Source: Chrysemys picta bellii (lineage: Eukaryota). Taken from it: DNA of 64,000 bases. The stretch covers positions 206,770,001 to 206,834,000 of the forward strand of contig NC_088793.1 in the NCBI RefSeq assembly GCF_011386835.1, given 5' to 3'. This document shows positions 1 through 64,000 of this stretch, in pieces. The translations under genes were made by a program, and so were the position numbers. How positions within the stretch are numbered: position 1 is the stretch's first letter; each line of letters opens with the position of its first letter. The notes beneath the pieces were generated by a model. That model saw only the letters and a list, made by a program, of their open reading frames with translations. It was not told the DNA's origin and made no database searches.

Positions 1-3000
1 GCTCAGGCCCAGGGGACATGCCAGCCACCACCAAAGCTAAATTCGGGTTCTCCACTCTCACTGCTCCTCTCACAGACCCTCCCTCCTCTCCTCCTCCTCC
101 CTGGGAGGCCTTCATGTGTCCACAGATAAGCCCCAGGCCCTTGAACTACACTTCATCCTGGACTCCCAGAGCCTGCATGTCATTCTCCCAGCCACACCCT
201 TGAGCTCACAGGCTCCCCTCTCCGTGCTCTCACATACTCCAGCCACTCCTATTTGTGGCTGAATGCTCTCTCCGCTGCCTCACCCCTTGGTATGCAATCC
301 TGCCTCACAGTTTTCTCAAGCTCCTAAACTCACCAGGTTTTTCAGCCCAGATTTGCTGTCAGCCCCTTCTTTGCTGACTTTTCTTCTCCAGCCCCTGGAG
401 CCGATACATACAAGTGTCTCTTCTACTGCCTTTAGCCAACTGCCTCTATTAAAATCCCCCTCCCACACCTGAAGCAACCCTAGTTCAATCCGCTGCAGAC
501 TTCCCAGCGTACTGCAGTGACAAGTCCCAGAGAAATGCCTATGAAGTGCATGAGACAGCACCTCAAAGAACAACACACGTCCCTGAGCCCCAGGAGTTGG
601 GAATCTCATCCCTGCCTCTCCTGAGCTCCTTTCCATCCTGCCTCCCTCCCTCTTCCAGGCCATTAACTCTCTTCCACCCACCCACCCACCTCACCTGCCC
701 CTCCCAGTCTCTCTCTGGCTAGAGATGAGTAACTCTCCTCCTCCGCATTCCCCCAGCTAATACTGAAATGATTTGCAGCAGCATCTCCTCCCCCAAGATC
801 TACACTGACACCTTCTCCCATCATCATCCAGTCCCTAAAGGAAACCACTTCCCCAGAGGTCCCTTTCTCCCCAGATTTACTCCGGAGAGTCCTAGCACTG
901 GTAACTTCTGTTTCGGAGCAAAGTAGGCACCTTAAAAGCCCTGTGCCTAGCTACTATGTGCTGCTGCCACTTGACTGTTGATACTTTCACCTTAGCTCAG
1001 TGACCTCTGGACAAGGTAGAAATGAATGTACATCTTATAGAACTAATCCTGCATCCTTTTGCTTTCCCTCATCACTGGCATTGCTGAATGTTTTGAAGGG
1101 CCGGCGGGTCTTTGCACTCGCATATGGATTTCAAGGTTTCCCTTCTCCAGTACAGATCCATGATTGGCTTGCATGGTATTTTTATTTGCTCGTCCACGAC
1201 AGCGGAATTCACCACTTGCTTACAGCACAGGCGTCAAAATGCTGAAACTCAGGGCTTAGTGCAGGTTCCCAAGCCTGCTGCCCAGCCCCTCACCTGCCTC
1301 ACCCTCCCGTAGGCCTGCCAGAATTCACAGGGGGAAGTCCCAATCTGCTGCACCTGTAAAGTCTGCCAGAGCATGGCTTCTCTGCGGAGAGCCTTAGCCT
1401 GTTGGGAAAATGCTTTGTTCTGGAAGCAGAATCTGAAACTCTGTTTGAGAGGCGAGTTTGGCTGAAAGACGCCTGCGGCTTCCTGTGATGTGGTGGGAGG
1501 GAACAGGGAGACGTGCTGGAGCAGGGTTGCCCTCTTGCTCTATACAGTGCTCATTTAAATGTCTATTGATCACTTCAAAACAGGAAAATTCCCCCCCCCT
1601 TCTCCCCCGGCCAAAAAAACCCCCAAAGGAAACAAAACTTCTCTTAAGAAATGCACCTGAGCAACCTCACCTCTCTCAAAGCAATCAGTGACAAACTATG
1701 AAATCCCCAGTTAGGGCAACATTCGAATCCAGTCCAACTTCAGCCCACATACCTTACCCCTCAAACACATTCACTGACCCAAGCTCCCCTCTGCCTTCCA
1801 CAAAAAGGATGACACACAATGCACATCTCTTGTTCCATTCACCAACTAATCCATCCTCCAAGTATTCAAGTAGTAACAACATGTGAGGGACTGCTGACTT
1901 ACAAGTATGTCTGCTGATAGTTCTGTGTGAATGTTTCTGAGCATTACGATTAGTCACTTTGTTTCCTGGAAGAATTTAATCCAAATTAAGAAAAAAAAAA
2001 AAAAAAAGGTTACTTGTCAAGAGACGTACTCATCCATTCCATAAGAGAGCGGTCTGCCGCTAATGGTGAGAAAGCACAAGAGAAAAAACAGTCTTTAACA
2101 GAGCCTTACAGGTAACCCTAATGGGAAAGGAGGAGAAGAAACCCACGGTAGGGAGCACATTGCAGAGCTGGCTTCTCCCTCCTCCTGGCCGTATCGCCAA
2201 AGGAGAGCTGACGCCAACAGGCTTGAGGTTTGTTTTGTTGTTGTTTTTAAAACCATTCTAGGTTTCTTCTACATCCGTAGCAACCAACAGTATTTGCCAT
2301 TTTGGGTCACTGAAGGAAGCTTCCGAGCGATGCTATTTATACCCTCATACTGCATCACTTGGTCCTTGGAATGCAGCACTGCAGCTTCTCACCAACCTGA
2401 CTGGGGAACTGCCCAATATTAATTTGGTTGCTTCAGATTGTTGTTGGTCACCTTTGTGTTTGACGACATGAGACTTGGGTTCTTCTGTACAGCGCTGTGG
2501 GATCCAAGGATCACGACTGCTGTACAAGAAGAAAGGATTAACTCACGTGGCTGGTGGTGGTGTCCCCTTGCTTCCGTCTAGCCAGAAGGAACTAAGGTGG
2601 GAAATTGTTTTTAAAACCGTACACACCAAATAAAGGGGAAAATCCAGCATGGGAAAGGAGTGGGGACCAACAGGCTGAGACTAAAATGGAGTGGAGACCA
2701 CGGATCACTAAACGGGAGTCCCCAAGGCAAAGTACTCCAGCTTCAGACTCTGTTTCAATTACACCTTCGTTTAGGCATAAGCTCTAACACTGGGTTTTCA
2801 GAAGGAGCAACTACTATCAGTATAGATGTTGCTTGGGCCATTTATAAATTTAATGTGTTTATCTTTGGGGATGGGGGGTTATAAATGAATACTCTGTTTT
2901 GATGACACACAGCCCCACTGAACTGCTGACTTTTTACCCTTCCTTCCCCTCTAACTTTAAACAAGTCAATAACCTCTAATTCCCAGGCTAGAGTTATAGT

Positions 3001-4022
3001 GCAACACATTCCAATTTCTCAAGAACAGCACATAGCGAAGACTTAAGCACACAGCCTCCTATTCGGACTGTACTAGATTGAGATGGAAGTGGGGAAAGTC
3101 TTGCCCTGAAAAACTAAATTAATGGAAAAAATAAGCATGCCCCCTTAGCTGGCGAGTAAAATGCTTTCTGGAGGCTGGATCTCTATCTCCAGAGCCCAAG
3201 ACAAACACACTGTTTGAACACTGAATGAGCTCAATCTTACCAAAACATTCATAAGTGCCTGAGTTCCTGCTAATTCCAGAAAAACTGTGTGTTAATATGC
3301 GACATCATTTGTTATAGCAAGTTACTCTGTATTGACACTACTCCAGATGCGTCTTTCTTGGCAGCATCAGCGCCCAGGGCGAAGGGTGCTCTGGGTAGCA
3401 CTTTTAATATAGAATGTGTGTTTGCATGTCAGCTCTTCCTCTGCTGACAGTCAGGGTGTTACAATAGTGAGAAACTCAAGCTTCCTCTAGTACCTTCTCC
3501 GTATCGCTCAAATCCACCACTTTTCTCCCCATGCTTAATGGAACTCCGATGTCAATTTATCCCCGCGCTTGCCTCTCCCTCCCAAGCAAACTGCAAGCTC
3601 TCTTCTACCACTCAGTTCGCCTCTCAATAACATTTTGGACCGTGCCAAGGAAACTTCTGTTCCATTCAGGATTCCTTCTTTCTGCTAGCTATAGCTTCTC
3701 CTCTCCATTGTCCTTGCTCTCAATGCAGGCTTCACTACTGTATTCTAGCCCATCCGCATAGGCGGCTCTGGCATATCTAACTGTGCTCCCCTTCAAGTCT
3801 CTATGTCTATGGAATGCCACAGGGTTCAGTTCTCACCCTCTGTCTTTTACAACTATCTTCCTGCCTCAATCTGCCTCTCTCTACCTTTGACATTAAGTAC
3901 CACGTTTAAGCGCATTAAGTTCCTTATTCAGCAAAGCTGTTGAAGAGAGAATTTGAAAGAAAGATGCCATACAAAAGAGAGGAGTTGTACAGGTGTGATG
4001 TTTTGCAAGATGAATGCCTTAC

Positions 4023-4112
4023 CTCCTCTGAATTCTCTGCCCCACCATCCTTCCCACCACCACTGCTGCCGCTGCTGGGCTTTGTGGTGCTTTTAGCAGA
4101 CTTTGGAGGCTC
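4023..4112 (-). CDS. PPP2R5D: PPP2R5D exon 2 (EPPKSAKSTTKPSSGSSGGGKDGGAENSEE)
   Basis: Acceptor ttccAG, 90 nt in phase 0, donor GTAAGG. Resembles human [26 protein letters not shown]. Later exons lie left of the window. Confidence 0.93.
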
Positions 4113-5849
4113 CTGGAACAACGAGGAGAGAGCATATTCAGTTGCACTGGGCTTGGAAAAGATTTAATTCCGTTCAGTTAGACACAGGTTTCTGTGGGCT
4201 TGGCTATACTGCCCCACTGTTCAGACTACAGGGGTGAAGACAGCAGTGTCTTGTGCACCAAAGTGCTGCCCAATAAATCCCCGGCATGAACTTTGCGGGC
4301 GCAAACTAAAAGGTTCCCAGTTCACGTTAACATAGTCCTCTTCAAATAGGGCTACATTAATGTGAACTAGGAACCTTTTAATTTGCACCTGCTGCATCCA
4401 CACAGAAGAGCTATGGCACAGTACTTCGGTGCACCAGGCACTGCTATTCACACCCCCAGAGTCTGAACCGCAGGATAGTGTAGACATTGCCTATATCTGC
4501 TTCACTCTTTCACAGACTGTCACGGAGACACCACCCCAGCAATAATCCATGATCCATGTCTCTTAAAATGGGGGCTCCCAGAGATACTTCCTCCCCTTCA
4601 CAATGGAGAACTCTGCACCTAGCTAAGGTTGGAGCAGCCCAACTGTCCAACTACTACATACGTCATATCCTCTTCCAAGCCAATCTGACTCGGTAACTCA
4701 CCCCCTGCAGAGTGGAAAGCTGGCTGTTAACCTCCCAAACAGAACCAGGCTACAAGAATGCATTCACACTCCTAAAGATTCCCCCAGCGGACCTGGGGCC
4801 TGTCCATGGCCCACCACAGATGGGTGACAGGGAATACAATGCCAGGAGAGGACAGCAGCTGGGGAATTAGTTTAGCTGGTTACGGCACAAACGTTCCTGA
4901 TGCAACATGTGGCTAAAACACCAGGCCCACAAGAGGGCATCTGACAGCAAAAAAGGTGCAAAGAATTAGCCAACACAGGACTCACAAAGGGGTTGTAATT
5001 AAGCCATGAGCTCACCAGGTACAATGGGAAGGGAAGGGACTAAAGAGTGCTTGTGGGGGAAGAAACAGAGAGCACGGGGGGTGGGGGGAAGAAGGACAGG
5101 AAAAGAGGTGGGAGAGCTGGGGTTGGAGAGAAGTGGGAGAAAAGGGAAGCAGGGGAGAGAGAGGCCAGAGCCAGATGAACAACAGACGTGCAGCAGCCAG
5201 GAATGTGAGCGAGGCTAGTGGGGCAGAGGACGGGCTTAGAGAGCAGCACTCTAGCCTGCTGCCTGCAGACACCTGTGCATCACGCATGGACAGTGTTTTC
5301 ACTGTGTGTGGCCAGTCTGTGCTGTGGTCCATGGCAACATGTGTGCCAGATGCATCATGTATGCACAGGCCATGGCAGCATGTTCCAGGTGGGTTTCTGC
5401 ACCGTGACCTAGAGAGCACAGTGTGGGTGATATGAGCCTGGGTTGTGGCAACATGTTCACCAAACATGTCGTGCCCACACACGTCCTTGCTATGGCACCG
5501 CATGCAATGCTGCGGCCCGATAAGTGCCTGAGCCTGGTCACCACTAGCATCGAGGCCACGTGTGTGTTTGCACCACGCAGGGATTGCACGATGCCGCTGG
5601 AGCCGTCACGTCTTTTTGTGCCAAATGTGCCTGGACTGTGTCAGAGTTCGCAGGCAGGTGCAGATTTATACCTGCGCTGCAGCCCTGTGGCCCCTCATGC
5701 CCACACCATAGTGATATGCTATTGAACACGTACCCCTACCTGGGGCACGGCTGCCCTTCCCCCTGCACCACGGCACCTTGTTACTGACGCCTACTGGGGC
5801 AGCACTGCGGGACCCACTGCCTCCCACCCTCTTTTCTCCCTGCACTATA

Positions 5850-6420
5850 GCCTCCAGGCCTCTTTACCCCTTAGCCCCCTCTGCCCCATAGCCCCCCTGC
5901 CCCATAACGCCCCACAGCCTCCAGACCCAAAGCCCCCTTCACCCCCCCTTCCCCACAGTCCCTTCCACCCCTGGCACCTCCGCCCACCTGCCCCATAACC
6001 CCCCCCAGATCCATAGCCTCCTCCACCCCTGGCACCTCCGCCCACCTGCCCCCCAGCCCCATAGACCCCTGGCACCTCCACCCACCTGCCCCACAGCCCC
6101 CAGACCCACAGCCCTCTCCACCCCGGCACCTCCACCCACCTGCCCCACAGCCCCCAGCCCTCTCCACCCCGGCACCTCCACCCACCTGCCCCACAGCCCC
6201 CTCCAGCCCCCCTTCCCCACAGCCCCCGGCACCTCCCGCCCACATGCCCCATAGCCTCCCCAACCCCCTAGACCCATAGCCCCCTCCAGCGCCCCTTCCC
6301 CACAGCCCCCTCCAGCCCGGCACCTCCGCCCACCTGCCCCATAGCCCCCCACAGCCTCCAGACCCATAGCTCCCTCTAGTCCCACAGCCCCCTCCGGGCT
6401 CCAGCCCCACAGCCCCCGTG
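5850..6420. repeat. Degenerate C-rich minisatellite (about 45-bp unit) in PPP2R5D intron 1
   Basis: Recurring ccccggcacctcc(a/g)cccacctgccccacagccccc. G-rich on the PPP2R5D sense strand. Confidence 0.85.
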
Positions 6421-7000
6421 CCCCTTTGCCCTCCGCCCCCGGGGACTGCAGCCCAGGCCCCGGCCTGCCCCTTTCCCCGTCCCGGGGGGAGGCGGGGCCG
6501 GGCCGGGGGGGTGCGGGCCGCGAGGGGGATGGGGGGAGGGAGCCGCGCTGCCCGCCGGCCCCACCTTCTCCTTCTTCAGCTTGTAGGGCATCCCGGCTCC
6601 GCTCGGCCCGCTCGCCGCCGCCGCCGCCTCAGCCGGGCCCAGCCGCCTCCCCGGCCCAAACCTGCCTAGCAACAGCCTCGCCGGCCGCACGCCACTGGCC
6701 AGGGCCGCCGGCACGGAATTTCCTCATTGGCCACCTACCGCGCTACCTACGCCAGCAGTCGCCGCGGCCGATTGGCTGGAGCGCGGCCCCGCCCCCAGTG
6801 GGCCCGTCCTCGCTCCCCCCCCCGTCCCCGGCGCCGGAAGGGGCGGGGCCGTGGCAAGAAGAGAGGCCCAAGGCAGCCAGCCGCTCCTCCCAGGCAGGGT
6901 CACGTGGCGCCATGGGAGGAGGCGCCCGGCCGCGCCGCCTAGCGGGCAGGAGGGGAACAGTTCTGCGGCTGGACCCCGGGGCAGGGGAAAGGCTCTCCCC
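6400..7000 (-). promoter_or_regulatory. PPP2R5D CpG-island promoter
   Basis: CpG-dense. ATTGG (CCAAT box) at 6726-6730 and 6771-6775, GC boxes, and E-box GTCACGTGG at 6899-6907. Confidence 0.75.
6565..6591 (-). CDS. PPP2R5D: PP2A regulatory subunit B56-delta, coding exon 1 (MPYKLKKEK)
   Basis: ATG at 6591 in a CpG island. The 27 nt encode MPYKLKKEK, the known PPP2R5D N-terminus, followed by donor GTGGGG. Synteny with PEX6. Confidence 0.95.
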
Positions 7001-7244
7001 AGAGAGCAGGCTTGGCTCCACCCAGGCGGCAGGGGGCGCTGGCAGAGCACAGCACAGCCCCGGCCTAGTCTGCCTGTGGGCACTTGACAGGCCTGAGTGA
7101 TCACACTACCTACACTAGGTGCTCCCCCGCCCCGTGGCTGGGGCCGCAGGGGAAGCCCTCCAGTCCATGCCCGCCCGTGGCTAGGTCACTGCCACTGCGT
7201 CGCTCAGGGAGGTGGATTTTCCCACCGTTCTCCCCACATATGTT

Positions 7245-7348
7245 ACGTAACAGAGGGGTAGCCATGTTAGTCTGAATCTGTAAAAAGCAACAGAGGGTCC
7301 TGTGGCACCTTTAAGTTAGTGTTAAAGGTGCCACAGGACCCTCTGTTG
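7245..7348. mobile_element. Short Penelope-like terminal fragment with inverted duplication
   Basis: cagaggggtagccatgttagtctg terminus. 28-bp perfect inverted repeat 7287-7314/7322-7349. Flanking 12-bp direct repeat cccacatatgtt at 7233-7244 and 7349-7360. Confidence 0.75.
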
Positions 7349-7951
7349 CCCACATATGTTGGTAGTGCAGACGGGCGCAGCTGCCACCAGCGTGGGACCG
7401 TGAGCCAGCAGCTTTAGGTGACTTATGCCTTGGTGCTGCAGGATCACGGGCCTCCGGGTTTACCATGAGCAGCTCATGTGTGAAAGCCACAGCTGGCCTT
7501 GTCCACGGTAGGATTGTCATGTACGTTAGCCAACACTTGTTCGAAACTCACCTTTTCCCTAGAATAGTCATCCACATCAGGGAGCCTCCCCCAAGACAGG
7601 CTGCGTAACCTCACCTACCTTTATTCTGAATCAGATACATTTTGACCTGTTTTTACTGCAGTAAGAGGGGACCTTTACATGTCCATTTAGCTGCCCAGCA
7701 ATGTCTGTCACAAGTAGGATCGCACTGGTAGTGTCCTGCGGCGTGAACGAAAGGTGTTTTTTTTAAACCATGTATTAACTAATACCAGTACAGTCCTAGT
7801 GAAGACAAGGCAGTTGTGGCTTTAACACACATTAGCAGATTGGGGTAAAGACTAGGAATTTTGACCTGCTAACATGTTAAAGCTACAACTGCCAGTACAT
7901 TCACCTGCCAAAAAAAACCACACCTGTCCAATCTTTTTTAATATTAAGATT

Positions 7952-8138
7952 GGGGGGGAGGGATAGCTCAATGGTTTGAGCATTGGCCTGCTAAACCCAG
8001 GGTTGTGAGTTCAATCCTTGAGGGTGCCATTTAGGGATCTGGGGCAAAAATCTGTCTGGGGATTGGTCCTGCTCTGAGCAGGGGGTTGGACTAGATGACC
8101 TCCTGAGGTCCCTTCCAACCCTGACATTCTATGATTCT
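7952..8138 (+). mobile_element. tRNA-derived polIII/SINE (turtle type) with CR1-like 3' tail
   Basis: tRNA-like head (ggatagctcaatggtttgagc...gggttgtgagttcaatcc) and CR1 tail (ccttccaaccctgacattctatgattcta). TSD-like taatattaagat at 7939-7950 and taatattaatat at 8138-8149. Confidence 0.88.
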
Positions 8139-8859
8139 AATATTAATATTTGATAGACATGCCTGGTTTGTTACATGAGTGCAATCAGGGATTTCACTTG
8201 ATTTAATAAAATCACCAGAAACAACATGTTGTGGGAAGTGTAAAGATGCTCACTTTGTAATATGGTAACACCCTGTTAAACAGAGAGAGCTCATGATTAT
8301 ATTACAATATAATGTTTCTCTAAACAAAAATTCATTTTTAGATTGGTTAAAATTTCCTAAATAAATAAAGAGTAATACAAGCAAACCACAAAACCTACCA
8401 CTGGCTTGAATTCTCTAGGATTTTTCCATGTGTCAATTACCATGTGTTAGCTAGCATGCAGTAAAATCTTAATTTTTTTTCCTAGTGAAGATAGGATCTT
8501 TATGTCTTGAGAGAGTTTGATGTCCATGGAATGTTTGGGATATGAGTTGGTTGTCAGGATTACCGACCATACACGCTTCCTGATGAAAAGGCAGCAAATT
8601 AGTCAGGAATTCTAGGCCATAAAGAAACATCCATTGTATGCAAAACAGCATCAGATCATGCAGATCTGTAGGAATGCTTTAATTCAGGTGTCGCGACTCG
8701 CTGCTGTTCAGCACTAAAGACACAACAACAACTGCTCAATTCATTAAAATATTTTATAATAAAAATCTATTTTCTGTGTGAGTTAATTGGAGAGTGCAGT
8801 GATTGTCTGGTTTCACTCACATAGTGTGCCCTTGAATTAACTCAAACAGAAAAAGTGAT

Positions 8860-8935
8860 AGACAAAAACACCCTGTCACTCATGGGAGAACACTTTTCAC
8901 AAAGATATTGCCTCACCCACCTTGTCTCTCTCACA
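8860..8935 (+). mobile_element. Internally deleted Penelope-like remnant
   Basis: acaaaaacaccctgtcactcatgggagaacacttttcac matches 24675-24715, and it is fused to aaagatattgcctcacccaccttgtctctct, which matches about 25890-25920. Confidence 0.55.
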
Positions 8936-9644
8936 TGTGTCCTATGCATTGAACAGGGAGGGAATGGAAGTGTCTGGGATGGGTTTAGAGGGAGACTGTG
9001 AGGCTGAGGGAATGTGGGGGCAAAAAAGGAGAGTATGAGGCTGGCTGACTGAAGAGAAGGGAGGGAAAATATTGGGGGGGGGATAACAGAGCCACTCCCT
9101 CCCCCCTTATATCTTTGTGAGTTAATAAGTCCCCTGTCTCAGGGAATCAGCAGAACCCACTTAACAATGCCCAATTGGACCAACATCTGCTAATTGGGCG
9201 GGTGTTTCAGGCAAACTGCTGACCCCACCATATCAGTCTCTGATTACTTTCTCCAAAACAAAGAAGAGATGCTTTGGGATCCACAGACATCTCTCCCCCT
9301 GGACACAAGCAACCACTGGCCAGGGCTGCATCACATCTGCTTGAGGCCAGCTCAGGAAGCCAAGCAGCTACTTAGTCTGAAAGAGCAGGTAGTGATGATG
9401 AGTAAACAGATTTGGGGATGTTGGAGGTGCTAGGGCCGAGAAGGAACCCCATGAAAATGGGGCCTCACTCTGCAGGAGTCAGAGAACCAGTACTTCTCAC
9501 CCAACAAGGATGGCTGGCAGAGGAGAAAGATTCTCTGCATGCACTCAGCATAGATGTGATAGCAACTAGCTTCCATTATAAAGCCTGGCTTAGCATCCCT
9601 ATCACTTGCACAAGGCCTCCTCGTTGTCCTCCTTCAAACTCTCT

Positions 9645-10522
9645 CTGTGCAGTTCTGGTCTCCCATGTTTAAGAAGGGTGAATTCAAACGAGAACAGGTA
9701 CAGAGAAGGGCTACTAGGATGATCCGAAGAATGGAAAACCTGTCTTATGAAAGGAGACTCAAAGAGCTCGGCTTGTTTAGCCTAACCAAAATGAAGGCTG
9801 AGAGGAGATATGATTGCTCTCTATAAATACATCAGAGGGATAAGTACCAGGGAGATCGAGGAATTATTTAAGCTCAGTACCAATGTGGACACAAGAATAA
9901 ATGGATATAAACTGGCCATCAGGAAGTTTAGACTTGAAATTAGACGAAGGGTTCTAACCATCAGAGGAATGAAGTTCTGGAACAGTCTGCCAAGGGGAAT
10001 AGTGGAGGCAAAAGACATATCTGGCTTCAAGACTAAGCTTGATAAGTTTATGGAGGAGATGGTATGATGGGATAGCCTAATTTTGGCAATTAATTGATCT
10101 TTGACTATTAGCAGTAAATATGCCCAATGGCTTGTGATGGGATATTAGATGGGGTGGGATCTGAGTTACTACAGAGAATTCTTTCCTGGGTGTCTGGCTG
10201 GTGAGTCTTGCCCACATGTTCAGGGTTTAGCTGATCACCATATTTGGGGTCGGGAAGGAATTTTCCCCCAGGGCAGATTGGCAGAGGCCCTGGGGGTTTT
10301 TCGCCTTCCTCTGTAGTGTGGGGCACAGGTCACTTGCTGGAGAATTCTCTGCACCTTGAAGTCTTTAAACCACGATTTGAGGACTTCAATAACTCAGACA
10401 TAGGTTAGGGGTTTGTTACAGCAGTGGGTGGGTGAGATTCTGTGGCCTGCATTGTACAGGAGGTCGGACTAGACGATCATAATGGTCCCTTCTGACCTTA
10501 AAGTCTATGAAATCTATGAAAT
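9645..10522 (+). mobile_element. CR1 LINE 3' fragment (ORF2 C-terminus plus 3' UTR)
   Basis: Peptide CVQFWSP...EQVQRRATRMI and ORF 9810-10067 (MIALYKYIRG...FWNSLPRGIVEAKDISGFKTKLDKFM). Ends in tctatgaaatctatgaaatc. Confidence 0.9.
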
Positions 10523-10688
10523 CTTCTGCAGTTGGGGCTACAGACAAAGGGCTTGGCAGCTAGTGAGTTGGGACAGCTGCTTCTTATGCCTCACTGTTTC
10601 CTTCCACTGACTCACCCCAGGTGTCTATTACACCCCTCTATCACCCTGATTCCCACTAGACTGGCAGCTGTGTTAGGGCTATTTCTTC

Positions 10689-11041
10689 GTCCGGTGTCAG
10701 TGCAGCGCCCGGCACAACGGAGCCCATGTCTTTGTCCAGTGTCAGTGCAGCGCCCGGCGCAACGGAGCCCATGTCTTTGTCCGGTGTCTGTGCAGCGCCC
10801 GGCGCAACGGAGCCCATGTCTTTGTCCGGTGTCTGTGCAGCACCTGGTGCAACGGAGCCCTTGTCTTTGTCTGGTGTCTGTGCAGCACCTGGTGCAACGG
10901 AGCCCTTGTCTTTGTCTGGTGTCTGTGCAGCGCCTGGCGCAACGGAGCCCGTGTCTTTGTCCGGTGTCAGTGCAGCGCCTGGCGCAACGGAGCCCGTGTC
11001 TTTGTCCGGTATCAGTGCAGCGCCCGGTGCAACGGAGCCCT
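10689..11041. repeat. 45-bp minisatellite, about 7.8 copies
   Basis: Unit gtccggtgtc(a/t)gtgcagcgcccggcgcaacggagccc(a/t/g)tgtcttt starts at 10689, 10734, 10779 and so on to 11004. Confidence 0.95.
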
Positions 11042-11279
11042 GGTCCATGGCCAGACACTTCTGACGTGGACTGAGGCGACAGGCAGCCTGCAAGAGCGGG
11101 AAGCTCGGCTCTAGGCACAGTGGCTGGAATCGCTGGGGCTGCAAGGAGCCGGTCTGCTCCAGATGCCGCTGGCCTTGGCTGTGCGGGGAGCAGAGGCTGT
11201 TCTGGTCGGGCCTGGCCAAGGCTCTGCTCTGCCCCTGTTCTCCCTGGTCCTGGTTCTGGCAGGCCGCTCTGCGTTACTC

Positions 11280-11892
11280 TCAATGACAGAGAGGGGCTCC
11301 CTCGCTCGCTCTCCATGGTGCTGGCTCTGGCGGCCTGCTCTGCGTTCGCTCTCTATGGTACCGAGGGGGCGCTCTGTGCCCGCTCTCTGTGGTGCCAAGG
11401 GGCCGCTCTGTGCCCACTCTCCATGGTACTGGCTCTGGCGGGCCGCTCTGCGCTCGCTCTCTATGGTACCGAGGGGGCGCTCTGTGCTCGCTCTCCATGG
11501 TCCTGGCTCCGGCAGAGCGCTCTGCGCTCGCTCTCTATGGTACCGAGGAGACGCTCTGTGCTTGCTCTCCATGGTCCTGGCTCTGGCGGGCTGCTCTGTG
11601 CTTGTTCTCTATGGTAGAGGCACCGCTCGGCGCTTGCTTTCCATGACCCTGGCTCCAGCGGGATGCTCTGTGTTCGCTCTCTATGGTGCCAAGGCGCTGC
11701 TCTGCGCTCGCTCTCCATGGTCCTAGCTCTAAAGGGCCGCTCTGCGCTCACTCTCTGTGGTGCCGAGGAGTCGCTCTGCGCTCGCTCTCGATGGTAGAGA
11801 ACGGGCCGCTCTGCGCTCGCTCTCCGTGATGCCGAGGCGCCGCTCTGCGCTCGCTCTCGATGGTAGAGCGGCCGCTCTCCGCGGGCTCTATG
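11280..11892 (+). repeat. Dimeric higher-order tandem array (40+34 = 74-bp period) abutting the PEX6 ATG
   Basis: Core gcgctctg(c/t)gctcgctctc(t/c)ATGGt. ATGs at 11423, 11463, 11497, 11537, 11571, 11611 and others alternate at 40 and 34 bp spacing. Confidence 0.9.
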
Positions 11893-12762
11893 GCGCTGGC
11901 GGTGGTGCGGCCCCTGGACGCCCTGCCCCCGGAGCTGCCCCCGGGGGTGGCGGTGCTGCGGGCCCCGGCCCCGCTGGCGGCGCGGCTGCGCGGGGCGGGC
12001 GGGCCGGCGCTGGTGCTGGCGGTGCGGCCCGCGGGCCGGCCCGGGGCCCAGCCGGCGCTGCTGAGCGCGGCGGTGGTGGCGGGCGGGCCGGGCGGGGCCG
12101 AGCTGTGGCTGGGCGGCGGCTGGCGGCGGCGGCTGGGGCTGGCGGCGGGGCGGCGCGTGGCGCTGTGGCCGGTGCGGCGGCCGCCGGCGCTGGGCTGGGC
12201 GCTGCTGGGCGCGGGGCCGGGCCGGCCGGGGGCGGGGCCGGGGCTGGCGCGGCGGGGCGAGGCGCTGCCGGGCCCGGGGCCGCGGCTGCTGGAGGCGCGG
12301 CCGGCGCTGCAGGGGCTGCTGGGCGCGGGGACGCGGCTGGCGCTGACCGAGCTGCGGCCGGAGCGCGGGGCCCCCCCGCCGGGCCCGGGGCCGCCGCCGC
12401 TGGTGTCCCGGTTCGCGCGGGCGGCGGGGGGCCCGGCCCGGCTGCGGGCGCTGCGCGGGGACCCGGCGCCCTGGGGGCTGCCGGCCGAGGCCGGGGCCGG
12501 GGCGGGCGCGGCGCTGTGGGTGACCCGGCGCTGCCTGCGCGGGCTCGGCCTCTTCCAGGGCGAGTGGGTGCGGCTGCGGCGGGAGGGGGAGGGCGAGGCC
12601 GGGCCCGGCGGGGCGCACCTGGCGGCCGTGCTGGCCCTGCATCCCCGCTGGGACTTCCCGCAGGAGCCCTGGGACCCCCCGGAGGGCTCGGCCGTCATCC
12701 CGGCCGCGCTGGCCTTCAACCTGGCCTGCGACCCGCTGGGCGGGAGCCACCTGCTCATCCAG
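11890..12762 (+). CDS. PEX6: Peroxisomal AAA+ ATPase PEX6, exon 1
   Basis: Runs MALAVVRPL...ALAFNLACDPLGGSHLLIQ, like human MALAVLRVL...ALAFNLGCDPL. 873 nt, donor CAG|GTACCG. In-frame upstream ATG at 11860. Confidence 0.9.
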
Positions 12763-13343
12763 GTACCGCGCTGGGCCTCGGCCCTCCAGGGCTTGGCAGA
12801 GCGCGGAGCTGGGGGGCCGGGGGATCCCCAGGGGCCAGCCGGGTGTGGGGTGGGTGCAGGCGCGGCGGGGTGGAGGGGCGCTGGCCAGGTGGCCGGCAGG
12901 GCTGCGGTGGGTGGGTGGCCAGCGATCTCCCAGGGATGGTGTCGATGGAGAAGCGTTTGGGAGGCTGGGTGGGTGGGTGGAGGAAGGTGAGGTACCTCTG
13001 TGGGAAAGGAATGAGCTGGCGGCTGGCTCGCTGGGGAAGCCCTTGGCAAGGCAGGTGTGGGAGTGACAATGGAGAGTGTCTAAAGTCCCAGGTGTAGTTG
13101 ATGCTTCAGCTAGAGTTGGCGGGAGCCCTGTAGTGGCACCACCCTGGTTGCCTTGGGGAGGAGCCGCTGTTGTCTTCCTTCCCTTCAATGGAGACGGTAG
13201 AGTAGGTTTTCAGCAGTGTGTGGGGGGAAGAGGGGTTACTCTGTAGGTTGTTGCCACCTGGAAGTTGAGGACAAGTGGGTCATAACTTCTTAGTGTCGAT
13301 ACAGCCCCATTAAGGCTACACCGGACCATTATTTCCTTTGCAG

Positions 13344-13507
13344 AGGTATGGGGAAGCTCCTGGTATGGAAGAGAGACAAGGAAGTCGGTCCTTGCTATCC
13401 ATACCGCCCTTTGCAAAGGAACTGCACATAGAGATTGTCTCCTCACCAGCCTACAGCACCAGAGGAGTCTATGACACTATTCTCCACCAACACTTCCAAA
13501 CTCCCAG
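13344..13507 (+). CDS. PEX6: PEX6 exon 2
   Basis: RYGE...[19 protein letters not shown]...HFQTP. 164 nt, ttgcAG acceptor and GTTAG donor. Confidence 0.95.
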
Positions 13508-13874
13508 GTTAGCCTTTTGGTAAAGATGACACGTTATTTTTGTCTCTTTAATTGCCCTAGGAAGAAGGGAGCATCTCAATGCCATGCTTCATCGCTGCTT
13601 CTTAAGTTCACAATGAGCAATGCACCTCCAAAGTACCCATTGCACGGTTGACTAAACCCATTAATACTCACTGAGAATGATCACAAACTAACCTGGGAAT
13701 ATTTGGAACATCCCACTGGGGTGCCTGCTTAACTCAGCAAAATAGCCTAGGGCACGTACTGAGAACTGATTTACACTATCAATCCACCCTACTTCCTCCC
13801 CCTGGGATATCCCCCAACCTTGTGCTAAGCTTCCTCAATCTCCTCCTTCAAATCATTCCTCGGTACTCCCTTCT

Positions 13875-14160
13875 GCTGGAGTGTTGTCTGTAACACATGG
13901 GAGGTCATTGTCCCGCTCTGCTCGGCACTGGTGAGGCCGTAGCTGGAGTCCTGTGTCCAGTTCTGGGCGCCACGTTTTAGGAAAGATGCGGATATACTGC
14001 AGAGAATCCAGAGGAGAGCAACAAAAATGATATGAAAAACTGGGCATGTCTGGTCTTGAGAAAAGAAGACTGAATGGGAACCTGATAACAGTCTTCAAAT
14101 ATGCTACGGGCTGTTATACAGAGGACAGTGATCGATTGTTCCCCATGTCCATTGAAGATA
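13875..14160 (+). mobile_element. Decayed CR1 ORF2 fragment
   Basis: Translates to [43 protein letters not shown], with stops and deletions. Confidence 0.75.
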
Positions 14161-14313
14161 GCAACAGAAGTTTCTGGCCCTTTCCAAACATCTTCATTCT
14201 GGGCACTGTTTGTAAAACCAGTATTAAACTTAATTAAAAAAAAATCTGATGAGTAACTGTTTGTTATAAGAACGGCCATGCTGGGTCAGACCCAATATTC
14301 TGTCTTCTGACCG

Positions 14314-14531
14314 GTTTCAGAGTAGCAGCCGTGTTAGTCTGTATCTGCAAAAAGAAGAACAGGAGTACTTGTGGCACCTTAGAGACTAACAAATTTATTA
14401 GAGCATAAGCTTTCGTGGACTACAGCCCACTTCTTCGGATGCGAAGAAGTGGGCTGTAGTCCACGAAAGCTTATGCTCTAATAAATTTGTTAGTCTCTAA
14501 GGTGCCACAAGTACTCCTGTTCTTCTTTTTG
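14314..14531 (-). mobile_element. Penelope-like terminal repeat with inverted duplication (90-bp-arm palindrome)
   Basis: gtttcagagtagcagccgtgttagtctg terminus. Arms 14348-14437 and 14442-14531. TSD-like tcttctgaccg (14303-14313) and tctactgaccg (14532-14542). Confidence 0.8.
14403..14442 (-). ncRNA. Minimal hammerhead-ribozyme-like motif (Penelope-associated)
   Basis: RNA GCAU-CCGAAGAA-GUGGGC-UGUA-GUCCAC-GAAA-GCUU-AUGC: stem I, variant core, 6-bp stem II, GAAA and palindromic AAGCUU stem III. Confidence 0.6.
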
Positions 14532-16220
14532 TCTACTGACCGTGGCCAGTGCCAGATGCTTTGGATGGAATGAATAGAACAGGGTAATTATAGAGTGATT
14601 CCTCCCTTCTTGTCCAGTCCGAGCTTTTGGCAGTCAGAAGTTTAGGGATACCCAGACCATGGGGTTATGTCCCTGACCATTTTAACTAATAGCCACTGAT
14701 GGACCTATCCTCCATGAATTCTTTTTTGAACCTGGTTATACTTTTGGCCTTCACAGCATCCTATGGCAACAAGTTCCACAACTTGACTGTGCATTGTATG
14801 AAAAAGTACTTCCTTATGTTTATTTTAAACCTGCTGACTGTTAATTTAATCACATGACCTCTGGTTCTTGTGTTATGCAAAAGGGTAAATAATGCTTCTC
14901 TATTCACTTTCTCCACCCCAGTCATGATTTTATAGATCTCTAACATATCCCCCCTTAGTTGTCTCTTTTCTAAGACTGAACAATCCCAGCCTCTGTAATC
15001 TCTCCTCATATGGACCCTGTTCTATACCCTGGATCAGTTTTGTTGCCCTTCTCTGAACCTTTTCTAATTCTAATATATCTTTTATGAGATGGGACGACTA
15101 GCACTGCATGCAGTATTCAAGCTATGGACGTACCATGGATTTGTATAGTGGCATTATGATATTTTCTGTCTTATTATTTCTCCCTTATTGGTGTCTAACA
15201 TTATTAGTGTTTTTGGCTGCTGCTGCACATTGAGTAGATGTTTTCAGAGAACTATCCACAATGACTCCAAGATCTCTTTCTTGAGTGGTAACCGCTAACT
15301 TAGACCCATCATTTTGTATGTATAGTTGGGATTATGTTTTCCAATGTGCATTAGTTTTCACTTATCAACATTGAATTTCATCTGCTATTTTGTTGCCCAG
15401 TCACCCAGTTTAGTGAGATCCCTTTGTAACTCTTCACAACCAGCTTTGGACTTAACTATCTTCAGTAATCTGTATCATCTGCAGATTTTGCCAGCTCACT
15501 ATTCACTCCCTTTTCCAGATCATATATGAATATGTTGACCATTACAGGTCCCGGTAGTCTCTCTCTGCATCTGGAGAATTCCCTTACAACACTTCCCTGT
15601 TTGCTGCTTCTGTTTGCTAGCTCTCATGATCTCTCGTGCTCTCTCTCATGTAACACTTCCTTCCCCCCCCACCCCCAATCCCTAACTTTGTCATCATACC
15701 CTCCTAGGATGTCTTATAGGATGTCTACGTTAGACTGTAAATTCAGGAGGGCAGGAGCTCTCACTTTGTCTGTAAGGTGCTGTGCAACCAACCCTATGAT
15801 GCTGAATAGAAAAAAAAGAGAATCGGAGAAATGTCATCTCGTCCAGCCCCCTGCTAAATTTACCTAGATCATCCCTGATGTATGTTTATCTAACCTGTTC
15901 TTAAAATACCAACAATATCTCTATTTCCACACCAAATTCTGCAAACAGGGTAAAGCTGCATTCCCCATGCAGGAGTCCAGATGCGTCCACTCAGGAACCT
16001 GGGAGTGCTAAATCTGGTGTTTTAAGCCAGTTGTCTGATGTTTTAGAGTAGAGAGACACACTTGCTGGGTTTGAATGGCTTTTCCCCCTCCTGCTCAGAT
16101 AAAGATAGCGTGGCTGATGGATTGATTTACTGTTTCTCACTGGTTTAATATTCTGAGGATGTGGAGGACTGCACAACCGAAGAGAGTTGATCATTCACCA
16201 TGGCTGTTGCTTTGTTGCAG

Positions 16221-16304
16221 GTTGGTCCAGGCGGGTGATATCCTGTGTATTCCGACAGCTGGACATCCTGAGTTCTTGGAAGGAAATTCAGAGAAATTTC
16301 TTAG
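16221..16304 (+). CDS. PEX6: PEX6 exon 3
   Basis: LVQAGDILCIPTAGHPEFLEGNSEKFL. 84 nt, AG/GT bounded. Confidence 0.95.
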
Positions 16305-17387
16305 GTATGCAGTGATCTCCCTATGCCTTTTCAGGCAGCTGTTAAAGAACTGCTTTTCCCTTCTGGCTCAGTTGAAGCCTGGTGATAGATTCTTTTCTGA
16401 TCTGTCCCTGGAACTCAGAGTTGGTCTGTTGTTGGGAGTTTTTTTGGATTAAAAGTTTGTGTTGGATTTTAGGTGGGTATGCGGTTACACATCAATTCAG
16501 CAAAGCAGCCCTCTGAGAGCAACTGGTGGGGAAAAGAGGATGCAAGAGGGAGAGAAGCGAAGGAGAGGGAGGAGTGCACTGCAGCTGTTAAGTGACAGAA
16601 AAGCAGATTGAAGTAGATGTTTGGGCTTGTTTAAGTGGGAATATTATAATGGTATAAACTAAGGTGTGAATTTAAACCTCTGGAGTTACACTGGTATATT
16701 TCCCCATGTGGATAATCTTATTCTGGTGCAAGAGGGTCTTTTGGGGGGTTTAATTTATATAGCTGAGTGGCAGATACCACCAATTTGGTTGACTAAACGT
16801 ATCCTCTCTATGCATATGTGCATCATACCTCATTTGAAAGCTTTATTGTGTCTACTTTAAGATGGAGTCTGATCTGAAGCGCTCAAGTTTGTTCCGTTGC
16901 CATAGAAACAGGGATAAACAATGCCATCATCAAAACGTTAAAATGACCACTTGGAAATATTTGCATTAGTTTCTGTTAGTTTAGTGACTCTGTATATTAT
17001 TGCAAGACATAAAAGTGGATTTTTTTTTTTTTTTACCTGAAAGCATCACAACAACTATCTCACAGGTAAAACAAAATCAGTAATAAACGTGTACAGATAT
17101 CATTGAAATGTAATAGTGTTGGTGACGATATCATCATCATCTTGTTCATCATGCTCTCTGTTGAGAGTGCCTGGGTTACCACAGTCTCCACTGCCTTAGC
17201 ACGTACACAGTTCTGTGCAGAGGGGGTGGTTCTGACTACAGATACAGTTGATTGTTTGTGTGTGTGCAGTCGAGTGCTTTTCAGACCAGCCAAGACACTT
17301 TTTTTTTTAAAGGTGGACAAAACAAAACAAGTCTTTGGTGGGGTATTTTTATGCAAAGGATACATATTCTCAGAGCAGACTTGTTTC

Positions 17388-17502
17388 TCAGGTCTGGTCT
17401 ACACTGCAGACCTGTATCGGTATAACTGTGTCGCTCAGGGGTGTGAAATATCCACACCCTGCAGCAATGTAGTTTTACCGACCTAATCCCCATGTGGACA
17501 GC
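17388..17502. mobile_element. Harbinger-type MITE fragment
   Basis: ggtctacact...gctcaggggtgtgaaatatccacaccc...gacctaatccccatgtggacagc. Related copy at about 47780-47940. Confidence 0.5.
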
Positions 17503-17732
17503 GGGATTATTAAGCAACAGAATGTGCAAAACGCTCAAATAATACAGAACGCTTATGGACAGATACTTTCTCACTGTCTGCCAGCTGGGAGGGGACGGGG
17601 GACAGTCTTGTCGTGCCCCCTCCTGTTCTGGTTTATTATGTGTGTAACCAGGGGGCCTAGAGGCCCCAATCGCCTCCTGGTGAGGAAAAGCTCATCTGGC
17701 TGGTGGGATTCAGGCTGCTTCTCCTCCTGTAG

Positions 17733-17835
17733 CTGGCCGGAGCTGTACTTCAAGGTGAAGAAGATTGTAGGAGTGGTGGAAGGAGAGCAGTCTGTGGGGT
17801 ACCTGGCTGACATCCAGAACACGTCGCTGTACCTG
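17733..17835 (+). CDS. PEX6: PEX6 exon 4
   Basis: WPELYFKVKKIVG...YLADIQNTSLYL. 103 nt, donor GTAAGG. Confidence 0.95.
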
Positions 17836-17972
17836 GTAAGGTGTCAGCGGGAGGCCGAGGAGGGTGTACAGGAGATGTGTGAGGCTAAGATCGCACGGCC
17901 AGGATGATGTAGGAACACTGAATGGCCATGGAAGAGGTTCATGGCTCTACTCCCCAGATAGGTGCTTTAGGG

Positions 17973-18286
17973 AAGCAGTTCTCAAACTGTGGGTCAGGAC
18001 CCCAAAGTGGGTCGGGACCCTGTTTTAATGGGGTTGCCAGGGCTGGCGTTAGACTTGCTGTGGCCAAGGACTGAAGCTGAAGCCCGAGCCCCTCTGCCCA
18101 GGGCAACGGGGCTCAGGGTACAGGCCCCCTAGCTGGGACTGAAGCCCTTGGACTTCGGCTTTGGCCCCCTGACCCGGGGCAGCGGGGCTTCGGCAGGCTC
18201 AGGCTTCAGCCCCCCCATCCTGGGGTCAGGCAGTAATTTTTGTTGTCAGAAGGGGGTCGCGGTGCAATGAAGCGTGAGAACCGGTG
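17973..18286. mobile_element. hAT-family MITE
   Basis: Perfect 8-bp TSD ctttaggg at 17965-17972 and 18287-18294. Degenerate TIRs of the CAGTGGTTCTCAA type. Confidence 0.85.
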
Positions 18287-18363
18287 CTTTAGGGGATGCT
18301 GGGTGACTTGAGAAGACATCCCTTCTGAGGTGTGGTTGGAAAGCGTTATTTCCTGCCTTGCAG

Positions 18364-18500
18364 GTGGGTTCAACAAACAGCGCTGTGCCATCTTCCCCAA
18401 GCCGTGGTGGCCATGGGTTTTGGAGCAGTCTGTCTCCCGCCGGGCTCTCTGATGTGGTGAAGCAGCTCTGTGATGCTCTCCGGCCTCATCTGAACAGCAG
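18364..18500 (+). CDS. PEX6: PEX6 exon 5
   Basis: VGSTNSAVP...FWSSLSPAGLSDVVKQLCDALRPHL. 137 nt, donor GTAAGG. Confidence 0.95.
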
Positions 18501-18816
18501 GTAAGGTCACACTGATACAGCGCCCTTGTACTGGGGCGTTCCATCTGCTATGAGGAGGGGCTCCTCAGCGTGGGGCTGTTTTGTGTTGTGGGTTGGTTTT
18601 CGCTCTGCGGCATTACCCAGGACACTGGTTGTCTGTGGCGAGAGCTGCAGGTGTTTGGATCCCATGGTTTCTGAGGGGTCTTTGCTTGCAGAGGTGCTGG
18701 GATTTGGCGTAGAGTCTCTCTGGTGCTGGAGTCTCACTGCAGCGGTAATAAAATGCCAGTGAGTGAGCGGGGACCCACACGCTCTGGTGACAAGGATAGG
18801 TTCCTTTGTGTTCCAG

Positions 18817-18928
18817 GGGGACCGCGCTACGTGGAACAGGCAGCATTCTACTGGCGGGACCCAGTGGTGGGGGGAAACTGACGGCTGTCAGAGCTGCATG
18901 TAGCTGCCTCAATCTCCACTTGTTCAAG
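18817..18928 (+). CDS. PEX6: PEX6 exon 6 (D1 Walker A region)
   Basis: GSILLAGPSGGGKLTAVRAACSCLNLHLFK. 112 nt, donor GTAATT. Confidence 0.95.
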
Positions 18929-19299
18929 GTAATTCTTTTAGTTGAGTTGCATGTTGGGGATCAGTTGGTTGGGGGACTTATCCCGTGTAGAGAATTCCAG
19001 GAGTTTTCTCCAACACAGGCGCTGAGCTACAAATAAGCAAGTGAAATAACACCAAAGAGCCACTTCCTCTCCCCCAGAGGCTGTCTCCTCTGCACTTGGT
19101 CCTAGCAACTCCACCCCATGTTCTCTCCCTTCTCTCTATTTCCTGTGCAGTTGGTTTCCTTGGTGCCCTACCCCCCACTCCATGGATGTGTGCACATCTC
19201 CCTCACCCTGCTTCCTCTCCGGAACTGAGATTGCAACAAAGTTTCCATTATAATTTGGCTGAGTTTGGTATGCCACCACAATCTGTGTTTGATTTTATA

Positions 19300-20420
19300 T
19301 TAGTAAAAGCTCCTGTTCCAAACTCTAGGTGCCTGAACATTTTATTAATCTCTCTCTCTCTGCCTCGAGACCATCTGCTACTTCTGGGTAAACTTCAGTT
19401 CAAATCCCTTCCATTTTAAATGGGGTTACAGGTTTTTTCTTCAGTCACAATAGATACTCAAAATGGGGAAAACTCCCTCCTTCCTTAGTTTTCGAAGACT
19501 GGGGTTTTCTTTTCAGTTTCAAGCTGTTCCCATCGTTTCGATGGTTCCTCGTTGTTTTTTCCTGGCATGGACAATGGCTGCTTGCTCAAAGCCAGTCTCC
19601 CCTGCTTGGTATGGTAGCCCGTCCTGCTGTCTGCTTCACCCCCCTGTTGTGAGGTGATGCTAAAGTCGTACCACAATTTGAGTACATTTTTCGATATACA
19701 CAAACATACATTCATAACCCCAGGCTGCGGGAGTACTCCACCTTCATATGCAGTTGGTGCAGGGAGGGTTTGATCTCTCTCTTCGTCACCCAGGTTTTCA
19801 CCAGCACCTCCTACACTGCCCCATTGTACAAAACCGGCTTAGTTACCCCCCCCTTTCCTCCCTTCTCTCTCCTGGAGAGAATATGCACCCCTTTACACCG
19901 ACACTCCAGTTCTGAGTCACTCCAGTGGGATTCAGTTACGCCCACTTGGCTGTAATCACCATAATTTAGCAATAATAACTTCTCCTCCATGGTCCGTAGT
20001 GCATTTCTGTTCTCTGCCACCCCCACACCTGGTCTGCCTCTTCTCTTGCAGAACAGCTCCATTTTCTCTTTAAATGGGAAATACATCCCAGGTTACTTGT
20101 GTTAAATGGAAGCCTCCCCCCCCTGGAAGCCTGCCCAGCACTCAGAACTGCAGCCTGTTAGCTCTGACCCCAGACTTGTGTAGCCCTGTCTCTGTAAGTG
20201 GAGACTGCCTGATCTGCTGAGTTTCTTCTGATGCTCCATGAATTGGACGCCCTGCTCCCAACACCAACAGCTGGGCTTCACTCACACGTGGCATGGGAAG
20301 GACATCTGAGAGGATCGCCTGCATCAACCTCCATCTTCAGCTTTTTCCCAGGTCCCAGGTGATCTGTTGAATTTCCTTCCCTTACACCGTTTGTTCCTAT
20401 GTGAATGGAGTTAGTGGAAA
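19300..20420 (-). mobile_element. Old CR1 remnant around the ORF1/ORF2 (endonuclease) junction
   Basis: NALRTMEEKLLLL...VGVTESHWSDS...RREKGGKGG resembles the CR1 APE endonuclease, and ILSDVLPMPR resembles CR1 ORF1. Boundaries approximate. Confidence 0.5.
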
Positions 20421-20499
20421 TTTCCAGTGTTCTTCAGGGCATGCTGGGTCCTTCTTGCAGACCCTTTCTCTTGGCACCTTCAAGCTGCGTTTCCCACTG

Positions 20500-21340
20500 T
20501 GGAGTTGTTACCCACACACTCTAGGGCACCCACCTTTACCCTTCCGTGGGCTCAGGGCGTAACCTGGTTAATTTAGACACCCCCACCCTTTCCTAGGTCC
20601 TAGGGCTCAGGGCCACTCTTACCCAGTTCTTAGGGCTCAGGGCGTAATCTTTGGCGGGTTTGCGGGGCCTTTTACCAGTGAACGAGCCTTACGCAGTAAT
20701 ATCCTTAACCTCTGTTTATTAACAGTTACCAGACAGAATACACACGCTAAGCATACAATGCGCACCGCTGCCAATACGGCAGATGAACCTTTCCTGGTGG
20801 CCAGTCAGGATCAGGTTGTCCTGGGCTCCTCCAGCTTCTGCGCAGTGTGGTTGGCAGCGTGTTGAGGTCTGGCAGCTCTGATCTTGGAGCTGTGTCCTGG
20901 AGTTCCTTTTGGACCCCAGTTTATACAGTGAGTGAAAGTTGGGTTCTGCTTAGCTGTCCCGTAACCAATCATTGTAAACTGAAGTCCTACAAACCGGTAT
21001 GTCCCCCCAGTCCTAGCCTATTACAAAACAATTCTTTAACCAATCCCATCCCACCATCTTAGTTGATTTAAATATTGTAAAAATTTAGTTACGCAACAAA
21101 CAGAACCAATGAAAGAACGAGACCGACCCTACAGATAAACCATAGAGAAGTGGGGACCGTAAAGGCCAAACAATAGAAGTAGAGATTTCACAATCACAGC
21201 GGTTGATCAGTGATTCCTTGTCAGACAGAATGCTGTCAAACTAAGTTTTTTTTAACCATCTTAACACCTGGTTCTTTCTCTGCTGGTGGTGGGGGCTATT
21301 AGGACAGGAGCCTTCGTAACAGCCCGATAGTACATTGTTT
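20500..21340. mobile_element. Possible solo LTR
   Basis: LTR-like composition with internal short duplications (ggctcagggcgtaa) and taaccaatc motifs. Termini not resolved. Confidence 0.3.
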
Positions 21341-21911
21341 TGATGCAGTTTAGATGGAAGGTGAGGATGCTGCTGCTGCTTGCTGTAGAAAAAGGCCTCA
21401 GACCTTACAGAGTCACCCAGCGAGGTCACTGGTTTCCTCTCCCTCCCTGGTGGCTCCTTTCAGTGTTTGCCGTTTGGTCAGTGGCTGGGCCTCTGTCCAC
21501 CTCTCGTCTTTTCTGCCTGCTCCTTCTCCTTTCCCCAGACCTGCTGTGGGTGTGTTGGCCAAATGGCTCCAGATACCTTTCCCTCTGCTCTTCGTACTGC
21601 CTCTCCCAGCTGCCACGTTCCTCCACCCTCCTGGGCCTCCCCCACAGCTCTCCCATCTGTGATTTGACTGTACCCCCTTCGCACACCTTCTGCCTGGGCC
21701 TCAGTGGCCGTTCTGTGTCCCAGGCGCTGCCTCTTCTCTCTGGTGCTGGCCCTGGGCTTACCCTGCCAGTATCCAGCTCTGTCAGCTCCTCGCTGTGAAT
21801 TTCTTATGGAGAACTCATGTTTGCCCCTTTGTTCCTCTCTGCAGGGTCTGCCCCCTCGCCTCAGCAGAGCAGCCCTCTACAATCTCTGTGTTCTCGGTTG
21901 GTTTCCTGCAG

Positions 21912-22120
21912 GTGGACTGCGTTAGTTTGTGTGGAGACACTAGTGGCGCTACGGAGATGAAGCTGCAATCTGCCTTTGCGCAGGCTGAGCTCTTCCGGCC
22001 GTGTGTGCTCCTCCTGAAGGACATCGAGCTGCTGGGACGAGACCGGGACGGGCTGGGAGAGGACTCCAGAGTCACTGCTACACTAAGGCACCTCCTCCTG
22101 GACAGAGATGCGGGATCTAG
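21912..22120 (+). CDS. PEX6: PEX6 exon 7
   Basis: VDCVSLC...[15 protein letters not shown]...RHLLL. 209 nt, AG/GT bounded. Confidence 0.96.
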
Positions 22121-22835
22121 GTAGGGACCCACCCTGGACACTGCTAGCTTGCACCCGAGGCCCTTCCCCTCTCTGCCTCGGGAATCCCTGGGCAACAACC
22201 TCTGCAATGTCTAGGCACTAGCTTCCAGAACATCCCACTGGGCTTTGGGGTAATTTCCCAGGCTTGCTCAGTTTATTTCAAAAAGCCTCCAGGGTTTGCC
22301 AGCGGAGCAGCCCTGACGTGTGGGGAATTAGAAGATTTGGCCTCTGGGGCCGAGAGGATCTTGTTTTAGTTCCCTGGGTTGGCTCCGATGAGACATTAAA
22401 GCAGATGTAGTGTATCTGGGGTGAGGCAAAGCCAGAGCTGCAGGATATGATGGAAAGCTGGAGCAATGGGACGCTTGTGAGATTGGCGGCAGATAACAGG
22501 AGCTGTGGGGCATAGCACAAGGACAGAAGGCGGGGAGGGAAGATGTGATGTCACTGGTGGGGGTCCCTGTGGCTTGTGGGGGGACCTTGCAGGCGCCTGG
22601 GGGCAGAGTGGTGTAGGGTTGACCTGGGCAGGTGGAGTAGAAGTAGTCTCCCAAGCTGTACTCAGAACTGCAGCTCTGCCCGGCACGATGAGGCACCTCT
22701 TGCAGCAGATTGTGCTGACATGCAAACATACCCGTGCGTGGCAGAGGAGCATTGTGTGGGGATGGTGGCTGTTGTGTGCGGGTTCTCTGCTGTGTGCCTG
22801 ACGGCTCTTGTTTCTCCGGTGTGTTTGTGTCTCAG

Positions 22836-23031
22836 CGGTTACCCTGTCCTGGTGGTTGCCACCACATGCCGGCCTCAGGACGTCCTGGCAGACGTGCAGA
22901 CAGCTTTCCTCCACGAGGTGACGGTCCAAGCCCCATCGGAAGAGCAGCGGAAGGCCATGCTGAGCACGCTCACTGCCAGCCTTCCGTTGGGCAAGGAAGT
23001 GAGCCTGGCCAAACTAGCGCGGAGAAGTGCG
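22836..23031 (+). CDS. PEX6: PEX6 exon 8
   Basis: [10 protein letters not shown]...DVQTAFLHE...LARRSA. 196 nt, donor GTGAGT. Confidence 0.96.
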
Positions 23032-23720
23032 GTGAGTGTAGCCTGCCTGTGGCATGGGGGGAGGGCGGCCCTGGCACGTGACTAGGCAAAGGAGGCTGTT
23101 CTGAGCTCCTCTGACTAGTCCATCAGTCACCACGCTGCAGAAATGATGGCAGCATGAGCCTTGAAAACGGACATAGGTGATGGTCCTCAGGGAGCCTCGA
23201 TAGAGTTCCCCCGGCAGGCAGCAAATCGCTCGCACGGGTGAGGACAGTTGGGGAGAAGGCAGGCCCCACCCCATGCACTGGCTTGTGGGTCGGGGGGCTG
23301 CATCGCGGGAGCAGGCTGTGCAGCATGGCTGGGTTTGTGTTGCTCCTGGAGCCTGACTGTCCTTGGCCTGGCGTTAATGTTAGTGGTTTTTAACCGGGCA
23401 ACTTCAATGTTGCAGTCATTTAGGTTTTTTTGCATTGAATCTCACTGGGGCGAACTTTCAGAGGGGGTGTTTGTTAGACCGGCGTGCAGAATTCTGCACC
23501 CACACTTGCCTTTGCGGTTACTGCTGTGTGCTCGCCTGGCTTGTTGGGTGTGGAAATGGGGTGATTACCTATGCTGGGCTAAGCACCCAGGTGCGCGCAC
23601 ACATCTGCGCAGGTACCTCCAGCCTCCCTGTTGGAGAAGGAGGCTGACCTTGGTTCCAGTGTGCACAGTGGCACGGATGCTCTTCACCATTGGACATGGG
23701 TTTTGTTTCTATGTTCACAG

Positions 23721-23797
23721 GGGTTTGTGCTGGGAGATTTCTGCGCTTTGCTGGCCCAAGGCGGCCGGGCAGCTTGCACCAGGATCTTAACCTCAAG
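23721..23797 (+). CDS. PEX6: PEX6 exon 9
   Basis: GFVLGDFCALLAQGGRAACTRILTS. 77 nt, donor GTAAGT. Confidence 0.95.
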
Positions 23798-24258
23798 GTA
23801 AGTAGATGGGCCTGTGAGTGATCATCCGTGAACTTGCAGCGTGCCTGCTTGTATCCAGAACATTAATCATTGGGAATGAAAAACTCCATTTCCGCTGGTG
23901 AAAAGATACTGTATTGCATCCTCTTTCCTATGGGAGGTGGGAGCACATGTAGTGAATGTGGCTGTGATCGAGACATGGCAAAGACTATGTGGCGGGGGGG
24001 GACAAAGTGCAGCGAGGGAGGTGCAGTGACAGTGCTGGTGCAGTGATTGTGGCCATGGTTGAGACAGCGCAGTGAGGGAGATGCAGTGACTAGCAGGAGC
24101 GAGGCTGAGACAGTGCCAGGTCTGGGGCAGTGGGGACCGTGCAGGGACTAGCAGGAAGGGGCAGGGGTCGTGGGGACGGCAGGGAGAGAGGTGCTGTTTG
24201 TGGTGAATTGAGCGTGTGAAGAGGACAGACGTAGACTTTTCCCCTTCTCTGTGGCCAG

Positions 24259-24391
24259 TTTCCCAGGGGGGCTGAGTGAGGACGAGGAGAGAGATTTTTG
24301 TGCTGCTGGGTTCCCTGTTCTTGCAGAGGATTTGAACGTTGCATTGGATCAACTGCATGAGACTCATTCGCAGGCAGTTGGAGCCCCAAAG
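24259..24391 (+). CDS. PEX6: PEX6 exon 10
   Basis: [25 protein letters not shown]...HSQAVGAPK. 133 nt, donor GTATGA. Confidence 0.95.
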
Positions 24392-24639
24392 GTATGAACC
24401 ACTGAGCGGGGGGAAAGATACAAGGCTCTGGTATCTGCAGCTTGCCAGGTCAGTTTGAATGGCCCTCACCCCATCCCTCGGGACATAAAGCCACGCTGCA
24501 GTAGATAGGCGCCTGATGGTCACTCGCGGAGCCCTGATTAGCAACAGCCATGCGGGGGTCTCTCCCGCACTGCACTCCCCACTCAGAGACCAGCAGGCTG
24601 GGTGCCAGGCTGGGATTTCCACTCCATGACTGCCCGGAG

Positions 24640-25960
24640 TGTCTGCTCTCGAATGAACTCACGCAGGAAAATGACAAAAACACCCTATCCCCGGTGGGTG
24701 AACACTTTTCACAGAGGGATCTCTCTATACCCGACCTCTCAGTCCTCATCCTCGAAGGAAACCTGCACAACACCTCCGAAGAGGGGCCTGAGAGCTTAGA
24801 CACTAAAAACCATGGACTGAGCAGAGACACTGGACTTATGGTAGAGGTGGGCAAACTATGGCCCGCGGGCCACATCTGGCCCACGGGCCCCTCCAGCCCA
24901 GCCCCTGACCTCCTGGCCCGAGGGGGAGAGCCCCCGGCCCCTCCCCTGCTGTTCCTCCTCCCCCACAGCCTCGTGCAATGCTCTGGGCAGCCGGGCAGCG
25001 AGCTCCTGGGGCAGCACAGCTGCAGAGCCTGGGCCTGACCCGGTGCTCTGTGCTGCGCGGTGCGTGGCTGGCTCCAGACGGGCAGCACGGCAGTAGCGCC
25101 GCCATCCACCGGTGCTCCTGGCAGCACGGTAAGGGGGCAGGGAGGGTTGGATAGAGGGCAGGGGAGTTTGGAGTGGTGGTCAGAGGGCGGGGGTGTGGAT
25201 AGGGATCGGGGCAGTCAGAGGGTGGGGAATGGGGGCAGGGGTCCCGGGGGGAGGGGGAGAATCAGGAAGGAGAGGAGGGGTTGGATGGGCGGTGGGGGGC
25301 AGTCAGGGGTGGAAGTTCCGGGGGTGGTCAGGGGACAGAGGGCAGGGGGGCTGGATAGGGGCAGGGGTCCCGGGGGGGAGCCGTAAGGAAGGGGGGGTTG
25401 GATGGGGTGACGGGGGGCAGTTAGGGGCAGAAGGTCTGGGGGGGCGGTCAGGGGATAGAGTAGGGGGGGGTGTATGGGGCAGGGGTCCCGGGGGGGCCGT
25501 CAGGGAACAGGGGGGGTTGGATGGGGCAGGAGTCCTGGGGGGGGTTGGATGGGGGCAGGGGCTGGGGACGGGCCATGCGTGGCTGTTTGGGGAGGCACAG
25601 CCTCCCCTAACAGTCCCTCCATACAATTTCAGAAACCTGATGCGGCCCTCAGGCCAAAAAGTTTGCCCACCCCTGACTTGCAGATTATTACAAGGATCTG
25701 TAACCCACTACTTCTGGCCAATGACTGGAGGAGTGTTAACAGGCCACTTCACCTTGAATGGTCTCTTGAAATTTGTGTTAACCGCTTATTCTAAACAATC
25801 GGATCCACCTTGAATTTAGCAGTGACACTGAGTTAGTTTCCCAGACCAGAACAAGAGCAAAGCTGACACTGACAGAGGTTGGTCCAGTAGAAGAGATTCC
25901 TTCCCCCACCTTGTCTCTCTAATGTCCTGGGACCAACGCAGCTACAAGGACACTGCAGAC
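24640..25960 (+). mobile_element. Penelope-like element 3' end (GIY-YIG C-terminus plus terminal repeat), split by a hAT MITE
   Basis: RMNSRRKM and KNTLSPVGEHFSQRDLSIPDLSVLILEGNLHNT...LDTKNHGLSRDTGLM at 24640-24841. Resumes at 25676 and ends in ccaccttgtctctctaatgtcctgggaccaac. Confidence 0.7.
24842..25675. mobile_element. Non-autonomous hAT element
   Basis: 16-bp TIRs tagaggtgggcaaact / agtttgcccacccctg with 2 mismatches. Degenerate 8-bp TSD acttatgg / acttgcag. G-rich interior. Confidence 0.8.
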
Positions 25961-26827
25961 AATGATGGGAATAGTCCGTGACCCACTATCGCTGTGTTTG
26001 TCATGCGGATGGCTCTCTGAGCACCTGCAATGTTTTGGTCCCATCAGCAAAGGTCTCTCCCTCCAGTTACTGTTCCAGCTGTGTGTCTGGAAAGCAGGCA
26101 GCGTGCTTGGCACTGCACAGAACGGCCCCTGGCTCTGGGAGCTTTGCCATTCAGACACCCAGCGCCCCGGGAAGCGGGCGTCTCAAGCAGCAGCTCGTAC
26201 ACAGCCGTCATCTCCTCCTTTTCAGCTGGGATTTGAGCAGGGAGAGGGCAGGAGTTCCAGGTGGAAGTGGCCACCTGGGAAGCGGGGGCAGGGCACAGCT
26301 CTGGGAGGAGGGAGTCTGGGTGGAATGAAAGAGGGAGTCGAGGGGCGAGGCAGGGTCAGGGGCATGAATCCAATGTGGAAGGCAAGAGAAGCCAGTGAAA
26401 GGGTCTGAAGAATGGGTGACCTGGTCCAGGGAGCAGAGTGAGCACAGGCCAGGGTTTGGCCATGGGGCTGGTGGGGGAGGCTGGGTTTTCGAGGACAGGG
26501 TAGAGCAGCAGGGAGAGACGCTCCGTGTGAAGGAGGGCATGGAGTGGAGGGTGGTGTGACCTTTGAGGCAGTGCAGGAGGGGGCTGAGAGCTGTGGAGGA
26601 GTCCAAGGTGATGGGCTGGAGTTTGGGGGCAGTGAGGGGGTGAGAGAAGGGGGTGCAATCAGATCAGGGATGTACACCATGCACACCAGGCAGGGAGCAC
26701 ATGGCGTGGGGGTGTCAGTATGCCCTATTCGCACAGCTGCCAGCCAGAGACCTGGAGCTGGGGTCTGGAGCAAGCTGGCTCTGGTCTGGGGACGAAGCGG
26801 GTGACTGGGCTGTCTGTCTCGCTGCAG

Positions 26828-27033
26828 ATCCCCGCGGTCACCTGGCAGGATATCGGTGGGCTCCAGGAGGCGAAGAAGGACATCCTGGACACCATCCAGC
26901 TGCCTCTGGAGCACCCGGAGCTGCTGTCCGTGGGGCTGCGCCGCTCTGGCCTTCTGCTCTACGGGCCTCCTGGGACAGGAAAGACCTTGCTTGCCAAAGC
27001 TGTGGCCACTGAGTGCACCATGACTTTCCTCAG
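26828..27033 (+). CDS. PEX6: PEX6 exon 11 (D2 Walker A GPPGTGKT)
   Basis: [12 protein letters not shown]...[23 protein letters not shown]. 206 nt. Confidence 0.97.
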
Positions 27034-27142
27034 GTGAGGAGGGGTTGGCCTTCCCCGGGGTGGGGTGCTGGTCCTGTGCTGTGTGGCCGGGGCTCCTTTG
27101 CCCAGGGCCGGTATAACTGGGTCCCTGCTCTCTCCCTTGCAG

Positions 27143-27204
27143 TGTGAAAGGGCCGGAGCTCATTAACATGTACGTGGGGCAGAGTGAAGGGAATGTGCGT
27201 GAAG
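27143..27204 (+). CDS. PEX6: PEX6 exon 12
   Basis: [20 protein letters not shown]. 62 nt, donor GTGAGT. Confidence 0.96.
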
Positions 27205-27689
27205 GTGAGTGGCGGGCTCGGCTCGTGGCTGTGAACGTGGCTGGCAGGGCGGCTGTGCGCTCTGGGAGCCTGCTTCGCCTCCTTGGTGTAGGAGGAAGGG
27301 GATAGAATTTGGCCCTATTGCTTGTCCAACAAACTTCTGCCCACAGCGAGGCTGCTGGGGACAGCGGACCAATCTGCCCTGTGTCCTGGGCCAACTGGCT
27401 CAGCATCCCTCGTCCCACCTGCATCAGGTTTAATAAATCCTCTGTGTGACACCCCACTTCTCCCTCTCTTCCTGTCTGCTCTCTCTCCATTGTCCCAGCT
27501 CTCCATACCTTGGCCATCTCTAGCCTTGATGTCCATAATGGCTCTTGTCTGGGCCTCCCTGCGCCTTGCCTCTCCTCGAATCTGCCACTGCAGTCATCAC
27601 ATCTCTTCCTTGAGTGCCTCCATTGGCTCCGTGCCTGCTCCTGCTTCCAGCTGCCTGATGTCCCTGCTGTATTAATTCACATGGACTAA

Positions 27690-29750
27690 ATGGACCCAGT
27701 CAAAGGTGCTGACGTGACCCTGAAACTGTCCAGCGTTAAACCGCACTAAACAAGGTCAGGGCTTTGGCATAAAGAGACCTCTGCCTGCTTAGAGCCATGG
27801 CAAACACACCATCAGACAGCCTTATGACCATCTAGTAAAGAGACACAAAAGACGGGAAAACGTTCAAGCATTTGAAATGTCACATATTAAGTCAGGCTCT
27901 TGTTTTAATGACGTCCCTTGTTCCCTTTCCCTTTGGCTGGAGAGAGACTGTCTCCCTTGTTTGGCCGTCTCACTGTCCTCCTTGGGGAAAACAGAACCAG
28001 TTTGCTGAGATGCACTGGTGCTGTAATGGTTAAAGTCTGATCCCGTTTCCGAAAAGGAAAAACAAGACACACACCCAAGAGGGGAGGGAAAAGAGCAGCA
28101 AATATAGAAAATGCAGCTTCTGTCTCTGGTGCGAACTCTTCCTTGCAACCTCGATGCTGGAAAAGCTCAGGCCCAGCACCTGGTCTGATCAGCGTTGCGC
28201 TGTTTAGGGCATTGCTTTTAGCTGCCTCTTTCTGTTCACGGGCTTGCTGAAGTGTTGCAGAATATGCAGTCTTGGCCAACTAAGCCAGACGCTCCTTAGG
28301 CAGAAGGCAAAGGAGAGAGATCGGAAAGAGAAGGAATAAGGTGGGGAAGGAAAAGACCACACTGGGGAGGGAGGGGAGTTGACAGTCTCACATCCCAGGT
28401 GGTGTTTGAGATCTAGTCAGAGCCGGTGGAGATGGTGATGTCATCTGGCGCCCTCTCTCTAGCCTGGTCCGATCAGGACATCTCTCAGGATTAGGATGAA
28501 GGAGGCACCATGGCGTCTTGCTGGATTCTGGAGTCCCAGGAGACAGGCTGGGATGGCAATCATGATGGTGAAGCTCTCTGGAGCAGCTGCTGGCAGACAG
28601 GTGCTGCTTTTTTTCCATCAGCACTTGTTGAGTTTGCTTCGCCTCTGCTAATTTTCACCCGCAAGTCTCTTTTCAAGGCCTCCCAAAGGGAGTAGCCCCC
28701 CCACATCATTTTGTCCACTTATCGGGTCTCACTTCCAACACACCAATTTTGGCTTGTGTCGAGAGACTTCCAACACACCAATCGATTGCTGGTCCCACAC
28801 TTCTCTTGTTTACCTGGCTTGATCTGAACACAGTCCTTGAATTATATCAGTAGGACTTCGTGTTCTGTCTGTCTCCTTTTGGCACCTTTTCCCATCAATA
28901 TTGACTGTTATAGGTTATCAGACTCTCTGAATTTTTACTCACTTCAAGTTGAGCTCACAATAGGGTAAATTTGTAGGCCCAATTATCACAGCATCCCTTG
29001 CAGAGCTCTCCTGCATGTTTGGGGCTCACCCCGACCAAGGAGGGGTCCTGTCGCCGCCTGCCCTGTGATGGTGGGGGCACCAGGAGCCAGCCCACAAGCA
29101 CAAAGGTCTCACCTGAGATCCCACCAGCCTCGTTATTCCTGGCAGGGTGTCCCCAACAACCCTTCTGGTCCCGTCTCCCGAAGTCCCTCTCCCCCAAGTT
29201 CTTAACTACCAGACACTCGGACTTTCCCCCTCTGGTTTGTCACCCCTGAAGGAGTGAAACCTGCCCCCAGTTATCAGCTCACTTTGGCACGCACATTCCA
29301 TGCTGTTTGCGCACCAGAGACCTGCGTGGGCTAAAAATAAACAAGGTTGATTTAATGGGAAAGCCACTGATTCGAAGGTGAAATAGGGAAAGCAAAAACA
29401 CGCACAACACACTGAAAATAAACATAAAAAGGCCACTGCAAGTTTCGCTCAATTCCCTTTTCTAAGATAAGGTATTTCCTGAACAGTTCCCAGGTGTACC
29501 CCCATCATAGAGGGGATCCAGAGTTTCTCGGACAGCACCCCTCCCGGCTGTGAGGCGTATTTGAAATTGTAGTACAGGTGTTGAGCACAGTTTTTATACA
29601 CTTAAAGACATAGATTCATAACCACCATCTGCCTCCATAGCTCATAATGACCAGCAAGTTATGAACATTACAAGGTTTCAAAAAAGACCTGACTTGCCAT
29701 ATTTTATACACAGTCACGTCGTATACGAACGGTTGCTTCACTTGCTCATT
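27690..29750 (-). mobile_element. Possible degenerate LTR-retrotransposon remnant(s)
   Basis: Duplicated PBS-like 17-mer acttccaacacaccaat (28731-28747 and 28766-28782; reverse TTGGTGTGTTGGAAGT), a nearby coiled-coil-like peptide and LTR-like flanks. Not firmly resolved. Confidence 0.3.
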
Positions 29751-30494
29751 CTGGGGGGTTCAGACCTGCTGTTCTCCCCGTGGGGTGTCTGGACCCTGAT
29801 TGTCACACCTCTGTAAGCACACCCAGCTGTGCTCCATGCTCTTCCCAGGCCCCTCTCCGTTATCGCTGCGGTTTGTGTTGTGGCAGTCCCCAGGGGCCGC
29901 AGACAAGGCTCAGGGCCCCAGTGTCCGGGTGTGTCCAGACATGTCACGGGAGGCCAGTTGCTGCTGCAGAGCTCAGACTGGCTCTATGATAAGACCCAAC
30001 AGATGGATGAAACGGACAAACGGGGATGGCCGAGGGAGTGGTGAAAGGAGCCTTTTTGGTGTAGAGACCCCCCCACTGTGGGGCCATTAGCAGATAGATG
30101 GTGCCTCCTTTCCCCCCAGGAGCCAGCTAGTGACTCCAGCCAGTGGGGACAGGAGCAGACAAAGCAGGGGCCTCTGGACGGTCCAGGCAAAAGGGCTGAG
30201 ATTTCTCTGACTGTCTCCATCCTGTGCTGGAGGGCTGGGGCCTGGCGTCACACCACACTGCTCCTCCTCCCCGGCCCTCGCCCCCTCCCGTTTCTTTCTG
30301 TTTAGCTGATCCCCTGCTAACTAAACGCACCAAAAAAAGAGAAAAGAACAAAAAATCATGGTGCTAACGTGCCGTCTGCTGCCATCCCATTGGTCTCTCT
30401 GCCTGTGGGTGCTACCGCTCCCCTCCCCCCCGCCGTGTCTGTGTGGTCTGTTTACACAATCGTGCCTCATTGTTTCCTTGCACGCCCGTGTCTG

Positions 30495-30652
30495 TCTCTG
30501 TCTCTTGTCTTCTGTCTTATACTTGGACTGTAAGCGCCTTGGGGCAGGGGCTGTCTCTTTGTCCTGTGTTTGTACAGCACCTAGCGCAGTGTAGCCCTGG
30601 TCCATGATGGGCTGCTAGACGCTACCGTAATACACCTAATAAATAACAGTAA
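30495..30652 (+). mobile_element. MIR/L2-type 3' tail
   Basis: ggactgtaagcgccttggggcaggggctgtct...tgtttgtacagcacctagc...aataaataacagtaat. Similar tails at about 15725-15815 and 34195-34340. Confidence 0.6.
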
Positions 30653-31129
30653 TGGTGGGTAGCAGTCCCAGGGTGCCGCCTGCATAGCCGCCCTCCTCTC
30701 TTTGTGCTTTCTGACTTGCCGCGTGCACCCCAGTGCCTGGAGTCGATGCCCTGTTCCTGTCTGCCAAGCAGCCCCCTGCCCAGACAGCTTTGGGCGTGTT
30801 CGGTCCCATCCCAGGAGAGCTGGCAGAGCTCTGGGCTGAGGAGTGTGTGTCTGCAAAGCAGGATCCAGCCATTTTCTGGTGTAATGGTTCTTCTTCGACT
30901 GATTGCTCATGTCCATCCAGCTTACGTGTGTGCGCTCGCCACATGCACCAGTGCCGGAAGTTTCTCCCTCAGCAGTATCCCTAGGGGACCGGCTCCGGTG
31001 CCCCCTTGAATGGACGTGAGCAACACATCTCGAAGAACACCAGTTATGGAAAAGGTAACTCTCTTTTCCTCCCACTCTGGGCTCCTTGCTGGATGGGGGC
31101 TCCCCGCTGTGCCAGTTCTCTCTGTGTAG

Positions 31130-31282
<153 letters not shown>

Positions 31283-32329
31283 TGAGTGCTTGCTGCACCC
31301 TTCTGTTTTGGCAGCTACACTAGGATTCTGGGTGATTTGATACACGCCGGGCACGTGTGAGATGGCCGGGCACACGCAGCTTGGGGGGAGCCTCTCGCTC
31401 TTTGCCTCCCTGCTCCTCCCAGTCCTCTCCTTCGCCGCAGTGGGCTTGACACCTGCTTTCGCACTGCCCCACACGTGGGGCGTTGTCATTGTCTGTTACT
31501 GATTGTAGTAAGTCCTAAGGCTGTAGTAAGTCCTAAGTAAGCCTCTGGCTTAGATCAGGCCCTCCTGGTGCTGGGCGTGGGGCAAACACTTATTAAAATG
31601 ACAGAGCCAGCTCCAAGCCCTTACAGCCTGGAATAGCTTCCTGTCTTCCACGGACTTCTCTGTCCCCCTCCAAACCGTTCTGCCATTTCCTCCTCACCTC
31701 TAGTTATTTACTTGCCCTTGGCTAGGACTGGAGAGGCCTCAGTGAGGATCAGCATTCAGGCTGCTGTGCGAACGTGTATGAAGACACAAGCCTTGCCCAC
31801 GAAGAGCCCTCATTGCTGAGCTCATAACCCATGTCTTGTTCCTTTCCCTCTGTCGGCTAGGAAGCGCCTCAGGGCAGGGAGTGCTGTGTGAAGCACCGCA
31901 CACCTTTCACTTGTCAGCAGAATCTCACAGCAGGGCAAGCACAGGCCTGACTGCAAGTTCCTACAGCCCAGAGGCCTGTAGGTGGGATTTTTGGGAAGCA
32001 CGTGCCTCCCATGGTGAATGTGTGCAAGGCTCAGCTGAGCACAGGGAGGTGTAACCTGAAGCGTCATGAAGGTGTTGTGGCTGTGCTCGGCTGAGCCTGA
32101 CAAGGCATCTACAGGCTTGAGGGTAGCTTCTTGCATTTGTGGGCCTAGGAATAGAGTCTGTTGGCTAGAATAGACACAGCAGGGTATCCAGAGGCCTACG
32201 CTGCAGTGTCTGCCACTCACCGCCCACCTGAGCCTCGGTGGGGTGCAGAGTCTGCACACAGGTCGGACTGCCAGCAGTGCCTTGCAGGTGAGCTCGTTAC
32301 GCAAGAGTACACTGAGGGGCAGGTTCCTA

Positions 32330-33735
32330 GCTTCCAAGGCCAGAAGGGTGAATTGTGATCGGCTAGTCTGACCTCTTGTATAGCCCAGGCCAGAGACCCG
32401 CCCCAGAGTAATTCCTGGTGCAGAGCTTTTAGAAACACATCCAGTCTTGGTTTAAAAATTGTCAGTGATGGAGAATCTACCACGGCCCTGGGTAAGTTGT
32501 TCCAATGGTTAATTACTCTCACTGTTACTCTGTTAAATGTATGCCTTATTTCCAGTCTGGATTTGTCCAGCTTCAACTTCCAGCCACTGGATCATGTTCT
32601 ACCTTTGTCTCCTAGGTTGAAGAGCCCATTATTACATATTTGTTCGACAGATACTTATAGACGGTGATCAATTCACCCTTTAACTTTCCCTTTGTTAAAC
32701 TAAATAGATTGAGCTCCTGGCGTCTATCGCTACAAGGCAGGTTTTCTAATCCTTTAATCATTCTTGTGTCTCTTCTCTGACCTCTCTCCAATTTACCAAC
32801 ATCTTTCTTGAATTTTGGACAGCAGACCTGGATAGAGGATTCCAGTAGCAGTCACACCAATGCCCAATGCAGAGGTAAAATAACCTCTCTGCTCCTACTT
32901 GAGTTTCCCCTGTTTATACATACAGGGATCACATTAGCTCTTTTGGTCACCGTGTCACAATGTGTTCAGCTGATTATCCACCACACCCCCCAAATCTTTT
33001 CCAGTCACTGCTTCCCAGGATAGAGTTTCCCATCCTGTAAGTGTGGCCTGCCTTTTTTGTTCCCAGATGTACACGTTTACCTTTAGCCAATTTAAAATTT
33101 ATATTGTTCGCTTGCTCCCAGTTTACCGAGTGATCCAGATCGCTTTGTATCAGTGATCTGTCCTCTTATTATTTACCACTCCCCCAATTTCTATGTCTGC
33201 AAACTTTATCAGGATGATTTTGTTTTCTTCCAGGTCATTGATAAAAATGTTAAATAGCCTAGGGCCAAGAACAGATCCCTGCAGGACCCCACTGGAAGCA
33301 CACCCATTCGATAATGATTCCCCATTTACAATTGCATTGTGAGACCTATCAGTTAGCCAGTTTTTAATCCATTTAATGTGTGCCATGGTAATTTTATATC
33401 ATTCTAGCTTGTTAATCAAAATGTCCTATGGTACCAAGTGAAACCTCTTACAGAAGTCTAAGTATATTACATCTACATTATTATCGTTATCAAACTTATA
33501 ATCTCATTAAAAACAGATTTCAAGTTAGTTTGACAGGATCTATTTTCCATAAAGCCATGTTGATTGGCATGAATTATCTTACCCTGCTTTAATTCTTTAT
33601 TAATTGAATCCCGTATCAGCCGCTCCACTGTCTTGGCCAGGATCGATGTCAGACTGACAGGACTATAATTACCCAGGTCATCGTGTTTCCCCTTTTTAAA
33701 TGTTGGCACAACATTCGCTTTTTTCCAGGTCTGAG
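32330..33735 (-). mobile_element. CR1 LINE fragment (RT domain to 3' end)
   Basis: WKKANVVPTFKKGK...NYSPVSLTS...NQHGFMENRSCQTNL, then WIKNWLTDR...GVLQGSVLGPRLFNIFINDL...KFAD, then HWNNLPRAVVDSPSL. Confidence 0.92.
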
Positions 33736-34335
33736 CTGTGATTAGCAAAAGTCTCTGTAGGGAACATGATCCACAGATGTGTGTGTCTGTCTGTCTATAT
33801 ATGGTCCCTGTCACCGGAGCATCGGCGCGTGTATCCTCCCCACGTGCCAGAGGGCAGGGCAGCATTGGGAACGGAGGCTCAGCGAGATTAAGGGGCTTGC
33901 CTGAGATCACACAGAGTCTGGCAGAGCTGGGAACTTGCCTTAACCACAAGGCCATTTGGGTTCTTGCCCCAGGGCAGGGTTCCTGGCCTGTGGCCATGTG
34001 GTGCCCTGTTAGAGAGGCCTATGGGTCTCAAGGTGTGTGTGTGTGTGTGGGGGGTGCTTTTCAGGGGTGGGTGTGCAGGCATGCTGTGGGTGGCATGGTC
34101 TTGGGGACTGGACGGGAAGTCAAAAGACTTGGGTCCTGTGACCAGCTCTGCTAGTGACCTGCTGGGTGAGCCAAGATGCTCCACACACTCACTCTAGCTC
34201 TTGGTCTTGTCTGTTTAGCTTATAAGCTTCTTGGGGCAATGACTGTCCCTTACGGTGTGTCTCCACCGTGCCCGGTACAATGGGGCTCGTCTGAGCTGGG
34301 GCTTGTGGGTGCTCCGGTGATAACAATACAGCTAA

Positions 34336-35055
<720 letters not shown>

Positions 35056-35536
35056 TGAAGGCTACCACAGTGGAGACCATGGGGCCCTCCAGCCTCTTTA
35101 TTCCAGTCTGGCAGCGCACTGGGAGCAGAAACAGCCCTGGGCATTAGCCCTGGTGTACGGGGCTCCGCAGAGCTCCTGCAAAGGGTCTGTGCTGGCCTCC
35201 CGCTCAGTGCCTCTCACAGGGCACAAGCTGGAGGAGGGGCGAGGCGGGGCTGAAACATGTGGATTCTGGCTACCCGGGCTGGCCATCAGCCTGTGGGGGC
35301 CATTGCAACCAGAGCATAAACTAGAGCAGCCCTCATGCTCCTCTGATTCCCACTGGGGTGGGACAGGTTGAGAATCGGTTGACGTGAGGCCACCTCTGTT
35401 CCCCCAGTCCCCGGGCTCAGCGTGCGAGTGGAGCCTGGTAACAGGGGTGCCAGGGGGGGTTGGGCTGACGCTGGGAACACGTGGCTTGACTGTTGAAGCA
35501 GGTTTTTCTTGACTGGCTCTTTCCCTCCACCGCCAG

Positions 35537-35614
35537 GTTTGACAAGCTGGTCTATGTCGGCATGAATGAGGACCGTGAGTCTCAGCTGCGAGTGCTGAGC
35601 GCCATCACCAGGAA
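35537..35614 (+). CDS. PEX6: PEX6 exon 15
   Basis: [25 protein letters not shown]. 78 nt, donor GTGAGT. Confidence 0.96.
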
Positions 35615-36762
35615 GTGAGTGTTTGCCCAGCTGCCTAGCACCAACCAAGCCACTTCTATACCTAGCTGTGCATGCGCAACGCAGCTGGGTGGCTAAGCGC
35701 GGTGGGGGGGTGGGGGATGGCTGGCAGAGTTGAAGGCAGTTCAGAGGTGCCAGTCATGGTGCCCAGAGCTCTGTGGGCTGCCCCCTAGCTTGGAGCTGGA
35801 GCATACAGGAGAGAAGGAGGGACCTGTGCAGGAAAGCCCTGCGGCTGGGGGCAGGAGCAGAGCTGTACTGGGCTCCATCCAGGCCTAGATGAGCTCACAC
35901 CACCTCTTCCGCTCCGGGCTCGCCCTTCACACCCACAGCCCCCTCCTGGACTGCAAGAGGCCTGGCCTCTGCCAAAGAGACGCGGAGAGCTGTAACAGGG
36001 CTGCGTCTGCACACCAGGGGCCAGATCCTCAGCAGGGGAGTTATGCGCTGCTTTGTTGAAGTCAGTGTCGCTTGACACTAGCTGAGGAGCTGGCCTGAGC
36101 GACCGATTCCCCATTGCCCTGCACTATGGAGGTTGTGGTGCCAGAGGTCCCGTTGTGATCTGGCAGGGTTTTACCCCGCTGGTTTAGTTTCCCCATCTGG
36201 CTTGCGGACAATCACTGCTGTTTCTTTCTGCTCAGGCCAGGCATTTACTGGTTGGAGAAACGAACATGTGCATTGCTGAAATCTGTGTCGTCTGATCTCC
36301 TGTCCGGCCATGTTGCCGGCCCCGTCTGCCAGAGCCCTTCCTGTTAGGGGAGACCGAACCTCTGGGGTGTGGGGTTTGCACAGGAATTTTTGATATTGAG
36401 ACCACTTTGATGTAGATAGTTATGGAAATTCTCCTCTGGGAGGAGTCTGCAGCCAGGAGCCAGACCTGCAGACGCCTGGTCTTCCCTGATTGACAGGTCT
36501 GAATTGCCTTTGACTCTGCCCTGCGGGAGTGAGACTCCACTTGTGACGCAGGCCAGCCGTGTTCTTGTAGGAGGGAAATGAACAAGCCGGTTAATCAAGT
36601 GGTGGAGCCTGTGATTATGGAGAACCTAGTGCAGAGCCCAGGGGGGGCTGCACAGGGAGGAGCTGACCTGGGGATCCGAGTCCTCCTGCCCACAGCCCTC
36701 TGGCTGGATTCAGTCTCCGGCTGTCTGTGGCTCTAACTGCTGGGCGTTTCCCCGCCTGGCAG

Positions 36763-36902
36763 GTTCACACTGGACCCTTCAGTGCGTCTCAACAGTGTCC
36801 TGGATCAGTGCCCTGCACAGCTGACGGGAGCAGATCTGTACGCGCTCTGCGCAGACGCCATGCTGTGTGCTGTCAAACGGAAGGTGGATTGGATTGAGGA
36901 AG
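36763..36902 (+). CDS. PEX6: PEX6 exon 16
   Basis: FTLDPSV...[15 protein letters not shown]...KRKVDWIEE. 140 nt. Confidence 0.96.
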
Positions 36903-37809
36903 GTAGGAGCCCAGCCCCTTCCTCTTGTGGGCTGGGCGGAGGTTAAAATCTCTAGGGACTAGCTGGACCCCCAGCCATTGGGAGGGGAGTGATGCAGAAC
37001 AAATCACTCCAGGCAGACACGGGGGCTTCCCCGGATAGGGTTTAAGGGCAGCGAACTGTTTTTTGGGTTTTAGTGAAGCATTTGATACAGTGTCTTGTGA
37101 AATCTTCCCTCATCGGTTCACACTGGGCTTGGACTTGACTCGGTTGGGGGTTGGGACAAAGGGGAACGCCAAGTGGCCAAGCCAAGTCGGGAGAAGGCTC
37201 CTCTGGGGGGTTACCATGGGGATCCGGGCTAGGTCGGGTCTTGTTCACCAGTGATCTGGGCATTTTGGGGACATTCACAAACTGGGAGACTTGCACACAC
37301 AGGCAGATGGAAGCAATGGAGAGGCAGCATTGTCCATTAGTTAAAGCAGTGGCCTGGGAGCTAGGAACCCTACTGTCCAAATCCTAGCTCCGTCACGGGG
37401 CTCTCTGAGGCTCCGCACAGTGGGGTCCGTCTGCAGGGGTCAGCCTGCGGGATGGGCATGGGTATGTCTCTGTACGGAATTCCCCAGCTGTAGAATAGGG
37501 TCGTGATCCTGGCTTCCCTCTCCGGGTTTGGCTCCTCAGCACGCTGTCTAATTCCGCAGTATTAAAAAGGGGCCGAGCGAGGCAAAATAAACCGAGAGTC
37601 AGATTTAAAAAACGCTCTGTCCAGGGACGAGTGAGCCGCATGTCAGCCCGCAGGGAGAGCCCTGGGAACCAGCCTTCCTGCTCTGCCGAAGCCGCGGTCG
37701 TGACAGCGACTGAAAGGGGACTTGTCAATGGCTGTTTGGTCACCAAGTGGCGTTGCAACCTTTTCTCTCTTGTGCCTGTGCCTTAAGCTAGGTAAACAAA
37801 CATTATATA

Positions 37810-37933
37810 CCAGAGGGGTAGCCGTGTTAGTCTGAATTTGTGAAAAGCAACAGAGGGTCCTGGGGCACCTTTAGGACTAACAGAAGTATAGGGAGCATAA
37901 GCTTTCGTGGGTAAGAACCTCACTTCTTCAGCC
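37810..37933 (-). mobile_element. Short Penelope-like terminal fragment with partial hammerhead core
   Basis: cagaggggtagccgtgttagtctg terminus. 9-bp TSD cattatata at 37801-37809 and 37934-37942. Minus-strand CUGAAGAA...GAAAGCUUAUGC at 37895-37931. Confidence 0.75.
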
Positions 37934-39011
37934 CATTATATAAATGGGCTTGAACTGGACTCTGCTCCACCATCCTGGCGGTCAGCCACTTCCCCCTGGG
38001 TTGTTTGTTCCCTGGCTCTCGGCACAAGGCAGCTGCATAGCGATGGGCTTGGCACCAGGCTCTGAGACCAGTCCCACCAGGGCTTGTTCAGTCTGATCCC
38101 AGCCGGGTGCCTCACGGCCCGAAGGTGACCAAGGGCTGGTGGGGGTGGGGAGATGTGAGCACCGAGTACGCGCAGCTTGGCTCAGGGACTACAGCCCCCC
38201 ATGTAACCCCAAAATGTCTGCAGGCACGCTTGCTACTGGAGCAAGGAAGTCTCCTCTGCTCTCTGTCGTCACCCCTCTTTATTCTTTTCATCAGCTGCTC
38301 TGCAGCTTCTCTCTGTGGAAGGTTAAAGTGGAAAGGATTGGCTGGGGAGAAAGGCACGAGCTATCCCCTCTGGTCACTGGCAGCTCCCATGTGCACGAGG
38401 CAGAGCGGGGTTCAGAGGTTTGCCAGCCCACAGTCACCAGGCAGGCCCCCCAAAGTCCTGGGATTTAAGAAGAGAATAGACTGGGGGTTCTCTTTCGTTT
38501 CTGATTTCGGAGCTCTTAGGTGGCACCCGGGCCACAGTTTCGAGCTTTTCTTCGCAACCATGATGGTTAGAAATTTCATTACAAAACCGAGAGCTGATAG
38601 TCACCCGTAATCACATGATTCCAGAATATGGGGCTAAAGAACATTCTCCACTGCGAGATGCGGCAGGGTGCCCTTCTCCAGGCCCAGTCATTCCGCCCGA
38701 ATTGAGTTCATGCATCTGCCTTCCCACAAGGCAGTTTCTTATTTGCCTAGGCTTGGGCAGCTTTTGTTAAGCTATGATTCTGAATGTCAGAGGAAGGCCC
38801 GGAGGGGGCTGGAGGCAGGTGGGCAGGCAGGCAACAGGGGGTGGCGCAGGGTGAAGTGAGAGCCTCATGTGGCTGTTTAACAACTTGTGCAGAGTCTCGA
38901 GTGGGGGCTGTCAGGTCTTGCCTGGCTGGGAGCAGATTCCTGGGCTGTGGGGGGGGAAGACCAGCTCCCTGTGCTGTCTGCATTCAGGTGCCTGTGTGAC
39001 TCTTTCCCCAG

Positions 39012-39148
39012 GGCTGGACACGGAGAGTTCCGCTCTAGTTCTGACCATGGAGGATTTTGGACAAGCTGCCACAAGGCTGCAGCCGTCGGTTTCGGAGCAG
39101 GAGCTGCTCACATACAGAGTGATCCAGCGGAAGTTTGCTGCCTGCTAG
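39012..39148 (+). CDS. PEX6: PEX6 exon 17 (last coding exon)
   Basis: [15 protein letters not shown]...[26 protein letters not shown] at 39146-39148. Joined CDS is 2937 nt. Confidence 0.97.
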
Positions 39149-40126
39149 CCTGCAGTGGGAAGGGAAGGGAAGGAGCACGCACAGCCCTAACAGGCGTGTG
39201 GGCTGGTGAAGTGGAGAGATGGAAGCGTCATCACCTGCTGACTCCTGGCCAACCCTGGACGTGGTGCACATTTAGCCATGGATCTGAGGCGGTCGGCAGC
39301 ACAGCTGGGGTTCATGCTCCTCCTCCTCTGTCCCAGTCCCCCTCCTCCAACCTCTCAGCCTGGCCCTCACCCCCACAGCCACCATCCCGCCCCGTAATCT
39401 GGGGTGTGAGGAAGGGGCTTTGAGCTGAGTTGTGGATCTCAAGGGAAAGGAGTGCGACCAAAGCCCCTGTGAGACCCTGCGCTAGTCATGGATTGTCCCA
39501 TGACCCCGTGCCCTCCCCCTGGCGTAGGCAAAGATCCTGAGCTCGGGGGTGGATTGTCTCCCAGGAGTGAAAAATCCTCCCCTCTCCCACAGCCTCCCTG
39601 GGATGTGAGGGAATTAGCAGACTCCTTCCGCTCAGGATCAGCGGGAGGGGGATTCACACCCACAACTCCTCTCCCCGGTTACAGGGCCAGCATAAAACCT
39701 GGCACCACTGACGGGTGGTCTCGTGCTGGCCCTGGGCATGGAGGGGAATCTCATCCCGAATGAGAGAGAACTTCCTGGTGGAGCTTTAGTCACCGGGAGG
39801 TGGGAGGGTCCCCTGCTGCTTTCCCCGCTGACACATGCACTACAGGCAGGGATGGTGCTTCCGATCACTCAGGCAGCCACGAACAAGACAGGAGGGGGAG
39901 CCAGAGCGGCAGGGTGGAAGCGTGGGTTCCCGAGCAGCGTGGGGTCCCCTGAGATGTTTTTGCAGGGATTCTGAACCCCCCTGGCCAGCTCCCAGCACAC
40001 GGGCCTGGGCACTACACCAGGCAGAGGCACGGAGCACCTGCATTGTGTGAGGACACTGCTGGCTGCACAGGCAGTGGGCAGGGGCATACACTGCACTGGC
40101 TGTAAATACTGTACGCGGGCTTTCTA

Positions 40127-40132
40127 AATAAA
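40127..40132 (+). terminator. PEX6 poly(A) signal
   Basis: First AATAAA seen after the PEX6 stop. TGTA motifs at 40101 and 40110 upstream, GT-rich tract downstream. Confidence 0.75.
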
Positions 40133-40171
40133 GGGGGAGTTTCTGGTCTAGTTCTCAGCTGTGTGTGGGCA

Positions 40172-40177
40172 TTTATT
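40172..40177 (-). terminator. GNMT poly(A) signal
   Basis: tttatt on plus, the first minus-strand AATAAA found downstream of the GNMT stop (about 2.1-kb 3' UTR). Confidence 0.65.
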
Positions 40178-42281
40178 GCCCCTGCTTCAGCTGGGGTCAG
40201 GCGTTCACAGAGAGCTGCGAGAGGGCATTACGCTCTGCGCACACAGGGGCGTGTTGACTCACCACGCACGCGGGTTGCAAGAAGCAGACTGCACTCTGGC
40301 CAAGCCCTGCTCAGTGTCATTGTACAAGGGGCTTGCAGGGGCAGAGCTGAGCCGGGCAGGGAGGGTGGGTCTATGCACAGGCCGCGGGACCCAGCAGGGC
40401 TGGGCCGTAGTGGGGCTGGCTCTCTGAGGACAAGGACACTGTGGTGCGATAAGACTCGTGCAGTGACGTTGGCTTCAGCTTTTCTCTCTCTGGGTCTGGC
40501 CCTAGCTTCCCCTCCCAGGGGAATCTCAGCAGCCCATCCTCAGCGGTGCCACCATTTAGCACCAGTTCTATTAGCATGAAGCCCATCAGCCTGGGGCCAG
40601 GCCTGGCAGTCTCCCCCTGGGAGATCCTGGCACCCCGGGGAGGGACTGAGCCTGCTGTAGCAGCAGATCCCCTTTTCCAGCCCCCCATGGCCACTTACCC
40701 TCCCCTGGTGCTGGGAGAGCAGCCCGGCAATGGGCACCCTGATGGGCAGGGAGAGGAGGTGCAGGGTAGGGTGCTGCCCGGGAGCTGGCCTGAGGCAGCC
40801 GGATGGGCACCAGTGCTGGGTACAGCCCTTCAGAGCACAGGCCCTGAAGCTGCCATCTCCCCTCTGGGGCCAGTGATACCTGCCTCTAGCAGCCACCTCT
40901 CCTTACCCGCCCCCCCAGAGCACCTCCTCACTGCCCTTTTCAGCAGCAGTGCCCTGGGGCTGACCCAACCCAGCCCTGCCGAGTGCCCCCCTCCCGGCTG
41001 GTCTACCCCTTTGTGGCTCTCCCTACCCCCACGGACGTGCTGCTAGGAGCTCGCCGGGCCGACTGCTGACAACACCCAAAGGAAGCTAACTCAGGGCCAG
41101 GATCCTGGGGCTGGACAGCAGCCACCGTCCCCAGCCAGGTCGAGCCCTGCGCTGGGAGGGAGGCGGGTACTCGCTGTTGGCAGGCCAGACTGGACTCCCC
41201 CGCCCCCTCCTCACAGCCTTGAGCGGCCGCACCAGCTGGCTGTGGGTTTCCCTGCTGTGAGCCTTTTCTGTCTCGACTCCTTTCCTCGCCCTCAGCGAGC
41301 ACCCGGTTCAGGCTCACGCTCCTGCTACCGCGCAGCCACCCACCAGCTGCAGCCTCCCCTTCCCGGGCAGCACTCCGCACCCCTCGCTCGGGCCCCTGAC
41401 GGCTGCTGACACTGGAGCCAGGGGGTACGTTCTCCAGCTGCTGCTGCTACTAGTGCCTGAGCCAATGGCCTGGGCCTTACCCACAGCATCTCCCAGCCCT
41501 CTGGGCTGCATGTGGAGGGAACGGGCTCTCAGTGAGGGGGTGCATAGAGCTGGGTGGCCCACAGGTACCCTGCTCCCACAGCACTTGGGCCTGGAGCTTA
41601 TGTCTCCCAGGACGCCCTGCACAGGGCCCTTCAGCCCCTCGGGGGGGGGGGGGGGGGCCACAGGCGCAGAGTGGCAGCTCTGGGGGGGGGTGTCTCTCCT
41701 CCCCTGCCATCTGCAGCAATGGCCAGGCAGATGGTGCAGCGGCTGGAGCACGCAGTTGAACACAGGCTCTGCTCCGGACTCCAGGCGTGAGCTGGCCCTG
41801 TCCCTCCTCCATACCAAGGGCCCAGTGGCACCACGGAGAGATCCCCATGACCGGCACCAGCAGAATCCTGCTCCCGCCTCCTCTGAGCTAGTCATCCCCA
41901 GCCCAGCCGCAGAACAGACACCAGGACCACGTGCGCGGGTCACTCTCCATGAGCGTTGTTTCACTTTCCTCGCAACAGCCTTCTGGAGAGCCCTCAACAG
42001 CCCTGAGATTCAGACAAACGCCCCCCACCCCGGTGCAGCCTGACAAATGCGAGAAGCAGCAGCAGTATGGGCCGGTCTAGCCAGCCACCGAGCCTTGCTC
42101 AGGCCTCACAGGCAATTCCTGGGGCCTTCCCCTGAAGCGGCCGGCTGGTGGAGAGTCCCATCAGCCGCCCAAGCAGAGCCGTTCAGACAGGAAGATGGCG
42201 AAGAGTTCCATCTCCTCGTCCGTTGCCACACGGCCGGGGGCGCAGTCCGACCAGCAACGCCCGGGAGCCCCAGGCAGCACC

Positions 42282-42453
42282 TCAGCCTGTCTTCTTCACC
42301 ACGTGGATGAAGTAGCAGGGGGTGTAGGCCTGCCCGGGCTGGTAGGGCTGGAAGTCGCCCAGGACGCTGTGCTGGCACTGCCCCTGGAAGGCGTTCTTCA
42401 GCAGCTCCGTGAAGGCCTCCAGGCAGTGAGGGTAGTAGGAGAGACGGAATTTG
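42282..42453 (-). CDS. GNMT: GNMT exon 6 (last coding exon)
   Basis: [18 protein letters not shown]...VLGDFQPY...[12 protein letters not shown]. Joined CDS is 885 nt. Confidence 0.97.
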
Positions 42454-42739
42454 CTGGAACACAAGAGAAGAGAGACCACACTGAGGGGCTGGGACAGGCG
42501 CCTGCGGGGGGCTCTGGGATGTGCCAGCGTGAGCCTGCCGTGCACGGGGGAGTCGGGGTAGCAGGGAGGCAGCTACGCCACCCAGGGCTGGGGCTTCTCT
42601 TAGGCCTACAGGAGTCCCCAGCTGGGCAAAGCAGGACATGCCCCTGCTGCGTGCGACCTGTGCCCAGACACTTCGTGTGCACGTGGATCGGGGCCCACCC
42701 CTCCTCACGCCACAGATGACTGTGCCAGCCAGCACCTAC

Positions 42740-42861
42740 CTCAGTTCCGGGGCTTCCTCTGGCTCCTGGGCCGGGACCTGCAGCGTGTAGTCCAGGGTCA
42801 CCATATGGGCTTTGTTGTTCACTAGCAGCACGGATGTGGTGATGTCCTTCGTCAGGTCACT
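42740..42861 (-). CDS. GNMT: GNMT exon 5
   Basis: [30 protein letters not shown]. 122 nt. Confidence 0.96.
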
Positions 42862-43503
42862 CTGGGCGGGGCAAAAAGCCAAAAGCTTCCTGTTACCTCC
42901 TCCCCTCCCGTGTGTCAGCTCCCAGGCACAATGCGGGGAGTTGCCCCAGGGCAGTGGGGGGAGGCGAACGTCACCCCAGCATACTCATTCTGGGATGGAG
43001 CCTGCCCGCCTGGAGCTGTGGTGATGCGCCAATCCCAACCCCCAATGCAGCCTGCTCTCCTGGTGTGCTCTGCACAGCACCCAGCGACGCCTCCGGCCGC
43101 AGCTACACCCGAGGGCACACAGGGAGCTGCTGCACTCTCCTCCCATAGCCTCAGCCCTGCAGCCTCTCTGCTCTGTCCTCACCTATGACTCCAGTCAAGT
43201 CAGCCTCCCCCATTACCTCCCTATGCCCTGTCTGCCGTTAGCCAGAGCTGCTCCCTCTCACCAGGCCAGCTGTGAGGATTCACGTTACCAGGGCACTGGA
43301 GCCCACAGGCATGGACAGGGGGGGCCGCCAGAGCCAGGTGGTGTGGCCGGGGAGGACGTTTGGGGTGGCGGGAAACCTCTATCCCCACATCACTGAGTGC
43401 CAGTCAGCCCTGTCCCTATTCCTCAATAGGGCACAACAAACAGAGCAGTCCCCTGACCCCTGGTGACCTCCCCCTCCACCGGGCAGGCCTGGAGGGCAGT
43501 GAC

Positions 43504-43646
43504 CTTGTAGTAGATGTTCTTGCCAGGTGGGGCGCAGCCCGTGGCCAGGATGTAGTCGTAGTTGCGATGGTCGATGACCATGAGGCCGCCCGGTCGCACC
43601 ATGCTCGCAATGTTCTTAAGGGCCAGTTTATGGTCGCTCTGATCAC
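43504..43646 (-). CDS. GNMT: GNMT exon 4
   Basis: [47 protein letters not shown]. 143 nt, weak donor GTCACT. Confidence 0.95.
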
Positions 43647-44344
43647 CTAGGCGAAGAGGCGGGATTCAGCTACCCCTCTGCAATGCACCAGAGCCCGTCC
43701 CCCACCCCAGCTGCCCATGGCCCCCCGGCATCTCGCTTTGTCCTGCAGTGGTGCCAACAGAAAGCAGTGGACATGTTGGGGCCTCTGGGGCTCTGCGTGC
43801 CTAAGCTAAGCTAGTCCGCCTCCCCGCGAGCCCCATTTCCTGGCTGGAGATAGGCGGGCCCTAGCACAGCCAAAACTGGCCATCCAGGAACGCCCTAGCA
43901 AAAACGGGCCCTGGAGCAGTTACAGCCCAGTGCCCTTGGGGCAGGGAGGGGGGCTAGGGTAGGACGGGGCGGCTGGCACGCACTGCCCATATAGGGCCGC
44001 TGCAGCACTGGGTAAGTTAGAGCAGTCCCAGAATCCAGGACTCTCCTAGGTGGAGCCGCGCAACCTTCTCTTCTGTCCCTCATTCCTGCACCACACGGGG
44101 AGTCGGGGCCTTGGTTGTATTCTGGACGCAGCCTGAGCATGGGCTGGCAGATCGAATCCTGCTGCCATCCCAGCGTGAGCTTGAGCAAGTCTCAGCAGTA
44201 AATGGGACGGTGGGCCCGCCTCGCCTGGCAGCTGCGGGGGCTGGTGCTTTGGAGATGAGAGCCCTGCATTCGCACCTGCCCCCGGCCCTCAGTGCTTGGC
44301 TGCAGGGCTGGTCCCCGGAAGCAGACGCTCTTCACCAGGCTCAC

Positions 44345-44458
44345 CTTTGAAATCAGGCAGATGCGCAAAGGAGTTTCCCAGGCAGATGACAGCATCAAAC
44401 CCGTCTCCCGGCTTCTGCACGTCCTTGTCCAGGGTGAGCCAGTTGGCCTCCTCAATGA
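44345..44458 (-). CDS. GNMT: GNMT exon 3
   Basis: [13 protein letters not shown]...[19 protein letters not shown]. 114 nt. Confidence 0.97.
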
Positions 44459-45301
44459 CTGCACCACACGAGAGCTGGTTACACACACACACACACAAAG
44501 GCCTTGCCTTCCCTGGGCTGGCGGACCTTCCCTCCTGCACACAGATCCCCACTGCTCCTGCCTCAGAGATGGGGCGGGGAGGGGCAGTACCCATTTCCAC
44601 TGCAGCCTAGAAAGCACCACCCCCATACACCGCTGAACAGCTCGGCTCGGAGAGGCACTCCCATGGCCAAAGGCGACAGCCGCAGCACTGAGACACTCGC
44701 TATCCTGGGGAGGTGGCACGGGACATTATTCCCATTTCAAAGCCAGCCAGGGGAAGCGAGTGCTGCATCGTGCGAGGGGGGAGAACAGGGTGTGATATCA
44801 GTGACGTCAAGGGAAGAGGCGCACGCAACATGTTACACTTGCTGATGATCCTACGCCAGGGAAATGTTCCAACAGGTCCCAGGAGACGGGGGTCCCATGA
44901 GGGCGTTCTGCATTGGAAATGCAGCCTACAGCACCTGGGGACTGGACGTTGATCTCCTCGGGGCGGGGGAAGCCTGGCAGAGCCGGCAGCAGGCTAGTCA
45001 GGCGTTTCAATGCAGCAGCAGGAGTCCAGGGCAATCTGGGCTCCCGCTACAGAGGCATCACCCCCCAGTGCCAGCCGGAAGCTGTTCTCCTGTCCAGCCC
45101 CAAGCGCGCTCCTGGCCAGCCAGAGACAAACCAGGAAGGGTTCAGAGTCCAAGCTGCTCATTTCCGAGGGAAACCAAAGGCGTAAGTGTCGCATGGGGAT
45201 AAAAGACAGGACTTGGGGCCTCTCAGCGCCTGTTCCCCACCCCAAAGCACTCCAGGGGCAGGCACACTGCCCCAGTGTGCGTCCCAGGGCGCTGTGCCTA
45301 C

Positions 45302-45429
45302 CCCACTTGTCAAAGGCCTCTTCCTTCCGCCGGTTCCAACGCTCCTTCAGGGCGTACTTGAGCATCTTGTCACTGGCGTCAACGCTGGTCACGCTGAACC
45401 CGTCCTCCACCAGCATGATGGAGTCCACC
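45302..45429 (-). CDS. GNMT: GNMT exon 2
   Basis: [42 protein letters not shown]. 128 nt. Confidence 0.97.
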
Positions 45430-45479
45430 CTGCCGAGGGCAGAGAGAGCATGACACACACCCGCAGGGGGCGTCACACA

Positions 45480-46760
45480 GAGCGGGGTGCCTGTGTGTGC
45501 GCGCCAGGGATGGGGTAGCCCATCCGGCTCCATGGAGGTAGGGGTTCCCCCTCAGGCCCTGGGGGGGGTTGGACAGGGGGTCTCACATACACAGAGTGGG
45601 GCGCTCCCCTCTGTCTCAGGGGTTCATACACACATGGGGTGGGGCTGTACAGGGGGTCATACACACATGGGGCAGTCCAGGGGTTCGTTCCCACACACAC
45701 CATGGGGATGTACGGGGTGGGGGAGCGCACGCAGGGATGGGGATGTATGGGGAATCTCACACACACAGGGTAGGGGAGTTCCTGCAAACACACAGTGGGG
45801 GGAAGGGTCTGAGGTGGGGGTCACACCTACAGGGTAGGGGGGTTCCCCCACACACCCAGGTAGGGGGGTCACACACATGGCGGGGCTATACAGCGATCTC
45901 ACACACACCCATGTGGGGGGGGTCCCCACTCTGTACAGCACTCTCACACAGAGAGGGATGGCGGGGTCCCACACATGGGGGGAGGGCTGTATGAAGGATT
46001 TCATTCACGGGGGGCAGGGTCTCAGACATGGGGGTGCTGTACGAGGATCTCACAGACAGGGGGGGGCTGTATGGGGCTCTCAGCCATGGGGGGAGTGTAT
46101 GGGGATCTCACAGACGGGGGTGATCTGACAGACAGGGGGCTCTACGAGGTGTAACACACACACACACTGGGGGGGCCTGTACGGGGTGGGACACACACAT
46201 GGTGCAGGCTGTACAGGGTGTGTGACACACAGAGACACACAGATGGGGGGGCTGTACAGGGTGTGTGACACACAGACACATACATGGGGGGACTGTACAG
46301 GGGGTGTGACACAGACAGGGGGGCTGTACGGGGTGGGACACACACACTGGGGGGGCTGTACAGGGGTGTGTGACAGACACACACACGGTGCGGGCTGTAC
46401 AGGGTGTGTGACACACACAGAGGGGCTGTAAGGGGTGTGACACACACGGGGGGGGCTGTACAGGGTGTGTGACACACACGGAGGGGCTGTAAGGGGTGTG
46501 ACACACACACGGGGGACTGTACAGGGTGTGTGACACACACACGGGGGGGCTGTAAGGGGTGTGACACACACGGAGGGGCTGTAAGGGGTGTGACACACAC
46601 ACGGGGGGACTGTACAGGGGGTGTGACACACACGGGGGGCTGTATGGGGTGGGACACACACACACACACGGTGCAGGCTGTACAGGGGGTGTGACACACA
46701 CACAGACATACACTGGGGGGTGTGACACACACACACACACTGACACACACACACACACAG
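45480..46760. repeat. About 30-bp minisatellite filling GNMT intron 1
   Basis: ggggggctgta(c/a)(a/g)ggggtgtgtgacacacac repeats, regular at about 46130-46760 and decaying toward 45480. Confidence 0.9.
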
Positions 46761-46832
46761 CGGGTGGGCGGGTCCGGGCTCCCTCGCCCCCCTGCCGCCG
46801 GGCCGCGCCCCGAGCCCGGCCGGGCCGCTCAC

Positions 46833-47038
46833 CCGGTGCCGCAGGCCACGTCGAGCACGGCGCGGCAGCGGTGGCGGCGGAGCAGCGCCAGGAGCCAGCT
46901 GCGGTACTCGGCCGTGCGGCCCCGCGTGTCCCCGATGTAGAGCTGCCAGACCCGCGCCGCCCGCCCGTCCGCGTACTGGTCCGGCAGCCCCTCGGCCGCC
47001 ACCCCCAGCGACCGCGTCCGGTAGATGCTGTCCACCAT
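46833..47038 (-). CDS. GNMT: Glycine N-methyltransferase exon 1
   Basis: [25 protein letters not shown]...VLDVACGTG (SAM-binding motif I). 206 nt, donor GTGAGC. Confidence 0.97.
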
Positions 47039-47233
47039 GCCGCCGCCGCCTCCTGCCCGTCCGCCCGCCGGCCGCGCTCTGCCGGCCGCCCGCCCGCTGC
47101 AGCTGGAGCCGGGCCCGGGCCGCTCCGCCTCCGCTCCGGCCCGCCCCCGGCCTGCACCGCCCCCCGACTCGCCCCACCCCTCCCAGCCCAGGGACACACA
47201 GCTCTCTAGCTCCTCGAGGCTGGGGCTCCTGGA

Positions 47234-47356
47234 GAGGGGGACCAGATGTCCTGAGTTTATAGGGACAGTCCCCAGTTTTGGGTCTTTTTCTTATATAGGC
47301 TCCTATTACCCCCCACCCCAGTCCTGATTTTTCACACTTGCTGTCTGGTCACCCTA
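47234..47356. mobile_element. 123-bp hAT MITE in the GNMT proximal promoter
   Basis: TIRs agggggaccaga (47235-47246) and tctggtcaccct (47344-47355). Perfect 8-bp TSD ctcctgga at 47226-47233 and 47357-47364. Confidence 0.88.
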
Positions 47357-50300
47357 CTCCTGGAGCAATCAACACCAGGGCTGCATCAGCCCCCGGCCCA
47401 GCCCACCAGCGCAAAGGTGGCCACCCCGCAGACCTGGGGCTGCTCTTGGAGCACCACACACCCCCTACTCCTCATTGCTGAAAGGGAGACAGTCGCCATG
47501 GCAGTGGGGTGTGGGCCTGGCTCCCTCTCACTTCTTCAGAAAACCCTAGTGACTGGCTGCTGCTTGCAGGGTCCTATCAGCTGAGCAGGAAAAAAATCCT
47601 CCAGCCATATTTTCTACAACCGTTCTCAGTGAGCCCCCCACTGCTGCCACCCCTGAAAGTTAAGTACAGCAAACAGCAACCCTGCCCTGCAACCCTCAGC
47701 CTTGCTCAGTAGCCCAGGAGGTTCCCCTCGACTCACTGTGATTTTTGTTTCAAATGCTACACAGCGACCACTAAGACCAGGTCTAAACTAAAAAGTAAAA
47801 TCAACCCACCTATGGTGCTCAGGGGTGCGAAAAATCCATCCCCTTGAGCAAAATAGTTAAACCAACCTAATCCCCAGGATAGACAGTGCTAGATCAACGG
47901 AAGAATCCTTCCCTTGACCGAGCTACCACCACAGGGGCGGGGAGGAGGGGAGAATGTTTGTCCAGACAGAACACAGCCTTTCCCTACGAACCAAACTTTC
48001 CATTATCAGCTGGTCAGTACTTGGTCCCATGTGGCGTTGCGAGAGGGAAAACGTACTCGTCCATAGGAAACTGCTGTTCTGCTCATTCTTCTCCATCCTC
48101 CGTTCCTGTTACGTTCAGTTTTCCCTGCTTTTGGGAGTCTCCTTGGTTCTGCTGCATTTCCTTCCCTCCAGCAACTCCCAACCCCTCTCCTGTCTGCTTC
48201 TAGGCTATTCACGCTTGCACAAGGACCCTCCAACTAGGGAAAGGAGTGTTAAACATGCCATCTGCTAACATGAGAATCCATATACTTTGACTGCACTCAA
48301 TGTTCTTATACCCAGTCCAACTGAATGCAGAGACCAATGGTGCTTTCCACTCAGTATGTGCTGCATGAGGGACATGCTGGCAAATCACACGGCCAAATCC
48401 AACTCTTCTCATCAGAAGGTAGGAAGACATCTATGAACCAGGGTCCTAGGGCCCTGCTGCATGTCTAATTTCCACCATCACTCACTGAGACACTGGAGTT
48501 TAAAATAAAATAAAATAAAAAAAAAAACAAGCCTGAGAAATGAAATGTTTCACTTTCCATTCTTGGAAGTGGCTCAGCAGTTCTGGGTGGAACGTTCAGA
48601 AATAAAGCTGCTCCCTGCCCCATAGCAAGCAGCAGAAAGTGAAAAGGCAGAAAATGAAACTGCCAGGAGTTGCTCTTGCCCCAGCTCAGTCGCCCAGACC
48701 AGTTTCTCCAGTCACCAGCCTGGAAAGCTCCTTGTCAATTTCGTTCTCTGCCTTCCAGGCAGCCAGTCCCATCAGCTGAACAATTGTTTGGGTTCTTCTG
48801 GAATGGATTTTTTCCAGAACTCCCTTCCAGTGAAAAATGCCAGGATTTGGCTTTTTGTCCCAATTTAGGACTTTTCTCCAAAAATAACATTTCCCATGGG
48901 AAGGGATTTCCATTTCTTGGCCACCTGTAGCGAGGTGTGAAGCGCACACGGGTTACTCCCCTGAGATATAGATTAGGGGGAGAGCTGGTAAACTTTGCTT
49001 TTCCCCTTTAATTTGCCATACTTTGTGTTTACAGCTTTCTGCCAACTCAGACTTGCACTTCAGTGAGTCCCATTCTTGGGACTTTTGGAAGCTTCTGTTT
49101 GCACATATCTCCCAGTCGTCCAATTCACATTAAACATTCTTCATTGCGTTGCATGAGGGGAAGTTTTAGCAAGTATTCCACACTGACCCCACAATCAATT
49201 TGCTAGATCAGTGTCAATTCATACACCCAACAGGAGACTAGGAGTCAGGTTCCTATACACAATGCTACTGTCCACACATCTAGAAAGAAGGGGTTTGACT
49301 GCAGAAATGCAGAGGATTCTGGGTTACACCACAGCACCTCCTCATCCCCACAATTCAGAGTAGGTGCCCATTTCTGACCTGAAGTTCAGACCTTTGTTCT
49401 CTTGGCATCACAACTGCAGCTGCCTAATGTTTGAGATAAACATGGGATTAAGGTTAAATTCCAGCTGGGAAGAGAGAGAGGTGAGATGGGTTAATATACT
49501 TAGAAAACAGGACAAAACAAACCATTAACAGACTTGGAGTTTATTTAAAAATAAACGCAAATAGCACACAAGAGTGAATTCAGGTTGAAACTGTGTGACC
49601 ATTAACCAGATTCACATAGGCCACTCTCTACACCACCACAAGAGAGCTGGCTATGGAGCCAAAAGGGCCCTAGACATTTAAGATACAACTGCTCATCCAA
49701 AATGTAGGAAGACAGGGGACGAAAAATGAGAGGTTAATAGGAGCACCATAGGGAAGGGCTATCAGCTACTGCTCTATCACCACTGGCTGGGTTCTGTAAT
49801 CCAGCCTAGGATGGTACCATCACCCACGAGCCTGTTGAGAACAGTGAGGTGCTGAGTCAAACTGCAAACAGGGCCTGACTGTCCTGTGTTGGGTCGGGCA
49901 TAAAAAGAGCCCCTGCACCCTCCCTGCCCTGTGCATGCACCAGCTCGCTGCCATGCCCACCTATGGAAACCCTGCAGCCTCTCTGAGCCATCTCAACGCT
50001 GCTGCCAGGTAACAGACAGATTTGGGTCTCTGTCAGAGACAGGTTCCCTCTGTCCAGCACAGGGGTTTGTACAGCTTGGGGTTCAGGCTGAAGGCAGCTG
50101 GATGCTATCTCGGCATCGTTCCCAGGGCAGGCCCAGTTTGCTGCAGTGCTCTTGATAAGGAGTCTTAAGATTCCCGTTCATTTGAGAAACTCTCCCGTGC
50201 TCCTATTCCAGACGTCTGCAGGCAATCTCTGGGCGTCTCAATGGCTGCAATCACTCTGGCTTGGACCTGGGCTTTGTCTCCCCCCTCGGTGTTTATGGTC

Positions 50301-53300
50301 ATCGAGCTGCACCTGGCAAGGGCCTGCCCTAGTTGCATCACACTTACTGGCACAAACCCTTACAGAAAGGCTTCGGCTGCAAATACGCAAACAGCTACGT
50401 GGCAGCAGAGCAGAACTGATCACCCCGCTAAGCAACAGTCAGGGAGTACCCTGGACAGCTGTTGTATCTTGGCCAAAGCAGCAAACACTGCAAAGCACTA
50501 GGGGAATCAAACACAATGTGCAAACAAACCCCAGGAGCCTCACCTTGGGCTCAGCAACCCCACCTGGAACTGGGCTCAAGGCCAGACAAGCACCTAGACC
50601 ACAGGGGTGAGAGGCATGGATCAAAACCAAAGCAACAAGCCAGGCTCTGTGGAGTCTCTAGTTAGGATTTTCCAGCAGCAGCTTTACTGGAGGATTGTAT
50701 CTACTGAAGGCCCACAGAGCATTGTCTTGTGATCTCTCTGCGCGGGTGCTGCACTTCGCGGTCTCACATTGCCACGGAGTGGGGGAAGAGCTGGGAAGTG
50801 TAGAGGGAAGGGTTGCATTGCAGCATCTCACAGCTGTGCATGTGCTAGGGCCTGGGGGTCTGTATGGCATACCCAGCCCCTCTCGCTGCGCTGGGGAATG
50901 GTGCTGGTGATCTGGGAGGTGCGCCTGTCTCCAAGGAGCCCTTTATGCTCAGGACAGCTTCCAGGGGGGTTAGGAGCCCTCATGTTGACAGCCCGCTGGC
51001 ATTTTTAACACTGTCACATAATGCCCCATCTAAGCCTGCTCAGAAAGTCTAATCAATGCCACTGGCAGTCTTTAGCCCATCTCCAGGAGGGCTCTAGCCT
51101 CTGCTAGCACTACCAGAGCTGAAGTCAGTGATGGAAGCGTCTAGTGTAGGCAAGGGAGGGGCAGCCCTAATAGGTGCTGTGCCGCTGGGGTAGCGGCTGT
51201 CCCAGTAGATGAAAAGTGGAGGTTGTGGATTGCAGAGCTCATTACTACCTGAAAAGGGCCAGTAGAACTTTGCCAGTTAGCCCCTCTGTGCTAGCCAAAT
51301 TGTACCTGCAGTGATCCTCTAAGGCACCTGGGAGGGGGGTACATTCTGCGGCCCTGGCAGGTTTGGGGGCATGCTCTGCCAGCCTGTAGGCATGTGCTGT
51401 TACGCAATGCTGCATTATGTACAGGAGGTATTTCTGGGGTGGGGAGTGAAACAACTGCTTGGCTCAGACACCACGGCGATGGGCAAATTAGAAATGCCCA
51501 GAGAGGAATACGGGAAAGAGCTCTGGAAAGTCCTTCAGGATGAAATGCAGAGAGCAAGATCCCTGAATGTGCCAGCCCTACTGTACAACCCTCCCCCACT
51601 CTCCAGCAAGTTGTCTAGCCCAGCACAGGCTTCAGCGTGAATTTCACCCTCTCCAAAAGTGACCCTAACCCCACCCTAACATTAAAGCTGAGAACTTAAA
51701 ATGCACCAGAGTCAAGAGAGTCAAACGCTAAGATCCTGAGCCCATGGAGCTGGCTCCAGGAGGATGTCATGTGATATGGCAACAAACTGGGCAGTGTAAT
51801 TACAGCTTGCAGGAGCGGTGTGTTTCAGAGCAGGGGGTTTCTGGAAAAAGACACAGTGGGCACCTCAAGAGAAGCCCAAAAACAGAGGGAATGTGGGAAA
51901 AACAAGACTCCTCACTTTCTCAGCAATCCCCCATTTTAAACAGCAGTACAAGTCTGCCAGTGTTTGGTACAGATACGTCGGGCGGGGATAAAACTCAGAC
52001 AAGGAGGAGGCGGTAAGAAGAGAAGATGCAGAGTAACAGGAAAAGGTTCCTAATAGTGAGATATGAGGATCAAGGGAAGCGGTGGCAGCTCCATTGTACA
52101 GAAATCCTGCCATGGTGCTTGGGGCGTGAGCCCATCTTGGCCTCTCTCGCTTCTCTTCAGGGAGAAGAGGGAGAAGCCATTCACCTCACAGGGAAGAGGG
52201 AAACCTGGAGTGCAGCTGGTTCAGAGAGCCCCTGGAAGTGGCAGCATTTCTCTGGGTCTGGATTGATTTGCTGCAGCGTGGCAGGAACTGGCCAAGAGGA
52301 GAGGTAGCCAGTCTGCATTGGAAGTCAAGGGAGAAGCAGATGCCTAGCTGGGAGCCTCAATTGCCATTTAGGGTTTGTAATAAGGCGAGCTCTGTTCTGA
52401 ACTGAATTTGTTCCTCTATAAGGAAGCAGAGGCGGATGGTGCCTTCGAACCATAATGAATACAGGAAGTCTCCCCTGCCCCTCCAGAGCTTGTCCCCTTC
52501 CCCGTGCAAGGTGCTGGCCGGGGGGCATGTTCTGCAGCTGCAGAAGGGAATCCCACCCGGTGGTGTGTGTTCGCTTGCTATTACAAACGCTGCAGAGCAC
52601 TTCTCCTTGAGCAGCAGCTGCCTGTTTCCCATTGTTACTTTACAATCTCCATTGCATCATCCTTCAACATCCCCAAACGCACCCCCAGAAGCCTCCACTC
52701 CCCCCGTTAGCTTCAGAGCAGAATGATTTCCTGCCTGGCAATTACAAAGCAACGCACCAAGACCGGCCCTTCATTTGGGTCCTGCCCAGTGCCTCACAAC
52801 TGTGGCTATGGGGAGGCAGCTGGGCTTCTGCCCTGCTCAAAGCATGGAGCGCCTCTCCTGAATGCACAGTGGCCCGTTACCCCACCGGCACATTGCAACC
52901 CAGCAGCAGCTCTGAGCAGGAGACGTGTTCGTGCTGAGAAGCAGACGCCAATGTCTAGCAGTAGCTGTGAGCCCGCACAGGTGAAGAGGCCAATCCTACA
53001 TCAGGAGTGGGTCAAGGGGAAGCTACGCTATTTGTCAAGAGAAAAATAAGGGGAAGGGAGGACTGTGTGGGGAAGAGAGAAGGACAAAGCTGATCAGAGG
53101 ATAACCTTCCAGAAGAGAGGGCTGGTAGCCATGAGGCTCTCAGCTGCTCCAGGCCAGTTTCGCTAACTAGAATGCCAAGTCCCTTGCTTTGGGTAAGGGA
53201 TTCCAGAGTACAGTTATAGTAACTGCTGGAGTTGCCATAGAACGAAACTGAAAGGACAAAAGCTCTTGTCACACCAGATATTCTCATTCATTCCTCCCCG

Positions 53301-54137
53301 TCGCCCGTGCCCAGTCGCACCGACCCACCCCCACGCCCGCTGCCGTCACTCAATTGCATTACAGGATTACTCCACAGCAGGAAGTGGTGTAAAGTGGCCT
53401 TGCTTAAAAAGAATTCTAAGCTTAGTTCCAAGTGTGCCTTTGGGGCTGCGTTTAAGTGGCAGGGCCAACCCCCCACATTCAGAACCCAGGGGCTAGCCCC
53501 CAACTATCCCCACAAGAAGATTAAAAACCACCACACATTTGGAGTTTTCAGGTCACACTGGTGACACTTTCAAGCTGTCCCCTGCAGCCACGAGGGCTAG
53601 AAACAGCTTCATTCTAAAGCTGAGATTCTCACATAACCCCATGACGCCAGGAGCCGAGGTTTTAAAGAAAACACCAAATACCACGAGACCTGTGATACAG
53701 TGGCAAGAATGGGCAGTGCTGGTGCCTGGAGTATGGTGCCCTGCCCGGGGGAGGGAACCAACAGTCGCTCACTAGCCTGAAAAACAGGGTCAGACCAATG
53801 AGTCTCTCACTACCTGGGAATATTCCATGACACGTGATCGAGCTGGTGGGACCCAAGAGCACTCAGAAACATACCTACTTCTAGCAGAACAGCTCTCTCG
53901 GTGAGCTGCAGTGCCGAGATCACAGGTCAGCCTGGCTGGACTGGACCAGACTTAACTCCACTCCCAGGCTGGGGTCCCCACGTGCTTTGATGAGCGGTAA
54001 GAGCTGATGGGAGGCTCCTGGGCACATGCAAGAGGGACTAAGACGGCTTTCGAAGTTAGCTGGGTGCCCCTGCAGGCCATAGTGGGTCCTGCTCCTGCAC
54101 CCCACAGGGAGGGTGTTAATATCTACTGGCACTTTAA

Positions 54138-54401
54138 GGGCTGGTCCACACTAACCCCCCACTTCGAACTAAGATACGCAACTTCAGCTACGTTATTCAT
54201 GTAGCTGAAGTCAAACTATTAGTTCGAACTTACCGCGGGTCCACACGTGGCAGGCAGGCTCCCCCATCGACTCCGCGTACTCCTCTCGCGGAGCAGGAGT
54301 ACCAGCGTCGACGGCGAGCACTTCCGGGATCGATTTATCGCGTCTAGACAAGACGCAATAAATCGATCCCAGAAGATCGATTGCTTAGTATAGACGTACC
54401 C
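54138..54401. mobile_element. PIF/Harbinger-type MITE
   Basis: Imperfect TIRs gggctggtccacacta / tagtatagacgtaccc, TAA and TTA flanks (TWA target) and internal palindromes. Confidence 0.7.
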
Positions 54402-55001
54402 TTAGAGAAACCGCCAACAGGTAGCAAAGAACTGCATAAAATACAAGGGAGCCCCTCCTTGCAAAGCCAGGAGCTGCTGCCCATGGTGCAGATGGGGGAA
54501 TGAAAGCTAGATCAAATGGAACAGGACGTCAACAGGGGGGTGAAGGCCCCTCTTTGCAGTAACAGCAGGAACCACAGGCTTCCAGGAAGCTGGAATGGGC
54601 GCTCCTGAATGGAATGGTCCTACGGGAGAGGGGTGGGCAGCAAGCTTGCAGAGCGGGAGGATAACTCATTGTGGGACCCCAGCACCACTTCCAGACCCCC
54701 TCATCAATACAATCAAGCTGGGCACGAGGCGGCAGGGAGAAGAGCAGAGGGTGGAAGGTCTCTCCCGCTAAAGGCAGGATCTGTATTGTCTAGGAAGTAT
54801 TAAGAGGAGTTTAACAAGCTCCACATACTCAGGAGGCATCTCCTGTCCGGCCCAGCTGCCCTGCGTGTGCAGGGGTCTCTGCCAGCGGCTGGTACTCCAC
54901 ATCTGTGATCCACGTGGTACCGCAGCTCACGGTAATGCTGACTAGCTACGGCGAGATCTCCACCCAGCCGCCCTTGGAGCAATAAATTAGAAGAGTTCTA
55001 A

Positions 55002-55007
55002 TTTATT
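55002..55007 (-). terminator. CNPY3 proximal poly(A) signal
   Basis: First minus-strand AATAAA, about 140 nt after the CNPY3 stop, inside a perfect inverted repeat. Confidence 0.6.
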
Positions 55008-55145
55008 TCCCTTCAGAAATAAGGGGTCACCGTCTTGGGAGACAACTGGCTGTTGCAATGCCCAGAGCGCATCCAATATCCCACGTGTCCAGAGCATTCG
55101 CTGTCCCTACCATGGGGTGCAAATCGGTGTGCAGCGTCCGAGAGA

Positions 55146-55384
55146 CTACAGCTCGTCAGCTGGGCTGTGCGCAAGGGGAGCCTTCGGCTGGATATCCCCC
55201 TCCTCCTCAGGGCTCCCTTCAGCACTTGGGTCCCGGTGGCTTTTTGCTTCCTCAACCTTCTCCTTCTTGTTTTTCTTTTTCCTCTCTGCTGGTTTCTTGT
55301 TCTTGCCACCCTTTTTCTTTGTCTTCTTCTCCCCCGTGGTCGCTACATCTCCCTTCTTGCTGGCCCATTGCTCTTCCAGGCAGC
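55146..55384 (-). CDS. CNPY3: CNPY3 exon 6 (Lys-rich tail ending ADEL)
   Basis: CLEEQW...Lys-rich...PKAPLAHSPADEL*, with a KDEL-like ER-retrieval end. Joined CDS is 816 nt. Confidence 0.96.
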
Positions 55385-55587
55385 CTGTAGGAATGACATA
55401 ATGGAGAAAAGGGAGGAGTGAGTCTGTCAGGTTTCCTCTCCCCACCCTGTGCCCCCTTCCTGCTCACAGAGAGTGTTTTAATGCTCTTCGGACTCCCCTG
55501 CTGCACCCATCACCCTGGCACTAGAGCATGCATGCTGCCTCTGCTTGGAGGCCAATGCCCCCTTGTATTTGCTGAAGTGAAACTCAC

Positions 55588-55705
55588 TTGTGTCTTTCCC
55601 TTTCAGCACATGGTTCGCACAGAGAAACTGAGCCAGGTCTTCCTTCTGGTGATGCCTGTACCAGTCCTCGATCACATCTTCGAATTCCTCCACCAGCACA
55701 TCACA
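55588..55705 (-). CDS. CNPY3: CNPY3 exon 5
   Basis: [39 protein letters not shown]. 118 nt. Confidence 0.97.
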
Positions 55706-56003
55706 CTAGTGCAGACAGAAAGCACAGTCCAGCACCAGGAGACCTTCCTACTAACCCCACTCCCTGGGCCCCTCACAACGTGGGGAGCAAGCGCAGCTCC
55801 AGGACGAGCTTCCCAAAGAGGGACCGCTCATACGCTGCGGTGAACTCTTGGAGTACGACACCCCCACCCAGCCTGAGCCCATCTTCCAAGATCTCCCCCG
55901 GCCCAGCAGAAAGAGTCCTAGACACTGCAGGACAGGCCTCCCAGCCATTACTGCACTCCGCGCTAGCGCCCCCAGTGACACTGTGCTACCGTGTGGACAG
56001 TAC

Positions 56004-56126
56004 CTGCTTCTTGAGGTCAGCCACTTCAGCAGAAGTCTCGTTCCACAGCTCATAGGGGATGTCCATCACCACTTTCACCCCCTTATGCACCAGGTTGTGC
56101 AGGGTTTCAAACGTCTCCGACATTCC
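56004..56126 (-). CDS. CNPY3: CNPY3 exon 4
   Basis: [41 protein letters not shown]. 123 nt. Confidence 0.97.
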
Positions 56127-56479
56127 CTAAGGAGACACAGTAACCTGAGTGCCCCACCTTCAGGGACGGGCAGAATCCCAGCTCCACCCACATGACGCTT
56201 GCGCCACCCACCAGGAACTCAGGGAGAGAGGAGAACTCACACGCAGCTCCCCTACGTGGGAGCCAGCTCAGAGCCCTGCAGAAGAGGGGGTGCAGCACCA
56301 GCACCCACACCAGGAGTCGTTGGACCAGTGCAGCATGAAGGGAGAAGCCTCAGGGGCAAGTGGCTGAGCAGCCTGTCCACTTCTCAGGAGGGTGTGAAAG
56401 CCTGGGCCTTATCTGCTACCTGCCCTCCTCTGTACGGCACCCAGCAGCTCCAGCTGGACTAGGACCCTAACACGCTTGC

Positions 56480-57180
56480 TGCTTGACAGACATGAAGAAC
56501 ATGCCACTGAAGATGACCAGCCTGAGGAGGAGGGCAGGGGAGAAGGCTATCACACTTATTTGAAGTGTGTGCTTCCATGACTGAATGAGCACGGACTTTC
56601 CTCATCTGCCCCCAAGGCGGCTAACGTAGTGGCTGATTCCTTGTCAGCGTCCTGGTTCTAGATGCAGGAGGAGAGCGCAGTAGCTGTCTGGTTCAGTTTG
56701 GGGAGGACGTTCCATACATGAGGAGCAGACAAGCCGGAGGAAGAGGCTGCATTCCTGGTGAAGGGGGAGGGGATATAAGAGGGGAGGGGCAGAGCTGGAG
56801 AGAGCCTAAAAGGTCAAGCAGCTTGCTATTGGTGTGGAGTCAGGGGAGCGACTCATAGGAGGGTGATAATGTGAGCGATGGCCAGGGAAGATGGTCCTAG
56901 CAGCCCTCTTTCAAATGGCTGGTGCAATATGGGTAGCAAGGAGGATGCAGTCCTTGGCAGCCCATGAGGAGTCTTGGCTGTCTGAACAGGCAGAAAAGGC
57001 TGGATTCCAGCAGCGTTCCAGAGGAAGCAGTGGCAGGAATCAGACGTGGCCTGGATGTGAGCCGAGAGGGGATCGCTAAAGGGACAGGCCTGACTGTAAA
57101 AGGATAAAGTCACCGTGGGGTACAGCAGTACCACACAGTCCTTTGGAAAGGGAAGCCTTGCTTCCCCATTGCTAAAGCCC
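56480..57180 (-). mobile_element. Old L2-like LINE fragment
   Basis: LSAHIQATSDSCHCFLWNAAGIQPFLPVQTAKT resembles the L2 ORF2 C-terminus. Weaker L2-like relics at about 1-900, 3600-3900 and 27400-27690. Confidence 0.45.
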
Positions 57181-57888
57181 CAGCTCATTCTCTGGGCTGA
57201 TGTAGTCTCTACAGAACCCTACCTCTTCCATCACAGGCATGGCCCCTGGGCCCAGCCCTGAGACTGCACGAAGTGCCTTTGGAAAAGGCAAACCCAACCA
57301 AACCCAAACAGTTCTCTGGGACACACTGCCCCCTTGTGCATAGGCCTTGCAAGATTCAGGGTTTCACAGCTTTCTCTGCCACACTGATAGCAGATCACAC
57401 TGCTTCCCTCGAAACCCTGGCAGGTGCAAAGCCACAACGCAAACAGACACGGGACAGTCCAGAGGATGGGACTATCCTTAGCTTTAACATTACTGGAGTG
57501 GCGCGTTAACTTGGGCTGCTAGCGATCTCGACCTACACTTTTACAATGGAATTGTTAATCGGCACCTGACCCCAAACCAGAGGTGGGAGAAGCCACTCAG
57601 TACACACCTTCCTGAGCACCCCCCACTCCAGCCATGAGAATAGGTCTGCTACACCTCCCCACCAGGCCTCTTGGCTGCATGCCACCCACCAGCAGGGCCA
57701 TGGAGAGGTGGTTACACTAGCAAGTTGAGGGAGGGAGAGAACAGAGCAGCTTCCATTAGAAGCTAATTCTATACCTGGGAAGTCTGTTTCGCAGATGCAG
57801 ACCAAGGACACAAACATGGATGCTCTCGGCAAGGCCTAGGGGTGTCTGATTAAAGCTCCAGTGAGAGGGAACAAGCAATGGTACAAAC

Positions 57889-57985
57889 CTTTGCAAACCG
57901 GTTACTGCCAGTTCTCTCTTTGTGCAGGTTATAGTCCAACAGTCTCTTGCAGATGGTCTCTGTCACCTCGATCAGTCGGATATCC
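57889..57985 (-). CDS. CNPY3: CNPY3 exon 3
   Basis: [32 protein letters not shown]. 97 nt. Confidence 0.96.
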
Positions 57986-58878
57986 CTGCGCCGAGGAAAA
58001 GTTGGTGAAACGGGGAAGGATTTAGTACCGCTCCCCAAGAAAGGCTACAGTCCATTAACAGGGCTACAAAAATTCTAGCTTGAGGACTAAGACCACTGGC
58101 TAGAGATGGACACAAGATGAGGGGGCTGGGGAAGTGGCTAGTCTCTGCAGCTTGCTGGTCCTGGGCCGGCTTAAAGGCTCCACTTTCCAGAAGGTATCGG
58201 CCTCTTGATGGCAAGTGCCTAATCAACTGGAACTCCACTGCCTGCCTGCAAACCCTCCTCCCTCCAAGTGCCAATGGGAAAAAGATCCCTCTTCTTACCG
58301 CCACAGCCCCTGGCTACTGTAAAGGGGTGGGGGCTCCACCCCTGTGCCGCCCCTACCTCCATCTAGCTATTGAAAGAGGGACGATCTCCTCCATCACAGC
58401 TTCCTGGCAACCTCACTCCTCTCCCAGAGACTCCTGGCTACTGCAAGGGAGGTGTGGGGAGAAGAGGTCTCTGCTGCATAACCCCCATCACCACCTTCAT
58501 TTTCTGGTCCTTATCCCATGTTGCTAGCGTCAGAGCCAGCCTCTGCTCCTGCCCAGAGCTTTGCCAAGCAGCAGCAGAATGGAACTAACATTAGAAGGTG
58601 CATTTTTGCCCTCAAAGGTCTGAATAGTAGCTGTGAAACCACTAGTGTCTCGTCCACTGCACAGGAAAACTCTGAGCAACTGACTGGAGCTGCCTGCTGT
58701 AGACTCAGGCAATTCATGTTTGGCAGATCTTTGCAATCTTGAGGGCTCAAAACATAATGTACAGCCCCAATCTTATACCCTAGGTACCAGACACATATTA
58801 AAGGGCCCCCATCAACTTACAATATCTCACTGGTGCCTGAAGTTGTTTACCCACTATTGTTACCGGTAACACTTATAA

Positions 58879-59029
58879 ACTCAATATATGTTCCATTCTA
58901 TATGCATCCGAAGAAGTGGGCTGTAGTCCACGAAAGCTTATGCTCTAATAAATTTGTTAGTCTCTAAGGTGCCACAAGTACTCCTGTTCTTTTTGCGCAT
59001 ACAGACTAACACGGCTGCTACGCTGAAAC
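58879..59029 (+). mobile_element. Short Penelope-like terminal fragment
   Basis: Nearly identical to the reverse complement of 14314-14442 and ends ...cacggctgctacgctgaaac. Possible TSD acttataa at 58871-58878 and 59028-59035. Confidence 0.8.
58904..58943 (+). ncRNA. Minimal hammerhead-ribozyme-like motif (identical to 14403-14442 minus)
   Basis: GCAU-CCGAAGAA-GUGGGC-UGUA-GUCCAC-GAAA-GCUU-AUGC. Confidence 0.6.
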
Positions 59030-59132
59030 TTATAACCAGGGCAAATGAAAAAAGTGTGTTTACTTTGTGTGCAATACACACCATGTGTACACAGCAACCT
59101 TATATTTAAAAAAGTATGGAGATATACCTCTC

Positions 59133-59302
59133 TCATAGAACTGGAAGGGACCCTGAAAGATCATCGAGTCCAACCCCCTGCCTTCCCTAGCAGGACCAAG
59201 TACTGATTTTGCCCCAGATCCCTAAGTGGCCCCCTCAAGGATTGAGCTCACAACCCTGGGTTTATCAGGCCAATGCTCAAACCACTGAGCTATCCCTCCC
59301 CC
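59133..59302 (-). mobile_element. tRNA-derived polIII/SINE (turtle type)
   Basis: Reverse complement of the 7952 family: tRNA-like head at the 59302 end and CR1-like tail ...cccttccagttctatg at the 59133 end. Confidence 0.87.
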
Positions 59303-61353
59303 CAGGATTACTGTTTCACCATAGCCAGTTTCTTCTCTTTGTATCTGTATTTCCTCACAGTGGCCGAGGAGAAAAACATTTGAAGAGAAGAGTGTGGTTG
59401 TAAAACCACAGAAGTTGGCAAGGGGGACTCAGGGTCTGTCTGTACTGCAGCTGGAAGTGTAACGTCAAGCTTGAGTAGACATACTCTCGATAGCGCTGAC
59501 TGAGCTAGCACACTAAAAATAGAAGCGTAGCCATGATGGTGCTGGCGGGCTAGCAGCCCTGAGTACATACCTAGGGTATCGGACAGGATCATCTTTGGGG
59601 CAGCTGTTTTTAGCAAGCTAGCTTGATCAGAGTTAGTGCAGGAAATCAGCCCTTCAGCTCCAATGCAGACATGCTTCAGGGGCAGGTAACATCCCTGGAG
59701 TTCTGAAAGTGACTAGATTTCAAGCTAACAAGGTCTTGAAAAACAATTACATTCAATTAGAAAATTAATACCGTCCCACATGAATTGAACTGCCTCCTCC
59801 GACAGGAACATAAGCTGCCGAGTGATCCTGAAGCAGTAACTGCCCACACTGGACAAACCTGGTCCGTTTATCAGCACACCCCTTCCCTCCGAGAAGAGGC
59901 GGGTTTTGCAGCATGACTGGAAGCTCACAAAGCCAGGCAGTGGCAAACCAAGGGTGGGGAAGCTATTTCCAAAGTCAACAGGCCTTGAGAGAGTATCCTG
60001 TTAGGAGCAACTTCCCATTTACACTTCAAGGGCTCCACCTCTGCTGTCACAGAGGGGGAGACAGGTGGCCCCTGCCATTCAGGGTTCTGTAGGTTAGAGT
60101 CACTACTTTGAACCACACCCAGAAACATACTGCCAGCCAGTGCAGACCCTGAGCAGCAGCATAGTGGGTTCCCTGTGCAAAACACCTAAGAAGCAGGCAG
60201 ATGTCTTGTTTAAGCCTCAGCCCAAACGGTCTCTATGCACAGCCCCAATAGGACCTAACTGCCTTGACAAAAATTGAGATTAACAGCAATGACAACTGGC
60301 ACCGTCCTACATCTGGCAGAAGAGGGTCAATGGAAGCAGAAATTCTGCAGAAACTGATGGCTTGAACTTCCCCCTCGCTGAGAAAAGTCTTGTGTTGGCA
60401 AGTGGCTGTTTCAAGCTTTGATTATTAGCCTAGAGACTGCCTGAGGGCTCCGATCAGGGCCATGTATTCTGCAGCAGTAATGTTCATCACAGAAATGTGC
60501 TTCGGAATCTCAGTTCTTGTTTTACGAGGCTCTCTTCCCTTCTCAATTGTGAGGGCTAGAAAACGTGAACTGAATGTAACTGGTGCAGTGAGGTTTGCCC
60601 AAGCGGGCAGAGTCTGAAGCAGGTCTAAGGAAGCGCACCACTGCTCTCCCAGTGACCTGTTAACTCTGGAGTTGAATTGGAATTTAAATAATTATCACTT
60701 AGGCTACTACTTCATCCCTGACCACAGAAAAATCCAGCTAATATGGTTATCCTACAATCCCAAGTACCCAAAGCCCCAAGTGTTCACTCCTCAGCTTACA
60801 GAATCCCCACCTTTGTATGACAACTTCTACAATGCAGATATCTAAGGCACGTTGACAGTTGAGTGTATTGGGAAAGCATAAGGGAAATGGAATTTAGCAG
60901 CAGTGACCCAGGCCCATTGGACTGATACGCCTATTAAAATTAATTAAAAGCCTACTTTCAAAATGTAAGTGAAGCTGCCACAGAATTGCCAGAGTGCTAC
61001 AGAAAGCTAGCAGCAGAATCTCAGTCCAGCTTGCTGCAGATGACAGAGGTCCTGAGTTCGAACTGTGCAGCACTGCTACGCTCAAACAACCCCCCGTGAC
61101 TTTGCTTCGGATCTGCAATTCTTGGTAACATGTGGAGCAGCACCACTGCCATTAAACCCTGCTAGGGACTCAACATCCATCATATCTTGCCAAAACGAAT
61201 AACTCTAGAGACAGGAGAAGCAACCTTTTCCCCCAAGTGTGGTAGGTGGCCAGATCACCCCCTGCTTGTGAATGCTCTTCGTGGAGGTATTTATTAATCC
61301 AGAGGAGAAGCAAAGAGGGCCACTGAGTGGATGTCACTGACTGATTCACTTAC

Positions 61354-61477
61354 GATTGCGTGTACTTGATTCCAGACCCCTTTCCGTCTAGAAAGCCATA
61401 CTTTGTGTCAATCACCTCCTTTGTCTTCCCAGTTTCCTCAAAGGCAGATTTCAGCTCTACTGCCACATACTTACACA
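61354..61477 (-). CDS. CNPY3: CNPY3 exon 2
   Basis: [40 protein letters not shown]. 124 nt, donor GTAAGT. Confidence 0.96.
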
Positions 61478-62399
61478 CTGGAGAAGAAAAAACACAAACA
61501 GGTTAGTGGGCATACTGAACTGTACTGCCCTCCTAGAGATCTTGCCTGTTTTAGGTACAGGTAGGCCATTTTCAGCAAGCAGGGCTATTTTAGAAGCAGA
61601 TGCTTGGAGTTAAGCATGACTAACTAAAGTGTCCTCATCTAGCTTGTTTTCAGGGAACACTCTCTATAATTATTTAACAGACAAGACAACACACAAAGCC
61701 AGACACCCCAGCTACTGTATTTGGGAGAGGGAGTTTTTAATTCCAGAGTTTTTCAGTTGAGAAATTAGTGAAGTATTGTGCAACTGCTAAAGACACTCAA
61801 ATGCTAGAGACACTCAAGTCAGTGGATGCACCATCACCCAGAGCAAGCAGTTCACCCTGTCTCTAGATATTTCACACCACAACCTCCGCTGCTTCCCCGC
61901 CCCCCCCCCACCACACACTTTGGCCTGCCTCTTCCCCCCACCCTTACCCCCCAGAATCTATTATTCCTATTTGTCCCACTCTTCAATCACCACCCTCTTT
62001 ATTGGCATGGGATTTCCCCCCAATACTTAGGTCTCTCCTTTACTTTCTTGCTTAAATGCCTTGCATTGTAGAAACCCTCCCCCCCCCCCCCCCAAACATC
62101 TGACAGAGTGAGCCATGACCACTGGAGCAAGAAGTAGCAGTTCCCTTTTCTCACTGTGCCTTCTCCCCACCCACTACAGGAAATGTGCCTCTATGAACCG
62201 CAGTGAGAGAAACTTGGGGAAAGAGCCAGAAGCCACAACTGTCAGCACGGAAACTGCTGTCCTCCTTTCCTCCAGGGCTGCGTGGGATACCATGGACCCC
62301 TTCACCCTATCAGATTGCTTGTCGCTCCTCTAGAGCGTCCACATGGGGCCATGATCAGTGCTCTTCTCCCTCCTATCACTCGCCCTGCCTGCCCCAGAC

Positions 62400-62660
62400 C
62401 CACCCTACTCCCCCTGGCCTCCTCCAGCCCCCTCATTGCCTCCGACATTCCCCACCCTCCTCCCCCTGACCTCCCCCAGCCCCCTCATTGCCCCCTGACC
62501 TCCCCAGACCCCTCATTGCCCCCGACTTTCCCCACCCTCCTCCCCCTGACCTCCCCAGACCCCTCATTGCCTCCGACTTTCCCCACCCTCCTCCCCCAGA
62601 CCCCTCATTATCCCCGACTCCCCCCCCCCCCCGATCCTTCGGTCCACAGTGACCCCGACT
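62400..62660. repeat. C-rich degenerate minisatellite in CNPY3 intron 1
   Basis: Repeating ccccctgacctccccagacccctcattgcc(t/c)ccgactttccccaccct. Confidence 0.8.
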
Positions 62661-62672
62661 TCCCCCCCCCCC

Positions 62673-62674
<2 letters not shown>

Positions 62675-62713
<39 letters not shown>
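62675..62713. repeat. (GCC)13 trinucleotide repeat preceded by C13
   Basis: 13 perfect GCC units. C run at 62662-62674. Confidence 0.95.
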
Positions 62714-62717
62714 TCAC

Positions 62718-62832
62718 CCTCGCACTTGCTGGGCAGCCGGACCCACTCGGTGTCGTCGGCTCCGCCGGCCAGAGCCGGGCTCAGCAGCAGCGGGAGCAGC
62801 AGCAGACCGGCGGCGGGGCCCGGCTCGGCCAT
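62718..62832 (-). CDS. CNPY3: Canopy 3 (PRAT4A) exon 1: signal peptide and WVRLPSKCE
   Basis: gccgccATGG Kozak. MAEPGPAAGLLLLPLLLSPALAGG...DTEWVRLPSKCE. 115 nt, donor GTGAGG. Confidence 0.95.
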
Positions 62833-62849
62833 GGCGGCGGGACGGGGAG

Positions 62850-63120
62850 CAGCCGCGCTGGGGGGCGCGAGGAACGTGCGCTTTGGGCAGGCAGCTCCTC
62901 CACACTCACTTCCGGGAACCTTCCTTTCCCGCCCCCAACGTCACTATAACGACAGCAGCGCCCCCAATCACAGCGCCGAGCGTGTCAAAGACCGGCCAAT
63001 GGCCAGGCGAGGAGCGACCGCCTCGGTTCTGCCAGCCAATGGGGGGAGGCAGGAAGCTCTACCGCAAGCTCAACCAATGAGGTGGCTTCTAACGGCTTCG
63101 GCGTCTCTGACTCTAGGAGC
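62850..63120. promoter_or_regulatory. CNPY3 CpG-island promoter, probably bidirectional, with three CCAAT boxes
   Basis: CCAAT at 62996, 63036 and 63074 (40 and 38 bp apart, same orientation). CpG-dense. Plus-strand donor at 63186. Confidence 0.7.
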
Positions 63121-63637
63121 GGCGGGAATCCTGGTCTCTCAGAGCAGCGGCCTCGAGCGGGGGTTCGCGCAGGAGCGCGCGCCAGGTGAGGTGAGGTGAG
63201 GTGAGGTGGGCAACGGCCGGGGGGAGCGGGGGCCGCCCGTGGCCTGTGAAGGGAGGGGACGAGGAGCGAGCGGGGGCGGGTCGGGCCGGTAGGCGTTGTG
63301 GGGGGGCGGCCTAGGGGTCGGTGAGGAGACGCCCGTGGCCTGTGAAGGGGCGGGTGAGAGGAGGGGGGAGAGGAGCGAGCCGGGGGGGGGGGCGGTGAGG
63401 GAAGCGGGCGGGGGGGCGCCCTGTGAAGGGAGGGGGGCTCGAGGATGCCCCCCACTCTGCTTCCATGGCGCCTTGGTACAGAAGATTTGACAATCTAATC
63501 TACCTTTATTCTCCTTTCAGTTCAAACTGCAGCCACCTTGGTGCATGTGTCCTGTCTAACTGGCCTCATTCTCCCAAGCTGGGACTGACCTCTGGTATCC
63601 GACTTGAGAATTTGTAGTCTTCAATTCAGTAAAAAAC

Positions 63638-64000
63638 ATGGATCGTTTGCCCAGGACTGGGACACACAGGGATCAGCAGGAGCCCAGTGCAACCGCAGTT
63701 TCAGCTGATTCAACCACTACTGTTGGCTGTAGCAGTGCCAATGCAGAGGAGGCCATGCATGGTTTACAAGTTCAACCTGGGAAGCGTGTGACAGAGCAGG
63801 ACCCAGAAAGGGTGTAAAAAAAAATGCAAACATGATGAGAGCTACATTGAACTTGGATTTACATGGCCTGGGGACGCTGGATATCCTCAGCCGCAGTGTG
63901 TTCTATGCGGTGAAGTTTTACCAAACAACAGTCTTAAACCGTCCCTTCTTCGCCAGCATCTAGAGACTGAACACAATCAATTTAAAGACAAACCGGCTCA
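63638..64000 (+). pseudogene. hAT/Buster-type transposase N-terminus with BED zinc finger (ZBED5/ZBED8/FAM200-like); one frameshift; runs off the window; gene or pseudogene unresolved
   Basis: aaacATGG start gives MDRLPRTG... for 59 aa to TAA at 63815. The frame from 63810 reads GCKKKCKHDESYIELGFTWPGDAGYPQPQCVLCGEVLPNNSLKPSLLRQHLETEHNQFKDKPA (CxxC...HxxxxH) and stays open to 64000. Confidence 0.8.

Follow-up and report, generated by a model that had tools for sequence, protein, structure and literature searches.

At the end of a 64,000-nucleotide stretch of Chrysemys picta bellii DNA (the window; contig NC_088793.1, positions 206,770,001–206,834,000) stands a broken reading frame for a Buster-type hAT transposase, and the question that it raises is whether the host has made a gene of it. 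Three options had been set out in a preliminary description: an intact domesticated gene disturbed by an assembly indel, a recently pseudogenised one, or a promoter-captured transposon. Promoter capture fits best, recent loss of a domesticated gene is weakly supported, and an intact gene is refuted. The locus is probably a promoter-captured, transcribed transposon pseudogene, the product of which is likely to be a non-coding passenger RNA and not a protein. Positions past the window end are given on segment L006 (G000:C3:206832501–206842500), where adding 62,500 yields the window position.

The host partner of the frame is CNPY3, the first coding exon of which occupies 62658–62832 of the minus strand (lower end approximate), with its ATG at 62832 by translation; exon 2, at 61365–61487, matches PF11938 above the cut-off (E = 2.5e-4). 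The exon 1 donor is directly followed by short C-rich tandem repeats, with a (GCC)n run some 13 units long (62400–62715). The head-to-head arrangement first proposed is confirmed. Lying between CNPY3 and the transposase is a CpG island (62650–63450; GC 0.737, CpG observed/expected 0.83), a likely bidirectional promoter. Four plus-strand CCAAT boxes in the island (62964, 62996, 63036 and 63074) fall within 115 bases and make up four of the seven matches in the 3,361-base locus, a total count not above chance. Downstream of the element, both on the minus strand, are PTCRA (PF15028, E = 1e-35) and an RNA polymerase second-subunit gene; the order of PTCRA and CNPY3 is the same as in human. Tandem repeats rich in GC, with long open frames on each strand, lie just upstream of PTCRA (L007:4413–5725).

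Beginning at the ATG at 63638 is the transposase N-terminus (63638–63817, plus strand), a frame of 59 codons (MDRLPRTG...DPERV) stopped by a nonsense TAA at 63815–63817. An A9 run (63816–63824, plus strand), by its sequence one base out of frame, forms the first break site together with the TAA. The next frame (KKKCKHDESYIELGFT...PQCVLCGEVLPNNSLKPSLLRQHLETEHNQFKDKP) is open as far as the window end and carries a BED-type zinc finger (63825–64000, plus strand); both frames are as they had been described. The finger was not called by Pfam above the cut-off (zf-C2H2_12, E = 0.015), and its assignment is based on homology and on the four retained C/C/H/H columns of C-x2-C and H-x4-H. Past the window end follows a whole Buster-type hAT transposase, up to a native stop at L006 3090–3092, with 57% identity over 587 codons between the turtle copy and a coelacanth Buster-type protein (P0008). 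Owing to this continuation, the finger frame is not a chance one and, with the four finger ligands kept, the Buster/hAT origin proposed from the finger stands.

It had been suggested that removal of one base, for example T63815, would fuse the two frames. The frame break exists, but not as a single lesion: it consists of the TAA and an extra A in the A-run (L006 1315–1324, window 63815–63824). As a paddlefish relative (P0126) reads ERVSKK here, with serine at the position of the TAA, the TAA is a nonsense change, and a single-base slip is not the history of the site. Further along are a 2-base deletion near L006 1545 (site 2), a 1-base deletion at 2013 (site 3), in-frame TAA codons at 2402 and 2888 (sites 4 and 5), and a +1 frameshift near 3062–3065 (site 6). 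Of what the extended sequence was expected to hold, the full transposase with its catalytic D, D and E codons was found and the right TIR was lost, and with them came three more frameshifts and two more stops; multiple downstream stops had been named as evidence against domestication. Both histidines of the HCxIH motif, including the CxxH histidine, are changed in the window copy.

Diverging from CNPY3 is a spliced RNA, the non-coding exon 1 of which (63089–63185, plus strand, 5' end approximate) ends at a donor GT at 63186–63187. Exon 2 starts at 63521, inside the remnant of the transposon 5' UTR (63482–63637, plus strand), which has lost the left TIR and about 90 bases, with a further 91-base deletion inside; from this remnant come the acceptor AG (63519–63520), a CTAAT branch point (63495–63499) and the pyrimidine tract. 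A transposon-born donor GT is located just behind the native stop (L006 3096–3097). Both splice sites flanking the transposon exon are the element's own. The donor sequence is present in all three long paralogues described below, and among 12 relatives the branch point occurs in 11–12 and the acceptor AG in four; three purine-to-pyrimidine changes in the acceptor tract are private to the window copy (none of the 12 relatives), a pattern noticed post hoc.

Both junctions are seen in a contig of run X20, which at the acceptor continues into sequence ending at L006 685 (exon 1) and after L006 3093 continues into L006 6187 onward (exon 3), with GT–AG contexts. Contigs of X3 and X4 extend by 97 and 93 more letters and have the same depth over exon 1, implying that they share this first junction; in all, three species labels show or imply the exon 1–2 junction. 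The RNA status of the runs is a guess (X3 is labelled 'DNA?'), and it is the junction itself that shows splicing. Splicing from the CNPY3 CpG island to the transposon acceptor, first read from canonical signals, is thereby borne out, and the spliced transcript whose possible absence had been raised does exist. Pieces at L006 3200–4180 in X3, X4 and X20 indicate that read-through or unspliced forms exist as well. A ribosome on the spliced form would reach the stop after 59 codons, with the last known junction still some 1.8 kb downstream, which makes this form a predicted target of NMD. Of exon 3, 30 bases are seen on one contig of one run; its start falls between the stop of the PTCRA-like transmembrane exon, 68 bases away, and the nearest minus-strand AATAAA (L006 5876), and the exon is predicted to overlap the PTCRA 3' UTR in antisense. 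PTCRA and the divergent RNA stand tail to tail (L006:6187–6400, L007:1794–2285).

Contigs of four of the 24 runs listed were aligned to L006 220–4180: X3, X4 (organism B), X11 (organism C) and X20 (organism E). X3 is a separate sample, and its organism label is that of the best holder of the sequence. Its contigs match the assembly without gaps over L006 1019–1790 (772 bases, no differences), 1925–2205 (281 bases, no differences) and 2232–2967 (736 bases, one difference, at 2943). Five of the six break sites are reproduced exactly, site 6 being outside the coverage, and assembly error was therefore rejected as the cause of the breaks. The A-run of the first site has the same length in X3, X4 and X20 and is one A shorter in X11, where the A at 1317 is missing, the T is retained and, among the substitutions listed, the TAA is still in frame. 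X11 spans L006 906–2466 with 10 gap letters, all of which a 9-base intron deletion and the A at 1317 explain, so that both the 1545 and the 2013 break are retained in organism C. From the gap totals of X20 (L006 1018–3093; 25 gap letters, as 6 + 18 + 1 at 3065), organism E keeps the breaks at 1317, 1545 and 2013 and is without the last one. Organism B (X4) keeps the 1317 break and has three further gap letters in the coding part. No open frame is seen in the contigs of X3, X4, X11 or X20.

In Terrapene the copy is represented by XP_026508959 (P0001), the name of which, 'ZBED5-like', is the source's automatic one, and at least four Terrapene transcript accessions share this model. P0001 is 95% identical to the window copy over 395 residues and is an orthologous copy by 24 derived residues that the two have in common against the paralogues. 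The preliminary description had considered that the element might be absent from the orthologous locus in relatives; it is present in organisms A, B, C and E and, by the shared residues, in Terrapene. The model begins at an internal methionine just after the 1545 break, that is, after the finger, and ends after 397 residues, before the third catalytic residue; it is open across 2013 and 2402, where the window copy has two breaks. PF27073, PF27046 and PF14291 are found on P0001, and 223 of 3,058 candidate relatives match it at E ≤ 1e-100. Word-based and cluster-based searches for further turtle proteins, which give weak evidence, returned none with this finger among 22 candidates, only the partial P0001 among 242 candidates for an intact orthologue via the C-terminal piece, and none with the N-terminus among 1.84 billion representatives. 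None of six frame pieces of the window copy was found in the protein collection, which reflects annotation only.

The window copy corresponds to L006 982–3496 of the element, its 3' UTR remnant reaching 3496, and both TIRs are absent; as had been noted, element homology starts upstream without a left end. Three further long copies (L008, L009 and L010) were found in two DNA searches with 5 and 6 matches in all, at 79–86%; over the coding sequence and both UTRs they are 80–82% alike to the window copy. L008 and L010 have both TIRs and L009 the right one only; L008, 3.3 kb long with short TIRs, is flanked by an exact 8-bp TSD. Buster elements follow an 8-bp TSD rule with a central TA. No TSD could be found for the window copy, whereas the short element L025 also has an exact 8-bp TSD and L027, L028 and L033 have near-exact ones. 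Non-autonomous derivatives with both ends, 234 to 1,345 bases long, include L025, L027, L028, L030, L032 and L033. In the left-end search all 40 scored matches among 123 candidates were short relatives, so the family has at least 40. Dispersed copies with TIRs and TSDs, listed beforehand as counting against domestication, thus exist, although they are old and not near-identical. Neither blastn of a whole paralogue, which matches only this locus, nor a TIR-pattern search (0 matches) found a further end of the family elsewhere in the window, and the earlier suggestion that MITEs in the window could be bound by such a protein falls away for its own family. A younger insertion from a longer-active subfamily was considered and is not supported, as the total divergence of the window copy equals that of L009 and the 2:2 splits (13, 10 and 5) give no clear sister.

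The genome contains over 100 other Buster-type matches as well, the majority from different families. One of them, L035 (G000:C19:25658905–25663077), has an open frame of 618 residues, so long Buster frames are not rare in this genome. L035 belongs to a younger family with copies 87–97% alike, proteins of which recur in other turtles, and is either a recent element or a better candidate for domestication than the CNPY3 locus.

Outside turtles, the closest relative of the family is the paddlefish (Polyodon spathula) protein P0126, with 78% identity over 76 residues to the finger and 70% over 57 residues to the low-complexity N-terminus; its match takes in window 63638–64000 and L006 1138–2308. 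It is the only credible N-terminus match among the 1.84 billion representatives, the other two of three matches being multi-stretch ones taken as low-complexity chance. In a quick tree of 35 proteins, in which P0126 fills 48% of the columns, P0126 is sister to P0001 (SH-aLRT 96). That a segment in decay is so alike on both sides of the fish–tetrapod split points to horizontal transfer, which is common for Busters as outlined in PMC12637253; the closeness to paddlefish suggests that the family is a candidate for it. A broken Buster copy of another family (L011:4337–5853, G000:C2 at about 233.877 Mb), 80% identical over 501 codons to P0008 and with 13 breaks, is a second candidate for horizontal transfer.

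The capture that we favour would have proceeded as follows. The family, probably acquired horizontally, would have spread in the ancestral turtle genome, leaving the four long and many short copies observed. One copy inserted between CNPY3 and PTCRA, some 650 bases away from the start codon of CNPY3, and did so before the Terrapene split, as dated by the shared derived residues. There, divergent transcription of the island would have found the latent acceptor in the 5' UTR and the donor behind the stop, giving the order exon 1, transposon exon, exon 3; the splicing is seen in contigs, and the sharing of the promoter is suggested by position. Both TIRs were deleted, and in the likely absence of lasting selection on the protein the frame decayed, as the breaks show and as the support for near-neutrality agrees with.

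On a per-codon yardstick drawn from the four copies, divergence per site is 0.057–0.064 for the window copy and 0.059–0.085 for the dead paralogues. A dN/dS well below 1 had been named as the sign of domestication; pN/pS is near neutral instead, at 0.87 (0.54–1.43; 440/625 codons), 0.79 (415 codons), 0.68 (0.45–1.07; 536 codons) and 0.64 (0.42–1.00; 536 codons, other weighting). Fisher comparisons with the paralogues taken together yield p = 0.33, 0.23 and 0.037, uncorrected for several tests, 0.037 being reached in the settings with the most codons.

It is unlikely, although part of the evidence leans that way, that the copy was once domesticated and has since been lost, having served as a DNA binder or a repressor of transposition, catalytically dead and under selection for part of turtle history; its decay would then have been independent or just before the Terrapene split, and it may be intact in other turtles. 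The values of 0.64–0.68 in the larger codon sets argue for such a past, as do six synonymous against four replacement changes in the finger region, but the ranges reach 1.0–1.4 and the dead copy L009 also has 0.84–0.91. Changed residues that occur in the family are enriched in the window copy (23/48, against 52/187 in the paralogues; p = 0.009) and the acceptor tract has improved, yet columns with 80% or more conservation across 110 homologues changed at the neutral rate (13/48 against 59/187; p = 0.60), and seven of 95 near-invariant columns, including both HCxIH histidines, are changed in both the window copy and Terrapene. Nor is the window copy closer to the paddlefish outgroup (71% over 262 common codons) than one of two dead copies (67% and 72%). 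A deficit of breaks again favours a spell as a gene: six sites (seven lesions), against 16 and 15 in paralogues, for a Poisson P of 0.05–0.09 after rate scaling. Weaker CpG decay behind the fewer stops was tried as an explanation and not shown (CpG-prone sites kept, 21/65 against 46/195 in paralogues; p = 0.19). The open core of 397 codons in Terrapene, where paralogues have 8–11 breaks, has a chance of 0.006–0.05 for 11–7 expected breaks and of 0.14 for 5; the same model, however, is without the finger and the third catalytic residue, and the searches found no turtle protein with finger or N-terminus, which is weak evidence. The loss of both TIRs and the gain of a 5'-UTR intron also match the usual layout of domesticated hAT genes, as outlined in PMC3257199. 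Taken together, the evidence reads as mostly neutral decay, with a weak trace of constraint that an early spell may have left; near-neutrality is supported, not proven.

A fuller history is doubtful to a similar degree: a horizontally transferred transposase, wired to the CNPY3 promoter, would once have been a catalytically dead, turtle-specific ZBED-type gene, lost in several lineages, now surviving as a PTCRA-antisense RNA and perhaps intact in some turtles.

Very unlikely is a job for the RNA itself, in which divergent transcription would tune the CNPY3 promoter or exon 3 would act on PTCRA (pre-T-cell receptor alpha) as antisense to its last exon. The recurrence of the first junction across species labels, the Terrapene accessions, the strengthened acceptor tract and the position of exon 3 inside the predicted PTCRA 3' UTR are consistent with it. 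Against it, exon 3 is known from its one contig, X3 and X4 show read-through pieces, no Rfam family matches anywhere in L006 and L007 (20 kb), and CpG islands commonly give rise to divergent RNAs as by-products. That the gene is intact and the break at 63815 an assembly error, as the tendency of assemblies to slip in A-runs would allow, is practically out of the question, given that five more breaks follow, in-frame stops at two of the sites, and that an independent sample has five of the six sites.

As a captured pseudogene, the locus would be a tidy example of how capture begins, from the divergent transcription of an island and latent splice sites, and otherwise an ordinary transcribed transposon fossil. 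It also cautions that a turtle gene model named 'ZBED5-like' may turn out to be a transposon in decay. If selection preserves the frame in other turtles, the locus would be a ZBED gene specific to the lineage and lost repeatedly, with an immune-related gene on either side; in that case, or if the RNA regulates PTCRA, it would matter more than as a fossil. A literature search, which most subscription papers fell outside, found no paper that treats this locus or Buster domestication in turtles.

Active Busters are 2.5–3.0 kb long, encode 597–677 amino acids and have TIRs of 14–16 bp and an 8-bp TSD, as outlined in PMC12637253. The Buster transposons described there (TcBuster, AeBuster and SPIN) share with the turtle family a single frame of 640–650 codons with BED finger, DDE core and hAT C-terminus, and L008 is like them in its length, short TIRs and TSD. 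Unlike active Busters, the window copy has no TIRs, no findable TSD and no CxxH histidine, and has six breaks. In Hermes the C/DxxH histidine is in the active site and contacts the scissile phosphate, as outlined in PMC7780238. The window copy is accordingly unable to move or mobilise.

Among domesticated relatives, ZBED5 (Buster1), ZBED8/C5orf54 (Buster3) and FAM200, as outlined in PMC3606216 and PMC3257199, are alike in the loss of TIRs, a non-coding first exon, a single coding exon, a host promoter and the Pfam families found on the orthologue. Unlike them, the locus has no intact frame in any sample seen here, and the window copy shows near-neutral decay; the Terrapene protein is open at two of the window breaks but is without the finger and C-terminal part. 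TIRs are lost here as in a domesticated gene, but three old paralogues exist. Unlike ZBED5 and ZBED8, it groups with the paddlefish protein and with fish and coelacanth transposases; since those human genes are absent from the tree, non-orthology to them follows from the locus and the four-copy family. By this comparison, the locus appears to resemble the first step of a ZBED5/ZBED8-type domestication, without the intact, selected frame.

Transposon-derived divergent lncRNAs and transcribed pseudogenes occur at CpG-island promoters. They are likewise spliced, non-coding and head to head with a host gene, and have a transposon-derived exon. Unlike them, the window copy contributes a near-whole transposase as one internal exon of 2.07 kb, bounded by splice sites of the element itself.
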